Assembly: GCA_041674105.1 (NCBI GenBank)
Contig: JBAYWK010000002.1
Span: 79,411-143,410, forward strand
Reading direction: 5' to 3'
DNA length: 64,000 nt
Source of the DNA: Minisyncoccota bacterium
GTDB lineage: Bacteria > Patescibacteriota > Minisyncoccia > Phycocordibacterales > DATDWN01
In this document: in pieces, positions 1-64,000 of the stretch
Position numbering within the stretch: position 1 is the stretch's first letter
Layout: each line of letters starts with the position of its first letter
The notes under the pieces: generated by a model
Seen by the model: the letters and a program-made list of their open reading frames with translations, nothing else
The model's database searches: none
What the model was told of the DNA's origin: nothing
Translations under genes and position numbers: made by a program

Positions 1-249
1 TCATCTTCAGAGTAACTACCGAAATCATTTATAAAATCCTCTTTGTTTGTCTTTAAAAAATCTGCCATCTCCGTATATTTACCTTCTGGAATATCTGGAT
101 ATGACAAATCAAATTCTATATAATCTGTATCATTCTTTTCTTCTATAACAGGTAAAACAGATACTACTGGAGCCAGAGTTGTTCTCTTAAAAAGGAAAAA
201 AACAAAAGCTAAAAACAAAACCAGCAAAATTACAATTAATATCTTTTTC
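1..249 (-). CDS. hypothetical membrane-anchored protein, N-terminal part only (gene runs out of window)
   Basis: ATG (minus) at 249-247 followed by hydrophobic N-terminus MKKILIVILLVLFLAFVFFLF...; frame stays open to window edge. Confidence 0.35.
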
Positions 250-258
250 ATAATATTT

Positions 259-2970
259 TTATGATATTTTAATAGATCCTTCTATTATACCACCATTTTT
301 TGAGAACGCGGCCACTAAAGCTTTCCTGAGCTCTTCTACTAAAACAATAGATAAGCTAACAACTATAATCAAAATCCAGTCATTTAAACTAAGAGCTGTT
401 GTTTTCAAGATTGACTGCAAAGGACCAAAATAAACGGCCAATACCTGAAGTGAAATAATAATCAAAAGAGACCCCCAAACATACAGATTACTAAATATTT
501 CTTTACTAAATATAGTTTTATTTTCAAATCTACTATTAAAAATATTAAGCCACTGAAAAGCTGCCAAAGCCGTTAGTGTCACAGTAGAAGCTTTCAGAAA
601 CCCTTCTTCTGCATAATAAAGATCAAACAAAAACAGAGAGCCTATCATCATGGTCAAACCCATAATGATTATTCTCTGCATCATAATACTATCTACAAGC
701 TTATAGGACTTTCTTCTACCAATAGAAAGCAAATCCTTTTCTTTTGGCTCCATAGACAAAGCGGTAACCAAAAAACCATCTGTGACAAAATTCAACCAAA
801 TAATCTGACTAGCTAAAATAGGCAATGGATACCCTAACAAAATAGCCCCTACGATAGTAAAAACTTCTCCAGAACTAGTAGAAAATAAGTAAAAAATAAC
901 TTTCTTAATAGTTATATAAATATTACGACCCTCTTCTATGGCTGACAAAATACTACCAAAATTATCGTCCTGTAAAATAATATCCGAAGATTCTTTGGCA
1001 ACCTCAGTACCTATTTTACCCATAGAAACACCGAGATCCGCGGCAGCCAAAGACAATGCATCATTTACACCATCTCCTGTCATAGCAATCACTTTTTTAT
1101 CTTTGTGATAAAGTTCAATAATTTTTAATTTATCTTCCGGTGTCACTCTAGCAAAGATAGAAATACTTGGAAGCATCTCTAAGAGTTTACTCTCCTTTGA
1201 GTCAGCCATCTCTGCCCCAGTCATAACAATATCTCCTTCAGAATATATACCTGTTTCCCTGCCGATAGCTTTGGCTGTTTCTATATGATCACCAGTAATC
1301 ATAATAACCTTTACCCCAGCTTCTTTGGCAGAGGAGATCACCCCAGAAACTTCCTCTCTTATACTGTCACTTATACCAACAAAACCAACAAAACATAAGT
1401 CAGGCAAAGAGGTGGGTTCATTCAAATCTGTAGAGCCCGTGTCCATTGCCAAACCAATGACTCTAAGCCCTTCTTTAGATATTGAGAGGACTGCATTGTG
1501 GATATCTTTTAAGTCGGAATTATTTATAGGAAGACATTTTCCTTCTTTCCAAATACTCTTTGACCTAGAAATAATTATTTCTGGTGCCCCAACAACCGAT
1601 ATCATCCTCCCCCCAGAGACATTGTTACCTACAGCATGATATTTCAAATGAGAATTGAAAGGTATTTCAAATATTTTACTATGTTCCCTTTCTAAATCAT
1701 TTTTATTAAAACCAATCTTTTGTGAAAAGACTGACATCGCGACTTCAGTAGGATCTCCCTTGGTCCTCTGCCACATTTTATTTTCATCAGAATAAGCCGC
1801 AGCACCACCAGAAACAAAACTTGAAACTTTACCTAAAAATAAAAGATCTAAATGATCCGCTGGAGATATGACTTCACCCAGATAAGAAACATCCCCTTTT
1901 GGTTCGTAACCATTTCCAGTAATTTCATAGCTTTTCCCCGACACATAGACCTTTTTAACCATCATCTGGTTTAAAGTGATTGTCCCCGTTTTGTCTACTG
2001 CGATTATCTCTGCTTGACCCAAAGCTTCCACTGCTTGTAATTTTCTAACCAAAGCATTCTTCTTACTCATCCTATACATTCCTGTGGCCAAAATAATAGT
2101 AACGACCACAGGCAACCCTTCTGGGATAGCAGAAACAGCCACAGCTACAGCTACAGAAAACATTTCTAGAGCAGATATACTTTTCATAACACCGACTAAG
2201 AAAATAAATGCACTAGCACCCAAGACAGAGAGAATTATCATTCTAGACAGATTTTTTATACTCTTTTTTAAAGGCATATCAGAATCTATACCAACCAATT
2301 TTTTTGATATCTTACCTATGACAGTATTTACTCCTGTAGATACTACTACTGCTCTAGCTTCACCCTCAATAACATATGTACCATTAAAAACCATATTGAT
2401 CTGGTCTGCCACAGAAAGTCCGTCTTTTTTTATCTCATAAGTATTTTTAGTTATCGGTTCAGATTCACCAGTCAAAGCAGATTCATCAACTTTAAAGTTA
2501 TTTGCAGACATAAGTCTTGCATCTGCTGGTATCTTATCACCCTCAGTCAACAAAATAATGTCACCAGGCACAAGCTCGTCTGCTAAAAATATTTTTTCTT
2601 TTTCATCACGAAGAACGGTCACATATGTTGTGACCATTTTTCTTAAAGCAGTTAAGGTATTTTGAGCTCTTCCTTCCTGAAAAGTCCCGACTATAGCGTT
2701 GACTATGAGAACCACAAAGATAATAATACTATCCGCCACATCACCCATCAAAAACACCGCTACAGCAGCTATAAGTAATACATATACTACAGGACTTCTA
2801 AACTGCCTAAAAAATATACTAAATAAAGAATCTTTCTTGATTTCAGAAAGTTTATTATAACCATACTTCTCTCTAAGGCTTAAAACCTTTTCCGAAGCTA
2901 GCCCGTGAACAGAAACTTCAAAAGAAACCAAGACATCTTCCCATTTGTGTTTATACCAATTCATATACAA
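259..2970 (-). CDS. P-type cation-transporting ATPase (type II, Ca2+/cation pump-like)
   Basis: 903 aa; phosphorylation motif DKTGTIT, TM4 motif IPEGLP, hinge motifs TGDHIETAKAIG and MTGDGVNDALSLAAADLGVSMG. Confidence 0.85.
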   Translation of the reverse strand: MYMNWYKHKWEDVLVSFEVSVHGLASEKVLSLREKYGYNKLSEIKKDSLFSIFFRQFRSPVVYVLLIAAVAVFLMGDVADSIIIFVVLIVNAIVGTFQEGRAQNTLTALRKMVTTYVTVLRDEKEKIFLADELVPGDIILLTEGDKIPADARLMSANNFKVDESALTGESEPITKNTYEIKKDGLSVADQINMVFNGTYVIEGEARAVVVSTGVNTVIGKISKKLVGIDSDMPLKKSIKNLSRMIILSVLGASAFIFLVGVMKSISALEMFSVAVAVAVSAIPEGLPVVVTIILATGMYRMSKKNALVRKLQAVEALGQAEIIAVDKTGTITLNQMMVKKVYVSGKSYEITGNGYEPKGDVSYLGEVISPADHLDLLFLGKVSSFVSGGAAAYSDENKMWQRTKGDPTEVAMSVFSQKIGFNKNDLEREHSKIFEIPFNSHLKYHAVGNNVSGGRMISVVGAPEIIISRSKSIWKEGKCLPINNSDLKDIHNAVLSISKEGLRVIGLAMDTGSTDLNEPTSLPDLCFVGFVGISDSIREEVSGVISSAKEAGVKVIMITGDHIETAKAIGRETGIYSEGDIVMTGAEMADSKESKLLEMLPSISIFARVTPEDKLKIIELYHKDKKVIAMTGDGVNDALSLAAADLGVSMGKIGTEVAKESSDIILQDDNFGSILSAIEEGRNIYITIKKVIFYLFSTSSGEVFTIVGAILLGYPLPILASQIIWLNFVTDGFLVTALSMEPKEKDLLSIGRRKSYKLVDSIMMQRIIIMGLTMMIGSLFLFDLYYAEEGFLKASTVTLTALAAFQWLNIFNSRFENKTIFSKEIFSNLYVWGSLLIIISLQVLAVYFGPLQSILKTTALSLNDWILIIVVSLSIVLVEELRKALVAAFSKNGGIIEGSIKIS

Positions 2971-3007
2971 CTTAGTATAACAAATTCAAATCAATACTAT
3001 AAAATAT

Positions 3008-3613
3008 TTATAGTAATTTAATGCTCATTAAAAATTTTTGAAAATCATCAACTATTTTATCTTGAAGGGTTATATAACTAACTCTACAATTAAAAATCTT
3101 ACCACTACTATGTTTAAAAACTATATTTTTACTAGCATATAAACCATCTGAATCATATCCATAAGCTGAGACATCCGGAATGATATTTTCTTCAGTCAAA
3201 TTCACATCTTGGGCAAAGAACAAAGTTTCAAACTCATCAGAATTTACCCACTCTTTTATAGAAATATCCTCTGGATTTTCAAAAGCTACGCAAGAAATAG
3301 AAACAGGTAACTCTCCCACTATTTCTCCACTCAAAAGAAGTCTGTTTCCTTTAGTATCTTCATACAAGTCAAAGCCTGAATATAAACTATTTGTAAAAGA
3401 ATGATCCTCTACAAAATAATTTTTAGGCATATCAAAAGAGATACCTAAAACATCGTTATAGTATTTATTTTCAGATGAAGGGTTTATTCTTCCCGTCATA
3501 AAAAATGACCCAAAAAACAGAAATAAAACTAAAATAGATAGAGAAATAATTATTATTTGTTTATTTTTTTCCATAACATAAAATATATCATTTCTTACCA
3601 AAAAGTAATACAC
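3008..3613 (-). CDS. hypothetical protein with N-terminal transmembrane anchor
   Basis: 201-aa ORF, hydrophobic segment IIIISLSILVLFLFFGSFFM near N-terminus, no recognisable catalytic motif. Confidence 0.4.
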   Translation of the reverse strand: MYYFLVRNDIFYVMEKNKQIIIISLSILVLFLFFGSFFMTGRINPSSENKYYNDVLGISFDMPKNYFVEDHSFTNSLYSGFDLYEDTKGNRLLLSGEIVGELPVSISCVAFENPEDISIKEWVNSDEFETLFFAQDVNLTEENIIPDVSAYGYDSDGLYASKNIVFKHSSGKIFNCRVSYITLQDKIVDDFQKFLMSIKLL

Positions 3614-3672
3614 AGTGAAGGTATTGTATTTTTCTTGATTAGTAATATCCTTATAAACAGGAGGGTCTGAAA

Positions 3673-4008
3673 ATGTCTCTGCTTGTACACGAAGAATGTT
3701 TTGGCGACATAACTGTCGTCAGGCTCACTTCTGTTCTATTTGGGTACAATGCTGTAATCTTTTACCACATGATAACAATGTTACGGCAATTGGGAAGGAA
3801 AACCGTTCTAGATACGACATTTCTTAGACCGGAAGATTTAAACGAGATTTCCATACAAGGGATTATATACAGTATAGTAACAATCAAACTAATGAAAATA
3901 GTCGTTTCGAAAGAAGAAGTGAGAAAACATTTGGAACAATACAAGATTCATAATCTGGTTGAAATACTGCCAGATAAAGAATCAGCCCTGAGGAGTTTCA
4001 AAAAATGA
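3673..4008 (+). CDS. hypothetical small protein
   Basis: 111-aa ORF followed by a GC hairpin terminator at 4022-4058. Confidence 0.35.
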   Translation: MSLLVHEECFGDITVVRLTSVLFGYNAVIFYHMITMLRQLGRKTVLDTTFLRPEDLNEISIQGIIYSIVTIKLMKIVVSKEEVRKHLEQYKIHNLVEILPDKESALRSFKK

Positions 4009-4021
4009 ACATATACTTATG

Positions 4022-4058
4022 AGCGCCTACTGAAAATGTACGGCGCTCATCCTTTTTG
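4022..4058 (+). terminator. rho-independent terminator
   Basis: GAGCGCC...GGCGCTC stem followed by TCCTTTTT. Confidence 0.5.
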
Positions 4059-4419
4059 GACATTAGAACACATAAATAAACTTTTGTTATAAGGTTTATA
4101 TTTCAACACATAATCAACTTATAAACAATTTCTGCACAGGATCTGCACAGATTTATTTTGACAAACTTAAAAAATACTTAGATAATTTACCTAGGTTAGC
4201 TTACTTAGGAGAGTCTCCTAAAAATACATTTTTAAAAATTTCGTTTATGTAAGACTTATGAACTTACATTAGAAATAAAATATAATAAAATGAGACATTC
4301 TCCCAATCGAGCAAAACCTGCAGAAACAATACCACTCCCCAAGAGAGTGGTATTGTCTTAATAAAAAAGTTGTAACTTATTTTAGATGTAGCATAATGTA
4401 TACATAAATAAATAAAAAG

Positions 4420-4905
4420 ATGAAACCTGCTCCAATAATATCTTTTGAAGATTTTGAAAAAATAAGAAACACTTTAGGTAAAATAGTCTGCACTTCTGGT
4501 GGTTATGACCCTATTCACCCAGGACATGTTTCTTGTATAAACGAATCAAAACAATATGGAGATGTTTTAGTGGTTATAGTAAATGGTGACTCCTTCTTAA
4601 AAAACAAGAAAGGTAAGCCTTTTATGGACTTAGAAACCAGATGTCATATCGTCTCTCATATAAAAGAAGTAGATTTTGTGATCCCTTTTGAAATAGAAGA
4701 TGATCAAACGGTCTCAGAAGCTTTAAAAAAACTAAAACCTCATGTTTTTACAAAAGGTGGAGATAGAATAGATAAACACTCAATACCCGAGTGGGATGTG
4801 TGCAAAGAACATAAAATAAAGATTATCTCAGAGGTCGGACACAAGAAGCTTTGGAGTAGCTCGGACTTTTTACATGAATGGGGTGAATTTTGGAAAGAAA
4901 AATAA
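4420..4905 (+). CDS. cytidylyltransferase-like nucleotidyltransferase (RfaE domain II / heptose-1-phosphate adenylyltransferase family)
   Basis: 161 aa; HIGH-type motif SGGYDPIHPGH near N-terminus; overall pattern matches RfaE-II/TagD-like (VNGDSFLKNKKG ... KGGDRID). Confidence 0.6.
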   Translation: MKPAPIISFEDFEKIRNTLGKIVCTSGGYDPIHPGHVSCINESKQYGDVLVVIVNGDSFLKNKKGKPFMDLETRCHIVSHIKEVDFVIPFEIEDDQTVSEALKKLKPHVFTKGGDRIDKHSIPEWDVCKEHKIKIISEVGHKKLWSSSDFLHEWGEFWKEK

Positions 4906-4914
4906 CAAAACAAA

Positions 4915-4939
4915 AAAGACAGCTTGGCTGTCTTTTTTG
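4915..4939. terminator. bidirectional rho-independent terminator between convergent genes
   Basis: AAAAAGACAGC-TTG-GCTGTCTTTTTT hairpin flanked by A and T tracts. Confidence 0.55.
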
Positions 4940-4958
4940 TTTTGAATAACCCCATCAA

Positions 4959-5213
4959 TTATGACAAATGTTTTGAAACCAACTTTGTCATTTCAAACAT
5001 ATTTACTACTGCTTTTCCTCCGAAAACTTTTTTCAAATTTTCGTCAGCAACAATATTTCTCTTGTTCTTTGGATCTTGTAAATCATGTTTCTTTATGTAG
5101 ACCCACAATTTTTTAACTACTTCAGATCTTGGCATAGGACCTTTTCCTACAACAGCCTCTAGTTCAGGGCTAACATTTAAAGGCTTCATAAACGCAGAGT
5201 TTGATTTTGGCAT
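4959..5213 (-). CDS. SWIB/MDM2 domain protein
   Basis: 84 aa; SPELEAVVGKGPMPRSEVVKKLWVYIKKHDLQDPKNKRNIVADENLKKVFG...NMFEMTKLVSKHL matches SWIB consensus throughout. Confidence 0.75.
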   Translation of the reverse strand: MPKSNSAFMKPLNVSPELEAVVGKGPMPRSEVVKKLWVYIKKHDLQDPKNKRNIVADENLKKVFGGKAVVNMFEMTKLVSKHLS

Positions 5214-5352
5214 ATTTTTAATTAAATTTTTATTAACCTAACCATTATAACACCTATATACAAAACAAGCTAGTATTTTACAAGAGAAAATAAATGAGTT
5301 TTTACACATATTAAGACCAGTAAATCCAAAAAATATGCTAATATGAAGTATT

Positions 5353-6324
5353 ATGGGAAAATTTACTATAAAACAGGGCCCTGTGGCTTTCTTGAAACAA
5401 CTTATTGTTATGGAGATAGTATTGGTAATTTTCTTTGTCTTTATATCCTTCCTCGGAAACTATGAAATGCTCTTCAAGAGAATCAGTCTAGATAACTATA
5501 TAAGATACGATATCTTCATACTCATAATTGCTTCCCTATTTCAGATATCATATATCGTAGCCATATTCTTAAATTGGTATTTTTCATATTACGAAATATC
5601 AAAAAACGAAATCATAAAAAAAACAGGTATACTCCTAAACAGGAAAAAATACATACTTTTAAACGAAATAAACTCTGTGGAAACTTACCAGTCTTTGGCC
5701 GATAGGATAACAGGTAACGGGACAATAATTTTGGAGAGAGAAAGTGGAAAACCGACCAGAATAACCGATGTCCAAGACTTTGATGAATATGTAAACATCA
5801 TAAAGTTTAATATAAAAAACTTAACCCAAAACGGTCTAAAATATGACGCCAGATCTTTGGTAAAACAAAAAGAAAATAGAAACCTAGAATTTAAAGAAAC
5901 TCTAAGGTTTGATATAAAAAAATCTGAAGTAAGCAAAGAATTGGAGAAAGTCATTGCTAAAACCATTATAGGTTTTCTAAACGCAAATGGCGGAAATCTA
6001 ATTGTGGGAGTATCTGACGAAAATGAGATAGTAGGCCTAGAAAGAGACATAAAAACTTTGCCCAGAAAAGATCTAGATGGTTTTCAAAATCATCTGACGA
6101 TGATAATAAAAACTATGATAGGGGTAAACTTTCTAAACAGTATAGATGTAAACTTTGAAAAAATGGAAGATAAAGATATTTGTATAATATCTGTATCAAA
6201 AGGTCACAAACCTGCATATTTAAAAAATTCGGACAACAAAGAAGAGTTTTTTGTTAGAGTGGGAAACTCAACTCAACCTCTCTCCATGAGTGAAGCCGAG
6301 GAGTATATAAAAGAGCACTTTTAA
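5353..6324 (+). CDS. membrane protein with bacterial PH (bPH_2-like) domain fused to AlbA_2 / Schlafen-like putative DNA-binding domain
   Basis: two N-terminal TM helices, then YcxB-like beta segment (IIKKTGILLNRKKYILLNEINSVE), then C-terminal IGFLNANGGNLIVGVSDENEIVGLERD typical of AlbA_2. Confidence 0.5.
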   Translation: MGKFTIKQGPVAFLKQLIVMEIVLVIFFVFISFLGNYEMLFKRISLDNYIRYDIFILIIASLFQISYIVAIFLNWYFSYYEISKNEIIKKTGILLNRKKYILLNEINSVETYQSLADRITGNGTIILERESGKPTRITDVQDFDEYVNIIKFNIKNLTQNGLKYDARSLVKQKENRNLEFKETLRFDIKKSEVSKELEKVIAKTIIGFLNANGGNLIVGVSDENEIVGLERDIKTLPRKDLDGFQNHLTMIIKTMIGVNFLNSIDVNFEKMEDKDICIISVSKGHKPAYLKNSDNKEEFFVRVGNSTQPLSMSEAEEYIKEHF

Positions 6325-6327
6325 TTA

Positions 6328-6642
6328 CTATGCTTTAGATTTGTCTAACTTTTGGACGCCTATTATTTTAACCCCATAGTAAACTACCAAAGCTACCACA
6401 ATAAAGTCTATAATAACTGTTATAAAATCTCCATAAAGTATCTTAGCTGATCCCAGCTCAATAGTCGCTGTTTTCAATCCATCTGTAGCGCCTAAAACCA
6501 GACTAAGTAGAGGATTTATTATATCGGTCACAAAAGAAGAAACCACTTTTGAAACAGCTCCTCCTAGTATAAAACCGATAGCCAGTCCTACTACTCCTTG
6601 TTCTCTAATAAAATCTATAAAGCCTTTCATATTATTTTTCAT
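6328..6642 (-). CDS. mscL: large-conductance mechanosensitive channel
   Basis: 104 aa; MKGFIDFIREQGVVGLAIGFILGGA N-terminus characteristic of MscL. Confidence 0.8.
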   Translation of the reverse strand: MKNNMKGFIDFIREQGVVGLAIGFILGGAVSKVVSSFVTDIINPLLSLVLGATDGLKTATIELGSAKILYGDFITVIIDFIVVALVVYYGVKIIGVQKLDKSKA

Positions 6643-7171
6643 ATATTTTGTTGTTTTTAATCAGATTTAGTAGTTCAATCTTATATCTTTTATATTATTT
6701 TTACCAACAAGAGAAAGCTTCCAATCTTTTAAATCAAAATATTTATCGATTAATTTTTTAATATCATTCATATTAGTTTCTTTTATCTGATTTATATTAT
6801 ATATCAATATTTTCTCCAACTAAATAAACTTCTGGTATGGAGCTACGGGATCTACAGATATCCCATAAGCTATAACTCCACCCAATAGTCCCGTTACAGA
6901 TAAGGATGCTAAAGCTACAAAAGCAAAAGTGCGATAGGAAAATGCACGAACAATGGATGAACATTATATAACATATAATTTTTATTAATTTAAATAAACA
7001 GGAAACTTCTCGCTTATCTGAAAACTATTTACTTTTTTTAGCTGAAAGTTTCAATTTCTTTACAGCCAATCTTTTCTTTGTTTTCTTTGAACGAGATGTT
7101 TTATTTTTTGTGTTTGTAGCTAATCTTTTTGCCATATAAAGAGATTATACACTAAATAATAAAAAAGTGAA

Positions 7172-7879
7172 TTAAATGCCAGCATAAGTAACGGCAAAAT
7201 AAATCACAGAGATACCCAAGATGGTAGAGATGGTTGTCCAAATTGTTGGATGATTATGATGACTTTCTGGCAAGAGATCACTAGCTCCTATGTACAAAAA
7301 GAATCCTGCAAACAAGGCTAAGACCAGTCCGACTAAAGATTCTGAAATAGTAAAAAATAAAGTAGAGAGCACACCAAGAACAGGAGCTATTGCATCAAGT
7401 AAAACCCACTTCAAAGCTTCAGATTTTTTACCTCCGTGTTTCATTATCATACTAGCGGTATTTATGCCATCAGAAAAATCATGAGCAAGCACAGCTGTAG
7501 CTACTACTAACCCAGTAACATTAGAAACACCAAAAGCTATACCTATAGCGATACCATCTATAAAACTATGAAAAGAAAAACTTCCTGCGCCAAAACGACC
7601 TCTATGGTGGTGATCATCTTCGTGACAGTTTAGCAAAAGTATTCTGTCTAAAACCATATACAAAACAAAACCGATAGCTATTACAAGCATCACTGTAGAA
7701 ACATCCCAAAAATTGTCAGCGATTTTTATTGATTCGGGTATTAGATCAAACAGGGCTACCCCAACTACAGCTCCAGCACTGAAACCCAGAACGAGATGTA
7801 ATTTATCTTTAAAACGAATAGCAAAAAGACCCCCTAAAAAAGTCATCACAAAGGCACCGAATGTAACGAGGATTATCAT
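7172..7879 (-). CDS. zupT: ZIP family zinc transporter
   Basis: 235 aa multi-TM; HSFIDGIAIG and His-rich loop HEDDHHHRGR; C-terminal HNHP motif. Confidence 0.7.
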   Translation of the reverse strand: MIILVTFGAFVMTFLGGLFAIRFKDKLHLVLGFSAGAVVGVALFDLIPESIKIADNFWDVSTVMLVIAIGFVLYMVLDRILLLNCHEDDHHHRGRFGAGSFSFHSFIDGIAIGIAFGVSNVTGLVVATAVLAHDFSDGINTASMIMKHGGKKSEALKWVLLDAIAPVLGVLSTLFFTISESLVGLVLALFAGFFLYIGASDLLPESHHNHPTIWTTISTILGISVIYFAVTYAGI

Positions 7880-8406
7880 AGTTTTATTACTTAAAGTAAT
7901 ACTAGCACCAAATTTATATATCTACAAAATGGCTGAGATAAAAGAAAAGGTCGACGATAGGTTACATCGCGCCTTATTCAAGACACTCTTAATTCAGTAA
8001 ATCAACTCTAGAGTTTAATCTTGTGAAAATAGGGTTCAAAAAGCTCGCCTCAACACAGTGATTTTGTTAAAGGGTTATTGTCAAGATACCCAAAATATTG
8101 CCCTATTTAATTAAGCCTTTTATAGTACACTCCTCTTGAGTCTAAGCTAATGAACAGTCGTCTACAGATTGTCGTCGCCCAACTCTTTCTCTTTTGAGAA
8201 ATCAGCCAGAATTTTTTTGATTACGATTAAAAAGAGTGTGTTGTGATGAGGAGATACTGCTTGCCTTTGTTCAAAGCGAACCACTGAGCCTACTTTGTAC
8301 CATGCCAGATTAGTGAATCTCCATAATTTCCCTGGAAACGGTAAAAATCAACTCTATTATCTCTGTATTTTTCTAAAAATTTCCTTAGATTAACCTCTTC
8401 CATATT

Positions 8407-9426
8407 CTATTTGAATTCACAAACAATTATCTTAGGTCTTAGATATGCATCTACATTGGTAATAAATTTTAACTGCAATGATTGAACTACCTTGAATTTA
8501 GATTTAAGTAGAATTGGTTCAATAATTTCATACTCACTGGTGTATATAACCAATCTACCAGTGGTATTTAATACACCTTCACAATATTGAATAAAAGTTT
8601 CATATAGCTTCTCTAGGTTTTCACCTTTTGAAATTGACATACCAAAAGGTAAATCAGAAACAATGACATCAAACTTACCTAGATCTGGCTTATCAAAAAT
8701 ATCAAACTCTTTTACTTGAACCTTTTCTATAAGACCCGCTTTTTTGATATTTTGGATAGACAAGGATAGGTGCTTCTTTTCATTATCAAATCCAATTAAT
8801 TTATTCAAATTCGGATAACATTGTCCTGCCTCAATTAGCAATGTCGCACTACCTGAAAATATATTCAAATACGAATGAGCTGACTCAAGATTACAAAAAG
8901 AATTTGCCGCATACGCTATTGTCGGATCCATAGCTCCACTCATATTAACAACTCTATAATCTCTGACAGAAAGAGGGCGTGGAGTTATCTGTACACCCAT
9001 CTCCCAGATATCATCTGTTTTTATAATATGTATTTTTAAATCTGCTTCTTCACTTTCTTGTAGTTCATAGGTATCTTTTATATATTTTGCAGTATCTCTA
9101 ACTTCTGGTGAATCTGACCCAGCACAACTAATTTTGAATGTGTTGAAACTATCATATTTAACAACAATATCAATAAGGTTACCTAAAACAGACTTATGGT
9201 TTGAAATATATGTTGGATGATAAACACTGTCTTGTGCTACTAGATATGCACGAGCAACACTCCTTAGCTTTTTTACTTCTTGTATATTATTTTCAGAAAA
9301 TTCTATGAATACAGAATCTACATCTTCACTGATTATTTCAAAATTAAATTTCTTCAATTCATCCAAAACAACCGGTTTTAAACCTGTTGTGTATGATAAT
9401 TTTATTTTCATTTCTAAATCGTTCAT
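8407..9426 (-). CDS. THUMP-domain RNA methyltransferase (putative tRNA/rRNA guanine-N2 methyltransferase family)
   Basis: 339 aa; SAM-MTase core with VSDLPFG (DPPFG-type) motif, N-terminal THUMP-like region. Confidence 0.6.
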   Translation of the reverse strand: MNDLEMKIKLSYTTGLKPVVLDELKKFNFEIISEDVDSVFIEFSENNIQEVKKLRSVARAYLVAQDSVYHPTYISNHKSVLGNLIDIVVKYDSFNTFKISCAGSDSPEVRDTAKYIKDTYELQESEEADLKIHIIKTDDIWEMGVQITPRPLSVRDYRVVNMSGAMDPTIAYAANSFCNLESAHSYLNIFSGSATLLIEAGQCYPNLNKLIGFDNEKKHLSLSIQNIKKAGLIEKVQVKEFDIFDKPDLGKFDVIVSDLPFGMSISKGENLEKLYETFIQYCEGVLNTTGRLVIYTSEYEIIEPILLKSKFKVVQSLQLKFITNVDAYLRPKIIVCEFK

Positions 9427-9659
9427 GTGTTTATTTTGATTCTATCCAAAACACCAGAAACTCTGATCCTACCCATACAAAACTCCTCACAACAACTTAT
9501 CTCTTCTTCTCTACTTCTATGAGAACAAAGTTTATGGCGATCTTTATCATATATGGATACCACATTTTTTGATAAATGTAAATATTTAGGGTTAGTTGCG
9601 CCAAATATAATAAATGATTTCTTGTCGAAACTTTGCGCAATTACAATATGTTTTTTCAT
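9423..9659 (-). CDS. hypothetical Cys-rich small protein
   Basis: 78 aa, 4-bp ATGA overlap with downstream methyltransferase; cysteine cluster CSHRSREEEISCCEEFC. Confidence 0.3.
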   Translation of the reverse strand: MKKHIVIAQSFDKKSFIIFGATNPKYLHLSKNVVSIYDKDRHKLCSHRSREEEISCCEEFCMGRIRVSGVLDRIKINT

Positions 9660-9664
9660 TTTTT

Positions 9665-10168
9665 TTAATTAATTTGGTTGTGTTTACTCAGTATATCCAA
9701 AGCTCGTTTGACAATATGATCTCCAATTTCACCCCATTTCACATATTGTCCATAATCTTTAGGGTCAACTAATTTAATTTCTGTAATATCTACATCTGGA
9801 TCAGAAACAAAATCTCCGTATGGCTCAACGATACAGAGTGACCTGGTTTGTCGTATAATTCTATCTTTTTCGTACACATCTATATAACCGATCAATTCTT
9901 GATGTAATACTTTCATATTTGATTCTTCTTTTACTTCTCGAACTGTAGCTTCTTGCCATGTTTCTCCTGGTTCTATTGCTCCACCAGGAAATGTCCAGTA
10001 TCCTTTATCGTTTGCATAGACTACCACCAACTTATTTCCATAAAAACAAAAACCGTGAACAGCTTGAAGGATTTTGTCTCCCAATCCCTCCATTGGATCA
10101 AATCCCTCCCTGTATACATAATCAACCATTCCGCCAGTCCGTGATTTAAATTGTGATTTTATTTCCAT
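9665..10168 (-). CDS. NUDIX hydrolase (paralog 1)
   Basis: Nudix box GGAIEPGETWQEATVREVKEESNM. Confidence 0.8.
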   Translation of the reverse strand: MEIKSQFKSRTGGMVDYVYREGFDPMEGLGDKILQAVHGFCFYGNKLVVVYANDKGYWTFPGGAIEPGETWQEATVREVKEESNMKVLHQELIGYIDVYEKDRIIRQTRSLCIVEPYGDFVSDPDVDITEIKLVDPKDYGQYVKWGEIGDHIVKRALDILSKHNQIN

Positions 10169-10173
10169 ATTTA

Positions 10174-10668
10174 TTAAATTATTTTTCCCCTTAACTCCAG
10201 TGCTCTTTCTATTATCCTATCTCCAATCTCACCCCAATCGAAATATTGTTTGTAATCTTTCGGATCTATTAGTTTTATTTCGGTAATACTTCCATCTGGG
10301 TCAGAAATGAAATCTCCATAAGGTTCCACTATGCAAACATAACGTAGTTGATTAAATATCTTTCCGTCAAAATGAACCTCTTGATATCCAATTGGTGCGA
10401 ATGAAAGAACTCTCATATTCGATTCTTCCTGAATTTCTCTTTTTAGACACTCTTCAAAAGTTTCTCCCTCTTCAATACTCCCGCCTGGTAAAATCCAGTG
10501 ACCACCGCCCTTGATACTGTAGACGACTACAATTTTATCACCAACAAAACAGACCCCGTATGTTTGCGTTACTTTTTTATCTAGAAGGTGGTCAAACGAA
10601 TCAGCGTCTTCATAGATTACTTCTGCTAACTTACCTTCTTTATCTGTAAATTGTGATTTTATTTGCAT
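10174..10668 (-). CDS. NUDIX hydrolase (paralog 2, tandem duplicate)
   Basis: Nudix box GGSIEEGETFEECLKREIQEESNM; N- and C-termini co-linear with paralog 1 (MxIKSQF..., ...EIKLxDPKDYxQYxxWGEIGD). Confidence 0.8.
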   Translation of the reverse strand: MQIKSQFTDKEGKLAEVIYEDADSFDHLLDKKVTQTYGVCFVGDKIVVVYSIKGGGHWILPGGSIEEGETFEECLKREIQEESNMRVLSFAPIGYQEVHFDGKIFNQLRYVCIVEPYGDFISDPDGSITEIKLIDPKDYKQYFDWGEIGDRIIERALELRGKII

Positions 10669-10721
10669 AAGTAATTATTTAAACTATACCAGTTTTGGTT
10701 CGATTTTTAAAGACAAAGAAA

Positions 10722-10750
10722 AAGCACCTGATTCAGGTGCTTTTTCTTTC
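10722..10750 (-). terminator. rho-independent terminator
   Basis: AAAAAGCACCTGA-TTC-AGGTGCTTTTTC perfect hairpin with flanking A/T tracts. Confidence 0.55.
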
Positions 10751-10826
10751 TTGAATACTGCTCTCAGCAGGTATGCAATGGTGGAATAGGTACTTGAGCC
10801 ATTTCGAGTCTCCTCGGAGTCCGAAA

Positions 10827-10865
10827 CTATCTCAAGCTAGCTGGACGTCATGGACAATATCCGAA
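10827..10865 (+). repeat. 36-bp direct repeat, copy 1 (left boundary of Mrr islet)
   Basis: TCTCCTCGGAGTCCGAAACTATCTCAAGCT(A)GCTG; 30 of 30 core identity to copy at 14343-14380. Confidence 0.8.
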
Positions 10866-10931
10866 TGATTTTAATATAGAAAAAGACTAATCTTAAAAGA
10901 CAGTCTTTTTCCTTAAAAACTAGATTACTAA

Positions 10932-11210
10932 CTAAATATTAGACGACATCCAATCTGTTACTTCTTTTGAAATACCTATTGTTGCCCAATCCAAAACATT
11001 TATATCTAGAATCAAAATACCATCATTTTGATCTATAATAGCTTTAATCTCATTTCTTATAACCTCAGTACTCTTGTCTGTTTTAACAAACCAAAGAGAT
11101 TTTAAGGGTTTAGACCAGTAATAAAAGCTTTTTATATAGTTTATAATCCTATTATAATCAGAAGGAGTTTCAGGAACTCTTAGATCATAAGATATTAAAA
11201 CTGTATTCAT
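10932..11210 (-). CDS. hypothetical small protein
   Basis: 92-aa ORF inside the repeat-bounded islet; no confident family assignment. Confidence 0.35.
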   Translation of the reverse strand: MNTVLISYDLRVPETPSDYNRIINYIKSFYYWSKPLKSLWFVKTDKSTEVIRNEIKAIIDQNDGILILDINVLDWATIGISKEVTDWMSSNI

Positions 11211-11672
11211 ATTTATGCTGTTGTGTGGAACTTATCCACATTTTTTTTTGAGTTATCCAATAGTATTTAGTAAACTAAATACTATTGAAACCTTTCGACC
11301 AGATAAATACATCTTGTTGAAGGATTTTTAATAAATTTTTCTTGAAAAAGGTTGGGACCAAAAGGTCTTAGCCTTTTTCATTACCTATTTTACTCTAAAA
11401 CTTTACGAAAAAACTGTGGATAACATTCATTTCAAACTTCATGGAATAAATTCTTTAAAGTGTAAAGATTGGACAGAGAAAAGTTAAGTAATGGTCTCAT
11501 TTTAAAGTTATTTTTTTGTAAAAATAACTTTATCTCCAATTTTTATTCTAAATTTATAATTTATAACCAAATAAAGCATGTACAGACATCCTGTCCGCTG
11601 CTCGCCCTACGGAGCTTCATATTCACAATGAAATATGTGGATATGAAGGGGCGAAGGATGTCCTGTACATGC

Positions 11673-12164
11673 TTATATTAAATTAGATATTGTTTCTTTT
11701 ACGGCCTCCTCGAAACTATCCCCTACTTTTATAAACTCAAGTGGTAGATTTGCTTCTTTAAACATTTGTTCTATTTGTGTATCTCTTTCAATACGATCTG
11801 GTCTATTATGAGATCCCCCATTTATTTCTAGAGCCAATACAGGATTAAAATACTTATCACATACCAGAAAATCAACATGCTTTGGTAAAATCTTATTTCT
11901 CATTTTGTAATAATCATGCCCATTCGGTACATCCAAAATATCAGCTATACGCATCTTTGGAAAAATATAATAATCTTCTGGTAATTGTTTTTTAAGTTCA
12001 AAGAAAAAAGCAGATTCACTCTGATTCATTACACTATATTTTTTCTTATAACTAGGACCTTTAGAAATACCTTCTGTTTTAATTTTCTTAAACCAGTTTA
12101 GATCTTTCAACAAACCTATACCGAGAAGTATTCCTATAAAAATGAAAATTGGTAGTATGTTCAT
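11673..12164 (-). CDS. DUF2726-like protein with N-terminal TM anchor (restriction-endonuclease-like fold)
   Basis: 163 aa; VDFLVCDKYFNPVLALEINGGSHNRPDRIERD matches DUF2726 core; 2-nt gap to upstream mrr. Confidence 0.55.
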   Translation of the reverse strand: MNILPIFIFIGILLGIGLLKDLNWFKKIKTEGISKGPSYKKKYSVMNQSESAFFFELKKQLPEDYYIFPKMRIADILDVPNGHDYYKMRNKILPKHVDFLVCDKYFNPVLALEINGGSHNRPDRIERDTQIEQMFKEANLPLEFIKVGDSFEEAVKETISNLI

Positions 12165-12166
12165 AA

Positions 12167-13060
12167 TTAGATTTCTTCAAAAAAATCTGTATCTATTTCT
12201 TTAAGTTCGTATAGGTTAGCACTTTGAATTCCAACATTGTACTTGATCATAAGATCAGTAAGTTGTTCTCCGTCAATAAGAACAATCTTGTGACTTGCAC
12301 CTTTTGCTTTTTTAATAGCAGAATCATCAAAAGATGAAGTTGTTACAAAAATTCCTTTACTAGCGTCTGAACTCATTGCTCCTATAAAATTTCTTATTTC
12401 CGGCTCTCTAACTTTGTGAGTATCAGCAAATCTTTTAGCTTGAATATAAATTTTTTCTAATCCTAGGCTATCCTGACTTATAACACCATCTACACCGCCA
12501 TCACCGGATTTTGGAGTTTCTTGAAAATCTCCGTACCCCATTTTTTGAAATAAAATCAGAGCAACACGTTCAAAGAAATAAGGATTACTTCCTTGTAATT
12601 TTTCTAATAAGTCACTTTTTAAAGCATCAGAAAATCTCTTAAAACCCTGATCTATCATGTCTTGAGGAGAAAACTTTTCAGATAAAACATTATTAACTTC
12701 TTCAGCGGTTTTTTTATTTCCTTCTGAAAAGAAAATGAAGGAAGGGTACTTTTTTAGAAAATTGACATCTATTTTCTTTACACCAGAAGATAGAACATTT
12801 AGTCCCTCTTCTGTTATTTTAAGATCTGAACCTTTTGATTCTTGTGAAATCAAACCGGCTTTTTTTAGATATGTCCTGCCCCAAGAAACACGATCAAAAA
12901 ATCTAGAATAACCATTCGAGACAGTTTCTTTTTTCTCTTCTTCGGTAAGATTATATTCTTTCTCTAAAATCTCACTAACATCTCTAATTTGGCGAGATTT
13001 TTTGTCGCCTAAAACATTTAGAATTGGAAACATTAATTCATCAAATTTGGGCATGGACAT
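12167..13060 (-). CDS. mrr: Mrr-type restriction endonuclease (modification-dependent)
   Basis: 297 aa; N-terminal winged-helix-like region, C-terminal Mrr_cat motifs GDGGVDGVI ... IYIQAKR. Confidence 0.75.
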   Translation of the reverse strand: MSMPKFDELMFPILNVLGDKKSRQIRDVSEILEKEYNLTEEEKKETVSNGYSRFFDRVSWGRTYLKKAGLISQESKGSDLKITEEGLNVLSSGVKKIDVNFLKKYPSFIFFSEGNKKTAEEVNNVLSEKFSPQDMIDQGFKRFSDALKSDLLEKLQGSNPYFFERVALILFQKMGYGDFQETPKSGDGGVDGVISQDSLGLEKIYIQAKRFADTHKVREPEIRNFIGAMSSDASKGIFVTTSSFDDSAIKKAKGASHKIVLIDGEQLTDLMIKYNVGIQSANLYELKEIDTDFFEEI

Positions 13061-13095
13061 ATATTTACATTACTTTTACGGATTATTTCACTTTT

Positions 13096-13389
13096 TTAAC
13101 CATTTGTCCACCAAGCACCTATTCTAGAACTAATTACTGTAAAAAATCCAATGACCAATAAAGACAAACCGAATCCAACAGATTTACCTAGGACAAAAAG
13201 ACCTAGAACAGTTAATCCTACACCCCACAGATACTGTCTTTTCCATTTTTTGTTTGTCCTTTCTATTTCTACTTTTTTTGTAATAACTTGAGATTCTATT
13301 CTAGAACTCATAGGATTACCACAATGAGGACAAGATTCTGCTTTATCTGAGATTTCCCTTTCACACTCACTACACTTTATTAGAGCCAT
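13096..13389 (-). CDS. zinc-ribbon domain membrane protein
   Basis: CxxC...CxxC (CSECE...CPHCG) followed by two hydrophobic helices. Confidence 0.45.
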   Translation of the reverse strand: MALIKCSECEREISDKAESCPHCGNPMSSRIESQVITKKVEIERTNKKWKRQYLWGVGLTVLGLFVLGKSVGFGLSLLVIGFFTVISSRIGAWWTNG

Positions 13390-13520
13390 AAATTTAAATA
13401 AAACTTATAATTTATGTGCTAACTATAGTATGTAGAATCAAAGTTGGCAATTATAATATACACACTGAATGAAATCTTTCTGTAATCAAAATTCTATCTT
13501 TTACTAACCTCTTCGGACAT

Positions 13521-14069
13521 CTAACGAGCAACGATTTCAAGCACCCTTTCCTTGGGGACTGTAATTGAACTACAAATAGTTTCTTTTTCAACAATATAAT
13601 TAGTAATTATTTTCTTTCCGTCTGGCCCTGTATCATAATTATAACCAACTTCTCTTTGTAATTTGCATTTATTACCTGGATCTAAGTAAAGATAGTCTTT
13701 ACCGTCTAAAATTAGTGTATATAGCCCGAAACAAACATTCTCCTTGTCACAAGTATCTTGCGGCGCAAGAGCAGGCCCATTGTAAATGATAGTTGCTGGT
13801 ACCGAATTAGTGATTACTCGATAACTTAAACCTTGCTTTGCTGAATCAAAGGCAGCCCAACGAGGAAGAAAGAATGCAATAAACACAAATGCCGTCACAA
13901 TCAATATGGTTCTAAAGATGTTTCTGTATATAACTATCTTTAAACATATTTGGAAGTATTTGCCATTTATTTTAGATAAAATATTCCAATATTTTGAAAA
14001 CTCCTTATATAAAAATTTAGAAACAACGAATATGAACGAAAGTGTAAATGAATAAACTATAAAGTCCAA
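13521..14069 (-). CDS. multi-pass membrane protein, apparently 5'-truncated (reading frame open upstream to 14363 without a start codon)
   Basis: frame continues as ...FLTKWAPLLIFFVIILYWEGYVFLSYYFYSKYG... up to a stop inside the 36-bp repeat at 14364-14366; no ATG/GTG/TTG in that stretch. Confidence 0.4.
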   Translation of the reverse strand: MDFIVYSFTLSFIFVVSKFLYKEFSKYWNILSKINGKYFQICLKIVIYRNIFRTILIVTAFVFIAFFLPRWAAFDSAKQGLSYRVITNSVPATIIYNGPALAPQDTCDKENVCFGLYTLILDGKDYLYLDPGNKCKLQREVGYNYDTGPDGKKIITNYIVEKETICSSITVPKERVLEIVAR

Positions 14070-14342
14070 AAATAGTTGTCTTGATTCAGAACCAAGAAAC
14101 CATCCTTTAAAAAAATCAAATATTGTGAGCTGCTTTGCAAACCATGTTAGTGCGACCAGGAAAGTATTAACCCCTGATAGTAAAATTTCCTGAAATAAAA
14201 AATCACCTAGATTAACTGGGACACCATATTTGCTATAAAAATAATAGGATAAGAATACATAGCCTTCCCAATAAAGAATAATGACGAAGAAAATAAGGAG
14301 TGGAGCCCATTTGGTGAGAAAGTCTGTAAGGTTATTTTCTTT

Positions 14343-14380
14343 GACTCTCCTCGGAGTCCGAAACTATCTCAAGCTGGCTG
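14343..14380 (+). repeat. 36-bp direct repeat, copy 2 (right boundary of Mrr islet)
   Basis: same sequence as 10827-10865. Confidence 0.8.
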
Positions 14381-14395
14381 CCCGACAAGGATCGT
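14377..14395 (-). repeat. displaced partial copy of tRNA-Gln 3' end
   Basis: minus-strand GATCCTTGTCGGGCAGCC vs tRNA-Gln 3' end GAGTCCTTGTCGGGCAG. Confidence 0.7.
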
Positions 14396-14560
14396 GATTA
14401 CACTTCTCTCCCTCGCCTCTCAAGTTTGCCGTCGCAAACTTTCGGGCTGGGCACCGACTCACGTCTTGGTTTTGCTAAAGCAAGAATCGCTCCGTCGTTC
14501 GAGTCCTTGTCGCAAAACATGTTTTGCTTCGGACATCAAAAACAGCTTCGCTGTTTTTTG
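14396..14560 (-). repeat. tRNA-trailing structured mini-element (family B-like) downstream of tRNA-Gln
   Basis: contains hairpin AAGTTTG-CGACGG-CAAACTT and an inverted copy of the tRNA T-arm (GCGACAAGGACTCGAACG). Confidence 0.55.
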
Positions 14561-14631
14561 CTGCCCGACAAGGACTCGAACCTCGATACCTTGGACCAAA
14601 ACCAAGTGTCCTACCATTAGACGATCGGGCA
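14561..14631 (-). tRNA. tRNA-Gln (anticodon TTG)
   Basis: UGCCCGA acceptor with U1-A72, D-arm CGTCTAATGGTAGGAC, anticodon loop TTTTGGT, T-arm GAGGTTCGAGTCCTTG. Confidence 0.8.
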
Positions 14632-14922
14632 ATACATATTTATTTTTACTACATTTATTTTTATTCTAAAGGTATCGATACCTTGGACGCTTTTGGACTA
14701 TTTGCCAAGTGTCCTACTACAGCTCCGCAAAGCTACGCTGCACTGCGATTTCAAGAGATTGAGTACAATCTAAGAAATCGGGAGCATTAGACCTGTTTGC
14801 GCAAGCAAACGATCGGGCAATATTTAAAATAAATGACAAGAGCAGTATAGCAGATTATAAAAATTTTTTCTATTCCAAAAAAAACTGTTATAATCAATAT
14901 CTTATTTTTAACAAACTTAGAT

Positions 14923-16665
14923 ATGAAATTGCTTTTCTCTTATATAAAAAAACAGAAAAAGGTTTTGTCCCTAGCCCTCATACTCGCCGTCATAAACCAA
15001 GTCTTTTCACTTCTTGACCCTCAAATATTCCGGATGATAGTGGACAACTATGCTACCAAGATCGCTTCCTTATCTACTGCGGAATTTGTGCAGGGAATAA
15101 TATTGCTTCTACTTTTGTCTATGGGTGTAGCTTTAGTTTCTAGAATAGCCAAAAGCTTTCAAGACTACTACGTAAGTACGGTTACCCAGAGAGTTGGGGC
15201 CGACCTGTATTCACACAGTATCACTCACTCTTTTTCTCTCCCCTACGCAGCTTTTGAAGACCAGAGGTCTGGAGAGTTGTTAATGAAATTGCAGAAAGCT
15301 AGAACCGATGTTCAAGGTTTGATTACAAGTTTTGTTGGTGTAATTTTCCTAACATCTGTTGGAATGATATTTGTGGTTACTTATGCTTTTTTAGTTAACT
15401 GGATTATAGGATTAGTTTATCTTCTCATTATACCAACAGTCGGTTCAGCTCAGTTTTTTCTTTCAAAAAGAATTAAAGCTACTCAAAAACAAATTGTTAC
15501 AGAAACAGCTTCTTTAGCTGGGTCTACAACCGAGACAATGCGAAATGTAGAACTAGTCAAAAGCCTAGGTCTTGAAGAACAGGAAACAGAAAGATTGAAT
15601 AATGTTAATGAACAAATCCTCTCACTAGAATTAAAGAAAATTAAGTTAATTCGTATGTTGTCTTTTGTACAAGGAACAATGATAAATGCTGTCCGTTCTG
15701 CATTGTTGTTTTTGATGATGTGGCTCATATTTGAAAGAGCTATTACCTTTGGTCAATTTTTTAGTTTGTACATATATCTATTCTTTATATTTGGACCATT
15801 GGCAGAACTTGGGTCAATAGCAAACTCATATCAGGAAACAAAAGCTAGTATGGAAAAACTTCAAGAAATCTTGGAGATAAAACCACAAGAGAAACCAAAA
15901 AATCCGATAAAAATAGGTGTTATTGATTCTATAAAATTTGAAGATATAAAATTTACATACACAGAAGGTAGAGAGCCTTCTGTAGAAAATATCTCTCTAA
16001 ATATTTTTAAAGGTGAGACTGTGGCTTTTGTTGGACCTTCTGGAGCTGGTAAAACGACTATGGTCAAACTGCTTTTGGGTCTCTATGAGCCCTTAGATGG
16101 AAAAATTCTAATTAGTGGAACAGATTCAAAAGAAATTGATTATGATGAGGTACGAAGACGCATTGGATATGTGTCCCAAGATACACAACTTTTTGCCGGG
16201 ACGATTAGGGAGAACTTGTTGTTCGTAAACCCAGAGGCCACAGACGAAGAATGTCTTCTGGCCCTAAGAAACTCTTCTGCTATGCCAATAATAGACAAGG
16301 AAGGCAAAGGGCTGGATACAAAAATTGGTGAGGGAGGTGTTAGAATTTCTGGAGGAGAAAAACAAAGACTTGCCATAGCTCGTGCCCTACTCAGAAAACC
16401 AGACCTAATTATTTTTGATGAAGCTACTTCTAGCCTTGATTCAATAACAGAAAAAGAAATTACTAAAACAATAAAAGAGATTACCAAACTTCATCCAGAA
16501 TTGATCACCGTTATGATCGCTCACAGACTTTCTACAATATCTCACTCAGATAAAATATTTGTTATGGAAAAAGGTAAATTGAGCGAAGAAGGAAAACACC
16601 AAGAACTTTTGGAAAAAAGAGGTCTTTATGCTGCCCTGTGGAGAGAACAAGAAGCCTCCCTTTAA
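14923..16665 (+). CDS. ABC transporter, fused permease/ATP-binding protein (MsbA-like exporter)
   Basis: 6-TM N-terminal half; Walker A GPSGAGKTT, signature ISGGEKQRLAIARALL, Walker B IIFDEATSSLD. Confidence 0.85.
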   Translation: MKLLFSYIKKQKKVLSLALILAVINQVFSLLDPQIFRMIVDNYATKIASLSTAEFVQGIILLLLLSMGVALVSRIAKSFQDYYVSTVTQRVGADLYSHSITHSFSLPYAAFEDQRSGELLMKLQKARTDVQGLITSFVGVIFLTSVGMIFVVTYAFLVNWIIGLVYLLIIPTVGSAQFFLSKRIKATQKQIVTETASLAGSTTETMRNVELVKSLGLEEQETERLNNVNEQILSLELKKIKLIRMLSFVQGTMINAVRSALLFLMMWLIFERAITFGQFFSLYIYLFFIFGPLAELGSIANSYQETKASMEKLQEILEIKPQEKPKNPIKIGVIDSIKFEDIKFTYTEGREPSVENISLNIFKGETVAFVGPSGAGKTTMVKLLLGLYEPLDGKILISGTDSKEIDYDEVRRRIGYVSQDTQLFAGTIRENLLFVNPEATDEECLLALRNSSAMPIIDKEGKGLDTKIGEGGVRISGGEKQRLAIARALLRKPDLIIFDEATSSLDSITEKEITKTIKEITKLHPELITVMIAHRLSTISHSDKIFVMEKGKLSEEGKHQELLEKRGLYAALWREQEASL

Positions 16666-16673
16666 AAAAAGAC

Positions 16674-17711
16674 TTATGTCTTTTTTATTATGTTTATTAA
16701 AGCAATTTCTAGAGGAAGTGATGGTATGTAAGCTCCCTTTGTATTTTCGTAGGCAGTTAAAAGCTCTACTAAAACACTAGATGTAAACTTGTCTTTTGAT
16801 TTTGACATTTCTTTTGCAAAATCAAATTGGTTTTGACTGATTTCATTTTTTACTACGTTTTCTTCACCAAAAGAAAGAAGCATAACAGCTCTAGTTATAT
16901 GTAAAATTAATTTTAGAAAAACAGAAATATCTATATTTTGAGAAACAGCCTCTTTGACTACAGAAAGGGCAGAAGAAAGATCTGCCTTTGCTATAGCAGA
17001 AACTACTCCGTTTACAAGTTCTATAGCTGGAGCACCTGTCACAAGCCTGACTTCGTCTTCTGAAATATTTTTATCTTTTGAAAAAGAAATTATTTTTTGG
17101 ACAATACCTAAAGTATCTCTAAAAGAACCATCACCTAAGAGAGAGACGAGCTCTGCAGAAGAATCTTCTATTTTAAATCCCTCTTTTTTGCAAATATTTT
17201 GAACAGTTTTTTTTAAGACTTCTTGAGTGGGTTTTTTAAAAGTATAAACCTGACAACGGGACAAAACTGTCTCTGGAATTTTGTGAGTCTCTGTAGTGGC
17301 CAATATGAAAATAACATGAGCTGGAGGCTCTTCTAGGGTCTTAAGGAGGGCGTTCCCGGCCTGTTTTGAAAGCATATGAGCTTCATCCAAAATATATACT
17401 TTATATTTTGAATCAAAAGGAAGCGAATGAACTGACTCGTTTATTTCACGAATATCATCTACTCCAGTATGAGAAGCAGCATCTATTTCATAAATATCGT
17501 TTGAGGTTGTACCTATTTCATTTGCAAAAATACGAGCCACACTTGTTTTGCCTATGCCACGAGTGCCGGCAAAAACATAAGCATGAGAAACATCGAGAGA
17601 CTTTACTTGAGCTTCTAAAACCTTGACCACATGGTCTTGACCAATAACATCTTCAAATTTTTTAGGTCTGTATTTTCTATATAGTACTTCGGACATAGAG
17701 AGATTATACAA
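16674..17711 (-). CDS. dnaX: DNA polymerase III subunit gamma/tau (short form)
   Basis: AAA+ motif GTRGIGKTSVARIFA, SRC motif LSRC in VLSRCQVYTF, Walker B ILDEAHML. Confidence 0.85.
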   Translation of the reverse strand: MYNLSMSEVLYRKYRPKKFEDVIGQDHVVKVLEAQVKSLDVSHAYVFAGTRGIGKTSVARIFANEIGTTSNDIYEIDAASHTGVDDIREINESVHSLPFDSKYKVYILDEAHMLSKQAGNALLKTLEEPPAHVIFILATTETHKIPETVLSRCQVYTFKKPTQEVLKKTVQNICKKEGFKIEDSSAELVSLLGDGSFRDTLGIVQKIISFSKDKNISEDEVRLVTGAPAIELVNGVVSAIAKADLSSALSVVKEAVSQNIDISVFLKLILHITRAVMLLSFGEENVVKNEISQNQFDFAKEMSKSKDKFTSSVLVELLTAYENTKGAYIPSLPLEIALINIIKKT

Positions 17712-17721
17712 AAATTTTGAT

Positions 17722-17756
17722 AATAAAAAAAGGGACCAGCTATAAATAGTGGTCCC
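17722..17756 (-). terminator. rho-independent terminator immediately upstream of dnaX
   Basis: minus strand GGGACCACTATTTATAGCTGGTCCC followed by TTTTTTTATTAT. Confidence 0.6.
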
Positions 17757-17891
17757 AAATGTGGGAGGTCGGCTGAGCTACCCTGAAATTAAAATGACGA
17801 AACTGGATCACCTCCTTCCCTCCTAAGGAGAACTCGGATAGCTTCTAAATAAATAGTACTCCCCCTCGACTATAGAGTCAAATGGTTATCC
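17757..17891 (-). ncRNA. candidate small structured ncRNA (SRP RNA/ffs suspected from position upstream of dnaX; not confirmed)
   Basis: 135-nt GC-enriched non-coding stretch bracketed by two minus-strand intrinsic terminators; contains GGGAAGGAGG and GGGGGAG...CTCCC segments that can pair. Confidence 0.3.
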
Positions 17892-17929
17892 ACAATATAA
17901 AAGGGGCCGCACAAAATAAGTACGGCCCC
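17892..17929 (-). terminator. rho-independent terminator downstream of dusB
   Basis: minus strand GGGGCCGTACTTATTTTGTGCGGCCCC followed by TTTTATATT. Confidence 0.6.
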
Positions 17930-18026
17930 TATACGCTCAGTAGAGAAGAGATTCTTGGTGGACTTGTTGCCACCATCCTCCTTTCCTGAAATCTACTATA
18001 CAAATTATAATTTTTAAAAAGTAATG

Positions 18027-18998
18027 TCAAGTTGATTTTAAATATTTATTTATTATTTCCTCTACCTCAAAAGCATCCTTGGTTTCCATAAGTTCCATTC
18101 TCAGCTCTTTTGCTCCATCAAAGCCTGTCACATAAGCTTTGTAATGTTTTTTCATAATAGCAAAACTTTTGTGAGGTAAAAGTTCTTCGTAAAGTTTAGT
18201 GTGCTCTACCAAAACTTTTAGCTTTTCTTCTATAGAAACATCTTCTACTTTTATACTTCTATTAAAACACCAAGGATTTCCAAAAATAGCCCTGCCAAGC
18301 ATTACACCATCACAACCAGTATCTTTTGCTTTTTGTTCTGCATCTTTTATATCCAAAACATCACCATTACCAAAAATTAAAGTTTTACTTTTCATATTAT
18401 CTCTTATCTCCACCGCTCTTTTTATAGTTTCCCACCTTGCTGGAACTTTTGACATCTCTTTTCTAGTACGAGCATGAATTATAATAACAGATGGTTCTGC
18501 TTCTAAAAGAGCGGGGAGCCAAGTTTCCAGCTCATCTTTATTGTAACCAATACGGGTTTTGACTGACACAGGCAAATCTCCTGCTCCCTCTTTCGCAGCT
18601 AAAATCAATTCTTTGGCTAAACTAGGATTTTTAATAAGATTTGCTCCTGCACCTTGTTTTTCAACACTTTTATCTGGGCATCCCATATTTATATCTATTC
18701 CGTCAAAGCCTAGCTCTTGTGCTAGCTCTGCTGACTTTTTCATCATATCTGGATTTGCAGTAAAAAATTGTGCTACGATAGGCCTCTCCTCTTTAGCAAA
18801 AGCTAAGTCTTTTATCAAAGCCTCCCTGCCACCTAAAAAAAGTCCGTCAGCAGAAACAAACTCGGTCCACATTACATCTGGTTTTCCATACTTGGAAATG
18901 ATACGACGAAAAGCTGGGTCTGTAACATCAGCCATTGGAGCCAATACCAAAATTGGCTTATCTTTTTTTTCTTTTTTTAATTCCTGCCAAAAATTCAT
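18027..18998 (-). CDS. dusB: tRNA-dihydrouridine synthase
   Basis: LAPMADVTDPAFRRI N-terminal FMN-binding signature, TIM-barrel Dus family throughout. Confidence 0.85.
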   Translation of the reverse strand: MNFWQELKKEKKDKPILVLAPMADVTDPAFRRIISKYGKPDVMWTEFVSADGLFLGGREALIKDLAFAKEERPIVAQFFTANPDMMKKSAELAQELGFDGIDINMGCPDKSVEKQGAGANLIKNPSLAKELILAAKEGAGDLPVSVKTRIGYNKDELETWLPALLEAEPSVIIIHARTRKEMSKVPARWETIKRAVEIRDNMKSKTLIFGNGDVLDIKDAEQKAKDTGCDGVMLGRAIFGNPWCFNRSIKVEDVSIEEKLKVLVEHTKLYEELLPHKSFAIMKKHYKAYVTGFDGAKELRMELMETKDAFEVEEIINKYLKST

Positions 18999-19017
18999 AC
19001 TAAATAATAGTCTAGAC

Positions 19018-19899
19018 CTACTCGTCTTTTAAATTATATACAGAATCATCATTATTACTAGATTTCAGTTTATAAAACAATTTATTTCCATATCTTAAAT
19101 CTATATAATCCAAATTTGAAAAATCCGTTGTACTAGCAAAAGTAGATGATTTCAATAATGCTTCTAAATTGAATGCAACCGAATCTAAAGTAATTTGTGT
19201 GTTAAATAATATTTTTCCTCCGGCAAGTAAAACAATATCATATTCTCCTTCATTTGTAGCCAGCATATAATAAGGATTTAATCCTAATTTTTCTATATGT
19301 TTTATAAACAGACCTAGGGATAAAAACCACTGTTCATCTTGAATATATTTTTTACCAATAGGGTCCTCTGAATCAATAAGGCCATAATATTTAAAATATG
19401 CATCACCGGAAAATCTTGGGGCTTTTGAATAGATTATTCCGGACTTATCCATAAAATAACAATCTTCTGGTTGAACCCCCTCTTCAGAAGTTTCTATTCT
19501 TGTACACCACAGAGCGTAAGGCAATCTTTCTTGTATGTTTACAAGTAAAGAATTCCCGTCGCCAAGTCTAATAGAGACCTGATCTATTCTGGAAAAATTC
19601 TCTTCTAAATAAGTATGAAGGTCCTTTTTTTTATATATGAAAATATTATTTTTAGGAAAAACCCAAAGATAATAACCATCCAAAAAATCCAAAGACTTCT
19701 TTGAAACATCAAATGGCTCTATCAAGGTTGTTCCAGTTACAACCACATCATGAATCCGAAACTTATCTAGACGAGAAATATAGACAACTAAACCAGCTAA
19801 AATAAAAGAAGTAAATAGTATAAGATATAAAATCCTCAAGTATCTTGATCTTCTCCTTTTAAGATACTCCCCTTGGCGAACCGGGCTTCTAAATGACAT
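19018..19899 (-). CDS. ftsQ: cell division protein FtsQ/DivIB-like (POTRA domain)
   Basis: cytoplasmic basic N-terminus, one TM, then FRIHDVVVTGTTLIEPFDV...LVNIQERLPYALW matching FtsQ POTRA pattern. Confidence 0.55.
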   Translation of the reverse strand: MSFRSPVRQGEYLKRRRSRYLRILYLILFTSFILAGLVVYISRLDKFRIHDVVVTGTTLIEPFDVSKKSLDFLDGYYLWVFPKNNIFIYKKKDLHTYLEENFSRIDQVSIRLGDGNSLLVNIQERLPYALWCTRIETSEEGVQPEDCYFMDKSGIIYSKAPRFSGDAYFKYYGLIDSEDPIGKKYIQDEQWFLSLGLFIKHIEKLGLNPYYMLATNEGEYDIVLLAGGKILFNTQITLDSVAFNLEALLKSSTFASTTDFSNLDYIDLRYGNKLFYKLKSSNNDDSVYNLKDE

Positions 19900-19902
19900 A
19901 GT

Positions 19903-21174
19903 TTATGATTTATTTATGGAAGACTGACCTCCCATATAAGGACGCAAAACTTCGGGTATAATGATACTACCATCAGCTTGCTGATAATTTTCTATTATAG
20001 CTATCATTGGCCTACCAGATAATGCGGTATTGTTTAAAGAATGGACAAATTTCATTTTTCCATCATCATCTCTATATCTAATATTTAGACGACGAGTTTG
20101 AAAATCATGAAAATATGAAGCGGAATGAGTTTCTCTGTACTTATTTTCACTAGGTATAAAAGCCTCTATATCATATTTCTTGACTTGTCCTAAACCTAAA
20201 TCCCCTCCACAATTTACCACAACATGATAAGGCAGACCGAGTGACTGCATTATTTCTTCAGCATTTTTTGTAATTTCTTCATGTAATTCGACAGAAATAG
20301 AGTGACTAGCTTCACACAAAACGACTTGTTCAAATTTGTAAAACTCATGGACTCTCATAAGACCTTTTGTATCTTTACCATGACTACCGGCTTCCCTACG
20401 AAAAGCTGGAGAAAATGACAACATTTTTATTGGTAAATCTTTTTTATCTAAAACTTCATCCATATAAAAACCCATAGTAGCCACTTCGGCTGTACCGGAA
20501 AGATAATCACCATCTTGAGTCTTGTATAAATCTTCTTCACTTTGAGGCAAATAACCGGTACCCATAAAAGGTTCTCTCCTAACTAGAGAAGGCACAATCA
20601 TTGGAACGAAACCTCCCTTCTTCTGGAAAAAATCATTGGCGTATTGCCACAAAGCAAACTGAAGTCTTGCCCCGTCACCCAAAAGAAAATATCCACGAAA
20701 ACCAGAAACTTTTGTTCCTCTTTCCAGATCCAACATCTTCAAGTCCGTCATAAGTTCAATGTGATTTTTTGGTTCAAAATCAAATTTCGGAATCTCTCCC
20801 CAAACTCTTATTTCTTTATTTTGAGAATCATCATCACCTTCTGGTACGGACATATCCGGCACATTTGGGACACTGACCATCATCTTTTGCCAATCAAGCA
20901 TTACAGATTTTAATTCTTCTTCATCTTTTTGAAGTTCGTTTTTTACTAATTTCATTTCAGAGATAAGACTAGACTTCATATTTGGATCCTCTGTTTTGAC
21001 AATCTTATCACTCATAGCATTTTGCTCGGCCCTCCTTTCTTCTATACGACTCATAAGTTCTTTTCTTTTGTCATCTACAGAAATCAGAGCATCTACATCA
21101 AAATCCATATGTTTTTTCTTGGCCCCTAAAGCGACAATGTCTTTATTTTCCTTTATAAATTTTATATCCAACAT
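19903..21174 (-). CDS. serS: seryl-tRNA synthetase
   Basis: N-terminal coiled-coil arm plus class II core; full-length co-linearity with SerS (423 aa). Confidence 0.9.
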   Translation of the reverse strand: MLDIKFIKENKDIVALGAKKKHMDFDVDALISVDDKRKELMSRIEERRAEQNAMSDKIVKTEDPNMKSSLISEMKLVKNELQKDEEELKSVMLDWQKMMVSVPNVPDMSVPEGDDDSQNKEIRVWGEIPKFDFEPKNHIELMTDLKMLDLERGTKVSGFRGYFLLGDGARLQFALWQYANDFFQKKGGFVPMIVPSLVRREPFMGTGYLPQSEEDLYKTQDGDYLSGTAEVATMGFYMDEVLDKKDLPIKMLSFSPAFRREAGSHGKDTKGLMRVHEFYKFEQVVLCEASHSISVELHEEITKNAEEIMQSLGLPYHVVVNCGGDLGLGQVKKYDIEAFIPSENKYRETHSASYFHDFQTRRLNIRYRDDDGKMKFVHSLNNTALSGRPMIAIIENYQQADGSIIIPEVLRPYMGGQSSINKS

Positions 21175-21289
21175 ATTATGTATAGTCTAACATAAAGACA
21201 CAATAAAAAGAAAAAGTCTTCTGCCCAATACTTACAATAAATATCTGCCCATTTTTGATATAATAATTACTAATCCCTATATAAAAAAT

Positions 21290-22144
21290 ATGGAAATTAG
21301 AGATTTAAATAAAAAAGACTTTCCAAAACTCTTAAAAGAAATTCCTGATCCTCCAAAAAAGATGAGAATCGTTGGAGACTTTCCAAAGACAGAAAAATAT
21401 CTCTGTATTGTTGGTTCAAGAAAATACAGCGAGTATGGAAAATCTGTTTGTGAAAAACTCATAGAAGGTTTGAGGGGATATCCTATCACCATAGTTTCTG
21501 GCTTGGCTATAGGAGTAGACTCTATAGCTCACACATCTGCTATAAAAAATAATATAAAAACAATCGCTGTACCAGGATCTGGTCTTTCAGAAAATGTTTT
21601 GTACCCTTCTACAAATAAATATTTAGCTCACAAGATTGTAGACGAAGGGGGCGCACTTATTTCAGAATTTGAAGATGATTTTATTGCAACCCCTTGGAGC
21701 TTCCCACAGAGAAACAGAATAATGGCTGGAATGTCTCACGCCACCTTAATAATAGAAGCAGAATTAAAATCTGGAACGCTTATAACTTCAAAATATGCCA
21801 TAGATTACAACAGAGATGTTTTCACTATCCCCCATTCTATCTTTTCTAAAACTTCTGAGGGACCGCATATGTTACTTAGACTCGGAGCCACACCAATAAC
21901 AAGATCCTCTGATATAATAACTGCACTAGGATTGCGTGAACTAGAAAAAATTTATAGTGAAAAAGATTATTCAAAATGTTCAACTGATGAAAAAGAACTA
22001 ATAGATGTAATAAGAGAGCCAATGACTCGCGATGAAATAATAAGAGCTCTTGGAAAACCTGTTTATATAACTCAGACTATACTAGCAACAATGGAAATAA
22101 AAGGTCTAATAAAAGAAGAAATGGGACAGATACGTTTAGTCTAA
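21290..22144 (+). CDS. dprA: DNA processing protein DprA (Smf)
   Basis: CIVGSRKYSEYGKSVCEKL...VSGLAIGVDSIAHTSA Rossmann-like DprA core, C-terminal wHTH. Confidence 0.8.
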   Translation: MEIRDLNKKDFPKLLKEIPDPPKKMRIVGDFPKTEKYLCIVGSRKYSEYGKSVCEKLIEGLRGYPITIVSGLAIGVDSIAHTSAIKNNIKTIAVPGSGLSENVLYPSTNKYLAHKIVDEGGALISEFEDDFIATPWSFPQRNRIMAGMSHATLIIEAELKSGTLITSKYAIDYNRDVFTIPHSIFSKTSEGPHMLLRLGATPITRSSDIITALGLRELEKIYSEKDYSKCSTDEKELIDVIREPMTRDEIIRALGKPVYITQTILATMEIKGLIKEEMGQIRLV

Positions 22145-22181
22145 ATTTGCCAAAAGATTTTTTTATGGTAATAATCAAGAA

Positions 22182-24374
22182 ATGAAACTTTTAATCGTCG
22201 AGTCGCCTTCAAAAGCAAAAACAATTTCAAAGTACTTAGATAATGCCTACAAAGTAGTTGCTTCTGTCGGGCATGTTCGTGATTTACCAAAGTCAAACAA
22301 GAAAGCTATCGACATAGAAGGAGGATTTATTCCTCACTATGAAATATCAAAAGGTAAAGAAAAAATTGTAGATGAGATAAGAAGTTTAGCTAAAAAATCA
22401 AGTGAAGTACTTTTGGCCACTGACCCCGACCGAGAAGGGGAAGCTATTGCTTGGCATATAGCCGAAGCGGCGGGCTTAAAAAAACCAAAGAGAGTTGTAT
22501 TCCACGAGATCACAAAAGAGGCTGTCGTAGAAGCAATAAAGCATCCGAGGAACATAGATATGAATCTAAAAGAAGCTCAGGAAGCTCGTCGTATATTGGA
22601 CAGACTTGTAGGGTATGACCTATCTGGACTTATTTGGAAGAAAGTTCGTTATGGCCTTTCTGCCGGTAGAGTTCAATCTCCTGCCCTCAGAATCATTATG
22701 GAAAGAGAAAGAGAAATAAGAAGTTTTATTTCTCACGCGTATTGGGTTGTGTCAGCTGATTTAGAAAATAAAAATAAAGACAATTTTACAGTTATTTGTG
22801 AAGAAGAACCGGCAGATAAAGAAACTGTAGATAAAATAATCAAAGCAGGTAAAGAAGGTGTCTGGAAAATTAAAGAGGTAAAAGAGACCTCTGTTAAAAA
22901 ATCTCCACGAGCTCCTTTTATAACTTCTACTCTACAACAAACAGCCAGCTCTAGACTAGGTTTTTCACCTTCCAGGACTATGGGAATAGCTCAAAAACTA
23001 TATGAAGCCGGACTCATAACATATATGAGAACAGATTCCACAAACCTATCGGTTACTGCCATAGAACAAGTAACAAAAACTATAGAAAAGAAATTTGGAA
23101 AAGAGATGATCCAAGTTAGAAAATATGCTACAAAAAGTAAAAATGCTCAAGAAGCTCACGAAGCTATTAGACCAACAAATATGTCTTTAGAAAATTCTGG
23201 TAGTAATGAAGAACAAAAAAAGTTGTACTCCCTTATTTGGCATAGGACAATCTCCTCTCAGATGGTAGATGCAAATACTTTGCGCACAAAAATAATAACT
23301 GAAATAGAGAACAAAAATGTTCCAAATTTTTCTATAACAGGATCTAGGGTAGTTTATCCAGGATGGCTTTTAGGAGACCCTGCTTCTAGAGGTGAAGATG
23401 TGGAATTACCAAAAGTAAAAGAAGGAGAAAATGTAAATCTAAAATCTATAAACTCAGAAGAAAAACAAACTGAACCTCCAACTAGATATTCAGAAGCTGG
23501 ACTGATTAAAGAATTAGAGAAAAGAGGTATAGGACGACCTTCTACTTATGCTTCAATCATAAAAACAATTGAAGATAGAGGTTATGTAGAAAAAATAAAC
23601 AAATCACTTATTCCAACAGATACAGGAGATGTGGTTTCTACATTTTTAGAAAGTTATTTTGGTGAATATATAAGTGACAACTTTACGGCTGAAATGGAAG
23701 ATAAGCTAGACAACATAGCGGACGGAAAAGAAAAACTTGTAAAAATGTTGACCAAGTTTTATAAACCATTTTTGAAAGATATAAAGAGTAAAGAAAAAAT
23801 AGATAAAATAACAAACTTAGGATTAGCACCTTCAGAATTTAAATGTCCTATTTGTGGAAGCTCTATGATTGTAAAACTTGGAAGAGGTGGAAAATTTTTA
23901 TCTTGTGCAACTTATCCAGAATGTGATGGAGCACTAACTATGGATGGTAAAGAAATTAAAAAAGCTGAACCTCTAGGAAACCATCCCGATACAGGAGAAC
24001 CTATTTTTGTGATGATTGGTAAATACGGTCCTTATGTTCAACTTGGCGAAATGAAAAAAGAAAAAGCCAAAAGAGGACAGAAGAAAATAAAACCAAAAAT
24101 GTCTAGTATTCCGAAAAATAAAGATTTAGATAGTGTAACACTAAAAGATGCTTTAGTTTATCTTTCACTACCTAGAGCTTTGGGTGCTCATCCTGACACA
24201 GGAGAAATTATTACTGCAAATGTCGGACGATTTGGACCTTATATCGTTCACCAAAAAGATTTCAGATCTCTAAAAGAAGATGATGTTTACACAATAGAAC
24301 TTCCACGCGCTCTTGAAATATTTGCTCAAGAGAAAAAGAAAAGAGGTTTTACTAAAAAGGAAAAACCTGAGTAA
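22182..24374 (+). CDS. topA: DNA topoisomerase I
   Basis: TOPRIM N-terminus MKLLIVESPSKAKTISKYL, active-site region, C-terminal Zn-ribbon CPICGS...C..YPECD. Confidence 0.9.
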   Translation: MKLLIVESPSKAKTISKYLDNAYKVVASVGHVRDLPKSNKKAIDIEGGFIPHYEISKGKEKIVDEIRSLAKKSSEVLLATDPDREGEAIAWHIAEAAGLKKPKRVVFHEITKEAVVEAIKHPRNIDMNLKEAQEARRILDRLVGYDLSGLIWKKVRYGLSAGRVQSPALRIIMEREREIRSFISHAYWVVSADLENKNKDNFTVICEEEPADKETVDKIIKAGKEGVWKIKEVKETSVKKSPRAPFITSTLQQTASSRLGFSPSRTMGIAQKLYEAGLITYMRTDSTNLSVTAIEQVTKTIEKKFGKEMIQVRKYATKSKNAQEAHEAIRPTNMSLENSGSNEEQKKLYSLIWHRTISSQMVDANTLRTKIITEIENKNVPNFSITGSRVVYPGWLLGDPASRGEDVELPKVKEGENVNLKSINSEEKQTEPPTRYSEAGLIKELEKRGIGRPSTYASIIKTIEDRGYVEKINKSLIPTDTGDVVSTFLESYFGEYISDNFTAEMEDKLDNIADGKEKLVKMLTKFYKPFLKDIKSKEKIDKITNLGLAPSEFKCPICGSSMIVKLGRGGKFLSCATYPECDGALTMDGKEIKKAEPLGNHPDTGEPIFVMIGKYGPYVQLGEMKKEKAKRGQKKIKPKMSSIPKNKDLDSVTLKDALVYLSLPRALGAHPDTGEIITANVGRFGPYIVHQKDFRSLKEDDVYTIELPRALEIFAQEKKKRGFTKKEKPE

Positions 24375-24377
24375 AAT

Positions 24378-24403
24378 AAAAAGTCTCTGACGGAGACTTT
24401 TTT
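24378..24403 (+). terminator. rho-independent terminator after topA
   Basis: AAAAGTCTC-TGACG-GAGACTTTTTT. Confidence 0.55.
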
Positions 24404-24514
24404 CAACTGATTTCAACTGAAAACTTGTCACCTTATATTATACCATATATCATACGATATAGTCAAATGAATAAAATATGTTGTATTGTGAGCTTTTTTG
24501 ACTACAATTAATAT

Positions 24515-26032
24515 ATGAATGATATAAAGTCTATATTTAAGGAATTGGATAATCTCTCAGAAAAAGATAAAGAGCTTATACAAAAAGCCTATGATTTTGC
24601 CGAGGAAGCCCACAAGAACCAAAAAAGAAACAGCAACGAACCGTACTTCAATCACCTCTTTGCTACCGCTCTAAACATAGCCCAACTAAAAATGTCTGCT
24701 ACAACAATATCAGCTGGTTTTTTACATGACGCCATAGAAGACACAGAGAAAACTGGCGAGGATCTAGAAAAAGAGTTTGGAGGTGAAATAAGATTTTTAG
24801 TCGAAGGAGTAACCAAACTTGGAAAAATAAAATACCAAGGAACATCCAGACACAATGAGAGTCTTAGAAAACTTTTTGTAGCTATGTCACAAGATATAAG
24901 AGTCTTGATAATCAAACTATGTGACAGACTTCACAACATACAAACATTAAACTTTGTACCCGAAGCAAAAAGACTTCGTATCGCTACTGAAACATTAGAA
25001 ATATATGCCCCAATCGCCTATAGACTGGGTATAAGAAAAGTTCATCGTGAGCTTGAAGACATAGCTTTTTCTTATGTCTATCCAAAAGAATATGCTGAGG
25101 TTTCCAAATTAGTAAAGCAAAAACAAGGTATAGAAATAGAAGCTCTAGAAAAATTCAGTAAGTCTTTGAAAAAAGAATTGGCAAAAGGAGGTATGACAGA
25201 TTTTAAAATGGACCACAGAATAAAAGGTTTATACAGTCTGTACAAAAAACTAGAAAGGTACGATATGGATATAGAAAAGGTTCATGACCTAGCCGCTATG
25301 AGAGTTTTGGTACCTTCTGTGACGGACTGCTACAGCGTTCTAGGTCTAATACATAGCAACTGGATGCCACTACCTGGAAAAATAAAAGACTACATTGCCT
25401 TTCCAAAACCAAATGGATACAAATCCTTGCACACAACAATATTTACAGGTGATGGAAGTATCGTAGAAATCCAAATAAAGACAAACGAAATGTACCAAGA
25501 AGCTGAATATGGTATTGCTTCTCATATTTCATATAAACAAGGTTTAAATAAGAAAATCACAAACCCAAATTTATTATGGCTTAGAAAAATACTACCGGCC
25601 CAAAAAAAGTGGGCAGGTGAAAAGGATGCGAAAGTAGATGATAAAGTATCATCTGATATTCCTCATTGGGTCAAAGACTTAGTAAAATACCAAGGTGAGG
25701 CTGGTGAAGAGGATTTTATTGACGATATAAAAACAGATTTCTTTGAAGAAAGAATTTTTGTTTTCACTCCCATAGGAGATGTTATTGATTTACCAAAAAA
25801 ATCATCCGTTGTAGATTTTGCATATAGCATTCATTCAGATATAGGAAACCACATCTCTGGAGCAAAAGTAAATGGAAAATTTGTAGCGATAAATACAATA
25901 CTAAACAATGGAGACAGAGTCCAAATAGAAACAAAAAAGACATCTAAGCCTAGCCGAAAATGGCTAGAGTATTGTAAAACTACAATGGCTAAAAGACATA
26001 TACGGATGTTTCTAGAAGAAAATATAAAATAA
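24515..26032 (+). CDS. (p)ppGpp synthetase/hydrolase, RelA/SpoT family (short, HD + synthetase + TGS)
   Basis: HD motif HDAIEDT, RelA_SpoT synthetase region (YKSLHTTI), C-terminal TGS-like segment. Confidence 0.85.
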   Translation: MNDIKSIFKELDNLSEKDKELIQKAYDFAEEAHKNQKRNSNEPYFNHLFATALNIAQLKMSATTISAGFLHDAIEDTEKTGEDLEKEFGGEIRFLVEGVTKLGKIKYQGTSRHNESLRKLFVAMSQDIRVLIIKLCDRLHNIQTLNFVPEAKRLRIATETLEIYAPIAYRLGIRKVHRELEDIAFSYVYPKEYAEVSKLVKQKQGIEIEALEKFSKSLKKELAKGGMTDFKMDHRIKGLYSLYKKLERYDMDIEKVHDLAAMRVLVPSVTDCYSVLGLIHSNWMPLPGKIKDYIAFPKPNGYKSLHTTIFTGDGSIVEIQIKTNEMYQEAEYGIASHISYKQGLNKKITNPNLLWLRKILPAQKKWAGEKDAKVDDKVSSDIPHWVKDLVKYQGEAGEEDFIDDIKTDFFEERIFVFTPIGDVIDLPKKSSVVDFAYSIHSDIGNHISGAKVNGKFVAINTILNNGDRVQIETKKTSKPSRKWLEYCKTTMAKRHIRMFLEENIK

Positions 26033-27088
26033 CTAAATACTAAAGTTTTTTATAGAATATAAATCTTCATCTGGATTAGAATCTTCTGCTTCTTTTTTCT
26101 GCTCTGGAGTTCGGTCGTCTAAGTCTAGAAAATCTTCTTCCCCATTCATTATTTTATCTAGATCAGGATTATGAACATATTCTGGAATATTGTAATTCTT
26201 TGGAGGTTCTGGATTTTCTTGTATGTGTTTATCTAACATCTCCGTAGGAGATTTAGTTTTATTTGCTTTTATCAATTCCAAAATATTTTTTAGATCTTCA
26301 TTAGAGAAAAAGTCTATGGTCAATTTTCCTCCATTTTCTTTCTTTTCAATAGAAACTCTCGTGCCTAGTGTTTCAGTCAGTCTCTCTTCTATTTCTTGAG
26401 TTTCAGGATCTAAAAGATATTCTTTCTTTCGAATTTTTTCATAAGCTATTTTACGAGCAATAGCTTCTGCTTCTCTAACGGTCAACCTCTTAAAAAGTAT
26501 TTCTTTAAAAAGAGTTGACTGCTCCTCGGGTCTATCATTTAGAGTCATCAAAGGTCTAGCATGACCCTCTGATATTTTGCCTTGAGATAAAGCGTCCAAT
26601 ATGTCAGACGGTAAAGAAAGAAGCCTTAATGTGTTTGAAACATATTCCCTACTCTTTCCTACTTTATCCCCTATTACACCGTGTTTAAAACCAAACTCTT
26701 CTACCAGTCTCTGAAAAGCCTTGGCTCTATCTACAGGATTTAGATCCTCTCTTTGTATATTTTCAATAATAGCCAACTCTAGTTTCATCAAATCATTTCC
26801 CTCGTCACCGACTTTTATCAAAACAGGCACCTGGGAAAGTCCAGCTAGTTTTGAAGCTCTCAGACGTCTCTCACCAGCTATTAGCTCATATTCTACAGCC
26901 AATCCGCCATCTTCTTTAGTAAATTCTTTTCTAGTCACAACCAAGGCCTGTAGAACACCGTATTGGCGTATAGAATCAGCCAAAGACTTCAGTTGAGCTT
27001 CGTCAAACTCCCTTCTAGGCTGAAAAGGGTTAGGTTTTATTTTTTCGACATCAATCCAAAATATAGAATCATTGTAAAACTGTGACAT
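26033..27088 (-). CDS. parB: ParB/Spo0J-family partition protein with acidic C-terminal extension
   Basis: ParB box GERRLRASKLAGL, HTH region, long D/E-rich tail. Confidence 0.8.
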   Translation of the reverse strand: MSQFYNDSIFWIDVEKIKPNPFQPRREFDEAQLKSLADSIRQYGVLQALVVTRKEFTKEDGGLAVEYELIAGERRLRASKLAGLSQVPVLIKVGDEGNDLMKLELAIIENIQREDLNPVDRAKAFQRLVEEFGFKHGVIGDKVGKSREYVSNTLRLLSLPSDILDALSQGKISEGHARPLMTLNDRPEEQSTLFKEILFKRLTVREAEAIARKIAYEKIRKKEYLLDPETQEIEERLTETLGTRVSIEKKENGGKLTIDFFSNEDLKNILELIKANKTKSPTEMLDKHIQENPEPPKNYNIPEYVHNPDLDKIMNGEEDFLDLDDRTPEQKKEAEDSNPDEDLYSIKNFSI

Positions 27089-27170
27089 AAAAATTAAATT
27101 ACTTTATTAAGAATAATTTTATCATAAAATTGATTTTTTTGAAAAATCAATATAGACTTAAAAAGTTCCT

Positions 27171-27252
27171 GCCGGGATGGCGGAATTGGTAGACGCGCAC
27201 GACTCAAAATCGTGTGTCGAAAGACATGGGAGTTCGATTCTCCCTCCCGGCA
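27171..27252 (+). tRNA. tRNA-Leu (anticodon CAA)
   Basis: GCCGGGA acceptor, long variable arm, anticodon loop CTCAAAA, T-arm GGGAGTTCGATTCTCCC. Confidence 0.85.
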
Positions 27253-27256
27253 CATT

Positions 27257-27406
27257 AAAACGAAGTTTTTATACGCTGGATAGGAGCAAGAGTGCCTGTG
27301 CACTCTTGCGAGAGAATCGAACTGACCGGAGCCATGTTTTGCTAGCAAGCAAAACGGGCGAGGTGAGGCCAACAGAAATTTCTGAGCGACGGTGAGGAAA
27401 TTATCT
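27257..27406 (+). repeat. tRNA-trailing structured mini-element (family A-like) downstream of tRNA-Leu(CAA)
   Basis: contains inverted T-arm copy GAGAATCGAACTGACCGG and hairpin AATTTC-TGAGCGACGGTGAG-GAAATT. Confidence 0.55.
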
Positions 27407-27434
27407 GGGTTTCGATTCTCCCTCCCGGCACATT
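27407..27434 (+). repeat. displaced direct copy of tRNA-Leu(CAA) 3' end
   Basis: TTCGATTCTCCCTCCCGGCACATT identical over 24 nt to 27233-27256. Confidence 0.85.
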
Positions 27435-27439
27435 GATCT

Positions 27440-28330
27440 ATGAACAAAATACTGGTAATCCTAGGGCCAACAGCTACAGGTAAATCTGATTTAGCTGTAA
27501 AAGTGGCTAAAAAATACAATGGAGAAATAATCTCTGCTGATTCTAGACAAGTCTACAAAGGACTTGATATTGGTAGTGGTAAAATAACAAAAAGAGAAAT
27601 GTCGGGTGTAAGACACCATATGCTAGATGTCATCTCACCTAAAAAAACCTATTCTGTTGTAGATTGGCAAAAAGAAACAAAAAAAGTAATCAAAGATATT
27701 TTAGAAAGAAAAAAACTACCTATAATATGTGGAGGAACAGGATTCTATGTTCAATCTATTGTCCAAAACTTTACATTGCCAGAAGTTAAAGTAGATAAAA
27801 AACTAAGAAAAGAATTGGTGAATGAAAATTTAGATAAATTACTAAAAATATTAAAAAAAATGGATCTCGAGAGATTTAAAAAAATAGATCAAAAAAATAA
27901 GGTCCGTGTTATAAGAGCTATAGAAATAGCGAAAGCTTTAGGAAAAGTACCCGAAATAAAAAAAGATAAAAACCCTTACGATATTTTCCAAATAGGACTT
28001 ATTCTCTCAAAAGAAGATTTGGAACAAAAAATAAAAGAAAGACTCCAAAAAAGAATTGAAAAGGGAATGATAAAAGAAGGAGAAAAACTTCACAAAGAAG
28101 GTTTGGCTTGGAAAAGAATGCGAGAGCTTGGTCTAGAATATAAATACTTGGCAAATTTTCTGATGGGGAAAATAGACAAAAATAAAATGATAAGCGACCT
28201 CGTAAAAGAAATAATCCAATATTCCAAACGACAAATGACTTGGTTTAAAAGAGATAAGAATATAAAATGGTTTAAACCTACGGACTTTAAAACTATAAAT
28301 AAAGAGATAAAGTCGTTTCTAAATAATTAA
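27440..28330 (+). CDS. miaA: tRNA dimethylallyltransferase
   Basis: P-loop GPTATGKSDLAV and MiaA-wide co-linearity. Confidence 0.85.
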   Translation: MNKILVILGPTATGKSDLAVKVAKKYNGEIISADSRQVYKGLDIGSGKITKREMSGVRHHMLDVISPKKTYSVVDWQKETKKVIKDILERKKLPIICGGTGFYVQSIVQNFTLPEVKVDKKLRKELVNENLDKLLKILKKMDLERFKKIDQKNKVRVIRAIEIAKALGKVPEIKKDKNPYDIFQIGLILSKEDLEQKIKERLQKRIEKGMIKEGEKLHKEGLAWKRMRELGLEYKYLANFLMGKIDKNKMISDLVKEIIQYSKRQMTWFKRDKNIKWFKPTDFKTINKEIKSFLNN

Positions 28331-28346
28331 ATATTGTGATATAGTT

Positions 28347-28427
28347 TTCTTGCTTGGGCCTATAGTTTCAATGGTAAAACGTCGGTCTCCAAAACCGTTG
28401 TTCCCCGTTCGAGTCGGGGTGGGCCCG
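28347..28427 (+). tRNA. tRNA-Trp (anticodon CCA)
   Basis: GGGCCTA acceptor, anticodon loop CTCCAAA, T-arm CCCCGTTCGAGTCGGGG. Confidence 0.8.
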
Positions 28428-28429
28428 CA

Positions 28430-28549
28430 TAAAGAGAATCTTTGTGGCCCGATGAGAACAGTTTGTCGGTCTACGAGCCTAGCAAGGCTTGTCGACAAAC
28501 TGGTGACCAGAAAAATCACTTGCGACGGCAAGTGATTTTTCGAGGGAGA
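28430..28549 (+). repeat. tRNA-trailing structured mini-element (family B) downstream of tRNA-Trp
   Basis: GAACAGTTTGTCGGTCTACGAGCCTAGCAAGGCTTGTCGACAAACTGG core plus hairpin AAAATCACTTG-CGACGG-CAAGTGATTTT; near-identical copy at 38951-39083. Confidence 0.7.
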
Positions 28550-28568
28550 GATTCGGGGTGGGCCCGCA
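28550..28568 (+). repeat. displaced direct copy of tRNA-Trp 3' end
   Basis: GATTCGGGGTGGGCCCGCA vs tRNA GAGTCGGGGTGGGCCCGCA. Confidence 0.8.
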
Positions 28569-28595
28569 ATAAAGCGAAGCTTTTTGCTCAAAAAT

Positions 28596-28616
28596 AAAAC
28601 CGCCTTTAGCGGTTTT
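28596..28616. terminator. bidirectional rho-independent terminator
   Basis: AAAACCGC-CTTTA-GCGGTTTT. Confidence 0.55.
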
Positions 28617-28619
28617 ATT

Positions 28620-28775
28620 CTATTTCTTAGCCTCCTTGAATACAACTCTCTTTTTCAGTTTTTTACTAAACTTTTTGAGTTCTATTTTTCTTTCTACTTT
28701 CTTTTTATTCTTAGAAGTCCAGTAAACCTCTCCTGTTTGCTTGTTTCTAAGTGGTATTAATCTATCTTGTGACAT
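28620..28775 (-). CDS. rpmG: 50S ribosomal protein L33 (unannotated small ORF)
   Basis: 51 aa MSQDRLIPLRNKQTGEVYWTSKNKKKVERKIELKKFSKKLKKRVVFKEAKK; Y.T.KNK....KLELKK[FY] pattern of bL33. Confidence 0.6.
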   Translation of the reverse strand: MSQDRLIPLRNKQTGEVYWTSKNKKKVERKIELKKFSKKLKKRVVFKEAKK

Positions 28776-28836
28776 ATTTTTATATACTTAAGTACAAACG
28801 ATCATAACACAAAAAGAGCTAAAAAAGCAAGCTTTT

Positions 28837-29673
28837 TTAGCTCTCTGTAAAGATACGGAACTCTTCCATCAACTTTTTAGTAATTTCACCTATTTTGCCA
28901 GTCCCAATTTGTTTATCTCCTACAAAAACAATTGGCACAATATCCTTAAAACTTGAGGTTAGAAAACATTCGTCAGCTTCATAAAGTTCGACCAAAGTGA
29001 CTTCCCTATTTTCAATTTTTAAACCAATCCTGTGTGCTAAATCTATAGCAACTTTCCTTGTAATACCTTTTAGTATATTTTCTTCTGGTGTAGCCAAAAC
29101 ACCATCTTTCACAATAAAAATATTGCTAGTAGAAAACTCTAGTACAAAACCATTTTTAAAATAAAGAGTTTCTAAAAAATTATTCTGTTTTATTTTATTA
29201 TAGATTTTACTATAGGCTCTTACAGCTGTTATATAATTGGTTGTTTTATATTCTGGGTACTGTCTCAGATTTTCTAAAATATCGACTCTGGCTCCCTCTG
29301 TATAATTTCTTTCTTCTATAGGCTTCCATTCTTCAACTAATATATAAAATGTCGGTTTTTGCCTGTCGTATAAAATCCCTTCCATAGCTTCTCCTCCGGT
29401 TAAGATAAACTTTATATTGGCTCTTTTAAAACCATTTTTATTTATGAGTTCGTAACACACTTTTTGGATCTCTGCATCGCTTATAGGAATCTCTATGTCT
29501 AAAAAATCGGCAGTTCTTCTAAATCTTTCCAGATGCTCTTGCCACATAAAAATATTTGAGCCAAAAGAAGTCATGGCCTCATAGACACCAAAACCTCGCA
29601 TCATTCCTATATCAAAAATGCTGACTTTGGCGTCGCTGACCTTTAAGATTCGTCCATTCAAATAGCAATACAT
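28837..29673 (-). CDS. class IV (branched-chain/D-amino acid) aminotransferase
   Basis: 278 aa fold-type IV PLP enzyme pattern (…FGVYEAM…, …GITRK… region). Confidence 0.7.
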   Translation of the reverse strand: MYCYLNGRILKVSDAKVSIFDIGMMRGFGVYEAMTSFGSNIFMWQEHLERFRRTADFLDIEIPISDAEIQKVCYELINKNGFKRANIKFILTGGEAMEGILYDRQKPTFYILVEEWKPIEERNYTEGARVDILENLRQYPEYKTTNYITAVRAYSKIYNKIKQNNFLETLYFKNGFVLEFSTSNIFIVKDGVLATPEENILKGITRKVAIDLAHRIGLKIENREVTLVELYEADECFLTSSFKDIVPIVFVGDKQIGTGKIGEITKKLMEEFRIFTES

Positions 29674-29735
29674 CTTTACATATTATCACCAGTTCAAATA
29701 AAAGAAAAAGGATCCCAGGCATAAGCCCAGAATCC

Positions 29736-30002
29736 TCATATAAAATCCTCTTCACGAGGAGGAACCACTTCCACAAGCTCTCCTGGCGCCACAAACCCAA
29801 GTGTGCCCCGGTTTATACCAAGATTTACAAAATTAACCTTGTAATAATCATTTGCACCCAAAACAATTACAGATCCTCTACACAAGAACTCGCTAATCTT
29901 CATACAAACGAGAACCCCATATCTAAACTTGGCTCCCATAGGAACCTCTACAAATGGCACCCTGGTCTCTTTTTGAGAACGAGAAAAAGGAATTATAGAC
30001 AT
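29736..30002 (-). CDS. hypothetical protein
   Basis: 88-aa ORF, no recognisable family. Confidence 0.3.
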   Translation of the reverse strand: MSIIPFSRSQKETRVPFVEVPMGAKFRYGVLVCMKISEFLCRGSVIVLGANDYYKVNFVNLGINRGTLGFVAPGELVEVVPPREEDFI

Positions 30003-30068
30003 AAAGAACCTCCTTTTAGTAATTTAATTAAAAATGCATAACAAGTCAAATGGAAAACCTCGCAATGT

Positions 30069-30410
30069 CTAAGCATCACGAGGTTTTATAAAATATTTCA
30101 AATAGGGCACAACACCTACTGTAAAAAGAACAATCGTACAGACTAACGGAAAAAGTCTTTGTTCCACTGACCAATTAGCTCCTCCAACAACCGACATGAA
30201 AGCAGCTAAACTATTCAGAAAATAAAGAAGTTTTGGCATGAGTTTTGGATATAGCCAAGCATCTTTAATCTGTGGGATAAATGCTAATCCCACTCCCAGA
30301 CTAAATATAATAGTTGCTAATCCTGGTAAAAGATACCAAACACCCAAGCAAGCACATACTACACAAAAAAAGAATGTCTCAGTCTTTCCCCACCATGCAG
30401 ATCTCTTCAC
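30069..30410 (-). CDS. hypothetical integral membrane protein
   Basis: 113 aa, 3-4 predicted TM helices. Confidence 0.4.
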   Translation of the reverse strand: MKRSAWWGKTETFFFCVVCACLGVWYLLPGLATIIFSLGVGLAFIPQIKDAWLYPKLMPKLLYFLNSLAAFMSVVGGANWSVEQRLFPLVCTIVLFTVGVVPYLKYFIKPRDA

Positions 30411-30705
30411 TTTTATAATAGACCCAACTACTAATGCACACCCGACTGAATAAGATGCCGGAAGGTACCAATTACCATCACTTTCTTCTGAGTACAGAGA
30501 AGTTATACAGGATTACGCCACAAAATGTGGTGGAACAATGGTTAACAACTCGAAGATTAAACAAACTCTGCTTAACTACGCCCTACTTAGATACATGGGA
30601 AATGCAGGGCAAAACATAAGATGGGATAATCCAGTTCCAAAAACAAATTAATTAAAAAATTTGACCAATAAAACAAAAACCCCCTTAAGAAGGGGGTTTT
30701 CTTTT

Positions 30706-30723
30706 TGTGCGCCGGGAAGGATT
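30706..30723 (-). repeat. displaced direct copy of tRNA-Tyr 3' end
   Basis: TGTGCGCCGGGAAGGATT identical to 30888-30905. Confidence 0.85.
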
Positions 30724-30887
30724 ATTCCGCGAGTAAAATTTTGCCGTCGCAAAATTTTCTCGTGTCCGCAGCTCGCGACCCAGTCTGCTGACTGGGTACC
30801 CCGCTCCGCTTTTCGAATCCTTACGTAAACCTCTCCCAGAGGTTTACTCCCAGCGCAAAAGCAAAAATCCTCTTACGAGGATTTTTC
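30724..30887 (-). repeat. tRNA-trailing structured mini-element (family A) downstream of tRNA-Tyr
   Basis: reverse complement reads GGATTCGAAAAGCGGAGCGGGGTACCCAGTC-TGCTGA-GACTGGGTCGCGAGCTGCGGACACGAG...AAAATTTTG-CGACGG-CAAAATTTT, co-linear with 38713-38874 and 62099-62264. Confidence 0.7.
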
Positions 30888-30889
30888 TG

Positions 30890-30972
30890 TGCGCCGGGAA
30901 GGATTCGAACCTTCGTAGGCCGAAGCCGACAGATTTACAGTCTGTTGTAATTGACCACTCTACCACCGACGC
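30890..30972 (-). tRNA. tRNA-Tyr (anticodon GTA)
   Basis: GCGTCGG acceptor, anticodon loop CTGTAAA, long variable arm CGGCTTCGGCC, T-arm GAAGGTTCGAATCCTTC. Confidence 0.8.
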
Positions 30973-30979
30973 AATAATA

Positions 30980-31219
30980 TTATTCTAAAAGTTTTTTGAA
31001 AGCATTGCCACCTTTATAACTTTTAATTTTTTTCTCCCTAATAAAAGCCTCTTTACTATTTGAGTATTCTTCAAAGTAAACTAGTTCCAATGGAAATCTT
31101 AGCTTAGTTGAAAAATTATACCCTAAATTATGTTCTTTTATTCTGCGTTCTAAATTGTTAGTACAACCGATGTAATATTTATTATCTACCAAGCTTTTAA
31201 GTATATAAACATACCACAT
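30980..31219 (-). CDS. small stand-alone GIY-YIG nuclease domain protein
   Basis: 79 aa MWYVYILKSLVDNKYYIGCTNNLERRIKEHN: GIY...YIG motif followed by R and EHN. Confidence 0.7.
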   Translation of the reverse strand: MWYVYILKSLVDNKYYIGCTNNLERRIKEHNLGYNFSTKLRFPLELVYFEEYSNSKEAFIREKKIKSYKGGNAFKKLLE

Positions 31220-31248
31220 ATATTGTAATTGACTTCACCCCGCCTCGG

Positions 31249-31265
31249 CGGGGCAAGCTCTACCA
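31249..31265 (-). repeat. displaced copy of tRNA-Tyr 5' end (followed on minus strand by GC hairpin CCCCGCCGAGGCGGGG)
   Basis: minus strand GCGTCGGTGGTAGAGC equals tRNA-Tyr positions 1-15. Confidence 0.75.
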
Positions 31266-31325
31266 CCGACGCATTAAAAATAATATAGCACATTTTTCAA
31301 TATACCACATTATTTTTGGACTATC

Positions 31326-34001
31326 CTATGCTAACACACTCTTCTCCACAAAACTATCTCTTGCAAAAGATCCTTTTTTACCTTTCTTGATGTCAAAAAC
31401 ATACTCGTTATTCTTTATATCAACATCTATTGTTCCCCCTTTCATTATTTTCTTACCTATTATAAGTCCAGCCACTGGATTTAATATTTTAGTCTGAATC
31501 AATCTCTTCAAAGGTCTAGCGCCATATTGTGAGCTATACCCTTCTTTTGCTAAGTGTTTGTAAACCCCCTCAGATAATAGAATGCTTATTTCTTTTTGTT
31601 TCAATCTTTCTGTAATTATTTTTACTTGAAGTTTTACAATCTCCTCTATAGCCTCTTTGCTCAAAATATCAAACACCACTATTTCATCTAAACGGTTTAG
31701 AAACTCTGGTCTAAAGTAATCTTTCAAAGCAGTCATAACTTTTGTTTTAGCTTCCTCATAGCTAGCTTTCTCTGTTTTATCGTAAGCAAAACCGATCTTT
31801 TCCATTTTATCTATATATTGAGAACCAATATTTGAAGTCAAGATAATTACAGAGTTTCTAAAATTTACCACTCTACCTTTGGCGTCTGTTAGTTTTCCAT
31901 TGTCCAAAACCTGCAAAAGAATATTGAAAACTTCAGGATGAGCTTTCTCTATTTCATCAAACAAAATAACAGAATAAGGTCTATGACGAATCTGTTCCGT
32001 AATACTTCCACCTTCCTCGTGACCAACATAGCCCGGAGGAGCTCCTATAAGCTTTGAAATGCTGTGTTTTTCCATAAACTCAGACATATCTACCCTTATC
32101 AAAGCATTATCATCATTAAACATAAATTCAGCCAAAGCTTTTGTGAGCTCTGTTTTACCAACACCTGTAGGACCCAGGAAGAGAAAAGATCCTATTGGTC
32201 TATTTGGATCAGAGATTCCAGCCCTAGATCTTTTTATTGTTTCAGCAATTTTGTTGACTGCTTCATTTTGTCCGACAATCCTACCCTTCAAGACTTCTTC
32301 CATTCTATTTAATTTTTCAGCTTCTTCCTCTAACATTCTATAAACAGGAATACCTGTCCATTTTGAAACAATAGAAGCAATATCATTTTCTGTTATTTCT
32401 TCCTTCAAAATTCTACGAGAACTTTGAAGTTTTTTCAGTCTCTTTGATTTTGTATCCAACTCCTTTTCCAAAGCTGGAATTTTTCCATACCTAATTTCAG
32501 CAGCTTTAGACAAATCCGCTTTAGCTTCAGCTGTTTCAGCTTCTCTGCGAATTTCTTCCAGTTCCTTTTTTATAGACTTTATATCTGTGACAGTTTCTTT
32601 TTCATTTTTCCATTTAAGCTCTAGCTCACTTGTTTCCTCTTTTAGATCAGCAATCTTTTTTTCTATTTCTTTTGTTCTATTTTTTGATTTTGCATCTGAC
32701 TCTTTTTTTAAAGCTTCTTTTTCAATCTCCAACTTTACAATTTTAGAACGAGCATCTTCCAAGATAGGAGGCATATTTTCCAAAGCAATTTTTAAATATG
32801 AAGCTGACTCGTCCATTAGGTCAACTGCTTTGTCTGGTAAAAATCTATCAGTAATATATCTACTGCTTAAGTTTACAGCAGCAATAATAGCTTCATCTGT
32901 AATACGAACTCCATGATAAAGCTCGTATTTTTCTTTAAGTCCTCTTAAAATAGTTATTGCATCTTCTACACTAGGCTCATTTACAGATACAGGTTGAAAT
33001 CTACGAGTTAAAGCCGGATCTTTTTCTATATATTTTTGATATTCTTTTAGAGTCGTTGCACCAATAGCTCTAAGTTCTCCTCTAGCTAAAGCTGGTTTAA
33101 GCATATTTGAAGCGTCCATTGAGCCTTCGGCTGAACCTGCGCCAACAATAGTGTGAATTTCGTCTATAAAAAGAACAATCTTACCGTCAGACTTCTCTAT
33201 TTCTTTTAAAATGTTCTTCAATCTTTCTTCAAACTCACCTCTATATTTTGTTCCGGCAATCAAAAGACCTAGATCAAGAGAAATAAGTTCTTTGTCTTTC
33301 AAAGATTCTGGTACATCTCCCATAGACATTTTTATAGCCAAACCTTCTACTATAGCTGTTTTACCGACACCAGCTTCGCCAATAAGAATAGGATTGTTTT
33401 TTGTACGACGAGAAAGTATTTGTACTATACGAGATATTTCTGTATCTCTACCAATAACAGGATCAAGTTTATTTTGTAAGGCAAGTTTTGTTAAATTTCT
33501 AGTATACTTTGAAAGAGTTTTGAATTTTTTTGGAGTGTCTTTCAAAGTTTCTTTTGTATTTTTAAGTTCACTTAAAACTCTTATTATATTTTCTTTATCT
33601 ATTTTAAATTTCATCAAAAGATCTCTAGCCAAAGATGGTACTGAAATAACAGACAAAAATAAGTGTTCGGTAGAAATAAAATCATCCGAAAGAGCCTCGG
33701 CTTCTTTCGCCGAATTATCCAAGGTTGCTGCCAATTCTGGAGTTAAATACATTTGATAAGACGCAGATAGAGTCTGTCCGATTTCATTTCCTTCTATGGC
33801 CTCCGACAAAGAATCTGAAAGTAAGACAGTATCAACTTCCAATCTGTCCAATATAGAGGTGACTATACTATCTTCTTGCAACACTAAAGCTGCCAACAAG
33901 TGAAGTGGGTTTACATGATTTTGACCACGCTCAATAGCCAGTTCATGAGCTTTTCTAATAGCCTCTTTAGCTTTTGTTGTAAATTGGTTAAATGGTGGCA
34001 T
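31326..34001 (-). CDS. clpB: ATP-dependent chaperone ClpB
   Basis: 891 aa; two AAA+ modules ([15 protein letters not shown]; [15 protein letters not shown]) separated by long coiled-coil M domain. Confidence 0.9.
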
Positions 34002-34068
34002 ATATAATATAAATTAGTTTACATGTAAACTATATATCCAAAAACATGGAGAGTCAAATATAAATTTA

Positions 34069-34884
34069 CTATTTAGATATAGTAGATAATTCTTCTTTCA
34101 AAATGGTAACTGGCGTAAAAGCACTAGAGCTAAGACCAGAAAGTTTCATTCCTACCACTTCCCCGGAAAGATTAAAAAATGGACTGCCTACAACTAGATC
34201 TTTTGATGAAATATCATTTTCTACACCAGAAACAAATTTTACAGTAGATGTGCCTGTTCCAGATTCTTTCATTATAAATGAGGATACTCTACCTACAGCA
34301 ATAGAATTTTGGCTAGTTCCCCCTAATCCAATAAGAGTCTGTCCTAAACTTGGTTCTATAGAAGCTAGTTTAGCTGGAACAAATGTATAATTTACACCTT
34401 CAGGTACAGCAGCTTTAAATATTATGAAATTTGTATTTTTATCTAAACCAATAGGTGTCAAAACTAAATCTTGGCCATCTTCAGTGGTTATGGTGTATTT
34501 ATACTGATAAGAGATATTTTTTCTGGCAGTGGCTATCTGACCATCTTTACTTGTTATTACACCCATCCCATAGAGGGATACGACACCATTATTTAAGTCC
34601 TTTTCATTTATACGGACTACACTTTTTAGATTGTTCTGTATGGCTTCCATTATCAAATCTTCTTCTTTGACTACAACCGTTACAACTTCTTTTTCTTTTG
34701 AGATTATTGGGTCCGAAGGAATAACTGTCTCAATAGTTTTTTCTACTATCCTATTTATATTCCTAGTAACCTCAACCGGTGCCTCCTGCAAAAGAGATAC
34801 GGTTATTATTCCAGTAGCAATAGAAGTAACAAAACTAACAAGAAGGGTTAATAAGATCAGTTGGTTTTGATTGAGCTCTTTCAT
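34069..34884 (-). CDS. secreted trypsin-like (HtrA/DegP-type) domain protein, probably catalytically inactive
   Basis: N-terminal TM; C-terminal segment LVVGSPFFNLSGEVVGM aligns to GNSGGPL.N..GE.IGI but catalytic Ser replaced. Confidence 0.4.
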   Translation of the reverse strand: MKELNQNQLILLTLLVSFVTSIATGIITVSLLQEAPVEVTRNINRIVEKTIETVIPSDPIISKEKEVVTVVVKEEDLIMEAIQNNLKSVVRINEKDLNNGVVSLYGMGVITSKDGQIATARKNISYQYKYTITTEDGQDLVLTPIGLDKNTNFIIFKAAVPEGVNYTFVPAKLASIEPSLGQTLIGLGGTSQNSIAVGRVSSFIMKESGTGTSTVKFVSGVENDISSKDLVVGSPFFNLSGEVVGMKLSGLSSSAFTPVTILKEELSTISK

Positions 34885-34923
34885 ACTTAATATAATATCA
34901 CTAGTTTATAAAGCAGTAAATAT

Positions 34924-36102
34924 TTATTTTATTATTTCTTTAAGTTTTTCTACTAAATAATCCAGATCATTTTTTTTTGTTTCTCTGCCTAAAGTAATTC
35001 TAAGGCTACTAGAAGGGCATTCCTTTTTACCCAAAGCGGAAATAACATATGACGAAGAGTCTTCTTTCAAGGTTCGACAAGAAGAAGAATAGGAAACTGA
35101 AATTCCAACCACATCTAAAGCTATGACCAAAAATTCCGCATCCTGATCTTCAAAACAAATACTTATGTTATTTGGAAGCCTGTTTTTAGCAGAACCATTC
35201 AGAGATGAACCTTTGAAGGTTTTCAAAATATTTTCTATAGCATAATCTCTAATGGAAGTAAGTCTTTGTGTCTCTTTTTCTCTATGTATATTTGCTATTT
35301 CCATAGCAAAAGCCATACCCGAAATAGAAGAGACATCTTCTGTACCACTCCTTAAGCCGTTTTGTTGTCCTCCACCATAAATCACAGGCTGAAGTTTAAT
35401 TCCTTTTTTAACAAATAGAATTCCAGTATTTCTAGGTCCATACATCTTTAGACCATCTAAAGTCATCATATCTACACCAATTTTAGAAACATCTGTGGAT
35501 AAATAAAGTACTGCCTGACAAGCATCTGTATGAAAATATGGCAAAGAAGTTTTTTCTTCACTCTGCCATTTTTTTATAATTTTAGAGATCTCTTTTATTG
35601 GCTGTATTGTACCAATCTCATTGTTGGCATACATAACTGAAACCAAGATAGTTTCTTTCTTTATAGCTTTTGAAACATCCTCCGCAGAAACAAGGCCCTC
35701 ATCTGAGACTTCCAAATAAGTCACTTCACCTCCCCTCTTTTCTATCTCTCTACAAACCTCTAAAACAGAAGGGTGTTCTATGTTTGTAGTGATAATATGT
35801 GGCTTAAAGTCTTTTTTTTTAAAAGATTCAAATAAACCTAAAATAGCTAAATTGTTTGATTCGGTTCCACCGCTTGTAAAAATGATTTCATCCGGATTAC
35901 AAGATATAAGTCCTGCACAATCTCTCTTGGCAATATCTATTTCTTCTTTAGAAGCCAAAGCGTCCGAGTAAATAGCAGACGGGTTTGCAAAATATTTTCT
36001 ATTATAAGATTCCATCTTGTCTAAAACCCCTTTATCTATAGGAGTGCTAGAAGCGAAATCCAAAAAAACTTTCTTAGAGTTGTTTTTACTACTCAGAAAC
36101 AT
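34924..36102 (-). CDS. cysteine desulfurase (NifS/IscS family, class V aminotransferase)
   Basis: SGGTESNNLAI motif, PLP-lysine region DGLKMYGP, Cys-containing C-terminal loop SYSSSCRT. Confidence 0.7.
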   Translation of the reverse strand: MFLSSKNNSKKVFLDFASSTPIDKGVLDKMESYNRKYFANPSAIYSDALASKEEIDIAKRDCAGLISCNPDEIIFTSGGTESNNLAILGLFESFKKKDFKPHIITTNIEHPSVLEVCREIEKRGGEVTYLEVSDEGLVSAEDVSKAIKKETILVSVMYANNEIGTIQPIKEISKIIKKWQSEEKTSLPYFHTDACQAVLYLSTDVSKIGVDMMTLDGLKMYGPRNTGILFVKKGIKLQPVIYGGGQQNGLRSGTEDVSSISGMAFAMEIANIHREKETQRLTSIRDYAIENILKTFKGSSLNGSAKNRLPNNISICFEDQDAEFLVIALDVVGISVSYSSSCRTLKEDSSSYVISALGKKECPSSSLRITLGRETKKNDLDYLVEKLKEIIK

Positions 36103-36170
36103 AATGATTAAACATTATCACTCCACAATATTTTTTGCAAAATGCTAGTTTTTATGTATAATTCACACCA

Positions 36171-36644
36171 ATGGTCATTGATCCACTATTTATCGCATAT
36201 ATTGCTGGAGGAGTAAGCCTTTTGCTTTTTATTTGGATTATCCGTCTTGAAATGAAATTGCGAAAATTTATGTCCGGCAAATCCGCGAAATCTTTAGAGG
36301 ATACAATTATCTTAATGAAAAAAGAAATTACAGACCTAAAAAGATTTGAAGAAGAATCCATCTCTTACTTCAAAAATGTTGAAATGAGATTACATAGAAG
36401 TATCCAGGGTATAAAAACTATCAGATTTAATCCCTTCAAAGGAACTGGTGATGGTGGTAACCAAAGCTTTGCGACATCATTTATAGATGAAAGTGGTGAT
36501 GGCGTAGTCATCTCTAGTCTCCACTCAAGAGACAGGGTGAGTATTTTCTCAAAACCACTTGAAAAATTTAAAAGTAATTTTGAACTAACAGACGAAGAAA
36601 AAGAAGTTATAGAAGAATCTAAAAGAACAATCGGGTCGAAATAA
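36171..36644 (+). CDS. hypothetical membrane-anchored protein
   Basis: 157 aa, single N-terminal TM, charged coiled region. Confidence 0.4.
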   Translation: MVIDPLFIAYIAGGVSLLLFIWIIRLEMKLRKFMSGKSAKSLEDTIILMKKEITDLKRFEEESISYFKNVEMRLHRSIQGIKTIRFNPFKGTGDGGNQSFATSFIDESGDGVVISSLHSRDRVSIFSKPLEKFKSNFELTDEEKEVIEESKRTIGSK

Positions 36645-36686
36645 TATTTAGATTTACCATTATGGGATTTAAAATATCAAAAATAT

Positions 36687-38186
36687 ATGAATACACAGAC
36701 AAACAAAACAGAAAGGGCTCCGGTGATTGCTATAATGGGACATATAGACCATGGTAAATCTACCCTACTATCTTTTATAAGAAAGAACCTAAAACCTCTA
36801 GATGAAGCTGGTGGTATAACTCAACATGTATCTGCTTATGAAGTTGAGCATAAAGACGGAAGCGGAAAAATCCATCAGATAACTTTTCTAGACACACCGG
36901 GCCATGAAGCTTTCTCTGGAATAAGAACAAGAGGTGCAAAAGTAGCCGATATGGCCATACTTGTCGTCTCTGCTGAAGACGGAGTAAAACTCCAAACAAT
37001 AGAAGCCTTGAAATCTATAAAAAAAGAAGAAGTGCCTTTTATTGTGGCTATAAATAAAATAGACAAACCTGGAGCCAATGTAGATATGACAAAACAAAGT
37101 CTAGCTGAGAACCAGATATATGTTGAAGGTTATGGAGGAGATATTCCTGTAGTCTTAATATCAGCAAAAACAGGACAAGGCATTCCAGATCTTTTGGATA
37201 TGATAATTTTAGTTTCTGAATTAGAAGAACTTTCTGGTGATAGAAGTCTAAATGCCAGTGGCGTAATTATTGAAAGCAACCGAGATATCAAAAAAGGGAT
37301 ATCTTCTACCTGTATAATAAAAAATGGAACATTAAAAAAGGGGATGTTTGTGGCTTCTGGAGAAAGTATGGCTCCTCTTAGGATAATAGAAGATTATCTA
37401 GAAAAACCTATAGATGAAGCTTCTTTTTCTAAACCAATAAAAATAATTGGTTGGGATACATTGCCTGAAGTCGGAGAAGCATTTGAATCTTTTCACTCTA
37501 AAAATGAAGCTCTAGAATACGTAGAAAAAAACAAAGCGAAAAATTTAAATAATAAAAGTGAGATGAAATCCAAAACAATTGAAAATACAATACCAATTGT
37601 CTTGAAAGCTGATACCGCTGGTAGTCTAGAGGCTGTTATTTACGAGATAGAAAAACTAGGTAATGAGAGAATAATACCCGAAATAGTTTTATCTGGAGTT
37701 GGGTCTATATCTGAAAATGACATAAGAATGGTTGCTGGTAGCGAGAGAACTTTAGTTATTGGTTTCAATACCAAGACAGATGCTCCAGCCAGAACCTTGG
37801 CTGAAAGAAATAATATAGAGATTCACCATTTTACGATTATCTATAAACTAAGTGAATTTATAAAAGAAATGCTAGAAAATTTAACTCCCAAAATAAAAGA
37901 AGAAGAAGTTCAAGGAAAAACAAAAGTCTTAAAATCATTTAGCAAAATAAGAGATAAACAAATAATCGGCTGCCGAGTGGAAGACGGAATTCTCTCTGTA
38001 GGGTCTACTATAAACATATTGAGAAGAGATGAAAAGATAGGCGAAGGAAAAATCAAAGGACTTGAGTGTCAAAAAAATAAAACTAACGAAGTTTCTTCTG
38101 GAAAAGAATGTGGCGTTATGCTCGAATCTAGAGTAGAAATAGTTCCTGGAGATTATATAGAAAACTTCATAATTGTAGAAAAATAA
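36687..38186 (+). CDS. infB: translation initiation factor IF-2 (N-terminally short form)
   Basis: G-domain IMGHIDHGKSTLL, DTPGHEAF, NKID; followed by rbfA as in the conserved operon. Confidence 0.9.
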   Translation: MNTQTNKTERAPVIAIMGHIDHGKSTLLSFIRKNLKPLDEAGGITQHVSAYEVEHKDGSGKIHQITFLDTPGHEAFSGIRTRGAKVADMAILVVSAEDGVKLQTIEALKSIKKEEVPFIVAINKIDKPGANVDMTKQSLAENQIYVEGYGGDIPVVLISAKTGQGIPDLLDMIILVSELEELSGDRSLNASGVIIESNRDIKKGISSTCIIKNGTLKKGMFVASGESMAPLRIIEDYLEKPIDEASFSKPIKIIGWDTLPEVGEAFESFHSKNEALEYVEKNKAKNLNNKSEMKSKTIENTIPIVLKADTAGSLEAVIYEIEKLGNERIIPEIVLSGVGSISENDIRMVAGSERTLVIGFNTKTDAPARTLAERNNIEIHHFTIIYKLSEFIKEMLENLTPKIKEEEVQGKTKVLKSFSKIRDKQIIGCRVEDGILSVGSTINILRRDEKIGEGKIKGLECQKNKTNEVSSGKECGVMLESRVEIVPGDYIENFIIVEK

Positions 38187-38187
38187 A

Positions 38188-38508
38188 ATGTCTATTAAAA
38201 ACGAAAGGACTGTAGAAGTTATAAAAGATTTGGCTGCAAAATTTCTGACCTATGAAGGCAACAAGTCTTCCTTGATAACCGTAACCAGTTTAAATATGTC
38301 AAAAGATGGTAAAAGATGTACTATCTTTTTTACTGTATTTCCTGAAACTCTACAAAAAACAGCTTTAGAATTTGCCAAAAGAAAGAGAAGTGAATTCAAA
38401 AAATATGTGCAAAATAACTCAAAATTAGGTAGAATTCCTTTTATGGATTTTGAGATAGATATGGGTGAAAAGAATAGACAAAAAATTGACGAACTCCTGA
38501 ATGGGTAA
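38188..38508 (+). CDS. rbfA: ribosome-binding factor A
   Basis: 106 aa, KH-like RbfA pattern, position directly after infB. Confidence 0.8.
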   Translation: MSIKNERTVEVIKDLAAKFLTYEGNKSSLITVTSLNMSKDGKRCTIFFTVFPETLQKTALEFAKRKRSEFKKYVQNNSKLGRIPFMDFEIDMGEKNRQKIDELLNG

Positions 38509-38516
38509 TAAAATAA

Positions 38517-38588
38517 GGCCTGGTAGCCAAGTGGTAAGGCATTCCTCTGCAAAAGGAATATACGGCGGTTCAATTCCGCCCCAGGCCT
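38517..38588 (+). tRNA. tRNA-Cys (anticodon GCA)
   Basis: GGCCTGG acceptor, anticodon loop CTGCAAA, T-arm GGCGGTTCAATTCCGCC. Confidence 0.8.
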
Positions 38589-38620
38589 CCCAAATAATTT
38601 TATTTTTGGAAAAATAATAT

Positions 38621-38705
38621 GCCCGGATGGCGGAACTGGTATACGCGCACGACTTAAAATCGTGTCTCGCAAGGGATGTGGGTTCGATTCCCACTCCGGG
38701 CACCA
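38621..38705 (+). tRNA. tRNA-Leu (anticodon TAA), CCA encoded
   Basis: GCCCGGA acceptor, anticodon loop CTTAAAA, long variable arm, T-arm GTGGGTTCGATTCCCAC. Confidence 0.85.
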
Positions 38706-38712
38706 AAAAATC

Positions 38713-38874
38713 AAATGTTGATTTTTTGATCCCAGAGAGCAAGGCAATGTTATTGCCTTGCGTTGGGAATCGAAAAGCGGAGCGGTCTACAGTCACACCA
38801 GTGACTGTCGCGAGTTGCGGACACGAGAAAAATTTTCGACGGAAAATTTTTACTCGCGGAAGATTCCCCACCAC
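38713..38874 (+). repeat. tRNA-trailing structured mini-element (family A) between tRNA-Leu(TAA) and tRNA-Lys
   Basis: hairpins AAAAAATCAA-ATG-TTGATTTTTT, GCAAGGCAAT-GTT-ATTGCCTTGC, then GGGAATCGAAAAGCGGAGCGG, ACAGTCAC-ACCA-GTGACTGT, CGCGAGTTGCGGACACGAG, AAAATTTTC-GACG-GAAAATTTT. Confidence 0.7.
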
Positions 38875-38950
38875 GCATCCATAGCTCAGTTGGTAGAGCA
38901 ACTCCCTCTTAAGGAGATGGTCGCAGGTTCAAATCCTGCTGGGTGCACCA
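38875..38950 (+). tRNA. tRNA-Lys (anticodon CTT), CCA encoded
   Basis: GCATCCA acceptor, D-arm GCTCAGTTGGTAGAGC, anticodon loop CTCTTAA, T-arm GCAGGTTCAAATCCTGC. Confidence 0.8.
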
Positions 38951-39083
38951 CAGAAAAAAGTAATCTTATTACTTTTTGTCAGGATTTGAACAGTTTGTCG
39001 GTCTACGAACCTAGCAAGGCTTGTCAACAAACTGGTGCCTAGAAAAATTACTTGCGACGGCAAGTAATTTTTTGAGGGAAAAT
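38951..39083 (+). repeat. tRNA-trailing structured mini-element (family B) downstream of tRNA-Lys
   Basis: TTGAACAGTTTGTCGGTCTACGAACCTAGCAAGGCTTGTCAACAAACTGG and hairpin AAAATTACTTG-CGACGG-CAAGTAATTTT; co-linear with 28430-28549. Confidence 0.7.
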
Positions 39084-39099
39084 TCCTGCTGGGTGCACA
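39084..39099 (+). repeat. displaced direct copy of tRNA-Lys 3' end
   Basis: TCCTGCTGGGTGCACA vs tRNA TCCTGCTGGGTGCACC. Confidence 0.8.
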
Positions 39100-39505
39100 C
39101 GATTCAAAAACAGCATGTTATGCTGTTTTTGTTTACGTGTGCAAGACGGAGCGCGACGGCGCGAGTCCAGGTCGGGAAAATTTTTAGCAAAAAATTATTC
39201 CTGACCACAAGAACTTCCAGATTTTTTCTTACATGTGCAGACTGGAGCGGGTACCAGCTCACTAGGGCTGGTCGCGAGGTCAGGGTCCGAGGAAATTTTC
39301 GAGCGACGGCGAGAAAATTATCCAGGACACATGATTCTTGAGTGACAACTAAATAAAATACCCAATTGGGGTACTAATCCTGTAAGGATCGATATCCTGC
39401 CACAATAATACTGGAGTCCAAGGAAATTTTGTTTTGACGAAAACAAAATTATCCAGGACACATGAACTAAAATTATTCCTGACCACAAGGACTGTTTCAA
39501 ATTTT
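39100..39505 (+). repeat. tandem array of further mini-elements, each ending in a progressively degenerate copy of the tRNA-Lys 3' end
   Basis: units end AAAATTATTCCTGACCACAAGAAC (39200), AAAATTATCCAGGACACATGATTC (39324), AAAATTATCCAGGACACATGAAC (39455), AAAATTATTCCTGACCACAAGGAC (39478); unit 39223-39323 is family A (GGAGCGGGTACCAGC-TCACTAGG-GCTGGTCGCGAGG...AATTTTC-GAGCGACGGCGA-GAAAATT). Confidence 0.6.
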
Positions 39506-39541
39506 TTATACTTGTGTAAAGTGCAAACCAAAGAATAAAAT

Positions 39542-39742
39542 CTACTCCTGTATCAACTTCACAGCATAAACTATTGGAGCTAGAGCTGTCCTAGTCATCA
39601 TTTTAAGCGTTTCATTATTTTCTATTACCTTGGCCATAGGAGGACTGGTTTTATAATAAGCCTCTACAAATTTTTGACCTACCTCATTGGTTAATAGTTT
39701 TTCATCTCTAAAATTCCTCAGCATCTCGACCTCTGGTTCCAT
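39542..39742 (-). CDS. hypothetical small protein
   Basis: 66-aa ORF, weak support. Confidence 0.2.
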   Translation of the reverse strand: MEPEVEMLRNFRDEKLLTNEVGQKFVEAYYKTSPPMAKVIENNETLKMMTRTALAPIVYAVKLIQE

Positions 39743-39903
39743 AGGGCTTCCATAAGCAGCTGTAGCTATAAAACATGAACTACTAGAAGTAGGAGCTACT
39801 ATTTTACATATTTTACAATCTCACCTTAGTAGCAAAACAAAGACCTCTCATTTCATTTAACCTCTTCCATTTTTTGAAAAAATAATATAAAGTATAAATC
39901 ATT

Positions 39904-39985
39904 GGGCAAGTGGCGGAATTGGTATACGCGCTAGTCTTAGGAACTAGTGCCTCACGGCTTGGGAGTTCGAGTCTCCCCTTGCCCA
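39904..39985 (+). tRNA. tRNA-Leu (anticodon TAG)
   Basis: GGGCAAG acceptor, anticodon loop CTTAGGA, long variable arm TGCCTCACGGCTT, T-arm GGGAGTTCGAGTCTCCC. Confidence 0.8.
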
Positions 39986-39990
39986 CAAAA

Positions 39991-40013
39991 CAACAAACAC
40001 CGAAAGGTGTTTT
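39991..40013 (+). terminator. rho-independent terminator after tRNA-Leu(TAG)
   Basis: AAACACCGAAAGGTGTTT + TTGTTTT; same hairpin recurs at 53862-53882. Confidence 0.5.
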
Positions 40014-40274
40014 TGTTTTGGGGCAAGGAGAAAAGTCTGGGAGACTTTTCGTGGAGACTTGAAAACCTATCACAGGTCTTTATGAACAAAGTGAAATAAA
40101 AAAACAGAACAGGTATACAGATTCTGTAAGAATCTAAATTCCTCTCTCGTCTACCAGAATGGAACTTATCGGTTTTTTAGAAACCAAAATACGGGACGGT
40201 GTGAAAGCGCATGTACGACTTTTAGAGACTTGGAGACTGTCTGAGATAGTTTTAGAGCAAAGCAAATAAAAATA

Positions 40275-40305
40275 TCCATTTGCATGGATATTTTTATATA
40301 ACTAT
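40275..40305. terminator. hairpin terminator downstream of 40325-41023 gene
   Basis: AAAAATATCCA-TTTG-CATGGATATTTTT. Confidence 0.45.
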
Positions 40306-40324
40306 AGTAATTTCCAGACCTCAA

Positions 40325-41023
40325 TTAGTTTGATGTTTGAAAAGTAGAAGGCCAAGTTATATTCTCATTGCCAGAAGCATCTCTAGCATATATTACATAA
40401 TAATATGTTGTATTTGGAACTAGTGATGAAATAACTGCTGAATGGGATGTTCTCAGATCACTGTGAACTAACATACTTGAACCCCCAATAGTAACTCCTG
40501 ATGTTGGACTTGCCTCTACCATAGCTGGAAATGAAGTGGAGTAGTAAACTATTGCTGATGCATTTCTATTAGTATTCCAATTTAGACTTACAGTATTATT
40601 TGAAGTACTAACATTTACAGACTGAATAGCTGGAGAGCTACTGTTTCCTGTAAATCCGCCCATTTTTTGATTAAGTGCAGCCATTGTAATTGGACCAACG
40701 CGTCCATAGCCAGTAGTTGCAGGTGTTCCGGAATTTACTATTCCGTTATTGGCCTGAAACCTTTCTACAGCGGCCTTTGTAAGTTGTCCAAAATACCCTG
40801 TTACTAGACCAGATGGGTAGACACTAGCGTCCAAAGCTAAATATGTTTGGAGGTCTGAAACATCTTGACCCCTTGAGCCAACTTCTAATGAACGTGTTAG
40901 TGTGGCTGCGCTAGCTGTAACAGCCAAACCAAACATAAGGATTAATGCGATAACGGTGATTGGTATTTTTAGTATACCAGCCATTGTCATTGGAGAAAAC
41001 TCTAAGATTTTTGTGTTTTTCAT
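40325..41023 (-). CDS. secreted protein with peptidoglycan-binding (PG_binding_1-like) domain and Ig/FN3-like beta domain
   Basis: signal/TM, then GQDVSDLQTYLA...GYFGQLTKAAVERFQANNGI (PG-binding consensus), then S/T/N-rich beta-rich C-terminus. Confidence 0.55.
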   Translation of the reverse strand: MKNTKILEFSPMTMAGILKIPITVIALILMFGLAVTASAATLTRSLEVGSRGQDVSDLQTYLALDASVYPSGLVTGYFGQLTKAAVERFQANNGIVNSGTPATTGYGRVGPITMAALNQKMGGFTGNSSSPAIQSVNVSTSNNTVSLNWNTNRNASAIVYYSTSFPAMVEASPTSGVTIGGSSMLVHSDLRTSHSAVISSLVPNTTYYYVIYARDASGNENITWPSTFQTSN

Positions 41024-41637
41024 ATAGTTTTTTATTTAATTATAATGATAGAACATCGCAAATAATTTCAAAGTGTTAACCTGTATACCTTTTACTACAA
41101 ATATTAGCTAGAAAACCATTGTAGTCGACTTTTTAATATCAACAAACCAGAAAGTCACTTATTAGAGACTCTTGCGACTTCTATATTATACACTTAATAT
41201 TGACAAACTAACAGTTAAATTGCTTTATAACACATATATACAAATAAACCTATAAGTTGTCAAATAGAGGATGTACTGTTATAGTCTAATGAAGAGATGC
41301 CAATAAAAATTGAAACCAAGAAGAATAAACTCCTCTATAGTAACCATTAATTAAGCGTATAATATATATTTATAACAAGTTTTTTATAAAATATCAATAC
41401 AAAAAGTTGATAACTTGTGGAAAAACTTTAAAAAGTAACCCCTACTAGGCCAATTTGATGCAAAGATACTTTTATGCTTTAAACCAAGAAATATTGCTCT
41501 GACAAACCATTTTTTGAGCAAAACTTAGCTTGACTTTTTTATTGTTTTGTGATAGAATGAATAACGGAATGAGAATTGCCTCAAAAGGTAAAACTTTTAG
41601 TCAGTTCTTTGAAAATTCAATCTTGAAAGGAGCTTAT

Positions 41638-42780
41638 ATGTGGATTCTGACAGCAGGACTGGTTTCGGTCATTTTGACCGTAGCCCTCATCGCCGTGGCA
41701 CTTTTCTCATCTTCCTCAAAAAAAGACGAGGAGGCCAAAAACAAAAATTTTTCCGAGGACTCAAGTATTTGGAGAAAGTTGGGGTTTATAGATGAAACTC
41801 CCAATTTAATAAGAGCTGTGGTAGCTGGGGACGCAGAAAGTGGTCCCATACTCTACTATACAGCCAATGTAAGAGGTAAAAAAATAGATAAAAAAGGAAG
41901 ACTAACTCATTTAGAAGATGAGGAAGACCAACAGAGTGGATTAAACCCATTCCAACTTTTTACCATACACACCTTCGGCAAAAGGTGGATAGGCCTCCCT
42001 TTTTTCCGAAATGTGAAACCGATTGATATAGATCGTGTTGTAAAAAAAGATACACAAGATGCGGATCAGGAAAAACTGAAACTCTCTGGTGTCTTAGGCG
42101 CTTCAAAAAAAACAAGTTATGGCTTGTACGCGGAGTTTCCGCGCCCAACATACCATCATGAGTTAGATACAAACGATCAGGTAAGATTCAACATAATCAG
42201 CACAGCTATTGTGGTTGTAGAGGATGCAGAACAAGCATTTACTATCTACAACGATAGTTTACTTCAAAACATTAGTGATATAATTGAGACCTTTATCTCA
42301 AATAAAGTTCTCAAAATGAATTGGGAGAACTACAAAAACGAAGGGTCAGAGAACCAGACAGGTAAGACTGGTACAGAGAAGTTTGCAAAAAGTATGGATG
42401 ATTTAAACTGCAGACTCTCTCCTTTAGGAGTTATTGTTAAACATCTCTTCATAAGCGACCCGGAAATCTCTAAGGGGGCGGAGGAGATGCAGAAAGCTCT
42501 AGAGGCAACTCGCATCGCTAAAGAAAGGGCCAACGCCAAATCAGCAGAGGCTGATGGCGAAGGTCGGGCCATAGAGAGAATTGCCACAGCGAAAGCTGAT
42601 CGTTACAGACAGCTAGTAGAGTTCTACAAAGCTCAGGGTGTATCTGCACCAGAAGCAGTGGTTATGGCAAACTCTATGGTCTCGGCGGAATTTAATGCGG
42701 AGGCTATAGGGAAACTCAATGTTTATGTGGCTGGTGGAAGCGGTGTCCAGTTGACACTTCCGGAAGGAGGAAAAAAATGA
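41638..42780 (+). CDS. SPFH/band-7 (flotillin/YqiK-like) membrane protein
   Basis: RBS AAAGGAG before ATG 41638; N-terminal TM, SPFH core, C-terminal Ala/Glu-rich coiled coil (AEEMQKALEATRIAKERANAKSAEADGEGRAIERIATAKADRYRQ). Confidence 0.65.
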   Translation: MWILTAGLVSVILTVALIAVALFSSSSKKDEEAKNKNFSEDSSIWRKLGFIDETPNLIRAVVAGDAESGPILYYTANVRGKKIDKKGRLTHLEDEEDQQSGLNPFQLFTIHTFGKRWIGLPFFRNVKPIDIDRVVKKDTQDADQEKLKLSGVLGASKKTSYGLYAEFPRPTYHHELDTNDQVRFNIISTAIVVVEDAEQAFTIYNDSLLQNISDIIETFISNKVLKMNWENYKNEGSENQTGKTGTEKFAKSMDDLNCRLSPLGVIVKHLFISDPEISKGAEEMQKALEATRIAKERANAKSAEADGEGRAIERIATAKADRYRQLVEFYKAQGVSAPEAVVMANSMVSAEFNAEAIGKLNVYVAGGSGVQLTLPEGGKK

Positions 42781-44009
42781 AGTGGTTTAAAAAGGAGACT
42801 TTTTCTACCATTAAAAAGACGGCGCTATGGACTCTCTTGATCCTAGTAATCCTAGGATTAGGAGGAGTCTTCACTTTCTATGTCTTTGGATTTGTAGCCT
42901 CAATGGTTCACAAAGCCATTGAGGCTACAAATACGGTGGAAAAAAATAATTCAATGTGGTTGCTGATTGCAGTCATTTTGACACCACCTTTCTTGGCTTT
43001 CATGTTTATCCTCCATCGCAAGGGCAAGTTAAAGAAGATAAACATGAGCCGTGCAAAAAAAACCGACTGGAAGTGGTTAAAGACACTTCTGTCATTTGTA
43101 GCCATACACATACTCCTTGCCATCTTCTTTCACGAGGAAAACTGGTACAAGAATTATGTGTGGAATGTTTGGATTGTCTTGGCGCAAGCTTCGATAATCC
43201 TAATCATATTGTTTATGAGGAAGGATGTGACCTTAAGAGGTAAAACCTCCTCACAACTGACAGGATGGGGTATGATGGCCTTGTTGATTGTCCTTACTGG
43301 GACAGTCTACAAGGTATGGTGGACTCCTAAAGGAACTTCTACCACCCAGACCCAAACCTCTTCGAGATTGAATCCGAGTGAAGAAAGTGCTTGCTCGGAT
43401 GTTATCAGCCCCCTTGGTCCTGTCCCTGGGTTCAATGCCGAAGGAAAAGCCAAGGCTGAAAAGTTTTGGCTCGAGCACGCCTCAAAAGAGGATGCAGAGA
43501 TGATGGTTTCGACAATCTTACCAAGAGAGTCGAACTTCAACCATCTCGAAGCTGACAAGACTCAAGAGCTTGTTGGAAGAGAGAACTGTTGGGATAGAGG
43601 CCTCCACCAGATCAATATGTACTGGTGGAGATTAGAGACCGAGAAATTTCCAGAAAAGGAAGTCCTCGGAAGAAAAATTTCGGAAATTGATCCTCTCAAA
43701 GAAGAGGACAATTACCTAGCCGCCCTATATCTCTATCAAAATCGAGGAGGTCTCAAACCATGGGACGCCTCAAACAAAAAAAACTTTCGGATTATTATCG
43801 CCCCTGTCGGCGAATGGTCCGAAAGAGTTCTAAATAGAAAAGGTTTGTCGTGGTCGCAATTGAGCGACTCACAACCTGTAGAAATAAAAACAGACAAAGG
43901 TTCCTTTGAAATCAAGGCCGGGGAAAGGTATGATTTCAGCGAACCAATAGCATGGATTGAGTTTAAATCCCTAGGTGACAAAGAGATTCTTTACAAAATC
44001 ATAGATTAA
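42777..44009 (+). CDS. polytopic membrane protein with C-terminal lytic transglycosylase (SLT/GH23-like) domain
   Basis: 4-5 N-terminal TM helices; C-terminal ES(N)...GRENCWDRGLHQIN...NYLAALYLYQNRGG resembles catalytic-Glu/GLMQ/AYN motifs of SLT domains; ATGA overlap with SPFH gene. Confidence 0.5.
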   Translation: MKWFKKETFSTIKKTALWTLLILVILGLGGVFTFYVFGFVASMVHKAIEATNTVEKNNSMWLLIAVILTPPFLAFMFILHRKGKLKKINMSRAKKTDWKWLKTLLSFVAIHILLAIFFHEENWYKNYVWNVWIVLAQASIILIILFMRKDVTLRGKTSSQLTGWGMMALLIVLTGTVYKVWWTPKGTSTTQTQTSSRLNPSEESACSDVISPLGPVPGFNAEGKAKAEKFWLEHASKEDAEMMVSTILPRESNFNHLEADKTQELVGRENCWDRGLHQINMYWWRLETEKFPEKEVLGRKISEIDPLKEEDNYLAALYLYQNRGGLKPWDASNKKNFRIIIAPVGEWSERVLNRKGLSWSQLSDSQPVEIKTDKGSFEIKAGERYDFSEPIAWIEFKSLGDKEILYKIID

Positions 44010-44046
44010 ACCCCGCGAGTCTATCCCTAAAATAGGGAGACTCGCG
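44003..44046 (+). terminator. strong rho-independent terminator
   Basis: CCGCGAGTCTATCCCTA-AAA-TAGGGAGACTCGCGG followed by TTTTTTTAT. Confidence 0.65.
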
Positions 44047-44126
44047 GTTTTTTTATATATTTTTCATATTTCTTACAAAACAAAAACCGCTCTTTTGAAC
44101 GATTTTTATTTTTTGTCTTATATTTG

Positions 44127-44399
44127 TTAGAGTTGTATGTATTTTACTTCTCCCGGATCTATACCGAAAGTTACCAACACGAATCTTATAAGACCATAAA
44201 CAGAAAACATTACCACCATTCCTACTATGCCCCATATCATAGAGTTTCTAGCTTCTACCTTTTTGCTGTCTCCAGCGTCCAAAGAAAGAAATCTAATGAC
44301 ACCATAACCAAAATAAACAAAAGATAAAGCAAACAAAAGATAAATAATTGGATTCAATATCAAACTATTAACTTTGTTTAGAAAAGGGACAATAGTCAT
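44127..44399 (-). CDS. small 2-TM hairpin protein, pilin-like paralog 1 (no signal peptide)
   Basis: 90 aa; core FGYGVIRF-LDAGDSKKVEARNS-MIWGIVGMVVMFSVYGLIRF shared with paralogs 2-6. Confidence 0.6.
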   Translation of the reverse strand: MTIVPFLNKVNSLILNPIIYLLFALSFVYFGYGVIRFLSLDAGDSKKVEARNSMIWGIVGMVVMFSVYGLIRFVLVTFGIDPGEVKYIQL

Positions 44400-44414
44400 A
44401 ATAAAACTTATTTA

Positions 44415-44768
44415 TTATAGACCTGGAACTTTAGGAAGAGTAGGTGCTGATCCGCCTGAGATACCAAAGGCTGTTTGTACCCACGCTATCAAACCATATA
44501 CAGAAGCCATAACTACTAGAGCTATAATACCGTAGATCATTATTGACTTACCTTCTGATGCAGCTTTTGGATCACCTGCTGACTGAATATATTTTACAAG
44601 ACCCCAGAAGAAGTAAATTATAGCTAAAGCAAACAATATTGGGATAACTAAATTGTTTAGAATATCTCCAAACTGCTGAACTAATCTTTCAAGTCCACCT
44701 AGGTTACCTTCTTGAGCAAACGCTAGCATCGGTGATAATGATAGTGCAGCATAAACGATTTTTTTCAT
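44415..44768 (-). CDS. TrbC/VirB2-like pilin-type small membrane protein, paralog 2
   Basis: signal peptide ending AFA-QE, then TM1-FFWGLVKYIQSAGDPKAASEGKS-MIYGIIALVVMASVYGL. Confidence 0.65.
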   Translation of the reverse strand: MKKIVYAALSLSPMLAFAQEGNLGGLERLVQQFGDILNNLVIPILFALAIIYFFWGLVKYIQSAGDPKAASEGKSIMIYGIIALVVMASVYGLIAWVQTAFGISGGSAPTLPKVPGL

Positions 44769-44889
44769 TATTTTTATAATATATTATAATAATTTTTATA
44801 AAAACCAACGACCACTTTTAAAATAAAGTACCTCTGTATTATAGTATAAACAAGAGTAAAAAACAAGGTCTATGTGGATAAATTGAAGA

Positions 44890-45288
44890 CTAATTACAAT
44901 CTGCGCCCAAGTTGTCGTTTACAAGACAGTCATTGCTCATCGCTCCAGAACTATTACCCCCAGAACCATTTGGGCTTATTCCTACAGTTGAACCTATAAA
45001 ACCTAAAATTCCATAAATAGAAGCCATAACAAAAAGAGCTATGATACCCCAAATCATTCTATTTCTACCCTCTGTACGAGCCTTATCTTCTCCAGAGTGG
45101 AGTATGAACTGACCTGCACCCCAAAAAAACAGTAATAAACCTAGTCCAAAGAAAACTTTTATTAAAAGATTTATAAGAGATATAGAACCTACCAGCAACC
45201 CTTTAAGTCCTTCCAAGGCAGCATAAGAAACTAAAGGAAATAAAAATAAAGAAAGTGTAGATAATATTTGTATTTTTTTTGTATTCAT
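44890..45288 (-). CDS. TrbC/VirB2-like pilin-type small membrane protein, paralog 3
   Basis: start at internal MNTKKIQ (ATG 45288); signal peptide ending SYA-ALEG; FFWGAGQFILHSGEDKARTEGRN-RMIWGIIALFVMASIYGILGFI. Confidence 0.6.
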   Translation of the reverse strand: MNTKKIQILSTLSLFLFPLVSYAALEGLKGLLVGSISLINLLIKVFFGLGLLLFFWGAGQFILHSGEDKARTEGRNRMIWGIIALFVMASIYGILGFIGSTVGISPNGSGGNSSGAMSNDCLVNDNLGADCN

Positions 45289-45295
45289 AATTTTA

Positions 45296-45688
45296 TTAAA
45301 ATTTAATCGTGCTATCCACCCACTCAATCTGCCCTCCCGTGGGCAAAAAAGGCATAGCACTGCCATCGCCACCCTTACCAAATTCTAGATCATTTACAAC
45401 AAGAGTAACTATTGTTCTATAAGAAAACAAGATAAATAAAGCTAAAATACCCCAAAGCATATAATTTTTACCTTTACTTAATTCCGCTTCATTCCCTGAA
45501 TTTATAACAAATTTAGATAATCCCCAGAAAAAAACAACTAAAGCGGCGCCGAACATAATAGGGACCATAAGATTTAGGATACTAATCACATAAGCTACTA
45601 CGCTCTTGAAAGTACCCCCTTCATTCCCAAAGGCAAAAGTAAAAAATGGAACACTATAAAAAATTATAGAACTAAAAAAATATTTCAT
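45296..45688 (-). CDS. TrbC/VirB2-like pilin-type small membrane protein, paralog 4
   Basis: signal peptide ending AFG-NEGG; FFWGLSKFVINSGNEAELSKGKN-YMLWGILALFILF. Confidence 0.6.
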   Translation of the reverse strand: MKYFFSSIIFYSVPFFTFAFGNEGGTFKSVVAYVISILNLMVPIMFGAALVVFFWGLSKFVINSGNEAELSKGKNYMLWGILALFILFSYRTIVTLVVNDLEFGKGGDGSAMPFLPTGGQIEWVDSTIKF

Positions 45689-45692
45689 ATAT

Positions 45693-46106
45693 CTAATTTA
45701 TTTCAATAAATTGACTAACTGTACTTTGTAAAACCTTAGAAATGCCCGCGGCGCCGAGCAAAATTCCCGCCCCTACAAGGGCCCAGAGCAAGTTTTCATG
45801 AGCACTTTGTATTTTAGCTGAGTTTCCTCTAGCTGTGACATACTTAAAACCAGCTAGTATAATATACATTACAGAAGCTACAGCAGCTATGGGCATAACC
45901 ACATTGTTTAGTATTGCAACCAAAAGATCAGGAAGATTATTTCCTACTGATTGTTTTAAAGGATTTGTAATCCTTATAACCTGACTACTACCACCAGGAC
46001 TTTTTGGTGGAGGAGTACTTCCATTGGCATAGGCTACATTATTTGTAAACAGCACAGGTAACAATAAAACTGATGTAATTAGTAAATGTATTAGAAATTT
46101 TTTCAT
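45693..46106 (-). CDS. TrbC/VirB2-like pilin-type small membrane protein, paralog 5
   Basis: signal peptide MKKFLIHLLITSVLLLPVLFTNNVAYA-NG; ILAGFKYVTARGNSAKIQSAHEN-LLWALVGAGILLGAAGI. Confidence 0.6.
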   Translation of the reverse strand: MKKFLIHLLITSVLLLPVLFTNNVAYANGSTPPPKSPGGSSQVIRITNPLKQSVGNNLPDLLVAILNNVVMPIAAVASVMYIILAGFKYVTARGNSAKIQSAHENLLWALVGAGILLGAAGISKVLQSTVSQFIEIN

Positions 46107-46118
46107 TTTATTTTATTT

Positions 46119-46559
46119 TTATATTGGAAAACTTTCGCTTTCACGCAAATTTTCATCCACCAAAACAGAAACTATTAAGTTGACTATAAGCCAAGCTGCC
46201 ATAACTAAAATTATACCAACAACAACTTTCCAAAGCATCTTATTTGCTTCAGCTCTTTTACCAGCATTATCTCCCGAAGTCATATAGTTGTAACCAGCAT
46301 AAGCTATGACAACTACAGAAAACATCAAAGCGATTCCTGTAGCAAAATTTACTAAACTTTTTATGGTCACGATAATATCAGAAAAATTACAAGTGTCTCC
46401 CTCGCAACTTGGAACGACTCCTGTATAACCACTACCGCTACCTTGTGTCTGTCCACTCGGTGGAGGAGTACTTCCATTGGCATAGACTACACTATTTGTA
46501 AACAACACAGGTAACAATAAAACTGATGTAATTAGTAAATGTATTAGAAATTTTTTCAT
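46119..46559 (-). CDS. TrbC/VirB2-like pilin-type small membrane protein, paralog 6
   Basis: start at MKKFLIHLL (ATG 46559); first 40 codons nearly identical in DNA to paralog 5; AYAGYNYMTSGDNAGKRAEANK-MLWKVVVGIILVMAAWLIV. Confidence 0.6.
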   Translation of the reverse strand: MKKFLIHLLITSVLLLPVLFTNSVVYANGSTPPPSGQTQGSGSGYTGVVPSCEGDTCNFSDIIVTIKSLVNFATGIALMFSVVVIAYAGYNYMTSGDNAGKRAEANKMLWKVVVGIILVMAAWLIVNLIVSVLVDENLRESESFPI

Positions 46560-46560
46560 T

Positions 46561-47859
46561 TTATTTTTTAAACAAAGAATCAATAGAATCACTGGCTTTT
46601 AAAATAGCTTCTGAAACTCTTTGCTGTCCAGATGTCACAGACTCTACCATAGTTTTAAATATTTCTGTTGTATTTACAGGAGAAGGATCCACCCAAGATT
46701 TACTTATGAGAGCCGAGTCATAAAAAACAGATCTATAAGCATCCGTTGGCTTGTCCGCTAAAAGATCTCTCCTAACTGGAGGAAGATTTGTCTTGGATTC
46801 CAAAACTTTCAAAGCATCAGGCTCAACCAAGCTTGTCACAAGCAAAAAAGCTGCTCCTATAGCCTTGGACTGTTTAACAATAGAAAGTCCATAGATATTT
46901 GCAAAGTTTGACATATTTTTTGCTGTTCTGATTTGAGGAACATAAGTGACATCAAAATTTAAGTTTGGATTTTTCTGCTGAATAGAAAACAGTTCGGAAG
47001 CAAAACCAACATAAGTAGCCAAATTTGAAGAAAGAAAAAAATTCAAGGAAGAAGGTAGTGACCTATTCCAAGTATAATAAACTGAAGTCGGATTAGAAAA
47101 CTGAGTATAAAAATTTAAAGCTGACTGACCAGGAGCAATAGTATAATTTAGCTGAGAAGATAAAACTGACTTATATCCAGCAGAATCAGTGTAAGAAACT
47201 ATAGGAGTACCAGCTTGGAGCAAAAGTAAAGAGAAAATACTTTTAGCATTAGTTACATTTTTCCATTCTCCGAGAGAAAGAGCACTTTGCATAATATTTC
47301 CAGAAGAGTCTTTACGAGTCACTTTATCTATAAGTCCATAAAATTCATCCCAATATTTTGGCGGACTTGATATGAGATTGTTTGAAAACATATCTCTGTT
47401 CCAATACATAACCATCGGATCTATTATAAAAGGAAATGCTGTAATACCTTTAGTAGTCAGGAAAATCTCACCATCTTCTATAAAGATATCTTTAAAATTT
47501 CTTTGACTGAAATTTTCATAAGGTACAACAAATATCTTGTTTCTATGAGTATAGATGGAGTCTTGTCTCAAAATAACTATATCTGGACCAACCCCGTCGG
47601 CTAAAGCTTCTATAAACTTATCATCAAAATCCGCAGAATCCTTTCTGACATAAGTAACAGCGACTTTTTTATTTTTGGCTATACTTGAAGCTTTGTAAAC
47701 ATTATTGAAAGTATCTTCAGGTATTGTGCCCCAAATCAGAAGAGAAGCAGATCCTTCACCTAGACCGCTCTTCTGGGTGGCAAACAAACCTAACCCTAAA
47801 ACAAGAGATAGAATAAAAATTATTATGAGCCCAATTTGAAAATTACTCATTTCTTTCAT
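46561..47859 (-). CDS. secreted extracellular solute-binding-protein-like (SBP family 1-like) protein, orphan (no adjacent ABC permease/ATPase)
   Basis: N-terminal TM/signal; LLIWGTIPEDTFNNVYKASSIAKNKKVAVTYVRKDSADFDDKFIEALADGVGPDIVIL matches SBP_bac_1 N-terminal lobe pattern. Confidence 0.5.
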   Translation of the reverse strand: MKEMSNFQIGLIIIFILSLVLGLGLFATQKSGLGEGSASLLIWGTIPEDTFNNVYKASSIAKNKKVAVTYVRKDSADFDDKFIEALADGVGPDIVILRQDSIYTHRNKIFVVPYENFSQRNFKDIFIEDGEIFLTTKGITAFPFIIDPMVMYWNRDMFSNNLISSPPKYWDEFYGLIDKVTRKDSSGNIMQSALSLGEWKNVTNAKSIFSLLLLQAGTPIVSYTDSAGYKSVLSSQLNYTIAPGQSALNFYTQFSNPTSVYYTWNRSLPSSLNFFLSSNLATYVGFASELFSIQQKNPNLNFDVTYVPQIRTAKNMSNFANIYGLSIVKQSKAIGAAFLLVTSLVEPDALKVLESKTNLPPVRRDLLADKPTDAYRSVFYDSALISKSWVDPSPVNTTEIFKTMVESVTSGQQRVSEAILKASDSIDSLFKK

Positions 47860-48383
47860 AACTTTTTTAAAATCATACCATAATGATGAGCTCCAGCTCT
47901 TATTTCTCTATCTAAATGAAAACCACCTTCTTCAAACATTTCTAAAGCTACATTTCTCTGAACAATATCCTCTGGCCTAGGTCCTATACCGCTAAAAGAG
48001 TCCGTCCAATCTACAACTAATACACGACCACTTGGCTTAAGTATTCTTTTCACTTCTTGTATAACTCCTCTTTTATCCTCCGCCTGAAACAAAACATTGC
48101 ATATTAGAGCAAAATCTATAGAACCTTCCCTCAGGTGAGTTCCTCCAACTTTCTCTATATCGCCCCAAACAACCTCTACATTGTATAATCCTTCTTTGGA
48201 AGCGTTATTTTTTAATTTGGTCAAAAGTTCTTTTTGAGCATCCACCGCGTAGACTGTTCCTGTAGAAATCAGTGCTTTAGAGGCGGCAATAGTATAAAAC
48301 CCTGAACCGGCTCCAAGGTCAGCAATCTCCATACCAGCTTGAATACCACATTGATCTATATTTTTTTGAGGGTCAGAAAACAT
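47856..48383 (-). CDS. class I SAM-dependent methyltransferase
   Basis: motif I ADLGAGSGFYTIAASK, motif post-I VYAVD, ILKPSGRVLVVD; 4-bp overlap with downstream gene. Confidence 0.75.
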   Translation of the reverse strand: MFSDPQKNIDQCGIQAGMEIADLGAGSGFYTIAASKALISTGTVYAVDAQKELLTKLKNNASKEGLYNVEVVWGDIEKVGGTHLREGSIDFALICNVLFQAEDKRGVIQEVKRILKPSGRVLVVDWTDSFSGIGPRPEDIVQRNVALEMFEEGGFHLDREIRAGAHHYGMILKKL

Positions 48384-48518
48384 ACAACTTTATTGTACTA
48401 TGTTATTTTTTAATATCAAAGAAAGAAATACACATTTTTAATAAATACCAAAAACTTTATTGACTTATCATAATTTTGAAGAAAAACCTCATCTCACTAT
48501 ATCTTAATAAATACCAAC

Positions 48519-48657
48519 CATTTCAAACCGTCCTCGCTTTTTATAAAACAACTCGCTCGTCACTGGCCTCCCGCCAAACTCGCTTCGCTCAAACAGTGTC
48601 TCCGGCTGGCGTTCCTCATTGTTGTTTTAGCTAAAAATCTGCGAATGGTTTGAAATG
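48519..48657 (+). mobile_element. MITE-like repeat (family C) with 11-bp terminal inverted repeats, downstream of gyrA
   Basis: CATTTCAAACC...GGTTTGAAATG termini; internal sequence CCTCCCGCCAAACTCGCTTCGCTCAAACAGTGTCTCCGGCTGGCG...TTGTTTTAGCTAAAAATCTGCGAATG shared with 60060-60269. Confidence 0.6.
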
Positions 48658-48856
48658 TCTGGTATTAAAAACTAAAAGACTTGAAAAGCCTCTCGGGACA
48701 ACACATTTCTGGAGCCTCCGTAAGCCTTGAGTATGGTTTCGTCAAGGCATTCCGTTCTTGACGAAACAAGGCCAAGAACAGCTGAACAAACTCGCTGGAG
48801 CTTGTGAGGGTGCGACAGAAGTGTGTTGAGGAGGAAGAAGTTTTTGAGAAAAATAT

Positions 48857-51331
48857 TTACAAACAAATAAGTGAAGCAATGGAATCCCCTTCACGAAGCT
48901 TCATTACACGAACTCCTTGAGTTTGTCTACCTAAAACAGGGATTTCTTTTCCATCTACACGAATGACCTGAGATTTTTTAGATATAGCCACTATTTCAGC
49001 TTCTTCACTATCAAATATTTTGGCTGAAATAAGAAGTCCTGTTTTAGAAGTTACTTTTGCTGTTTTTATTCCAGAACCACTGCGTTTTTGTATTTTATAT
49101 TCGTCTACATCTGTTCTTTTTCCATACCCATTTAGAGATATAACCATAAGAGTTGGATTGTTTGATTCTTTCAAGACAACTTCCGAAGCAATAACGTAGT
49201 CACCTTTGGAAAGTTTTATACCTCTAACACCCATAGCAGTTCTTCCCATTTCTCTAATATCAGATTCTTTAAAGTGTATAGATTGTCCTTTGGCGGTCAC
49301 TATTATGTTTGTATCTCCTTTTTTAACAAAAGAAGCGGATATCAGAGCATCTCCATCATCTAGCTTTATAGCTATAATTCCAGATATTCTAACATCATGA
49401 AAACTAGCAGCAGATACTTTTTTAGCTACACCTTGTTTTGTAACCATAATAAGTGAAGAATCAGATTTCTTGATCTCCTTTGGCATAGGCAATATAGAAG
49501 TTATATTCTCTCCTTCGGCTAAAGGTAGGAAATTCATAACGGACTTACCTTTTGTTGCTCTTCTACCCTCGGGAATATCATACATTTTTGTCTGATAAGC
49601 TTTACCTTTATCTGTGAAAAACAAGAGGTCGCTGTGTGTACTTGTTATAAGCAAATCTGTCACAAAATCCTCTTCTTTTGTATCCAGATCAACCACCCCA
49701 ACACCTCCACGCTTTTGTTTTCTAAATTCATCTGGGTTTGTACGCTTTATATACCCTCCCGCTGTCAAAACAAGAGCATTTTCTTCATCTGGTATAAGAT
49801 CTTCTACAGAGAGAACCTGAACTCCACCTTTTATGATCTTTGTTCTCCTTTCATCACCATATTTTTCTTTTATTTCCTCTGATTCTTTTTTAATTATAGA
49901 AATTATCCTTTTTACACTTCCTAAAATAGATTTTAACTCTTCTATAAGCAACTGTATTGCTTTCAAATCATCTTCTATTTTTTTTCTTTCAAGGCCAGCA
50001 AGTCTCTGGAGTCTCATCTCTAAAATAGCTGTAGCTTGAATAGGGGAAAACTTAAATTCTTTTATCAAATTTTTGTGTGCTTCTTCCGTGTCTTTTGAAG
50101 ACTTGATTAGTTTTATTATTCTATCTATATGGTCTAAAGCTTTCTTTAAACCGAGTAAAATATGCTCTTTTTCCAGGGCTTTCTTTAGATCAAATTCCGT
50201 CCTACGACGAACAACATCTTTTCTGTGTATTATAAACTGCTCTAAAATATCTTTTAGAGACAAAGTCTTAGGAATACCATCTACCAAAGCCACTGTGTTG
50301 TAGTGAAAAGTCTCTTCTAGCTGTGTGTGCTTATACAAATAATTTAAAACTGTCTGTGGGTGTGCGGTCCCTTTTAAGTCAATAACAATGCGAATATCTT
50401 TTGCAGATTCATCCCTTAGACCTTTTACACCTTCTAGTTTCTTCTCTTGAACAAGCCCGGCAATTCTTTCAATAAGAGTAGCTTTGTTTACACGAAAAGG
50501 AATAGAAGTGATAACAATTTGAAATTGGCCAGATTTATTTTCTACAGCTTCAGCAACACCCCTGACTACCACACCACCTTTTCCGTTGGCATAAGCATGA
50601 GCAATATCTTTTTGATTGAAAGCTATTCCGCCAATAGGAAAATCTGGTCCTTTTATAAATTGAAGCAGATCTTCTGTAGTAGCTTCTGGGTTGTCTACCA
50701 AAAAACAAACAGCATCCATAACCTCTACTAGATTATGCGGAGGTATGTTTGTAGCCATACCCACAGCAATTCCAAGTGTTCCATTTAACAAAAGGTTTGG
50801 AACAGCTGTCGGCAAAACTCTCGGCTCTTTTTTTGTACCATCATAATTTGGAGTAAAATCTACAGTATCTTTTTCAATATCTCGCAAAAGCTCAGAAGCA
50901 AGGCGAGCCATTTTGGCTTCTGTGTACCTATAAGCAGCCGCGTTGTCACCATCAATAGAACCAAAGTTTCCTTGGCCTATAATAAGAGGGTAACGCATAG
51001 TAAAATCCTGAGCCATTTTTACCATTGAGTCATAAACAGCCACATCTCCATGCGGGTGGTAATCTCCAATAACAGAACCGACAACTGTCGCTGACTTCCT
51101 AGTCTTACTTGAAATAGTAAGACCATGCTCATTCATTGCATAAAGTATTCTCCTGTGCACAGGTTTTAGCCCATCACGAACATCCGGCAGAGCACGATCT
51201 GTGATGACAGACATAGCGTAGTCAATAAATGACCTCTTCATTTCGTCAGTGATTTCTTGAGAAATCACATTTTTTCTTTCAGGAATCATTGATTCGCCTT
51301 TGGTAGAATTGTCTGTATCTTTTTTTGCCAT
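48857..51331 (-). CDS. gyrA: DNA gyrase subunit A
   Basis: 824 aa; active-site region [11 protein letters not shown] (Tyr), [14 protein letters not shown]-like segment, C-terminal beta-pinwheel repeats. Confidence 0.9.
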
Positions 51332-51376
51332 ATTTCCTTCTATTATATCATATTAGACCAAAAATTGGTAGCGATT

Positions 51377-51817
51377 TTAATTGGAATTATTAGTATTAAT
51401 CGCTCCTTGTGTCGTTGTAGATAAGTCATTTTCCCCTTCTATTTGTATGGTACTAGAAGCCGTAGAAGATGAAGAAAGAGTGTCTTGTCCCAAAATCTCA
51501 TCAGTCTTATTTGTGGTAGAAGTTGAATAATAATAATTTTCTATATTATTACTTAAATCTGAAACTGTTTTACCAAGATTTCCATAACTTTCTTCTAAAG
51601 AACGGAATCCCTCCCACATATTACCCAAAAAAGCATTGGCTGGAGTTGGATCTTTTCTGATCTCAGCTTTTTTCTTACCCATATCTCTGACATCTGGATA
51701 AATAACAGAGAGCCATACAACAAAAATCAATCCTACCACAAGAAAAGAAACTAGAATTGAAAATCTTTTTTTATAAGAATCTGGTTTTTTCCTTAAATTA
51801 TCTAAATAATTAAACAT
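51377..51817 (-). CDS. hypothetical membrane-anchored protein with Ser/Thr-rich C-terminus
   Basis: 146 aa; TM near N-terminus; STSTTNKTD...SSSTASST low-complexity tail. Confidence 0.4.
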   Translation of the reverse strand: MFNYLDNLRKKPDSYKKRFSILVSFLVVGLIFVVWLSVIYPDVRDMGKKKAEIRKDPTPANAFLGNMWEGFRSLEESYGNLGKTVSDLSNNIENYYYSTSTTNKTDEILGQDTLSSSSTASSTIQIEGENDLSTTTQGAINTNNSN

Positions 51818-51838
51818 AATATAAGAAATTTAACATAC

Positions 51839-52480
51839 TTAAACACTGGATGTTATAATCATAATGTCTCCTCCTCTACCTTCCAAATCTTTCTTCTTTA
51901 GAGTTAGTTTGTCCATTTCCTCGGCTTTTTCAGCTCCAGCTTCTTTCAAAAAAGTTTTTAAGGCTTTATCATCCCCTATTCCTTCAAAATGACTCGGAAT
52001 AATAATTTTTGGTTCAAACTGAACAGCTATTTTACGAGCCAAAGAAGGTGACAGGACACCGTCTCCACCAATCGGAACAAAGAGAACATCCATACTATCC
52101 ATTTCTTCAGTCATCTTTTCTGGTATTTTTTCATCTAACATAGCTCCCAAAAAACACAAATTCATTCCTTCTAAGTTCACACTATATATAGTATTAATTC
52201 TTTTCTGTCCGCCATACTCAGAACTCGTAGCATAACCTTTTATAAAAATACCAGAGACTTCATACTCACCAGGACCTGAAATTATAAAAGATTCTTTATC
52301 GCCTCTAGAAGTAGCATCACTACCATTATGTTCTGGAGAATCAATAAGGGAAATAAGAGTTATATCGCTCCCAAAACGAGAGCTTTTGTACTTTGAATCT
52401 TTTGAGATAGGGTTTACAGCTAAAGTTATATCTCCAAAAGAAACCTTAAAAAAATCTACTCCATGGTGTGTAATTATCAT
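51839..52480 (-). CDS. metallo-beta-lactamase-fold hydrolase
   Basis: start at MIITHHG; His-cluster THHGVDFF and MBL fold-wide pattern. Confidence 0.6.
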   Translation of the reverse strand: MIITHHGVDFFKVSFGDITLAVNPISKDSKYKSSRFGSDITLISLIDSPEHNGSDATSRGDKESFIISGPGEYEVSGIFIKGYATSSEYGGQKRINTIYSVNLEGMNLCFLGAMLDEKIPEKMTEEMDSMDVLFVPIGGDGVLSPSLARKIAVQFEPKIIIPSHFEGIGDDKALKTFLKEAGAEKAEEMDKLTLKKKDLEGRGGDIMIITSSV

Positions 52481-52703
52481 AGTTACAAGATTATAGCACA
52501 ACCTGAAACAGATAAAAAAGAGAAAAATAAAAATTACAAAATTGCTAAAGATACAAATATATGTATAATACTTACCTGTATATTATAAGCATGCAATAAG
52601 CGCTAAACTTCTCTCACCTACCAAATGTAGACCGTGAGTCCTAATCTATCAATTATGGTAGAAAGCACTCCGAGATAAGCCGTTTATAGCAATATACAAT
52701 CTA

Positions 52704-53855
52704 ATGGCTAAAACAATAGAAGAAGAAAAAGATTTAGAAGTAGCAGAAGAGATAAAACCTAAAAAAGAAGGTTTTATGTCAAAAATGATTAACTCTACTG
52801 GCACACCACCATCTGTGGAAGATGTTATAGAGGGAGTCGTTATTGGTATTGAAAAATCATCTGTATATATAGACATACCACCTTTTGGCACAGGTATTAT
52901 ATACGGAAGAGAATTTATAAACGCTAGAGATATAATAAAAAAGATAAATGTCGGAGACTCTGTTGCCGGCAAGGTTGTCAGTATCTCAAACAAAGATGGT
53001 TATATAGAAATTTCTCTAAAAGAAGCTCGCCAGGCCCTTATTTGGGGTGAAGCAGAAGAGGCTATCAGAGAAAAAAGAATATACGAGATTCCTGTCCAAG
53101 AAGCAAACAAAGGAGGACTGCTCCTTTCATGGCAAGGTATATCTGGTTTTCTTCCAGCATCACAACTAAAGACAGAACATTATCCTAGAGTTGCCGATGG
53201 GGATAAAGACAGGATTTTAGAAGAACTTAGAAAATTGGTTGGTCAAAAAATATCAGTTTCTATAATAGGAGCTTCTCCAAAAGAAGGAAAACTTATATTC
53301 TCTGAGAAGAATCCTGAACAAAAAAGCAAAGAACATATAATAGATAGATACGAAGTTGGAGATACTGTCACAGGAGAAGTCACAGGAATGGTTGATTTTG
53401 GAGTATTTATAAAACTAGAAGAAGGCCTAGAAGGGCTTGTTCACATTTCTGAAATAGACTGGGCTTTAGTTGAAAATCCAAAACTATTGTTTAGAATCGG
53501 AGAGAAAATAAAAGTTAAAATAATAGAAATAAAAGACGGAAAAATATCACTTTCTATAAAAGCTTTGAAAGAAAATCCTTGGGGTGAAGCCGAAAAGAAA
53601 TATAAAAAAGATGATATTGTGGATGGAGTTATAATAAAATTCAATAAACATGGAGCTTTAGCTTCTATTGAAGAAGGTGTAGCTGGGCTTGTTCACATTT
53701 CAGAATTCGGTAGTGAAGAAAAAGTAAAAAGTACACTTGAACTTGGTAAAAGCTATAAGTTTAAAATAACTTTGTTTGAACCAAAAGAACAAAAAATGAC
53801 TTTATCCTATGTAGATCCTAATAAAAAAGAGGAAGCTGTAGAAGAAATAAAATAA
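52704..53855 (+). CDS. rpsA: 30S ribosomal protein S1 (four S1 domains)
   Basis: 383 aa; repeated S1 OB-fold units (GxV.G.V....GxFV.l..GleGL.HISE). Confidence 0.85.
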   Translation: MAKTIEEEKDLEVAEEIKPKKEGFMSKMINSTGTPPSVEDVIEGVVIGIEKSSVYIDIPPFGTGIIYGREFINARDIIKKINVGDSVAGKVVSISNKDGYIEISLKEARQALIWGEAEEAIREKRIYEIPVQEANKGGLLLSWQGISGFLPASQLKTEHYPRVADGDKDRILEELRKLVGQKISVSIIGASPKEGKLIFSEKNPEQKSKEHIIDRYEVGDTVTGEVTGMVDFGVFIKLEEGLEGLVHISEIDWALVENPKLLFRIGEKIKVKIIEIKDGKISLSIKALKENPWGEAEKKYKKDDIVDGVIIKFNKHGALASIEEGVAGLVHISEFGSEEKVKSTLELGKSYKFKITLFEPKEQKMTLSYVDPNKKEEAVEEIK

Positions 53856-53861
53856 AACTAA

Positions 53862-53882
53862 AAAACACCGAAAGGTGTTTTT
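53862..53882. terminator. bidirectional terminator between rpsA and pth
   Basis: AAAACACCGAAAGGTGTTTT. Confidence 0.55.
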
Positions 53883-54469
53883 TAATTAAACTCGGTCATT
53901 GTTTTTTCCAATCCAAATTCCACTAGATTCACTAAAGCTTCGGATACTTTTTTTGATTTCTTTTTTAAAACCTTAATTTCATCAGGACTAAATTTTCCTA
54001 ATATGAATTTCATTACTTTTTCTTCACCTGTTGGTTTTTTTATTTTTCCAGTTGGGGTTTTTGGAGATATTCCTATTCTAATTCTCGTAAAATTCTTTGT
54101 TTTGATTGATTTTATTATAGACTCCAGTCCTCTGTGTCCTCCTGAAGATCTATTGTGAGAAACTTTTTCTTTATCAAAAGGTAAGTCAAGGTCATCGTAA
54201 ATAACCACGAGTTTTTCTGCTTTTTTAGGATTATTCACTAAATCTTTTAGTGCTTTACCAGAATTATTCATAAAAGTATCTGGTAAAACTAAAGTCACGG
54301 GACTTTTACCTATTTTGGTTTTTGCTACCTGAGCATTTATTTTTTTATCGTAAACAAAAGAGGTTTTTTTGTCTTCAGCAAACCAGCTAAGCATCATCTT
54401 GCCTACATTATGACGAGTATTTTCATATTCTTCTCCAGGATTTCCTAGACCAACAAATATGTAAGACAT
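53882..54469 (-). CDS. pth: peptidyl-tRNA hydrolase
   Basis: MSYIFVGLGNPGEEYENTRHNVG N-terminal Pth signature. Confidence 0.85.
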   Translation of the reverse strand: MSYIFVGLGNPGEEYENTRHNVGKMMLSWFAEDKKTSFVYDKKINAQVAKTKIGKSPVTLVLPDTFMNNSGKALKDLVNNPKKAEKLVVIYDDLDLPFDKEKVSHNRSSGGHRGLESIIKSIKTKNFTRIRIGISPKTPTGKIKKPTGEEKVMKFILGKFSPDEIKVLKKKSKKVSEALVNLVEFGLEKTMTEFN

Positions 54470-54553
54470 TTGAGAAATATCATATCATAAAAAAAAATAT
54501 ATACAATGCAAAAAGATATTGTGTCAACCGAAGATTGTCTGTATACTATCTGA

Positions 54554-55159
54554 ATGAATGAAGAATTAAATACTTCTCAAAATACTCCTCTACCAAAGAA
54601 AGAAAAGATAACTCTGAAATCTATCTTAAAAGAAATCATTATCTTTTCTGTTATAGCTTTTGGAATAGTATTGCCTTTTAGATATTTCATAGCTGAACCT
54701 TATGTTGTCTCAGGTGAATCAATGAGTCCTACTTTTGAATCAGGTGACTACCTTATAGTAGAAAAAATTTCCGTAAAGAACGGCGGTCCAGAACGCGATG
54801 ATGTTATAGTTTTTAACTTCCCTGACCCAAATAATAGTATTCAAGGTGAAAGAAATTTAATAAAAAGAGTAATCGGCTTACCTGGAGAAACCCTAACTAT
54901 GGACGGAACAAAAATAACTATCAAAAATGACTCTAACCCAGATGGTTTCGTTTTACCAGAAACTTATATTGTAAACCAATCTCCTAGTAGCTTTACTGTG
55001 ACACTTGGAGCTGATGAATATTTTGTTATGGGAGATAATAGACCAAAAAGTTATGATTCTAGATCTTGGGGAACCTTAAATGAAAAAGAAATTGTAGGTA
55101 AGCCGTTGTTTAGACTCCTACCTTTTCAAAAAATCAGTTTAAAACCAGGTCACATATAA
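54554..55159 (+). CDS. lepB: signal peptidase I
   Basis: N-terminal TM, catalytic Ser box GESMSPTF, Lys box, box E GDNRPKSYDSRSWG. Confidence 0.85.
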   Translation: MNEELNTSQNTPLPKKEKITLKSILKEIIIFSVIAFGIVLPFRYFIAEPYVVSGESMSPTFESGDYLIVEKISVKNGGPERDDVIVFNFPDPNNSIQGERNLIKRVIGLPGETLTMDGTKITIKNDSNPDGFVLPETYIVNQSPSSFTVTLGADEYFVMGDNRPKSYDSRSWGTLNEKEIVGKPLFRLLPFQKISLKPGHI

Positions 55160-55171
55160 AAGTAAGAAAAT

Positions 55172-56347
55172 ATGAATAACAACAAACCGGAAAAAAAATA
55201 TCTACTTACTGAGACAGATAAGGTTGGAGAAACAGCTATTCAATATGGTTTTACAGGAATAATCCCTCCGACAATAACACCAGATATACATAAAAAAGCT
55301 AAAACTTTTAAGGAATTTGATTTTTACGGAGATTGTGAGGAAAAAATAGCTATGCTGGATTGGTATGACGAAAAAAAGCTTTATTCTGAGCAACAACCAA
55401 TAATGGTTTTTTACAAAAAACCTCTCCAAGGAAGTGGCCAAAGGAAGAAACCAAAAGAAGATTCGTACGGTCTAGAAATAATGGGTTCAAATAGAAGTAC
55501 TAGCGAGGCTTTATGTATAAAAACTGCCATTGCAATACTAAATGACTCGGGTCATAAAGATATTTATGTAGATATAAACAGTATTGGAGACAAAGAATCT
55601 ATTTCTAAATTTGAAAAAGAGCTTCATAACTATTGCAGGAAAAATGGACAAACCCTTAACTCTAAAATAAAAAATGAAGCTAAAAAAAACATTTACTCCA
55701 TAGTCAGAGAAACATGTGAGCTTCCAGAAGGACTTCCTCAATCTATAGGATCTTTATCTGAAATAGGCAGAGCCTACTTTAAAGAAACATTGGAATATCT
55801 AGAAGCTTTTGAAGTGCCATACAAAATAAGATCTCAAATCATCAGTAATAAAATGTATTCCACCCACACAGTCTTTGAGATAAGAGCATTTTCAAATAAA
55901 AAGGAAGAAGGTGAGTTGCTGGCCTACGGTTATAGATATAACTCCCTAGCTAAAAAAATAGGATTAAAAAAGGAAATACCCTGCATAGGATGCACCTTGA
56001 TACTAAAAAATAATAAAAACACAAAGAAAGTTATAATTAAAAATATTAAAAAACCTATTTTTTATCTTGTTCAACTTGGAAATACAGCAAAATTAAAAGC
56101 TTTAAATATTGTAGAATTTTTGAGAAAAAATAAAATCCCGGTTTACCATTCTTTAACAAAAGACAAGATAACCGGACAGCTCACCGGAGCAGAATATATG
56201 CACGCTACCCATGTACTAATAATAGGACAGAAAGAAGCCATAGAAGACAGCGTAGTTGTTAGAAATATATCAAACAGAGAACAAGAAACTGTAGCCGTAA
56301 AGGATTTACCTGAATTTCTGAGAAAATTAGAGAAATTGGCTAAATAA
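55172..56347 (+). CDS. histidyl-tRNA synthetase-like protein (HisRS/HisZ-type class II core + anticodon-binding domain), motif 2 degenerate
   Basis: SIGSLSEIGRAYFKETLEYLE, HTVFEIRAF, GYRYNSLAKKIGL...PCIGCTLIL align to HisRS [20 protein letters not shown] / TVFEW / GGRYDGL...PAVGFAMGLERL; HisRS motif-2 arginines absent. Confidence 0.55.
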   Translation: MNNNKPEKKYLLTETDKVGETAIQYGFTGIIPPTITPDIHKKAKTFKEFDFYGDCEEKIAMLDWYDEKKLYSEQQPIMVFYKKPLQGSGQRKKPKEDSYGLEIMGSNRSTSEALCIKTAIAILNDSGHKDIYVDINSIGDKESISKFEKELHNYCRKNGQTLNSKIKNEAKKNIYSIVRETCELPEGLPQSIGSLSEIGRAYFKETLEYLEAFEVPYKIRSQIISNKMYSTHTVFEIRAFSNKKEEGELLAYGYRYNSLAKKIGLKKEIPCIGCTLILKNNKNTKKVIIKNIKKPIFYLVQLGNTAKLKALNIVEFLRKNKIPVYHSLTKDKITGQLTGAEYMHATHVLIIGQKEAIEDSVVVRNISNREQETVAVKDLPEFLRKLEKLAK

Positions 56348-56384
56348 CTTGAATTCAATAGTTCCCTATGTTATAGTACTCCCC

Positions 56385-56630
56385 ATGACAGTAAACGTAG
56401 AAGTAACAAAAACAGGCAACGAAAACAACCTAAACCTTATCCGCAGATTCACAAAAAGAGTCCAAGGGTCAGGTGTTTTACCCCGTGTTAGAAGTATCAG
56501 ATATTCTTCTAGAAAAGCATCTGAATATGTAAAAAAGAAAAAAGCTTTGAAAGTTTTGAAAAGAAGAGAAGAAGTGGCTGAACTTATCAAACTGGGTAAA
56601 ATGACTGAATTTAGTAGAGGAAGAAAATAA
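56385..56630 (+). CDS. rpsU: 30S ribosomal protein S21
   Basis: start at MTVNVEVTK; LIRRFTKRVQGSGVLPRVRSIRYSSRKASEYVKKKKA fits bS21 pattern; ends 1 nt before ybeY start. Confidence 0.6.
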   Translation: MTVNVEVTKTGNENNLNLIRRFTKRVQGSGVLPRVRSIRYSSRKASEYVKKKKALKVLKRREEVAELIKLGKMTEFSRGRK

Positions 56631-57019
56631 TGTCCACTTTTGAGACATTTGGAATAACAAACAAAACGAAAAGCACGCCTCCTAGCGTGCCTTTTCTGGC
56701 CATAAAAAATAAAGCTTTAGGTAAAAAATATAATCTCAGTCTAGTATTTATAGGAGAGAGAAAATCCAAAACTCTAAATAAAACTTACAGACAGAAAGAT
56801 AAATCGACAAATATATTAAGTTTTACCCTAGACAAAGATGAAGGAGAAATTTTTATAACACTAAAAAAATCTGAAAGAGATGCAAAAAAATTTGACAGAA
56901 ATTTCACAAATTTTATAGCATTTTTATTTATCCACGGTTTAATGCATTTGAAAGGATTCGATCATGGTAGTACAATGGAGAAAGCAGAGGAAAAATTGCG
57001 AAAACAATTTAGTATTTAG
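56630..57019 (+). CDS. ybeY: endoribonuclease YbeY (rRNA maturation factor)
   Basis: HGLMHLKGFDH zinc-binding H..H..G.DH motif. Confidence 0.8.
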   Translation: MSTFETFGITNKTKSTPPSVPFLAIKNKALGKKYNLSLVFIGERKSKTLNKTYRQKDKSTNILSFTLDKDEGEIFITLKKSERDAKKFDRNFTNFIAFLFIHGLMHLKGFDHGSTMEKAEEKLRKQFSI

Positions 57020-57060
57020 TGATGCACTAAATAATACCCCTCTACTTTCTTTGTTTAATT

Positions 57061-58242
57061 ATGATGCACAACATTACAGTTGGTATAGATATTGGTACCT
57101 ACCAGATAAAAGTGGTGGTAGCAGAACTCGTTAAAAACGGGAACAAAAGCGTTCCGCGTATTATTGCTACTGGACTGACAGAATCAAAAGGAATGCGTCA
57201 TGGTTATATTCTAAATGTTGCTGATGTCACAGCGAGTATAAACGCAGCAGTAGCTCAAGCAGAAAAAACAGCAGGAATAAAAATCCGAAAGGCTTTTATA
57301 GCAATAGGTGGTATTGGTCTACAAGGGATTACTTCTACTGGAAATATTGTTATTAGCAGAGCAGACTTGGAGATAACAAATTTGGATATAGATAAAGTTT
57401 CAGAAATATGCGAGCAAGATATTCCTCCCACCCTAATTCAAAACCGAAAAATACTCCACGCCATTCCTCTTTCCTATAAAATAGACGGCAAATCTGTCCC
57501 AACTAAAACACCCTTAGGAATGAAAGGTGTAAAACTGGAAGTAAAAACTCTTTTTGTTACTTGCCTTGAACCTCATCTAAACGACCTAATGCAAGCACTG
57601 GACGATGCAAATATTTATGTGTCAGATGTAATGGCCTCTCCTCTCGCTGCTAGTTTTGTAACCCTAAATAAAACCCAGAAAATTGCTGGATGTGTTTTGG
57701 CAAATATAGGTGCCGAAACTATTTCCATAGTGGTTTATGAAAATAACATCCCAATATCTTTGGAAGTTTTTCCTATCGGTTCAAACGACATTACAAACGA
57801 CATTGCTTTAGGTTTAAAAATTCCTCTTGAAGAAGCTGAAAATATAAAAATCGGTAGTGTAGGAAGCCAAAACTACCCAAAAAAGAAATTGGAGGAAATT
57901 ATAAATGCTAGACTCTCCGATATGTTTGAGCTTATAGAAAACCATTTAAAAAAGATTTCTAGAAATGGACTTTTGCCAGCCGGTATCCTTATCACAGGTG
58001 GTGGTGGAAATATTGGAACAATAGAAGATTTAGCCAAAGCAGCTCTAAAAATACCCTCTCGTATTGCAAAACTAAATTTGCCCGAACAAAAAAACAGAGT
58101 CAAAGATTCTACTTGGGCTGTGGCCTATGGACTATGCGTACTAGGTTTTTCTGATGAAGGTAAAGATACTCTTGGAAACAGAGGAAAAGCTTCTGATGCT
58201 TGGGGTAAAATAGGTAAATGGCTTAAGCAATTTCTTCCATAA
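57061..58242 (+). CDS. ftsA: cell division protein FtsA
   Basis: actin-fold N-terminus GIDIGTYQIKVVVAE, adjacent to ftsZ. Confidence 0.85.
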   Translation: MMHNITVGIDIGTYQIKVVVAELVKNGNKSVPRIIATGLTESKGMRHGYILNVADVTASINAAVAQAEKTAGIKIRKAFIAIGGIGLQGITSTGNIVISRADLEITNLDIDKVSEICEQDIPPTLIQNRKILHAIPLSYKIDGKSVPTKTPLGMKGVKLEVKTLFVTCLEPHLNDLMQALDDANIYVSDVMASPLAASFVTLNKTQKIAGCVLANIGAETISIVVYENNIPISLEVFPIGSNDITNDIALGLKIPLEEAENIKIGSVGSQNYPKKKLEEIINARLSDMFELIENHLKKISRNGLLPAGILITGGGGNIGTIEDLAKAALKIPSRIAKLNLPEQKNRVKDSTWAVAYGLCVLGFSDEGKDTLGNRGKASDAWGKIGKWLKQFLP

Positions 58243-58249
58243 AAAAACC

Positions 58250-58271
58250 GGTACCCCTTCCTTGGTACCGG
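58250..58271 (+). terminator. hairpin terminator after ftsA
   Basis: AACCGGTACC-CCTTCCTT-GGTACCGGTT followed by TTTG. Confidence 0.45.
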
Positions 58272-58315
58272 TTTTGAAAAATCCCCTCTGCGAACTTAAA
58301 TTTCCTTCCCAGATT

Positions 58316-64000: not shown

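What the first reader, a model, noticed from the sequence alone, without database searches (positions are those of the whole stretch)
10827..14631. 3.5-kb Mrr/DUF2726 islet bounded by 36-bp direct repeats, docked onto the tRNA-Gln locus
Identical 30-nt cores (TCTCCTCGGAGTCCGAAACTATCTCAAGCT) occur at 10827-10865 and 14343-14380 in direct orientation. The second copy directly abuts the displaced tRNA-Gln 3' fragment, so the islet sits at the outer edge of an already-occupied tRNA integration site. Between the repeats lie an Mrr-type modification-dependent restriction enzyme directly followed (2-nt gap) by a membrane-anchored DUF2726 protein. The pairing looks like a two-gene defence module. Also present are a Zn-ribbon membrane protein, a 92-aa unknown, and a membrane-protein gene whose reading frame runs into the right-hand repeat without a start codon. 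No integrase is present, so mobility, if any, must be supplied in trans.
Basis: partly seen in the sequence, partly recalled or inferred. Interest (0 to 1): 0.6.

Follow-up and report, generated by a model that had tools for sequence, protein, structure and literature searches.

The report
Integrase-less defence islet at tRNA-Gln
A 3.7-kb block of foreign DNA carrying two nuclease genes sits exactly at the end of a glutamine tRNA gene in an uncultured Paceibacterota bacterium and is present in some cells of the population but absent in others; it is an ordinary kind of decayed mobile island, and its "repeat" is really a copied piece of a neighbouring, highly conserved small-RNA gene.

Summary
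The direct repeat is real: an identical 30-nt core at 10809-10838 and 14346-14375, extending to 52 nt at 87%. The repeat is neither a REP element nor an element-specific att sequence. It is the 5' end of a ~92-nt conserved non-coding RNA, absent from Rfam, that directly follows tRNA-Gln in many Paceibacterota, joined to a tRNA-Gln 3'-end-like block.

A contig from the same metagenome carries the empty site, with tRNA-Gln abutting the ncRNA. The two alleles differ by one precise 3,720-bp indel (10840-14559, ±4 nt GCTG) in otherwise identical flanks. The variable unit therefore includes the right repeat copy and the 168-bp spacer, and it ends at the tRNA's terminal CAGC.

No recombinase is encoded in the islet or anywhere in the window. 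A relative carries an intact element at tRNA-Gln with a large serine recombinase and a DUF2726 homologue. Other genomes hold different defence cargo at the same junction.

The best reading is a decayed, CIME-like islet in tandem with a remnant of a second element. Mrr next to DUF2726 is not a conserved pair (0 of 7 homologue contexts). Known kind, modest interest.

The parts
10748..10841 (-). Intact conserved ~92-nt non-coding RNA. In the empty allele it directly follows tRNA-Gln. Its 5' end is the left repeat copy.
   Evidence: Covariance model R1 scores it 115 bits. The 15-species alignment has 91% mean identity and shows a 5' hairpin plus a 3' hairpin. A variant copy in L018 supplies 5 compensatory pairs. 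There is no Rfam hit.
10715..10749 (.). Perfect 17-bp palindrome with flanking T/A runs. It is the intrinsic terminator closing the tRNA-Gln/ncRNA unit.
   Evidence: Inverted repeat I10. An equivalent hairpin follows the ncRNA in every other locus.
10803..10854 (+). Left 52-nt repeat copy (identical core 10809-10838). It is the host ncRNA 5' end, then A, then GCTG, then a foreign tRNA-Gln-3'-end-like block (GACGTCATGGA).
10840..10855 (-). tRNA-Gln 3'-end mimic (RNA sense GTCCATGACGTCCAGC). It keeps T-stem and acceptor spacing but matches the host tRNA at only 12 of 16 positions. It is the element-derived half of the outer junction.
   Evidence: Read from the sequence. A similar foreign block, GTACCAGACGGTCAGCC, precedes the ncRNA in L024.
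10840..14559 (.). The 3,720-bp segment present in this allele and absent from the empty allele. The position is ambiguous by the 4-nt GCTG, so it could be shifted up to 10844-14563.
   Evidence: Deleting any of five equivalent 3,720-bp intervals regenerates contig k141_968971 exactly. The 10,670-nt left flank has 2 mismatches, both 8.7 kb from the junction.
10932..11210 (-). 92-aa protein of the phage family phrog_1090, with a weak Cas2-like signal.
   Evidence: PHROGs E = 7.7e-20, full length. Pfam/PADLOC Cas2 hits at about 1e-4, below cut-off. Homologues lie in lysogeny modules of temperate phages; for example phiFL2B gp05 sits near a serine-recombinase integrase.
11570..11680 (-). Very stable ~100-nt hairpin immediately downstream of the DUF2726 stop codon.
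   Evidence: MFE -49.8 kcal/mol, z = -9.3. No convincing Rfam hit. No other copy in the window.
11673..12164 (-). Membrane-anchored DUF2726 protein with a PD-(D/E)XK / Vsr-like nuclease fold.
   Evidence: Pfam PF10881, E = 3.6e-23. The N-terminal hydrophobic helix is read from the sequence. Fold classification from PMC3424549.
12167..13060 (-). Mrr-type (type IV, modification-dependent) restriction endonuclease.
   Evidence: Mrr_N 3.7e-23 and Mrr_cat 1.7e-34. PADLOC mREase_IV 3e-67, full length. The VDG...IQAK motif is present in the sequence.
13096..13389 (-). Zn-ribbon protein with a C-terminal transmembrane region.
   Evidence: Zn_Ribbon_1, E = 5.8e-6. Sequence.
13521..14363 (-). 5'-truncated membrane ORF (probable pseudogene). 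The frame is open through the right repeat and there is no start codon before 14069.
   Evidence: No family hits and no homologues.
14340..14391 (+). Right repeat copy (identical core 14346-14375). It is a foreign-type ncRNA 5' fragment carrying the consensus G (CCA-like) rather than the host A, followed by GCTG and a host-identical tRNA-Gln 3' block at 14377-14391.
14392..14559 (.). 168-bp GC-rich spacer with several hairpins. It has a terminator next to the tRNA and a 16-nt inverted copy of the tRNA T-arm (14497-14512). I read it as the remnant of a second tRNA-Gln-targeting element.
   Evidence: I16. Fold z = -3.5. Related spacers with the same T-loop junction occur in L022/L009, L020 and L021.
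14560..14631 (-). Intact tRNA-Gln (UUG), the integration target.
   Evidence: ARAGORN. Rfam tRNA, 58 bits.
14672..14822 (-). Degenerate 5' part of a second tRNA-Gln copy, interrupted by three GC-rich insertions, upstream of the functional tRNA.
   Evidence: Read from the sequence. Not called by ARAGORN or Rfam. Analogous debris lies upstream of tRNA-Gln in L020 and L021.

Best explanation
The region is a small genomic islet that has lost its integrase. It resembles a CIME (cis-mobilizable element): it keeps both attachment junctions but has no recombination genes. It lies at the 3' terminus of tRNA-Gln in a Candidatus Paceibacterota genome, in tandem with a ~170-bp remnant of a second tRNA-Gln-targeting element.

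Shown:
- In the ancestral, empty arrangement, tRNA-Gln is followed immediately by a conserved ~92-nt ncRNA and a terminator.
- The occupied allele carries one 3,720-bp block inserted exactly after the tRNA's terminal CAGC.
- Reading outward from the tRNA, the block holds the spacer, a tRNA-3'-end copy, a foreign-type copy of the ncRNA's first ~36 nt, a truncated membrane gene, a Zn-ribbon gene, Mrr, DUF2726, a long hairpin, a phage-family 92-aa gene, and a foreign tRNA-Gln-3'-end mimic.

Inferred:
- The islet's original attP was a ~52-nt mimic of the tRNA-Gln/ncRNA junction.
- Recombination with the chromosomal junction crossed over inside GCTG (CAGC on the tRNA strand), producing the two repeat copies.
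- A second element later integrated at the same point and decayed to the spacer.
- The composite now enters or leaves as one unit through its outermost junctions, using a recombinase supplied in trans. A large serine recombinase like that of the related intact element in L031 is the leading candidate. A tyrosine integrase is not excluded.

The cargo is defence-type: a stand-alone type IV restriction enzyme (Mrr) and an independent membrane-anchored DUF2726 nuclease. They are not a dedicated two-gene system.
For: - Empty site: contig k141_968971 from the same sample has ncRNA-A-tRNA-Gln contiguous. The window equals that contig plus a single 3,720-bp insertion with 4-nt GCTG ambiguity, and the flanks are 10,668/10,670 identical. 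The left junction is seen independently in a Logan assembly, L001, which is identical over 10766-13445.
- Host/foreign partition: the left copy has the host A and host ncRNA but a foreign tRNA-like block. The right copy has the host-identical tRNA block but the foreign G and foreign-type ncRNA continuation. This places a reciprocal crossover in GCTG, the same 4 nt that bound the population indel.
- Recurrence: the same junction is occupied in other genomes with different cargo. L024 has a foreign tRNA-like end plus an S_4TM effector gene. L022/L009 has a gene with only a sub-threshold SIR2_2 match (E = 0.0033, below the Pfam cut-off; SIR2-like by N-terminal motif), an ncRNA 5' 32 nt, a tRNA fragment, a 142-nt spacer and the tRNA.
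- Intact relative: L031 carries a 504-aa large serine recombinase abutting tRNA-Gln, a Rep, an HTH protein and a DUF2726 homologue (55% identity), bounded by an 18-nt repeat of the tRNA's T-loop-to-3' end.
- No recombinase in the islet or window.
- tRNA-Gln lies within 8 kb of Mrr or DUF2726 homologues in 5 of 8 other contexts.
- The concept of decay, accretion and composite excision is documented in PMC5704250. The use of tDNA fragments as island endpoints is from PMC4383910.
Against: - No recombinase acting on this site has been identified in this genome, and no circular junction was found (viral contigs only).
- The composite's outer junctions share only 12/16 plus 4 nt. Whether one enzyme can recombine them is untested.
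- The right junction cuts a gene, so the present right end is not an intact attP arm.
- The order and number of events (one composite insertion versus two successive ones) cannot be resolved.
- The empty allele could simply be the ancestral strain rather than an excision product.
- L031's host lacks the ncRNA, so its recombinase need not recognise the same attB.
Confidence: 0.6

Rival explanations
1. The islet is a strain-variable cassette exchanged by homologous recombination after DNA uptake. The near-invariant ncRNA and the tRNA-Gln would serve as homology arms, or a circle carrying the 36-52-nt ncRNA homology would integrate Campbell-style. No site-specific recombinase would be involved today, and the repeats would be by-products.
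For: The ncRNA is 91% identical across species, with a 30-nt block identical in the two copies. DprA is encoded nearby. No recombinase is present in the window. Cargo differs between genomes at the same place.
Against: The observed indel is not bounded by the homologous repeats. It is bounded by a 4-nt GCTG, and the right repeat lies inside the unit. There is no SNP cluster next to the junction; the nearest of 2 mismatches is 8.7 kb away. Junction positions recur to the nucleotide in unrelated genomes. A homology of 30-36 nt is at the lower limit for RecA-type recombination (established knowledge).
Confidence: 0.2
2. The locus descends from two tandem tRNA-Gln/ncRNA units with ordinary genes between them, as in L018. 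Decay left a 36-nt ncRNA stub and a 16-nt tRNA stub, and the empty allele is a later deletion.
For: Some genomes have two units: JBAQUS01 (L020 and L023), and L018 with two ncRNA copies 3.4 kb apart. tRNA-Gln debris is abundant at the locus.
Against: The left tRNA-like stub differs from the host tRNA at 4 of 16 positions, while the neighbouring non-functional 30-nt ncRNA stub is 30/30 identical. Neutral decay would not give that pattern. The right stub carries foreign-type bases (G, AG) that match other species rather than the host. This model needs several deletions ending at exactly the positions seen in L022 and L024. The islet genes are phage- or defence-type, with slightly lower GC.
Confidence: 0.08
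3. One reading: Mrr and the membrane-anchored DUF2726 protein form a dedicated two-gene defence system that works together.
For: The genes are co-oriented and only 2 nt apart. Both are nuclease-fold proteins. DUF2726 is found fused to defence-associated N-terminal domains (PMC3710099). Nearest DUF2726 homologues sit beside other defence genes such as Shedu SduA_C and AAA_15.
Against: The adjacency is absent in 4 of 4 contexts of the closest DUF2726 homologues and 3 of 3 of the closest Mrr homologues. A tblastn cross-check found no hidden partner. PADLOC has no model joining them, and Mrr matches the stand-alone mREase_IV model over its full length. DUF2726 occurs alone on more than 2,500 enterobacterial plasmids.
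Confidence: 0.12
4. Assembly artefact: the join across the repeat, or the empty-site contig, is chimeric.
For: Metagenome contigs break at exactly these positions. L002 starts at 10809, L003 starts at 14560, and L004 ends 31 nt past the tRNA.
Against: The empty junction sequence (…AAGCTAGCTGCCCGACAAGGACTCG…) cannot be built from k-mers of the occupied allele at k = 141. The right copy has G and lacks the C of GGACTCG. The left junction is covered by an independent Logan contig. The NCBI MAG contig of 145 kb carries the DUF2726 gene.
Confidence: 0.02

Closest known systems
CIMEs (cis-mobilizable elements) and tandem accretion at tRNA genes, e.g. ICESt1-related elements of Streptococcus thermophilus (reviewed in PMC5704250)
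   Same: Attachment-type repeats are retained on both sides and there are no integration or transfer genes. The islet lies in tandem with another decayed element at the 3' end of a tRNA gene. The composite behaves as a single indel unit.
   Different: No helper ICE or IME has been identified. The host is an uncultured Paceibacterota (CPR) bacterium. One half of the att mimic is the 5' end of a neighbouring ncRNA gene. Mobilisation has not been demonstrated.
tDNA-integrated genomic islands as defined by Islander (PMC4383910; Williams 2002, sublocation classes, cited there)
   Same: The target tRNA is intact and there are displaced, co-oriented 3' tDNA fragments marking island ends. The array is tandem. 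The identity block starts in the T-loop/T-stem region.
   Different: There is no integrase gene in the island. The crossover maps to the extreme 3' terminus (CAGC) and the identity block runs on into the downstream gene. The outer fragment is a divergent mimic (12/16).
Large-serine-recombinase integrative elements and prophages (L031 element here; phiC31, Bxb1 and SPbeta type from general knowledge)
   Same: A related Paceibacterota element with a Resolvase + Recombinase + Zn_ribbon_recom protein is integrated at the same part of tRNA-Gln and carries a DUF2726 homologue. The short crossover region and limited attP/attB identity on one side fit serine recombinases.
   Different: The window encodes no such enzyme. 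The 52-nt near-identity of the inferred attP and attB is more typical of tyrosine integrases.
E. coli Mrr / type IV modification-dependent restriction (PADLOC mREase_IV)
   Same: It has the same two-domain architecture (Mrr_N winged helix plus Mrr_cat) and a full-length match.
   Different: About 300 aa and from a CPR lineage. Specificity is unknown. It is followed by a DUF2726 gene, which is not the rule in relatives.
tRNA 3' external-transcribed-spacer sRNAs (e.g. 3'ETS-leuZ of E. coli; from general knowledge). Relevant to the ncRNA only.
   Same: It is a small RNA encoded directly after the last tRNA of a transcription unit and before the terminator, so it is presumably released by tRNA 3' processing.
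   Different: It is far more conserved (91% across species). It is duplicated together with each tRNA-Gln gene. Its function is unknown and there is no Rfam family.

Membership tests
tDNA-integrated genomic island (Islander criteria) | Intact tRNA gene plus co-oriented displaced 3' fragment(s) of that tRNA marking the far end | tested here: met
   tRNA-Gln is at 14560-14631. A perfect 15-nt fragment lies at 14377-14391 and a 12/16 mimic at 10840-10855, all on the same strand.
tDNA-integrated genomic island (Islander criteria) | Integrase gene inside the island | tested here: not met
   No recombinase domain in any of the five ORFs, and none in the called genes of the whole window. tblastn with the L031 serine recombinase was negative.
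tDNA-integrated genomic island (Islander criteria) | Empty site in close relatives | tested here: met
   Contig k141_968971 from the same sample. The tRNA-Gln/ncRNA junction is unoccupied in L006-L008, L010, L012, L013, L016, L017, L019-L021 and L023.
CIME (cis-mobilizable element) | attL and attR retained, with integration and transfer genes lost | tested here: met
   52-nt repeats at 87% identity with a 30-nt identical core. No recombinase or transfer genes.
CIME (cis-mobilizable element) | Excision or transfer when a related functional element supplies the recombinase | not testable with these tools
   There is only indirect evidence: the precise 3,720-bp presence/absence polymorphism and a related recombinase-bearing element in another genome.
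Type IV restriction endonuclease, Mrr family | Mrr_N DNA-binding domain plus Mrr_cat PD-(D/E)XK catalytic domain with the D...QxK motif | tested here: met
   Pfam 3.7e-23 and 1.7e-34. PADLOC mREase_IV 3e-67. VDG...IQAK is present in the translated sequence. Activity was not tested.
   0 of 4 DUF2726-homologue contexts and 0 of 3 Mrr-homologue contexts show the pair. This is a small sample.
REP-like / generic intergenic repeat | Many dispersed copies at unrelated intergenic sites | tested here: not met
   Two copies in the window. In 12 GTDB genomes there are one or two copies, next to a tRNA-Gln gene wherever that side of the contig is present (next to a degenerate tRNA-like sequence in L018; the flank is missing or replaced in L011, L014 and L024). 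None in viral contigs.
Large-serine-recombinase integrative element (as in L031) | Resolvase + Recombinase + Zn-ribbon recombinase gene at the tRNA-proximal end | tested here: not met
   Present in L031 but absent from the window. Only the repeat geometry of the 168-bp spacer (T-loop to CAGC) resembles L031.
Any Rfam RNA family (for the repeated ncRNA) | Score at or above a family's gathering threshold | tested here: not met
   Only tRNAs pass. No SRP, 6S, tmRNA or other plausible hit even at E <= 10 over 10650-10950.

The most novel reading that the evidence does not exclude
The junction between tRNA-Gln and a previously undescribed, near-invariant ~92-nt RNA could be a dedicated cross-species landing pad in Paceibacterota. 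On this reading, a family of very small integrative elements carries a mimic of that junction as attP. A serine recombinase moves them, often in trans, and they shuttle single defence genes (Mrr, DUF2726, S_4TM, SIR2-like) between CPR lineages. The ncRNA itself would be a new housekeeping RNA class co-inherited with every tRNA-Gln gene.
Probability: 0.3. Interest if true: 0.6.

Novelty: new member of a known kind. Interest (0 to 1): 0.4.

Why it matters
Mobile elements and defence islands of CPR/Patescibacteria are poorly charted. This locus gives a clean, nucleotide-resolved case: both alleles occur in one population, the crossover point is defined, a recombinase-bearing relative exists, and the same junction is reused with different defence cargo. 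That makes the attB/attP pair directly testable.

The by-product may matter more than the islet. The "repeat" exposes a strongly conserved small RNA that follows tRNA-Gln in 12 GTDB genomes scanned (and is present twice where a genome has two tRNA-Gln genes), yet it is absent from Rfam. The islet itself, with Mrr and a solitary DUF2726 nuclease, is ordinary.

Tried and rejected
- REP-like repeat: rejected. There are only two copies in the window, and elsewhere the sequence always lies next to tRNA-Gln.
- Known RNA family for the repeated sequence or the spacer (SRP, 6S, tmRNA, riboswitch, group I/II intron, bridge/omega RNA): no Rfam support. A small peptide in the ncRNA was rejected because the ATG is missing in L012 and conservation is at the nucleotide level.
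- Parent element through the truncated membrane ORF: no homologues at all. It is not related to the gene at the equivalent position in L022.
- Circular junction or element end in viral contigs: none. Viral relatives of the L031 recombinase are only 23-29% identical and uninformative.
- CAST-like homing spacer or IS110 bridge RNA for the internal target copy: rejected. There is no transposase, Cas or DEDD gene, and the geometry is wrong.
- Import from a diverged donor by flanking homologous recombination: no SNP cluster near the junction.
- Literature on an Mrr-DUF2726 pair or on CPR tRNA islands: nothing specific found.
- Structure prediction of the 92-aa and DUF2726 proteins was not run, as it was judged not decisive for the finding.

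Full report
**Observation**

The window contains two direct copies of TCTCCTCGGAGTCCGAAACTATCTCAAGCT, at 10809-10838 and 14346-14375. No other copy exists in 64 kb even with three mismatches, and none appears in 100 shuffles. Ungapped extension gives a 52-nt repeat at 87% identity, 10803-10854 and 14340-14391.

tRNA-Gln(UUG) is on the minus strand at 14560-14631. Its last 15 nt (GCTGCCCGACAAGGA on the plus strand) recur perfectly at 14377-14391, one base after the right repeat core.

Five minus-strand ORFs lie between the repeats:
- a 92-aa protein at 10932-11210;
- DUF2726 at 11673-12164 (PF10881, 3.6e-23), with a hydrophobic N-terminus;
- Mrr at 12167-13060 (Mrr_N plus Mrr_cat; PADLOC mREase_IV 3e-67), separated from DUF2726 by 2 nt;
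- a Zn-ribbon/TM protein at 13096-13389;
- an ORF open from 13521 through the right repeat to an in-frame TAG at 14364-14366, with no ATG/GTG/TTG before 14069.

None of the five has a recombinase domain.

**What the repeat is**

Exact-match scans with part of the core found it in five metagenome contigs and in GTDB genomes of Parcubacteria, Paceibacterota and Minisyncoccia. There was also one chance hit in a Cloacimonetes MAG. The window's own DUF2726 protein is named by NCBI as coming from a Candidatus Paceibacterota MAG.

In all of these genomes the core is the start of a ~92-nt sequence that begins right after tRNA-Gln (UUG or CUG) plus CCA. It ends at an intrinsic terminator. Fifteen copies from organisms with unrelated flanks are 91% identical on average.

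They fold into a 5' two-helix hairpin and a short 3' hairpin. A divergent second copy in L018 keeps the 5' hairpin through five compensatory pairs. That is a single sequence on a model-fitted alignment, so it is only modest evidence.

A genome with two tRNA-Gln genes has two copies, one after each (L020 and L023). No Rfam family matches at gathering thresholds or at E <= 10.

The left "repeat" is therefore simply the 5' end of the intact host ncRNA gene (10748-10841, 115 bits with model R1). The right "repeat" is a displaced ~36-nt fragment of such a gene fused to a tRNA-Gln 3' block.

**Empty site and the real unit of variation**

Exact-protein look-ups showed that metagenome ERZ27247358 holds two contigs. 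Contig k141_2283740 starts at window 10809 and is identical to the window from there on. Contig k141_968971 (208 kb) runs from the NUDIX genes through the terminator and the ncRNA and then directly into tRNA-Gln.

Removing any of five equivalent 3,720-bp intervals (10840-14559 up to 10844-14563) from the window regenerates that contig exactly. The boundaries are therefore ambiguous only by the tetranucleotide GCTG. The shared 10,670-nt left flank differs at two positions, both 8.7 kb away.

The empty junction cannot be assembled from k-mers of the occupied allele. The right copy has G where the empty site has A, and it lacks one base of GGACTCG. An independent Logan contig also covers the left junction. 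Both alleles are therefore real and nearly isogenic.

The variable unit is not the repeat-bounded 3.5 kb. It is the islet plus the right repeat copy plus the 168-bp spacer, and it ends at the tRNA's terminal CAGC.

**Anatomy of the junctions**

The left copy has the host-type A, the host ncRNA, and then GCTG followed by GACGTCATGGA. In RNA sense this is GTCCATGACGTCCAGC. It keeps the T-stem, acceptor and discriminator spacing of a tRNA-Gln 3' end but matches the host tRNA at only 12 of 16 positions.

The right copy has the host-identical tRNA block. It also has G, giving the CCA-like consensus of other species, and a foreign-type continuation (GGAGAGTCAAAG against host GGAGACTCGAAAT). This reciprocal partition is what a single site-specific exchange gives when a ~52-nt attP mimic of the tRNA-Gln/ncRNA junction recombines with the chromosomal junction. 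It puts the crossover inside GCTG, the same four bases that bound the population indel.

Neutral decay is an unlikely explanation for the divergent tRNA-like block. The adjacent non-functional 30-nt ncRNA stub is 30/30 identical.

**The spacer**

The 168-bp spacer (14392-14559) is GC-rich and hairpin-rich (z = -3.5). It carries a terminator next to the tRNA and a 16-nt inverted copy of the T-arm (I16). It is flanked by the 15-nt tRNA repeat, which becomes 18/19 if one deletion is allowed, starting in the T-loop.

Related spacers with the same T-loop junction (…TCG|GTCACA…hairpin…GCGACCCC…) occur in L022/L009, L020 and L021. They are sometimes associated with degenerate tRNA-Gln copies. The window also has such a degenerate copy at 14672-14822. 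I read the spacer as the stump of a second element that used the same target.

**Recurrence and a recombinase-bearing relative**

The same junction is occupied elsewhere by different DNA.
- In L024 the ncRNA is preceded by another foreign tRNA-like end (GTACCAGACGGTCAGCC) and a gene for an S_4TM effector domain.
- In L022/L009 a 300-aa protein is followed by the first 32 nt of the ncRNA, 19 nt of that host's own tRNA-Gln(CUG), a 142-nt spacer and the tRNA. The protein has the N-terminal GAGAS…P.W motif and a weak SIR2_2 hit.
- In L035 the start codon of an 80%-identical Mrr begins immediately after the CAGC of tRNA-Gln(CUG).

tRNA-Gln lies within 8 kb of Mrr or DUF2726 homologues in five of eight other contexts examined.

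L031 is the most informative relative. It is a 6.1-kb element bounded by an 18-nt repeat of the tRNA-Gln T-loop-to-3' end. Abutting the tRNA it encodes a 504-aa large serine recombinase (Resolvase 5e-22, Recombinase 2e-17, Zn_ribbon_recom 2e-7). It also encodes a CRESS-type Rep, an HTH protein and a DUF2726 homologue 55% identical to the window's.

The window has no such gene. The precomputed Pfam hits for all called genes across the window list no recombinase or transposase. tblastn with the L031 enzyme is also negative.

**Mechanism proposed**

The empty site, the single precise indel, the host/foreign partition, the recurrence of the junction and the absence of a recombinase are shown. The rest is inferred, as follows.
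1. An element with a junction-mimic attP integrated by reciprocal exchange at CAGC.
2. It lost its recombinase. The 5'-truncated gene at the tRNA-proximal end is consistent with a deletion there.
3. A second element then integrated at the same point and decayed to the spacer.
4. The composite is now gained or lost as one unit through its outermost junctions, by an enzyme supplied in trans.

This is the decay, accretion and composite-excision scheme described for CIMEs (PMC5704250). It also fits the tDNA-fragment logic of Islander (PMC4383910). A serine recombinase is the leading candidate because of L031. A tyrosine integrase is not excluded, because the inferred attP and attB share a long near-identical block.

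One side effect follows from the geometry. The insertion separates the ncRNA from its tRNA promoter by 3.7 kb and at least two terminator-like hairpins. Only a weak promoter-like match lies upstream of it.

**Cargo**

Mrr is a complete type IV enzyme by domain content and motif. DUF2726 is a PD-(D/E)XK / Vsr-like nuclease fold of unknown role (PMC3424549, PMC3710099).

Their adjacency is not conserved. The four closest DUF2726 contexts have neighbours such as Shedu SduA_C, AAA_15, Rep or peptidase M23. The three closest Mrr contexts (76-80% identity) are followed by a methyltransferase, GrpB, or Fic plus a type I R-M system. A tblastn cross-check found no hidden partner. DUF2726 also occurs alone on more than 2,500 enterobacterial plasmids.

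I therefore treat the two as independent nuclease genes that happen to share an operon-like arrangement here. The sample is small, so a functional link is not excluded.

The 92-aa protein belongs to phrog_1090 (7.7e-20). Its homologues sit in lysogeny modules of temperate phages next to integrase and repressor genes. This fits a phage or integrative-element origin for the islet.

**Rivals**
- Exchange by homologous recombination through the conserved tRNA and ncRNA is plausible in principle. It does not explain an indel bounded by 4 nt with the right repeat inside it, the lack of SNPs near the junction, or the nucleotide-level recurrence of junctions.
- Descent from two tandem tRNA-Gln/ncRNA units is contradicted by the foreign-type bases and the uneven "decay".
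- Assembly artefact is excluded by the junction sequences.

**Verdict**

Three corrections are needed. The repeat is a duplicated piece of a conserved host RNA gene. The mobile unit is 3,720 bp and ends at the tRNA terminus. The Mrr-DUF2726 pair is not a recognised or conserved module.

It is a new member of a known kind (a CIME-like tDNA islet) in a little-studied phylum, and of moderate interest. The unannotated conserved RNA and the reuse of its junction with tRNA-Gln as a landing site are the parts most worth following.

Noticed in passing
window 10748-10841 (-); also L006, L008, L010-L014, L016-L021, L023, L024: A ~92-nt non-coding RNA candidate lies directly after tRNA-Gln + CCA and before a terminator. 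It is 91% identical across Paceibacterota/Minisyncoccia genomes with unrelated flanks, and is present twice where there are two tRNA-Gln genes. It has a 5' two-helix hairpin plus a conserved 3' domain and matches no Rfam family. Its 5' CUUGAG can pair either with an internal CUCAAG or with the 3'-terminal UUCAAG.
   Followed up: partly
L031 2004-8152: An intact 6.1-kb integrative element at tRNA-Gln(UUG) in a Nomurabacteria-type MAG. It has a 504-aa large serine recombinase overlapping the tRNA 3' end, a CRESS-like Rep (Viral_Rep + RNA_helicase), an HTH protein, a DUF2726 homologue and a DUF948-like protein, and is bounded by an 18-nt direct repeat, CGAGTCCCTGTCCGGCAG.
   Followed up: partly
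window 14392-14559 and 14672-14822; L020 2344-2520; L021 7440-7628; L022 4200-4338: A family of ~140-170-nt GC-rich, hairpin-rich spacers lies next to tRNA-Gln with a common T-loop junction (…TCG|GTCACA…GCGACCCC…). They are often beside degenerate tRNA-Gln copies. The window's upstream pseudo-tRNA-Gln is interrupted by three GC-rich hairpin insertions.
   Followed up: partly
window 11570-11680 (-): An exceptionally stable ~100-nt hairpin (-49.8 kcal/mol, z = -9.3) lies immediately after the DUF2726 stop codon, inside a 460-nt non-coding stretch. It has no Rfam family and no other copy in the window.
   Followed up: partly
window 10932-11210 (-): The 92-aa protein belongs to phrog_1090 (unknown function), with sub-threshold Cas2 similarity. 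Homologues occur in lysogeny modules of Enterococcus phiFL, Staphylococcus, Mannheimia and Bacillus temperate phages. One is annotated 'Cas system-associated protein'.
   Followed up: partly
L035 3173-4144: In another Paceibacterota contig, the ATG of an 80%-identical Mrr gene starts at the base following the CAGC terminus of tRNA-Gln(CUG). A LAGLIDADG-like ORF lies just upstream of the tRNA. No ncRNA copy was detected there.
   Followed up: no
L018 3260-3467 and 4964-5644: A divergent second ncRNA copy is preceded by a ~90-nt tRNA-like sequence (acceptor TGACTGA/TCAGTCA) that ARAGORN does not call. An IS200-like Y1 transposase gene lies between the two ncRNA copies.
   Followed up: no
window 9665-10168 and 10174-10668 (-): Two tandem NUDIX hydrolase paralogues (a 153-nt stretch 72% identical at 500-nt spacing) lie directly downstream of the ncRNA terminator. 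NUDIX and UPF0020 methyltransferase genes recur downstream of tRNA-Gln in relatives (L025, L035, L036).
   Followed up: no
window about 44100-46600 (-): A cluster of five or six small genes with T4SS_pilin (PF18895) or TrbC-like hits lies next to a solute-binding protein gene.
   Followed up: no
L025 3464-3515: Downstream of tRNA-Gln in the DUF2726/Shedu locus there is a much shorter (~50-nt) sequence. It starts TTTGAG and ends AGTATTCAAAC, and may be a reduced relative of the ncRNA that the R1 model does not detect.
   Followed up: no

Follow-up and report, generated by a model that had tools for sequence, protein, structure and literature searches.

Among the described systems closest to the locus studied here are the Ssn proteins, experimentally shown to be site-specific nucleases of single-stranded DNA that cut beside hairpins (Nat Commun 2025, PMC11893778). 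Our locus lies in a window of 64 kb (by the window we mean the whole stretch of DNA analysed) and contains a 79-aa GIY-YIG ORF nested between an intact tRNA-Tyr gene and a partial copy of this gene that holds a GC hairpin. Like the 79-aa protein, the Ssn proteins accompanied by NTS/SRM hairpins (SsnA of Neisseria meningitidis; cd10448) are composed of a single GIY-YIG domain of about 80–100 aa. Their hairpins have the same stem as here, CCCCGC/GCGGGG or TCCCGC/GCGGGA (compare the Azospirillum motif CGTCATCCCCGCGAAGGCGGGGATCCAG and the NTS), and their "hairpin–gene–hairpin" architecture is also seen in the complete forms of the tRNA-nested element described below. At the same time, there are several differences. 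The Ssn hairpins carry conserved CGTCAT…ATCCAG flanks and are present in hundreds per genome, whereas the hairpins described here are embedded in tRNA copies and number one or a few per locus (one in the 64 kb). The C-terminus of the 79-aa protein (YKGGNAFKKLL) differs from that of Ssn (KKWxRxWKxxLIEExNP). Finally, linkage to tRNA genes is a feature of the element studied here, while the word "tRNA" occurs 0 times in the main text of PMC11893778.

The UPF0213/YhbQ/YazA proteins (PDB 1zg2, 1ywl) are the best solved-structure matches to the 79-aa protein by both sequence (E 2e-4) and fold, and YazA of B. subtilis matches it at E 1e-5. They have the same minimal domain, with a core identity of only about 30–40%. 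The UPF0213 genes are regarded as ordinary chromosomal genes, and we know of no hairpin or pseudo-tRNA context for them; the gene studied here, in contrast, is present in some close relatives and absent from others.

Other systems share single features with the locus. Integrase-borne islands and prophages reportedly insert into tRNA genes, which are restored by a duplicated tRNA segment. A tRNA gene as the target, a displaced partial tRNA copy and preservation of the functional tRNA are common to these islands and to our element. However, the islands are kilobases long and duplicate the 3' end of the tRNA, whereas the element here is about 300 nt long, has no integrase (the insert in the window holds only the 79-aa ORF) and duplicates the 5' part or internal segments around a hairpin, which is held by the displaced copy; in the window it is the 5' end that is duplicated. 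Phage T4 Seg proteins (including SegB in a tRNA cluster) and I-TevI are proteins of 200+ aa with linker and DNA-binding domains that cut double-stranded empty sites. Free-standing GIY-YIG homing endonucleases and I-TevI resemble our element in their catalytic domain and in selfish spread into conserved genes, but the protein here consists of the catalytic core alone, is not associated with an intron and has a conserved hairpin as its partner. The IS200/IS605 and REP/RAYT systems likewise combine a small gene with palindromic hairpins recognised in single-stranded DNA; they differ in that their HUH tyrosine enzymes work via a covalent intermediate, whereas the GIY-YIG enzyme here would act by hydrolysis, and in the absence of tRNA nesting. 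The same analogy with IS200/IS605 and REP/RAYT is made by the authors of the Ssn study (PMC11893778). The group I introns carried by patescibacterial tRNA genes are self-splicing, occupy position 35/36 of the anticodon loop and encode HNH endonucleases when they encode any (bioRxiv 10.1101/2025.07.03.662931). They are also mobile DNA targeting tRNA genes in the same phylum, but our locus has no ribozyme, its tRNA is uninterrupted, and duplication takes the place of splicing.

Structure of the tRNA-Tyr locus

All parts that had been listed on the minus strand by an earlier, sequence-only reading of this DNA (5' copy, hairpin, GIY-YIG ORF, tRNA-Tyr, mini-element and 3'-end copy) were present at the locus (Table 1).

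Table 1. Features of the tRNA-Tyr locus in window coordinates, in the order of the minus strand
Feature	Position	Strand	Basis or remark
clpB stop	31326	(-)	
Putative extended -10-like promoter element TGCTATATT	31282..31290	(-)	sequence reading; 9 nt 5' of the pseudo-tRNA copy
Pseudo-tRNA-Tyr part 1 (tRNA positions 1-15), GCGTCGGTGGTAGAG	31258..31272	(-)	exact repeat D1, k-mer map
GC hairpin module CTTGCCCCGCCGAGGCGGGGTGAA, 24 nt	31234..31257	(-)	in place of tRNA positions 16-17 of the copy
Hairpin core stem CCCCGCC-GA-GGCGGGG	31253-31238	(-)	
Pseudo-tRNA-Tyr part 2 (tRNA positions 18-28), GTCAATTACAA	31223..31233	(-)	exact repeat D7, k-mer map
79-aa single-domain GIY-YIG nuclease ORF, stop codon included	30980..31219	(-)	ORF call, Pfam PF01541
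Promoter-like site GTGGCA-18-TAGAAT, within the ORF 3' end, just 5' of tRNA-Tyr	30982..31011	(-)	
Intact tRNA-Tyr, anticodon GTA	30889..30972	(-)	ARAGORN; Rfam tRNA 60.3 bits
AT-rich terminator-like hairpin and T run, directly 3' of the tRNA	30863..30886	(-)	inverted repeat I12
Structured "family A" mini-element, ~150 nt	30707..30856	(-)	repeat D2, RNA fold
tRNA-Tyr 3'-end copy, 17 nt, AATCCTTCCCGGCGCAC, closing the mini-element	30723-30707	(-)	
Strong intrinsic terminator at the locus end	30675..30701	(-)	terminator scan, inverted repeat I1

The upstream tRNA fragment is a real copy, as had been claimed, but it extends beyond the tRNA positions 1–15 assigned to it. An exact 16-nt repeat, TGCGTCGGTGGTAGAG at 31273–31258, corresponds to the base before +1 and tRNA positions 1–15; the 16-mer given previously ended in a C foreign to the tRNA sequence, and the end coordinate 31265 cut the fragment, which reaches 31272/31273. 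Beyond the hairpin the copy resumes with an exact 11-mer (31233–31223), and therefore the fragment comprises positions 1–28, with the hairpin replacing positions 16–17. What had been taken for a duplication breakpoint in the D-loop is the inserted hairpin, and the duplication really ends where the anticodon stem begins, with 3 nt left to the ATG codon. Exact 16-nt and collinear exact 11-nt repeats within 300 nt are far beyond chance. A duplicated promoter was considered for the upstream extension of the 43-nt repeat D1 but was rejected because past the 16 exact bases the match is about 63%, which is the chance level for AT-rich sequence.

The same layout was found in relatives whose GIY proteins are just 61–75% identical, and lineage-specific changes in the D-stem are shared by the copy and the tRNA in these relatives, that is, the copy co-varies with its own tRNA. 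In the window the pseudo-copy is identical to tRNA-Tyr at 27/27 positions, and the synonymous sites of the ORF are saturated between the lineages sharing the insertion. According to a Jukes-Cantor estimate, neutral decay would have reduced the identity to about 60%, and the probability of 27/27 would be about 1e-6.

Judging from its sequence, the extended -10-like element would drive the copy and the ORF (and the tRNA) as a single transcript. A scan for the -35/-10 consensus did not pick up this element; a similar motif, TGTGTTATTTT, is found about 8 nt before +1 of tRNA-Tyr at empty sites. The GTGGCA-18-TAGAAT site is a promoter predicted from its consensus match. The ORF stop codon is separated from the intact tRNA-Tyr by 7 nt, and the hairpin directly downstream of the tRNA resembles a weak terminator and is below the GC criterion of the terminator scan.

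Rfam searches of the whole window at the gathering threshold and of the locus (30640–31330) at E≤10 revealed tRNAs only, and a group I intron, a known ribozyme and a known sRNA were therefore ruled out for the insert and the mini-element. There is no ribozyme core and the downstream tRNA-Tyr is uninterrupted, so that the group I intron frame in which the duplication had been discussed is not supported.

The nuclease protein

The 79-aa ORF matches the Pfam GIY-YIG domain over residues 1–67 (E 7e-17), and residues Y5, Y16, G18, R26, H30, R61 and E62 are invariant among 40 homologues. For the AlphaFold model (pLDDT 91) the best structural matches were UPF0213, the Slx1 nuclease domain and the I-TevI catalytic domain. 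The domain match, the catalytic residues (two Tyr, Gly, Arg, Glu) and the β-β-α-β-α fold, the latter taken from the model, place the protein in the GIY-YIG superfamily; no NCBIfam family was found above the cut-off. With dN/dS values of 0.05–0.24, the ORF is under purifying selection.

The catalytic core and one short C-terminal helix fill all 79 aa, and the protein has no sequence-specific DNA-binding module. It had been described as a homing-endonuclease-type nuclease, a name that does not suit a bare catalytic domain closest to UPF0213, Slx1 and Ssn-type proteins and not to the modular I-TevI and Seg enzymes. For the comparison with Ssn we used plasmid-borne homologues of Azospirillum and Shinella with flanking SRM hairpins in place of the SsnA sequence. 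One of them, Azospirillum WP_014249537, shares 39% identity with the 79-aa protein (pairwise E 1e-13), and its gene is flanked by four hairpins that fit the published SRM pattern and have the stem CCCCGC/GCGGGG. The 79-aa protein is thus a single-domain protein of less than 150 aa homologous to hairpin-flanked Ssn proteins, and SRM hairpins of the published pattern do not flank its gene. It is about equally distant from UPF0213/YazA and from the Ssn-type proteins. By sequence comparison it is a predicted minimal Slx1/UPF0213-like domain, homologous to the Ssn-type single-strand nucleases.

The GC hairpin

In the whole 64-kb window there is a single occurrence of the hairpin motif. At homologous loci its consensus is (C/T)CCCGCC-N2-4-GGCGGG(G/A), and in 73 of the 80 loci it is located ≤200 nt from the ORF. 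The density of the motif is 1.34/kb near the ORFs, 0.05/kb in the rest of the same loci (a 27-fold enrichment) and 0.002/kb in GIY-less loci. The outer pair of the stem covaries (C:G in 50 cases, T:A in 43, other in 9). Taken alone, the hairpin is unexceptional in its 66-nt context under DNA folding parameters (z -1.1). In the tRNA copies whole structural parts are exchanged exactly for the hairpin: the anticodon arm 26–42 (Gly/Thr/Ala/His), the D arm (Pro) or D-loop positions 16–17 (Tyr/Ser).

The published SRM pattern HGTCWY…RNCYNB gave a single unrelated match over the 80 loci and detected none of these hairpins, because their flanks are tRNA sequence and not CGTCAT/ATCCAG. The analogy with Ssn is retained on stem identity and protein homology only.

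Presence and absence of the element in relatives

None of 80 metagenomic loci with an identical 5' 46-mer of tRNA-Tyr carries the ORF upstream; for 72 loci with an identical 5' tRNA half enough upstream sequence is available, and the ORF count there is 0/72. In 29 of these relatives the clpB→tRNA-Tyr synteny is kept without the ORF, the spacer being 25–155 nt long (mostly <90) versus 353 nt in the window. The GIY-bearing and the GIY-less syntenic relatives are equally distant from the window, as judged by the identity of the ClpB C-terminus (42–61% and 43–61%, respectively). Thus, empty and occupied alleles of one conserved target exist, the element is an insertion relative to the syntenic relatives, and the 29 ORF-less loci bear out the earlier suggestion that the ORF is a selfish-type insertion. 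The patchy pattern could alternatively have resulted from an ancient insertion followed by many losses.

A conserved housekeeping gene of the UPF0213/YhbQ type with no tRNA fragment upstream had been named as the finding that would speak against this suggestion. Instead, the ORF is patchy among relatives, including syntenic ones, and the tRNA fragment and the hairpin are located upstream in every ORF-bearing relative. At three loci (L103, L127 and L133) the copy and the hairpin are kept and the ORF is missing.

Recurrence across phyla and tRNA types

The 80 genome loci belong to Patescibacteria, Bacteroidota, Ignavibacteria, Omnitrophota, Planctomycetota, Elusimicrobiota and others. In 75 of them a same-strand tRNA is located ≤100 nt from the ORF, with two more loci containing read-through ORFs. 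The element almost always adjoins an intact tRNA and shares its strand. The adjoining tRNAs represent twelve amino-acid types (Tyr, Ser, Gly, Pro, Thr, Ala, Lys, His and others). Next to the ORF there is a pseudo-copy of the neighbouring tRNA, with exactly one of its arms or loops exchanged for the hairpin at a helix boundary. In the complete form (L062, L040, L019 and L069) the ORF and the intact tRNA lie between two pseudo-halves of one tRNA, both bearing a hairpin, and in several such loci the intact tRNA is a different allele from the pseudo-halves. Variants of this arrangement include L002, which has another tRNA-Tyr copy downstream that holds two hairpins, and L044, with tandem pseudo-tRNAs.

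For 50 of 79 GIY proteins the nearest neighbour is located at the same tRNA type (chance 0.21), and the other 29 represent switches. Two MAGs contain two copies each, at different tRNAs. No near-identical copies that would point to recent transposition were found at two different sites. The proteins of L022 and L023 are 97% identical and come from MAGs labelled as different families; recent horizontal transfer was considered for this pair and rejected because the flanks are homologous too. A literature search found no description of the nuclease/hairpin/pseudo-tRNA arrangement; its coverage was incomplete, and an earlier description is possible.

A probable selfish element living inside tRNA genes

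We consider it fairly probable that the locus represents a selfish two-part element, a minimal GIY-YIG nuclease gene with its cognate GC hairpin, that lives inside tRNA genes. The element is best read as colonising tRNA genes and leaving or supplying a working tRNA.

By analogy with the Ssn nucleases, the protein would bind the hairpin in single-stranded DNA and introduce a nick a few bases to its 5' side. Recombinogenic ends could arise from nicks in either strand around the palindrome, and their repair would duplicate the hairpin-containing tRNA segment and copy the cassette. GIY-YIG enzymes hydrolyse DNA with no covalent intermediate, and repair or ligation by the host would therefore be required for any cut-and-paste step. 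Since the tRNA sequence is conserved, the flanks formed by the pseudo-tRNA and the tRNA may provide the element with ready-made homology arms in whatever new genome it enters. The host would retain or receive one working tRNA, and consequently the insertion would be tolerated and not easily lost. Expression of the ORF would come from the tRNA promoter located upstream of the pseudo-copy, with the tRNA released from the same or a nested transcript. In the window the hairpin is present on one side only and the copy is identical to the resident tRNA, and therefore the step in which the cassette would bring its own tRNA is invisible here.

More tentatively, such elements might form an unrecognised phylum-spanning class of tRNA-gene parasites, a possibility that we regard as rather doubtful at present. 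The class would be characterised by recognition of a hairpin grafted into a tRNA-like single strand, arm swapping, a split resident gene, a spare intact tRNA, brought or left by the element, that makes its deletion difficult for the host ("kill and replace"), and homology arms of universally conserved tRNA sequence used for spread between distant genomes. If it exists, it would promote the turnover of tRNA genes and the horizontal replacement of tRNAs in small genomes and would be a source of compact single-strand nucleases whose site is set by the grafted scaffold.

The arrangement ties the small single-domain GIY-YIG nucleases of single-stranded DNA, biologically unexplained, to a genomic niche, the tRNA genes. 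It would account for an annotation oddity, namely tiny "GIY-YIG nuclease family proteins" beside tRNAs, stray fragments and pseudo-tRNAs, and it suggests how a 300-nt element lacking an integrase may cross phyla, namely by relying on a conserved target. At loci where the intact tRNA and the split resident copy differ, tRNA genes may have been replaced horizontally, which bears on tRNA evolution in reduced genomes such as those of Patescibacteria. The enzyme–hairpin pairs also add candidates to the catalogue of site-specific cutters of single-stranded DNA.

Alternative explanations

A free-standing homing endonuclease could produce a similar picture if it cut the double-stranded uninterrupted tRNA-Tyr gene, the ORF were copied by double-strand break repair, and the hairpin destroyed the site, thus providing self-immunity. 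The GIY-YIG domain, a modelled fold resembling the I-TevI catalytic domain, the existence of empty and occupied alleles and the position of the hairpin within the duplicated target are consistent with this scheme, and SegB of phage T4 is a GIY-YIG enzyme acting in a tRNA gene cluster. Nevertheless, we consider it unlikely. The protein consists only of a catalytic core of about 80 aa, whereas modular homing enzymes of the GIY-YIG family need a DNA-binding module (PMC11893778). An identical hairpin sequence is found beside the ORFs at twelve tRNA types, which points to the hairpin and not the tRNA as the conserved recognition element. Moreover, the intact hairpin-free tRNA beside the ORF in the occupied allele would itself be cut.

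Equally improbable, in our opinion, is a domesticated gene beneficial to the host, co-transcribed with tRNAs, for which the pseudo-tRNA and hairpin would be a regulatory or binding site. Such a gene might resolve structures or R-loops at strongly transcribed tRNA genes, restrict incoming single-stranded DNA or protect tRNA genes used as integration sites. Domestication for transformation control has been proposed for Ssn proteins (PMC11893778), and restriction of incoming single-stranded DNA for SsnA of Neisseria. Strong purifying selection, long retention at the clpB–tRNA-Tyr site across lineages with saturated dS and a pseudo-copy that is kept intact instead of decaying argue for a useful function, and the Slx1-like fold of the model is that of a structure-specific nuclease. 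However, the ORF is missing from all 72 metagenomic tRNA-Tyr loci, the 29 syntenic ones included, ORF-less remnants exist, the target type switches, and genomes may contain multiple diverged copies. In addition, the disrupted tRNA copies and the tandem pseudo-tRNAs of L044 resemble collateral damage and not design.

The 3' mini-elements

The sequence-only reading had also proposed that the nuclease mobilises in trans the ~150-nt mini-elements (families A and B) located behind eight tRNAs of the window, tRNA-Tyr and seven others. The mini-element at tRNA-Tyr is highly structured (RNA fold of -74.9 kcal/mol, z -8.2), and no Rfam family was found for it at E≤10 at the locus. It adjoins the nuclease element, and both kinds of elements involve partial tRNA copies and hairpins. 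At tRNA-Tyr loci, mini-elements are present in 7/22 GIY-bearing versus 12/71 GIY-less cases, a weak excess in raw counts. In L009 a CCCGC-type hairpin is located inside the 3' mini-element; together with this excess, it could be counted in favour of mobilisation.

We nevertheless regard a role of the nuclease in their mobility as very unlikely. Only one nuclease gene is present in the window, and mini-elements with no nearby GIY gene occur at the seven other tRNAs and at the 12 GIY-less tRNA-Tyr loci. The hairpins and loops conserved among them (GCGACGGC, AACTGCTT, CTGTAAGG) bear no relation to the hairpin of the nuclease, which is absent from the mini-elements of the window, and the GIY elements of other phyla come without mini-elements of this kind. 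We judge the mini-elements to be a separate, independent family that adjoins the nuclease element and is not part of it. A related possibility is that one composite insert split a resident tRNA-Tyr and that the displaced 3' end is its second half. We do not favour this reading, as tRNAs lacking a 5' copy also have mini-elements with identical 3'-end copies.

Least probable of all is an inert relic, a decaying ORF caught up in an old local duplication of the tRNA-Tyr 5' region, with no activity left: the window does contain a single copy, with no identical second copy found, but the ORF is intact and conserved by selection with all its catalytic residues, and the pseudo-copy has kept its full identity to the tRNA despite saturation of the synonymous sites of the ORF.

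A GIY-YIG Nuclease Gene Is Nested Between tRNA-Tyr and a Copy of Its 5′ Part

The tRNA-Tyr locus of the window is located on the minus strand downstream of clpB and contains an ORF for a single-domain GIY-YIG nuclease, flanked by the intact tRNA gene on one side and by a partial copy of this gene on the other. A repeat finder revealed two exact repeats of the tRNA, one of 16 nt at its start (block 1) and one of 11 nt (block 2). Since the blocks map to tRNA positions 1–15 and 18–28, the copy spans positions 1–28, with bases 16–17 swapped for a GC hairpin module. The nested arrangement had been noticed in a sequence-only reading, which took block 1 alone for the tRNA fragment and mistook the hairpin for a breakpoint in the D-loop; the discontinuity is the hairpin module itself, after which the copy resumes.

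Features of the tRNA-Tyr locus and 3′ mini-elements in the window
Feature	Position	Strand	Remarks
clpB	34001-31326	minus	first gene of the locus order
Extended -10, TGCTATATT	31290-31282	minus	putative tRNA promoter element, now upstream of the copy
AT-rich spacer, 53 nt		minus	between clpB and the tRNA-Tyr copy
tRNA-Tyr copy, block 1, GCGTCGGTGGTAGAG	31272-31258	minus	tRNA positions 1–15 (k-mer map)
GC hairpin module, 24 nt, CTTGCCCCGCCGAGGCGGGGTGAA	31257-31234	minus	in place of D-loop bases 16–17
tRNA-Tyr copy, block 2, GTCAATTACAA	31233-31223	minus	tRNA positions 18–28 (k-mer map)
TAT		minus	between block 2 and the ORF
GIY-YIG ORF, 79 codons	31219-30980	minus
Promoter-like GTGGCA-18-TAGAAT	30982-31011	minus	in the 3′ end of the ORF, directly upstream of tRNA-Tyr
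TATTATT		minus	between the ORF and tRNA-Tyr
Intact tRNA-Tyr(GTA)	30972-30889	minus
Weak terminator hairpin		minus	downstream of tRNA-Tyr
3′ mini-element of tRNA-Tyr, ~150 nt	30707-30856	minus
Copy of tRNA-Tyr 3′ end, 17 nt	30723-30707	minus
Strong terminator		minus	end of the locus (terminator scan and inverted repeat)
Other 3′ mini-elements	14377-14559	minus
	27254-27431	plus
	28429-28567	plus
	38706-38874	plus
	38951-39098	plus
	39987-~40060	plus
	62098-62282	plus

The ORF, present in one copy in the window, comprises a GIY-YIG domain and nothing further (Pfam, E 7e-17). Residues Y5, Y16, G18, R26, H30, R61 and E62 and the C-terminal motif YKGGNAFK.L are kept in 40 homologues. AlphaFold models the protein with confidence (pLDDT 91), and the solved structures nearest to it in fold are UPF0213 BH0048, likewise a best match by sequence, the Slx1 nuclease domain (TM 0.72, rmsd 2.3 Å) and the I-TevI catalytic domain. 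The gene is under purifying selection, with dN/dS of 0.05–0.24 between family pairs (dS from 0.7 to saturation), and is a working gene. The nearest homologues belong to Patescibacteria (Paceibacteria-like) MAGs; in total, ~569 clusters (50% identity) among 1.84 billion representatives match the protein at E≤1e-10. It should be mentioned that the promoter-like site overlaps codons of the conserved C-terminal motif (…GGNAFKKLLE-stop), and the ORF may double as the tRNA-Tyr promoter.

The Element Is an Insertion Absent From Many tRNA-Tyr Loci

Metagenomes were scanned for exact matches to the 46 nt that open the window tRNA-Tyr, and none of the 80 loci returned contained the GIY ORF upstream of the tRNA. 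In 29 of them clpB lies directly upstream, at 25–155 nt (mostly <90 nt) from its stop codon to the tRNA, as against 353 nt in the window. The same neighbor is found in GIY-bearing relatives. The clpB C-termini of GIY-bearing and empty loci are 42–61% and 43–61% identical to that of the window, respectively; GIY-bearing relatives are no nearer to the window than the empty ones, and occupancy by the ORF is therefore patchy. Three loci (L103, L127, L133) contain the copy and the hairpin followed after 10–20 nt by the tRNA, and are ORF-less derivatives.

Thus, the tRNA-Tyr GIY element is a selfish insertion, one of the two roles initially proposed for the nuclease: the ORF is not fixed between clpB and tRNA-Tyr, and a tRNA fragment is present wherever the ORF is present. 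The other proposed role was the mobilization of the 3′ mini-elements, ~150-nt structured elements behind tRNAs that end in a copy of the tRNA 3′ end. The nuclease is very unlikely to act in this way: the mini-elements occur at 12 of the 71 GIY-less tRNA-Tyr loci and lack the nuclease's hairpin motif, and they are therefore treated as an independent family. Duplicates of both ends do bracket tRNA-Tyr, as had been noted, because two unrelated tRNA-seeking elements, one per side, happen to flank it. Nor is the element an intron, a frame that found no support, and a housekeeping gene kept at this position in all relatives is at odds with the ORF-less tRNA-Tyr loci that have clpB upstream. The initial observation was confirmed and its interpretation was partly right.

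Other 5′-side duplications of tRNA-Tyr were revealed in GIY-less relatives (L110, L125, L130, L138, L162 and L135, L148). In one set, tRNA positions 1–8 are followed by a conserved ~65-nt insert, and in the other, positions 1–10 are followed by a hairpin and a segment containing AAGCGGAGG. The 5′ ends of tRNA-Tyr thus draw several unrelated small elements.

The Nuclease Gene Recurs at Many tRNAs Together With a Hairpin

When one genome of each species was scanned for homologues, 80 loci were obtained; they belong to Patescibacteria, Bacteroidota, Ignavibacteria, Calditrichota, Omnitrophota, Planctomycetota, Elusimicrobiota and further groups. A same-strand tRNA is located ≤100 nt from the ORF in 75 of them, and in two more the ORF continues into the tRNA itself. 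By type, the tRNAs are Ser (23), Tyr (21), Gly (18) and Pro (8), besides Thr, Glu, Ala, Lys, His, Phe, Val and Gln. The tRNA lies just downstream or just upstream of the ORF, the other side of which holds a pseudo-copy of the same tRNA. When the tRNA is downstream, the stop codon is often its own U8-A9-G10 (TAG), so that the acceptor stem encodes the last residues of the protein (many loci, e.g., L032, L038, L039, L019, L028, L079). Nearest-neighbor GIY proteins share the tRNA type in 50 of 79 cases (0.21 expected by chance), with 29 switches, and two MAGs carry two diverged copies each at different tRNAs; the targets are therefore heritable, not fixed.

The nuclease and the hairpin are linked. 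The hairpin (C/T)CCCGCC-N2-4-GGCGGG(G/A) was found ≤200 nt from the ORF in 73 of the 80 loci. Its density, counted with a slightly stricter motif, is 1.34 per kb around the ORFs, 0.05 elsewhere in the same loci and 0.002 in GIY-less tRNA-Tyr loci (573 kb); in the window (G+C 34.8%) it occurs once. C:G forms the outer pair in 50 cases and T:A in 43, with 9 others, while independence would predict only ~50 Watson-Crick pairs.

In the pseudo-copies the hairpin is grafted in place of tRNA parts at helix boundaries. It replaces the whole anticodon arm (positions 26–42) in Gly, Thr, Ala and His copies, the D arm in Pro copies, and D-loop bases 16–17, with the same CTTG…TGAAG extension, in Tyr and Ser copies (both class II); sometimes it is found at the 7/8 junction or in the T loop. 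The hairpin flanks are mostly 100% identical to the adjoining intact tRNA, and in the Tyr group they track lineage-specific D-stem changes (in L004 and L008, for instance, copy and tRNA alike have GGCGGAG/TCAATCGCAA). Between these lineages the ORF is saturated at its synonymous sites, and a neutral relic would therefore have decayed, to ~60% identity by our Jukes-Cantor estimate; the chance of 27/27 matches is ~1e-6. The copy is either selected, homogenized against the tRNA, or repeatedly re-made.

The Complete Element Contains Two Pseudo-tRNA Halves

At several loci the hairpin-containing segment is duplicated around the cassette. The left half starts at position 1, passes through the hairpin and ends at the T loop, while the right half starts at the D stem, passes through a second hairpin copy and ends at the 3′ end; they have in common a ~40-nt direct repeat with the hairpin inside. 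The ORF and the retained intact tRNA are located between the halves in one order (L019, L033, L044, L062) or the other (L024, L040, L041, L060, L065, L069). In L062, L040, L019 and L069 the halves match each other and differ from the enclosed tRNA, which is thus sometimes foreign; e.g., the acceptor stem in L040 is GGTGGTC/GACCACC in the halves versus GTGGGTG/CACCCAC in the intact tRNA. These differences indicate that the resident tRNA gene is split and disabled at the four loci, a second, different allele being functional. The window locus has only a left half identical to the tRNA, and this step is therefore not visible there. In L002, a tRNA-Tyr relative, such a right half is present and its D loop holds two hairpins.

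Additionally, in L044 the intact tRNA-Gly is followed by a complete pseudo-tRNA-Gly with the hairpin substitution (1744–1830 and beyond). ARAGORN detects it as a tRNA without assigning a type, and it is apparently tandem, as ttatgTAGGGAGT… appears again before a run of N.

Relation to Ssn Nucleases and a Possible Mechanism

Ssn proteins are single-domain GIY-YIG nucleases of ~94 aa that bind a GC hairpin repeat (NTS/SRM) and cleave ssDNA just upstream of it, leaving dsDNA and RNA uncut; their genes typically have such hairpins on both flanks (PMC11893778, published in 2025). The comparison was made via plasmid homologues. A tblastn search of plasmids (7.3 Gb) with the window protein revealed Azospirillum and Shinella proteins of 94–97 aa (E 2e-5 to 1e-4; pairwise E 1e-13, 39% identity), a level similar to that of the UPF0213 protein YazA of B. 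subtilis. Their genes have two SRM-pattern hairpins per side, e.g., CGTCATCCCCGCGAAGGCGGGGATCCAG. The window nuclease family thus appears to be a relative of Ssn. The stem CCCCGC/GCGGGG of the Azospirillum hairpins is that of the tRNA-embedded ones, but their flanks differ, so that the published SRM pattern matches no tRNA-embedded hairpin. Both genes, from A. lipoferum AZO_p3 (L206) and a Shinella plasmid (L207), are canonical Ssn-type genes with inverted SRM hairpins, the former unit being wedged between sufB and sufC; they offer a reference against which the tRNA-embedded type can be compared.

It can be hypothesized that, on either strand, the nuclease introduces nicks into the hairpin region when this is single-stranded. 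The staggered nicks, or 3′ ends arising from them, would then cause the segment with the hairpin to be duplicated and would lead to recombination with tRNA-homologous DNA; in a new host, conserved tRNA sequence would provide the homology arms. On its left side the duplicated segment begins 8 nt upstream of the stem in L062 and L019, which resembles the Ssn cut position relative to the hairpin and is suggestive only. The ORF would be expressed from the tRNA promoter, and the promoter-like site in its 3′ end may sustain tRNA expression.

Elements composed of a hairpin and a small nuclease are known; here tRNA genes serve as their scaffold and niche. In the literature, covered incompletely, we found no description of GIY-YIG genes nested in tRNA duplications or of hairpin-substituted pseudo-tRNAs. 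The main text of the Ssn paper (PMC11893778) does not mention tRNA, and a 2006 GIY-YIG survey does so only in another connection. The tRNA introns of Patescibacteria described in a 2025 preprint are ribozymes at position 35/36 with HNH enzymes (bioRxiv 10.1101/2025.07.03.662931).

3′ Mini-Elements and Other Small Elements

Elements of 110–185 nt were revealed directly behind eight tRNAs of the window (Gln, Leu-CAA, Trp, Tyr, Leu-TAA, Lys, Leu-TAG and Glu). Each has a strand complementary to the tRNA 3′ acceptor strand; its further components are a hairpin, a segment that is the reverse complement of its own tRNA's T loop and T stem, a core that is conserved, and a duplicate of the 3′ end of the tRNA. 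The core of subfamily A (the tRNA-Tyr type) consists of AAGCGGAGCG and a GCGACGGC loop; a second subfamily is located at Trp and Lys. At Leu-TAA the 3′ end of the element is degenerate, and at Leu-TAG the element is truncated. The Tyr element folds at -74.9 kcal/mol (z -8.2), and no Rfam match to the mini-elements was found. In one related subfamily (12 sequences), compensatory changes affect 16 of 30 predicted pairs, among them the pairs formed between the 5′ arm and the displaced acceptor strand. In all collected loci, displaced 3′-end copies were found downstream of 48 of 320 tRNAs, a count that includes GIY right halves. A tRNA-like RNA, an integration scar and a mobile element are candidates for the nature of the mini-elements.

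A single contact of both element types was seen: in L009, a GIY-bearing tRNA-Tyr locus, the 3′ mini-element contains a nuclease-type hairpin (TCCCGC-TAGG-GCGGGA, ~1960–1985) directly ahead of the displaced 3′ end.

Upstream of tRNA-Gln, at 14675–14819 (minus strand), the window contains a pseudo-copy of tRNA-Gln positions 1–49 in which position 11 is followed by a 17-nt hairpin, the D loop is enlarged by a ~66-nt insert and the anticodon loop is altered; it is separated from the intact tRNA by ~45 nt of AT-rich spacer. This region contains neither an ORF nor a CCCGCC hairpin and is possibly a different 5′-side element or a relic. Finally, the mini-element of tRNA-Lys is followed at ~39099–39210 (plus strand) by a terminator hairpin and a stretch with GACGGAGCGCGACGGCGCGAG, which resembles the core motifs of subfamily A and is possibly a further partial mini-element, unattached to a tRNA.

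Follow-up and report, generated by a model that had tools for sequence, protein, structure and literature searches.

A putative mosaic array of tRNA-trailer modules in a tRNA gene cluster of a Patescibacteria genome

Phages and genomic islands integrate at tRNA genes, where the segment from the T-loop to the 3' end serves as attB. The modules reported here resemble such integrative elements in that a direct repeat of the 3' 17-24 nt of the tRNA, starting from the T-loop, flanks the segment, the intact tRNA lies proximal, and the units can form tandem arrays with the better repeat in the proximal position (as at L075). Unlike these elements, the modules are 110-190 nt long and carry no integrase, the repeat is different for each tRNA species, an internal inverted copy of the repeated segment is present together with a conserved, covarying core, and the cores swap independently of the tRNA-proximal part. 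Integron cassettes (attC) and the IMEX arrays at dif (CTX-phi/TLC) share with the modules exchangeable units, structured palindromic boundaries, a strain-variable composition and a folded single strand that recreates the target duplex sequence; however, the modules have no IntI, attI or dif, their docking sequence is the tRNA T-arm, and they contain RNA-like folds rather than ORFs. No integrase was found near the array, and the likeness to integrons is a formal analogy. BOX, REP/BIME, Correia and RUP repeats and MITEs are likewise small, structured, multi-copy, modular, intergenic and often co-transcribed, but the modules lack constant terminal inverted repeats, are strictly tied to tRNA 3' ends, and conserve unpaired nucleotides across a phylum-level group. 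Derivation from a MITE or transposon was rejected: the inverted arms vary with the tRNA, the repeats span 7-24 nt, and the family-A copies within a genome differ throughout P4 and P5. Such copies are old and diverged.

Structured RNAs provide the other set of comparisons. tRNA-like structures serve as processing and stability signals in the mascRNA at the 3' end of MALAT1, in the tRNA-like domain of tmRNA and in bacterial YrlA (PMC11693755, PMC3985003, PMC4201824). The modules are similar in having a predicted acceptor-like helix on a T-stem-like helix with one extra arm, and in being co-transcribed with a larger unit, a likeness from which the action of RNase P, RNase Z and the CCA-adding enzyme might be expected. 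They differ in that a 90-nt junction replaces the T-loop, the helices take their sequence from the adjacent tRNA and are therefore different at each locus, and more than half of the copies have an incomplete clamp. ROOL and GOLLD are also structured RNAs of unknown role that tend to adjoin tRNA genes; they are 5-8 times larger and lack a tRNA-copied clamp. Group I introns occur widely in the tRNAs of Patescibacteria (PMC13011429), and the literature that we found on tRNAs in these organisms concerns introns of this type in the anticodon loop. As with the P1 helix and internal guide of such introns, the end of the upstream 'exon' (here the tRNA 3' end) pairs with an antisense stretch where the module begins, and a P2-like hairpin follows; in contrast, the module core is far too small, is without P3-P9 architecture, gives no Intron_gpI match, and stands behind the tRNA, whose end is duplicated, instead of inside it. 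Self-cleaving ribozymes, group I introns, tmRNA/YrlA, ROOL/GOLLD and IscB/TnpB guide RNAs were all rejected as identities, with no model match and an unfit architecture. A search of Rfam 15 with the window and eight related loci, at gathering and permissive thresholds, passed only tRNA and no module family; over the modules at E<=5 it gave only a sub-threshold DUF3800-XI match in u3 (19.4 bits against a gathering threshold of 37.8, E=0.16) and terminator-like chance matches. The literature searched gave no description of these modules, and the superfamily appears to be undescribed.

The window, the whole 64-kb stretch of DNA that was analysed, contains a cluster of tRNA genes on the plus strand. 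A candidate promoter-like site (TTGACG-17-TAAAAT, 38486-38514) is located directly 5' of tRNA-Cys(gca) (38516-38592), which has no module behind it here; tRNA-Leu(taa) (38621-38705) and tRNA-Lys(ctt) (38875-38950) follow. The site before tRNA-Cys is the sole good promoter candidate for the cluster and the array; no credible promoter-like site was found inside the array. Between the last two tRNAs lies the family-A element (38706-38874, plus strand) that the initial annotation had recognized there, with 112.9 bits over 38759-38872 in R1, a model built from family A, and a predicted fold. Its parts are a U-run hairpin (38706-38727), a degenerate anti-acceptor arm (38728-38737), the P2 hairpin (38739-38761), an anti-T arm with TCGAA (38763-38774), the three-way-junction core, and a truncated copy of the T-stem 3' strand, GATTCCCCACCAC (38862-38874).

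The family-B element that was said to follow tRNA-Lys is also borne out. This unit, u1 (38951-39098, plus strand; R1 46.4 bits over 38975-39091), has a hairpin (38954-38977), an anti-T arm TCAGGATTTGAAC (38979-38991) containing a 12-nt exact inverted repeat of tRNA-Lys 38927-38938, a core (38992-39079), and a direct copy AATTCCTGCTGGGTGCAC (39081-39098) with 94% identity to the tRNA-Lys end over 18 nt; it lacks the anti-acceptor arm and P2. The u1 core is identical at 81/88 positions (92%) to the family-B core behind tRNA-Trp in the same window. Further units do continue past u1. The E-type module u2 (39099-39214, plus strand) has homologues in L114 and L130 and scores 56.7 bits (E=7e-16, 39132-39216) with R2, a model built only from Lys-slot modules of other genomes; its P4 has shrunk to GCGCGACGGCGCGA, and its hairpin (39105-39131) and ACGTGTGCA (39135-39143) make up, with the end of the u1 copy, a long imperfect palindrome. 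It ends in 'X' (39197-39214), the 3' strand of P5 followed by the tail CACAAG. The complete D-type module u3 (39215-39334, plus strand; R2 79.6 bits, E=4e-23, 39228-39338; R1 44.5 bits) comprises a 5' strand CTTACATGTGCA (39228-39239), a core (39240-39328) and the 3' end 'Y' (39320-39334), which is again a P5 3' strand with a tail, CACATGA, that matches the tRNA-Lys end and trailer of the relative L112. These two units close only via their tails of 6-7 nt, and the array units in this interval are mostly without a full clamp.

The remaining pieces are truncated. The first, u4a (39338-39401, plus strand), is a C2-type core with its 5' part missing, 88-94% identical to the C2 cores of L075, L107, L129 and L174, and is followed by GATATCCTGCC, within which (39391-39401) lies a 7-nt copy, ATCCTGC, of the 3' strand of the tRNA-Lys T-stem. 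The second, u4b (39410-39465, plus strand; R2 41.7 bits, E=4e-11, 39390-39469; repeat D1), is a D-type copy from which an internal deletion has removed P4, and it terminates in a second 'Y' (39451-39465). The third is a 27-nt remnant (39466-39492, plus strand), the second 'X' copy AAAATTATTCCTGACCACAAGGAC, 96% identical to 39191-39215. We consider that there is roughly an even chance that the region is a mosaic tandem array of tRNA-trailer modules, in which u1, u2 and u3 are complete and u4b deleted, and to which the C2-core fragment and the remnant belong, and which is made and processed through the steps proposed below. The truncated pieces u4a, u4b and X' argue that the array is at least partly decaying and not functional. 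The array region has a GC content of 42-53%, against 35% for the genome. Between the array and the promoter of tRNA-Leu(tag) is a strain-specific filler (39494-39860, strand unassigned), whose 66-aa ORF (39542-39742, minus strand) has no Pfam family; at this position the sister strain has unrelated DNA with a LAGLIDADG ORF.

Each of the units behind tRNA-Lys had been taken to end in an ever more diverged version of the tRNA-Lys 3' end, as would follow if one att site were reused while its older copies decayed. Local alignment to the 26-nt tRNA-Lys 3' end, judged against 5000 shuffles and genome windows, upholds the likeness for the u1 string (15/15 matches, p<0.0002) and for none of the other four, which align no better than shuffled controls (ATTCCTGACCACAAGAAC, p=0.39; ATCCAGGACACATGATTC, p=0.80; the other two, p=0.81 and 0.37). 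These four strings are the 3' strands of the P5 helices of their own modules, each with a 6-7 nt tail. There is no decay gradient among the strings, because the second and fifth duplicate one another (96% over 25 nt) and the third and fourth have their last 21 nt in common; a further true copy, short, is ATCCTGC at the end of the C2 fragment. The succession of decaying att copies is thus not sustained.

Every unit of the array other than C2 belongs to a single superfamily, and similar modules are spread across the window. Units of the superfamily (A, A', B, D and E) stand behind 7/10 of its tRNAs and were recovered by both R1 and R2, which gave no other significant match in the 64 kb beyond the units behind those seven tRNAs. 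Outside the cluster these are the A' modules of tRNA-Gln (14375-14559, minus strand), with CCA carried on its terminal copy, and tRNA-Leu(caa) (27254-27431, plus strand), in which 21 nt of the tRNA end are copied exactly; the family-B module of tRNA-Trp (28429-28567, plus strand); and the complete family-A modules of tRNA-Tyr (30707-30888, minus strand), with a 17-nt exact copy, and tRNA-Glu (62098-62282, plus strand). An eighth tRNA, Leu(tag) (39904-39986), is followed by a C1-type module that falls below detection by both models (tRNA and module together, 39904-40151, plus strand), consisting of a terminator (39987-40019), an anti-acceptor arm (40020-40028), P2 (40029-40051), an anti-T arm (40052-40063), the core and a weak T-stem copy (40136-40151). 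No module stands behind tRNA-Val or tRNA-Cys.

Comparison of the copies reveals a canonical order of parts in a unit of about 110-190 nt: a hairpin with a U-run immediately behind the tRNA; an arm antisense to the acceptor 3' strand of that tRNA; the P2 hairpin of 9-10 bp; a second antisense arm, directed at the T-loop and the 3' strand of the T-stem; a conserved core built on a three-way junction (GGAG-P4-CGAG, then the P5 hairpin with a GACG loop); and a direct copy of the T-loop-3'/T-stem-3'/acceptor-3' end of the tRNA. In an alignment of 27 family-A copies from more than 20 Patescibacteria assemblies, the junction nucleotides of the core are invariant and 23/35 pairs show compensatory changes. 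Cells that should pair do so in 97.0% of cases, against 77.1% in shuffles and 31-45% in slid controls; compensatory cells number 181, a value that 0/500 shuffles reached, against 58 in shuffles, and the covariation score is 0.534 against 0.160. The 23 G-U cells, as opposed to 7 A-C cells, point to the tRNA-sense strand as the folding strand. Compensatory change beyond the controls and strand-specific G-U pairing are thus both present, as in structured non-coding RNAs generally. The core is selected for base-pairing on the tRNA-sense strand, and the covariation fits a folded RNA or a folded single-stranded DNA alike. Protein coding was rejected; the overlapping ORFs are short and unsupported.

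This conservation bears on whether the modules are neutral debris left by partial tandem tRNA duplications and old insertions. The truncated pieces of the array, the decay of distal copies at many loci, and a direct but partial second copy of tRNA-Lys whose T-loop carries an insertion, found in a different lineage (L131/L152), are what such an origin would leave behind. We nevertheless hold it to be very improbable: neutral drift would lose the invariant junctions and the compensatory pairs, in assemblies whose flanking genes are ~68% identical, and streamlined genomes rarely retain ~170 nt of junk behind most tRNAs. Tandem duplication of a tRNA is also doubted as the origin of the scaffold, because the core-side arm repeats the T-loop as its reverse complement instead of directly, and P2 bears no relation to the D or anticodon arms.

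The arms of the modules match the local tRNA. The core-adjacent arm is the exact reverse complement of the T-loop of its own tRNA in 21/22 loci, and the anti-acceptor arm pairs at 7/7 positions in 11/22 loci, against 8% for non-cognate tRNAs; these figures come from a position-specific search, which replaced a G-U-tolerant one that was noisy because U-runs pair spuriously. P2 has 9-10 bp in 20/26 copies, with unrelated sequences and loops of GUU or GGG(U). Outer pairs are mismatched at two positions in 7/27 copies, which suggests adaptation after transfer of the core. The predicted folds of the Tyr and Glu modules contain the clamp, an acceptor-like 7-bp helix stacked on a T-stem-like helix; among the units of the array interval, u1 alone has the copy. 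For the full Glu transcript an alternative fold is predicted at -137 kcal/mol, against -115. The minihelix clamp is not universal, because only 10/24 family-A loci retain an intact acceptor part in the downstream copy, and in 8 loci that have lost this part the anti-acceptor arm continues to pair 7/7 with the actual tRNA; the conserved partner of this arm may be the tRNA itself.

Pairing of this kind is also what would be expected if the modules were purely cis-acting extended terminators or 3'-processing structures, in which the antisense arm builds a termination or RNase III duplex and variation among strains is indel noise. The near-perfect hairpins of 20-28 bp that take in the acceptor 3' strand of the tRNA along with an A-run, a GC clamp and a U-run are in keeping with such a function, as are the modules' constant orientation with the tRNA, their position immediately 3' of it, and the retained complementarity of the anti-acceptor arm where the distal copy is lost. 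U-run hairpins do follow several tRNAs, but a conserved 90-nt core comes after them, and its three-way junction with invariant nucleotides is left unaccounted for by this explanation, as are interchangeable core families in a given slot, near-identical cores across slots and multi-core arrays. Pairing with the acceptor strand would moreover unfold the tRNA, and tRNA-Val and tRNA-Cys of the window function module-free. We therefore regard a purely cis-acting role as distinctly unlikely.

In other Patescibacteria, too, the superfamily is found behind many tRNAs; in the genome scan some three quarters of the matches arose by chance in GC-rich genomes and were discarded, and a scan of viral contigs with the family-A pattern gave two matches, both chance, in coding DNA of 68% GC. 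The Cys-Leu(taa)-Lys-Leu(tag) cluster is syntenic in relatives; the Lys-to-Leu(tag) spacer measures 140-221 nt and holds one module in seven of them, as opposed to 953 nt here. In the sister strain, in which IF2 and RbfA have 89% and 93% nucleotide identity to the window, the Lys slot has X-D-C2 in common with the window but an A core at the position that E and B occupy here, and behind tRNA-Leu(taa) a C2 core takes the place of the window's A core. The tRNA-Cys slot, vacant in the window, contains a B module in L111, an A' module in L114 and a stub in L112. The latter two have an identical RbfA protein and different slots, with the stub of L112 accompanied by a D module behind Lys, and the full Cys module of L114 by an E module. 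L140 presents a core-less, 'empty' scaffold, and multi-core arrays occur in other genomes (L028, L013, L075, L172). C2 cores in the Glu, Leu(taa) and Lys slots are 94-97% identical, with arms matched locally.

Taken together, the single-module relatives, the core swaps between strains and the near-identical C2 cores across slots support a hotspot with cassette turnover and not a series of decaying att sites. The proposal that this cluster is a hotspot of structural variation that has accumulated units therefore stands: the Lys slot here has gathered, and partly degraded, several cores. Cores are swapped among slots and strains, with the breaks falling exactly at the arm/core junctions. The same annotation had preferred integration to co-transcribed trailers, which is a false dichotomy, as the turnover is cassette-like and yet the covariation is strong and of RNA type, in units without a promoter of their own.

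Integration merits separate consideration, since the units could be miniature, non-autonomous DNA elements that insert in the Campbell manner into the 3' end of the tRNA gene with a recombinase supplied in trans, the tRNA 3' end copy acting as attP, so that the newest unit is proximal and decay of the older att copies is found farther out. Direct repeats of the tRNA end mark the distal boundary of many modules elsewhere and flank most modules; like the repeats of classical tRNA-targeted integration, they begin within the T-loop. At times (Leu-caa, Trp) they reach 1-3 nt past the tRNA, and terminator-like hairpins lie behind both the tRNA and the distal copy. The order at L075 fits this scheme well: beside tRNA-Glu, a C2 module terminates in a flawless 24-nt repeat of the tRNA end, the original trailer comes next, and behind it is an older A module whose copy has two mismatches. 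Presence, absence and replacement between strains, and the 7-8 nt repeat of 'CAC plus local trailer' that bounds the D and E modules of L150, L170 and L172, point in the same direction. Behind tRNA-Lys in the window, however, u1 is the one unit with a significant copy. A single att core common to all copies is absent, because arms and copies vary with the local tRNA over at least 13 tRNA species, and an element moved to a new tRNA would bring a 3' end that does not belong there, at the cost of an essential tRNA present in single copy. Between the window and L107 the 5' module is 87% identical up to GGGAATCGAA, where homology stops, and beyond it an A core faces a C2 core; integration of whole elements predicts otherwise than a swapped core behind an orthologous tRNA-proximal part. 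No recombinase or plausible ORF was found in 38706-39492, the neighbours being IF2, RbfA and a peptidoglycan-binding protein, although an enzyme could act in trans from elsewhere. The diverged copies within the genome are not recent, and the scheme gives no role to the conserved unpaired junction nucleotides or to P2 geometry. On balance we judge miniature integrative elements to be a doubtful explanation.

Our preferred reading, the mosaic array of trailer modules, suggests a model for their activity. The modules would be made as RNA by read-through from the tRNA promoter, and the antisense arms and the downstream copy would form a clamp like a tRNA minihelix. This clamp may be a cis substrate of RNase P, RNase Z and the CCA-adding enzyme, through which the core would be released as a stable small RNA; alternatively, the same arms could sequester the 3' half of the tRNA itself, giving two competing folds. 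The array would have arisen by repeated gain, duplication and deletion of cassettes through recombination at a hotspot, with no integrase re-using one att site. A terminator-like hairpin stands between the tRNA and many modules, which is odd if module RNA must be made. We also propose, as an unlikely extension, a cassette system of the Paceibacteria in which small structured RNAs, or single-stranded DNAs that fold, dock into tRNA T-arm-like hairpins. In it, a host factor recognising the universal T-loop or T-arm would swap cores bounded by T-loop-derived boxes from the trailer of one tRNA gene to that of another, and docking sites templated on the local tRNA 3' half would yield a tRNA-specific mimic or antisense partner behind most tRNA genes, with two competing folds that could couple tRNA maturation to the state of the core.

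If the trailer reading is correct, most tRNA genes of a large uncultured lineage with small genomes are trailed by a conserved folded element that copies the 3' half of its own tRNA in both sense and antisense, an arrangement for which we found no counterpart in Rfam or in the literature searched. Such elements would be tRNA-linked RNAs of a new class, whether as mimic, decoy, processing tag or switch, and would represent a new kind of tRNA-gene cassette turnover in genomes poor in classical mobile elements; they would offer easily scored markers of strain-level variation. They would also account for assembly breaks at tRNA clusters in these organisms; the contigs of the sister strain all end inside the tRNA cluster, and those of close relatives break there too.

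The tRNA genes of this lineage (Candidatus Paceibacterota, Patescibacteria) are for the most part followed by members of a tRNA-templated family of structured modules, which is apparently undescribed. Of the ten tRNAs detected in the window (35% GC) by ARAGORN and Rfam, seven are trailed by a co-oriented unit that two covariance models recognise: R1, built from family-A copies, and R2, whose training set comprised only modules that follow tRNA-Lys in other genomes. Leu(tag) makes an eighth, being trailed by a C1-type module, and only Cys and Val lack one; neither model gave a significant match in the rest of the 64 kb. When 185,579 species genomes were scanned with a pattern, family A turned up in more than 20 Patescibacteria assemblies, where the tRNAs it follows are those for Arg, Tyr, Gly, Leu, Val, Ala, Glu, Ser, Lys and Ile; the other matches were discarded as chance occurrences in GC-rich genomes. 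Nothing resembling the family is present in Rfam 15 at any threshold, and no description of it was found in the literature searched. This underlying family is of greater interest than the serial decay of an att site, which the initial annotation had proposed.

The array lies within the tRNA cluster Cys-Leu(taa)-Lys(ctt)-...-Leu(tag), immediately 3' of infB-rbfA, with a promoter-like site directly 5' of tRNA-Cys and no convincing promoter deeper in the cluster or array. The RbfA encoded there is identical to a protein of an NCBI MAG, which places the window in Candidatus Paceibacterota. A family-A unit (38706-38874) occupies the interval between tRNA-Leu(taa) and tRNA-Lys, and a family-B unit, u1 (38951-39098), stands behind tRNA-Lys. 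The earlier count of at least four further units was correct: R2 adds three members, u2 (39132-39216, 56.7 bits), u3 (39228-39338, 79.6 bits) and the internally deleted copy u4b (39390-39469, 41.7 bits), alongside a 5'-truncated C2-type core between u3 and u4b (39338-39401) and a 27-nt remnant 3' of u4b that repeats the end of u2 (39466-39492).

While the units themselves are real, the proposal that each ends in a progressively more diverged tRNA-Lys 3' end does not survive comparison with shuffled sequences, the refuting test that the initial annotation itself had set. Only the end of u1 matches the tRNA (15/15, p<0.0002 against shuffles and genome windows); the remaining four of the five att-like strings score at shuffle level (p=0.37-0.81) and fall into two near-identical pairs instead of a series of growing divergence. 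When homologues from six further genomes are aligned with them, ATTCCTGACC and ATCCAGGAC prove to be the 3' strand of the extended P5 helix in their respective modules, where they pair with upstream GGTCGGGAA or GGTCC..GG. Directly 3' of these strands is a tail of 6-7 nt, CACAAG or CACATG. The D and E modules abutting tRNA-Lys in relatives have a tail composed of a copy of the last 3-4 tRNA nucleotides and local trailer (CACAAAG in locus L150, CACTAGC in L170 and CACAAGT in L172). Unit termini therefore do carry short repeats linked to the tRNA end, but the similarity originally quoted does not concern the tRNA-Lys 3' end, and no progressive decay is seen.

The modules form a superfamily under selection for structure. 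Across 27 aligned family-A copies the junction nucleotides are invariant, while the helices vary freely and are perfectly compensated, with 97% of cells paired (77% when shuffled, 31-45% with slid partners) and 181 compensatory cells against 58 in shuffled alignments. The excess of G-U over A-C (23 to 7) indicates that the folding strand is the tRNA-sense strand. Reading from the tRNA, a module consists of an A-run, GC hairpin and U-run, an anti-acceptor-3' arm, the P2 hairpin, an anti-T arm complementary to the T-stem 3' strand and T-loop, the core, and a direct copy of the tRNA end. In 20 of 26 copies P2 is a hairpin of 9-10 bp, whose sequences are unrelated and whose loops are GUU or GGG(U). 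The core-adjacent arm is the exact reverse complement of the T-loop of its own tRNA at 21 of 22 loci, and the anti-acceptor arm pairs 7/7 with its own tRNA in half of the 22, compared with 8% for non-cognate tRNAs.

Folded alone, the Tyr and Glu modules are predicted to adopt a tRNA-like outline, in which an acceptor-like helix stacks on a T-like helix and P2 branches off. The minimum-energy fold predicted for tRNA and module together differs from this: the tRNA's T-loop and the 3' strands of its T-stem and acceptor are paired into a single long rod with the module arms, and the distal copy stands in for the tRNA's own 3' half to complete the tRNA body. For Glu, the sequestering fold is predicted at -137 kcal/mol versus -115. 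Only 10 of 24 loci keep the acceptor part of their distal copy intact, and at eight loci lacking it the anti-acceptor arm still pairs 7/7 with the real tRNA; the functional partner of this arm may be either the distal copy or the tRNA itself. The full tRNA-plus-module transcripts at 62025-62285 (Glu) and 30706-30972 (minus strand) are predicted to prefer the sequestering fold. In the tRNA-Gln module, the terminal copy of the tRNA's end at 14375-14393 (minus strand) reads GGGCAGCCA and so carries CCA, which the tRNA-Gln gene does not encode.

The tRNA cluster is syntenic in relatives, and the contents of the slots behind its tRNAs differ. In seven relatives (L112, L129, L140, L150, L168, L170 and L172) the Lys-to-Leu(tag) spacer is 140-221 nt long and holds one module, of type D, E, C1, C2 or a variant; in the window it spans 953 nt. 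The RbfA protein is the same in L112 and L114, and yet L112 has a D module in the Lys slot and only a stub in the Cys slot, where L114 has an E module and a full module, respectively. L140 retains a scaffold without a core. The closest strain (nucleotide identity of 89% in IF2, 93% in RbfA and 100% in the tRNAs) has an orthologous 5' module behind tRNA-Leu(taa), at 87% identity, and diverges exactly 3' of GGGAATCGAA, with a C2 core where the window has an A core. Its Lys slot, read from the other side, contains an A core, a string resembling X (the 3' end of u2), a D module, a C2 fragment and a T-stem copy; the X-D-C2 part of the array is thus common to both strains by descent, and another part is not. 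Beyond its array the DNA is unrelated, with a LAGLIDADG ORF and a tRNA-Leu(tag) gene unlike that of the window. C2 cores are 94-97% identical in the Glu (L075), Leu(taa) (L107) and Lys (L129) slots, with arms that match the local tRNA each time, and the B cores behind Trp and Lys in the window are identical at 81 of 88 positions with no indels, their arms differing. Multi-core arrays also occur in L028, L013 and L172.

Taken most simply, the modules are RNAs that read-through from the tRNA promoter would produce. Their cores behave as cassettes exchanged at the arm/core junctions, and the tRNA-Lys array appears to have grown by cassette accretion, then duplication and deletion, in a recombination-hotspot slot; hotspot and accretion are thereby kept from the initial interpretation, and the reused, decaying att site is not. 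By analogy with other tRNA-like processing signals, RNase P, RNase Z and the CCA-adding enzyme might act on a clamp that the antisense arms and the distal copy would form. Serial integrase-mediated insertion at tRNA 3' ends seems to us less likely, though it retains real weight because direct repeats of the tRNA end flanking the modules are the rule and because L075, a clean arrangement with the newest copy adjoining the tRNA and an older copy more diverged, looks exactly as such insertion would predict. We favour cassette accretion since the units share no common att, a whole element arriving at a new tRNA would overwrite the 3' end present there, a change of core can leave the tRNA-proximal part in place, and the copies within one genome are old.

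All five contigs of close relatives (L107-L111; four from the sister strain, plus L111) end in the tRNA cluster, about 80-335 nt from rbfA, consistent with assembly breaks at repeated modules. Between the module array and tRNA-Leu(tag), the sister-strain contig L174 (4431-4736, corresponding to about 39494-39860 in the window) encodes a 101-aa LAGLIDADG_3 ORF (Pfam E=1.4e-4, at the cut-off); recombination in this region could be the work of a homing endonuclease. The tRNA-Leu(tag) of L174 differs strongly from that of the window, while flanking proteins are 85-96% identical, and the counterpart region in the window is unrelated DNA with a 66-aa ORF (39542-39742, minus strand) that matches no Pfam family. 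A PemK/MazF-type toxin gene (L112:5408-5794, Pfam E=2e-10) lies about 250 nt 3' of the tRNA cluster in L112. In the window, an ORF beginning MNKILVILGPTATGKSDLA (from about 27440), a few bases 3' of the tRNA-Leu(caa) module, looks by eye like MiaA, of which tRNA-Leu(caa) is presumably a substrate.

A repeat of about 60-70 nt, GCGGAGCGCCGCACAGGGGATTGCCTTCGGCGCGCTTCGCGAGGTGCGGACCACT, unrelated to the modules and a chance pattern match, recurs in many Verrucomicrobia/Prosthecobacter contigs (L008, L017, L019, L020, L081, L085 and L086, with L042, L043, L047 and L054 likely further copies). In L006 (about 4700-5000) and L031 (about 1420-1750), both on the minus strand, a family-A module without a recognisable tRNA upstream is preceded by an extended, structured GC-rich segment (gtttgaattccgtcag ... 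gacggaattcatt) resembling a tRNA that carries an intron or is interrupted in some other way. Metagenome loci of other, higher-GC lineages with the same tRNA-Lys 3' end (L118/L136/L153, L131/L152, L121 and L135) carry quite different structured segments behind tRNA-Lys, also ending in a AATCCTGCTGGGCGC copy; one of them finishes in a plain acceptor/T minihelix, and another is a partial direct tRNA duplicate with a hairpin inserted in the T-loop.
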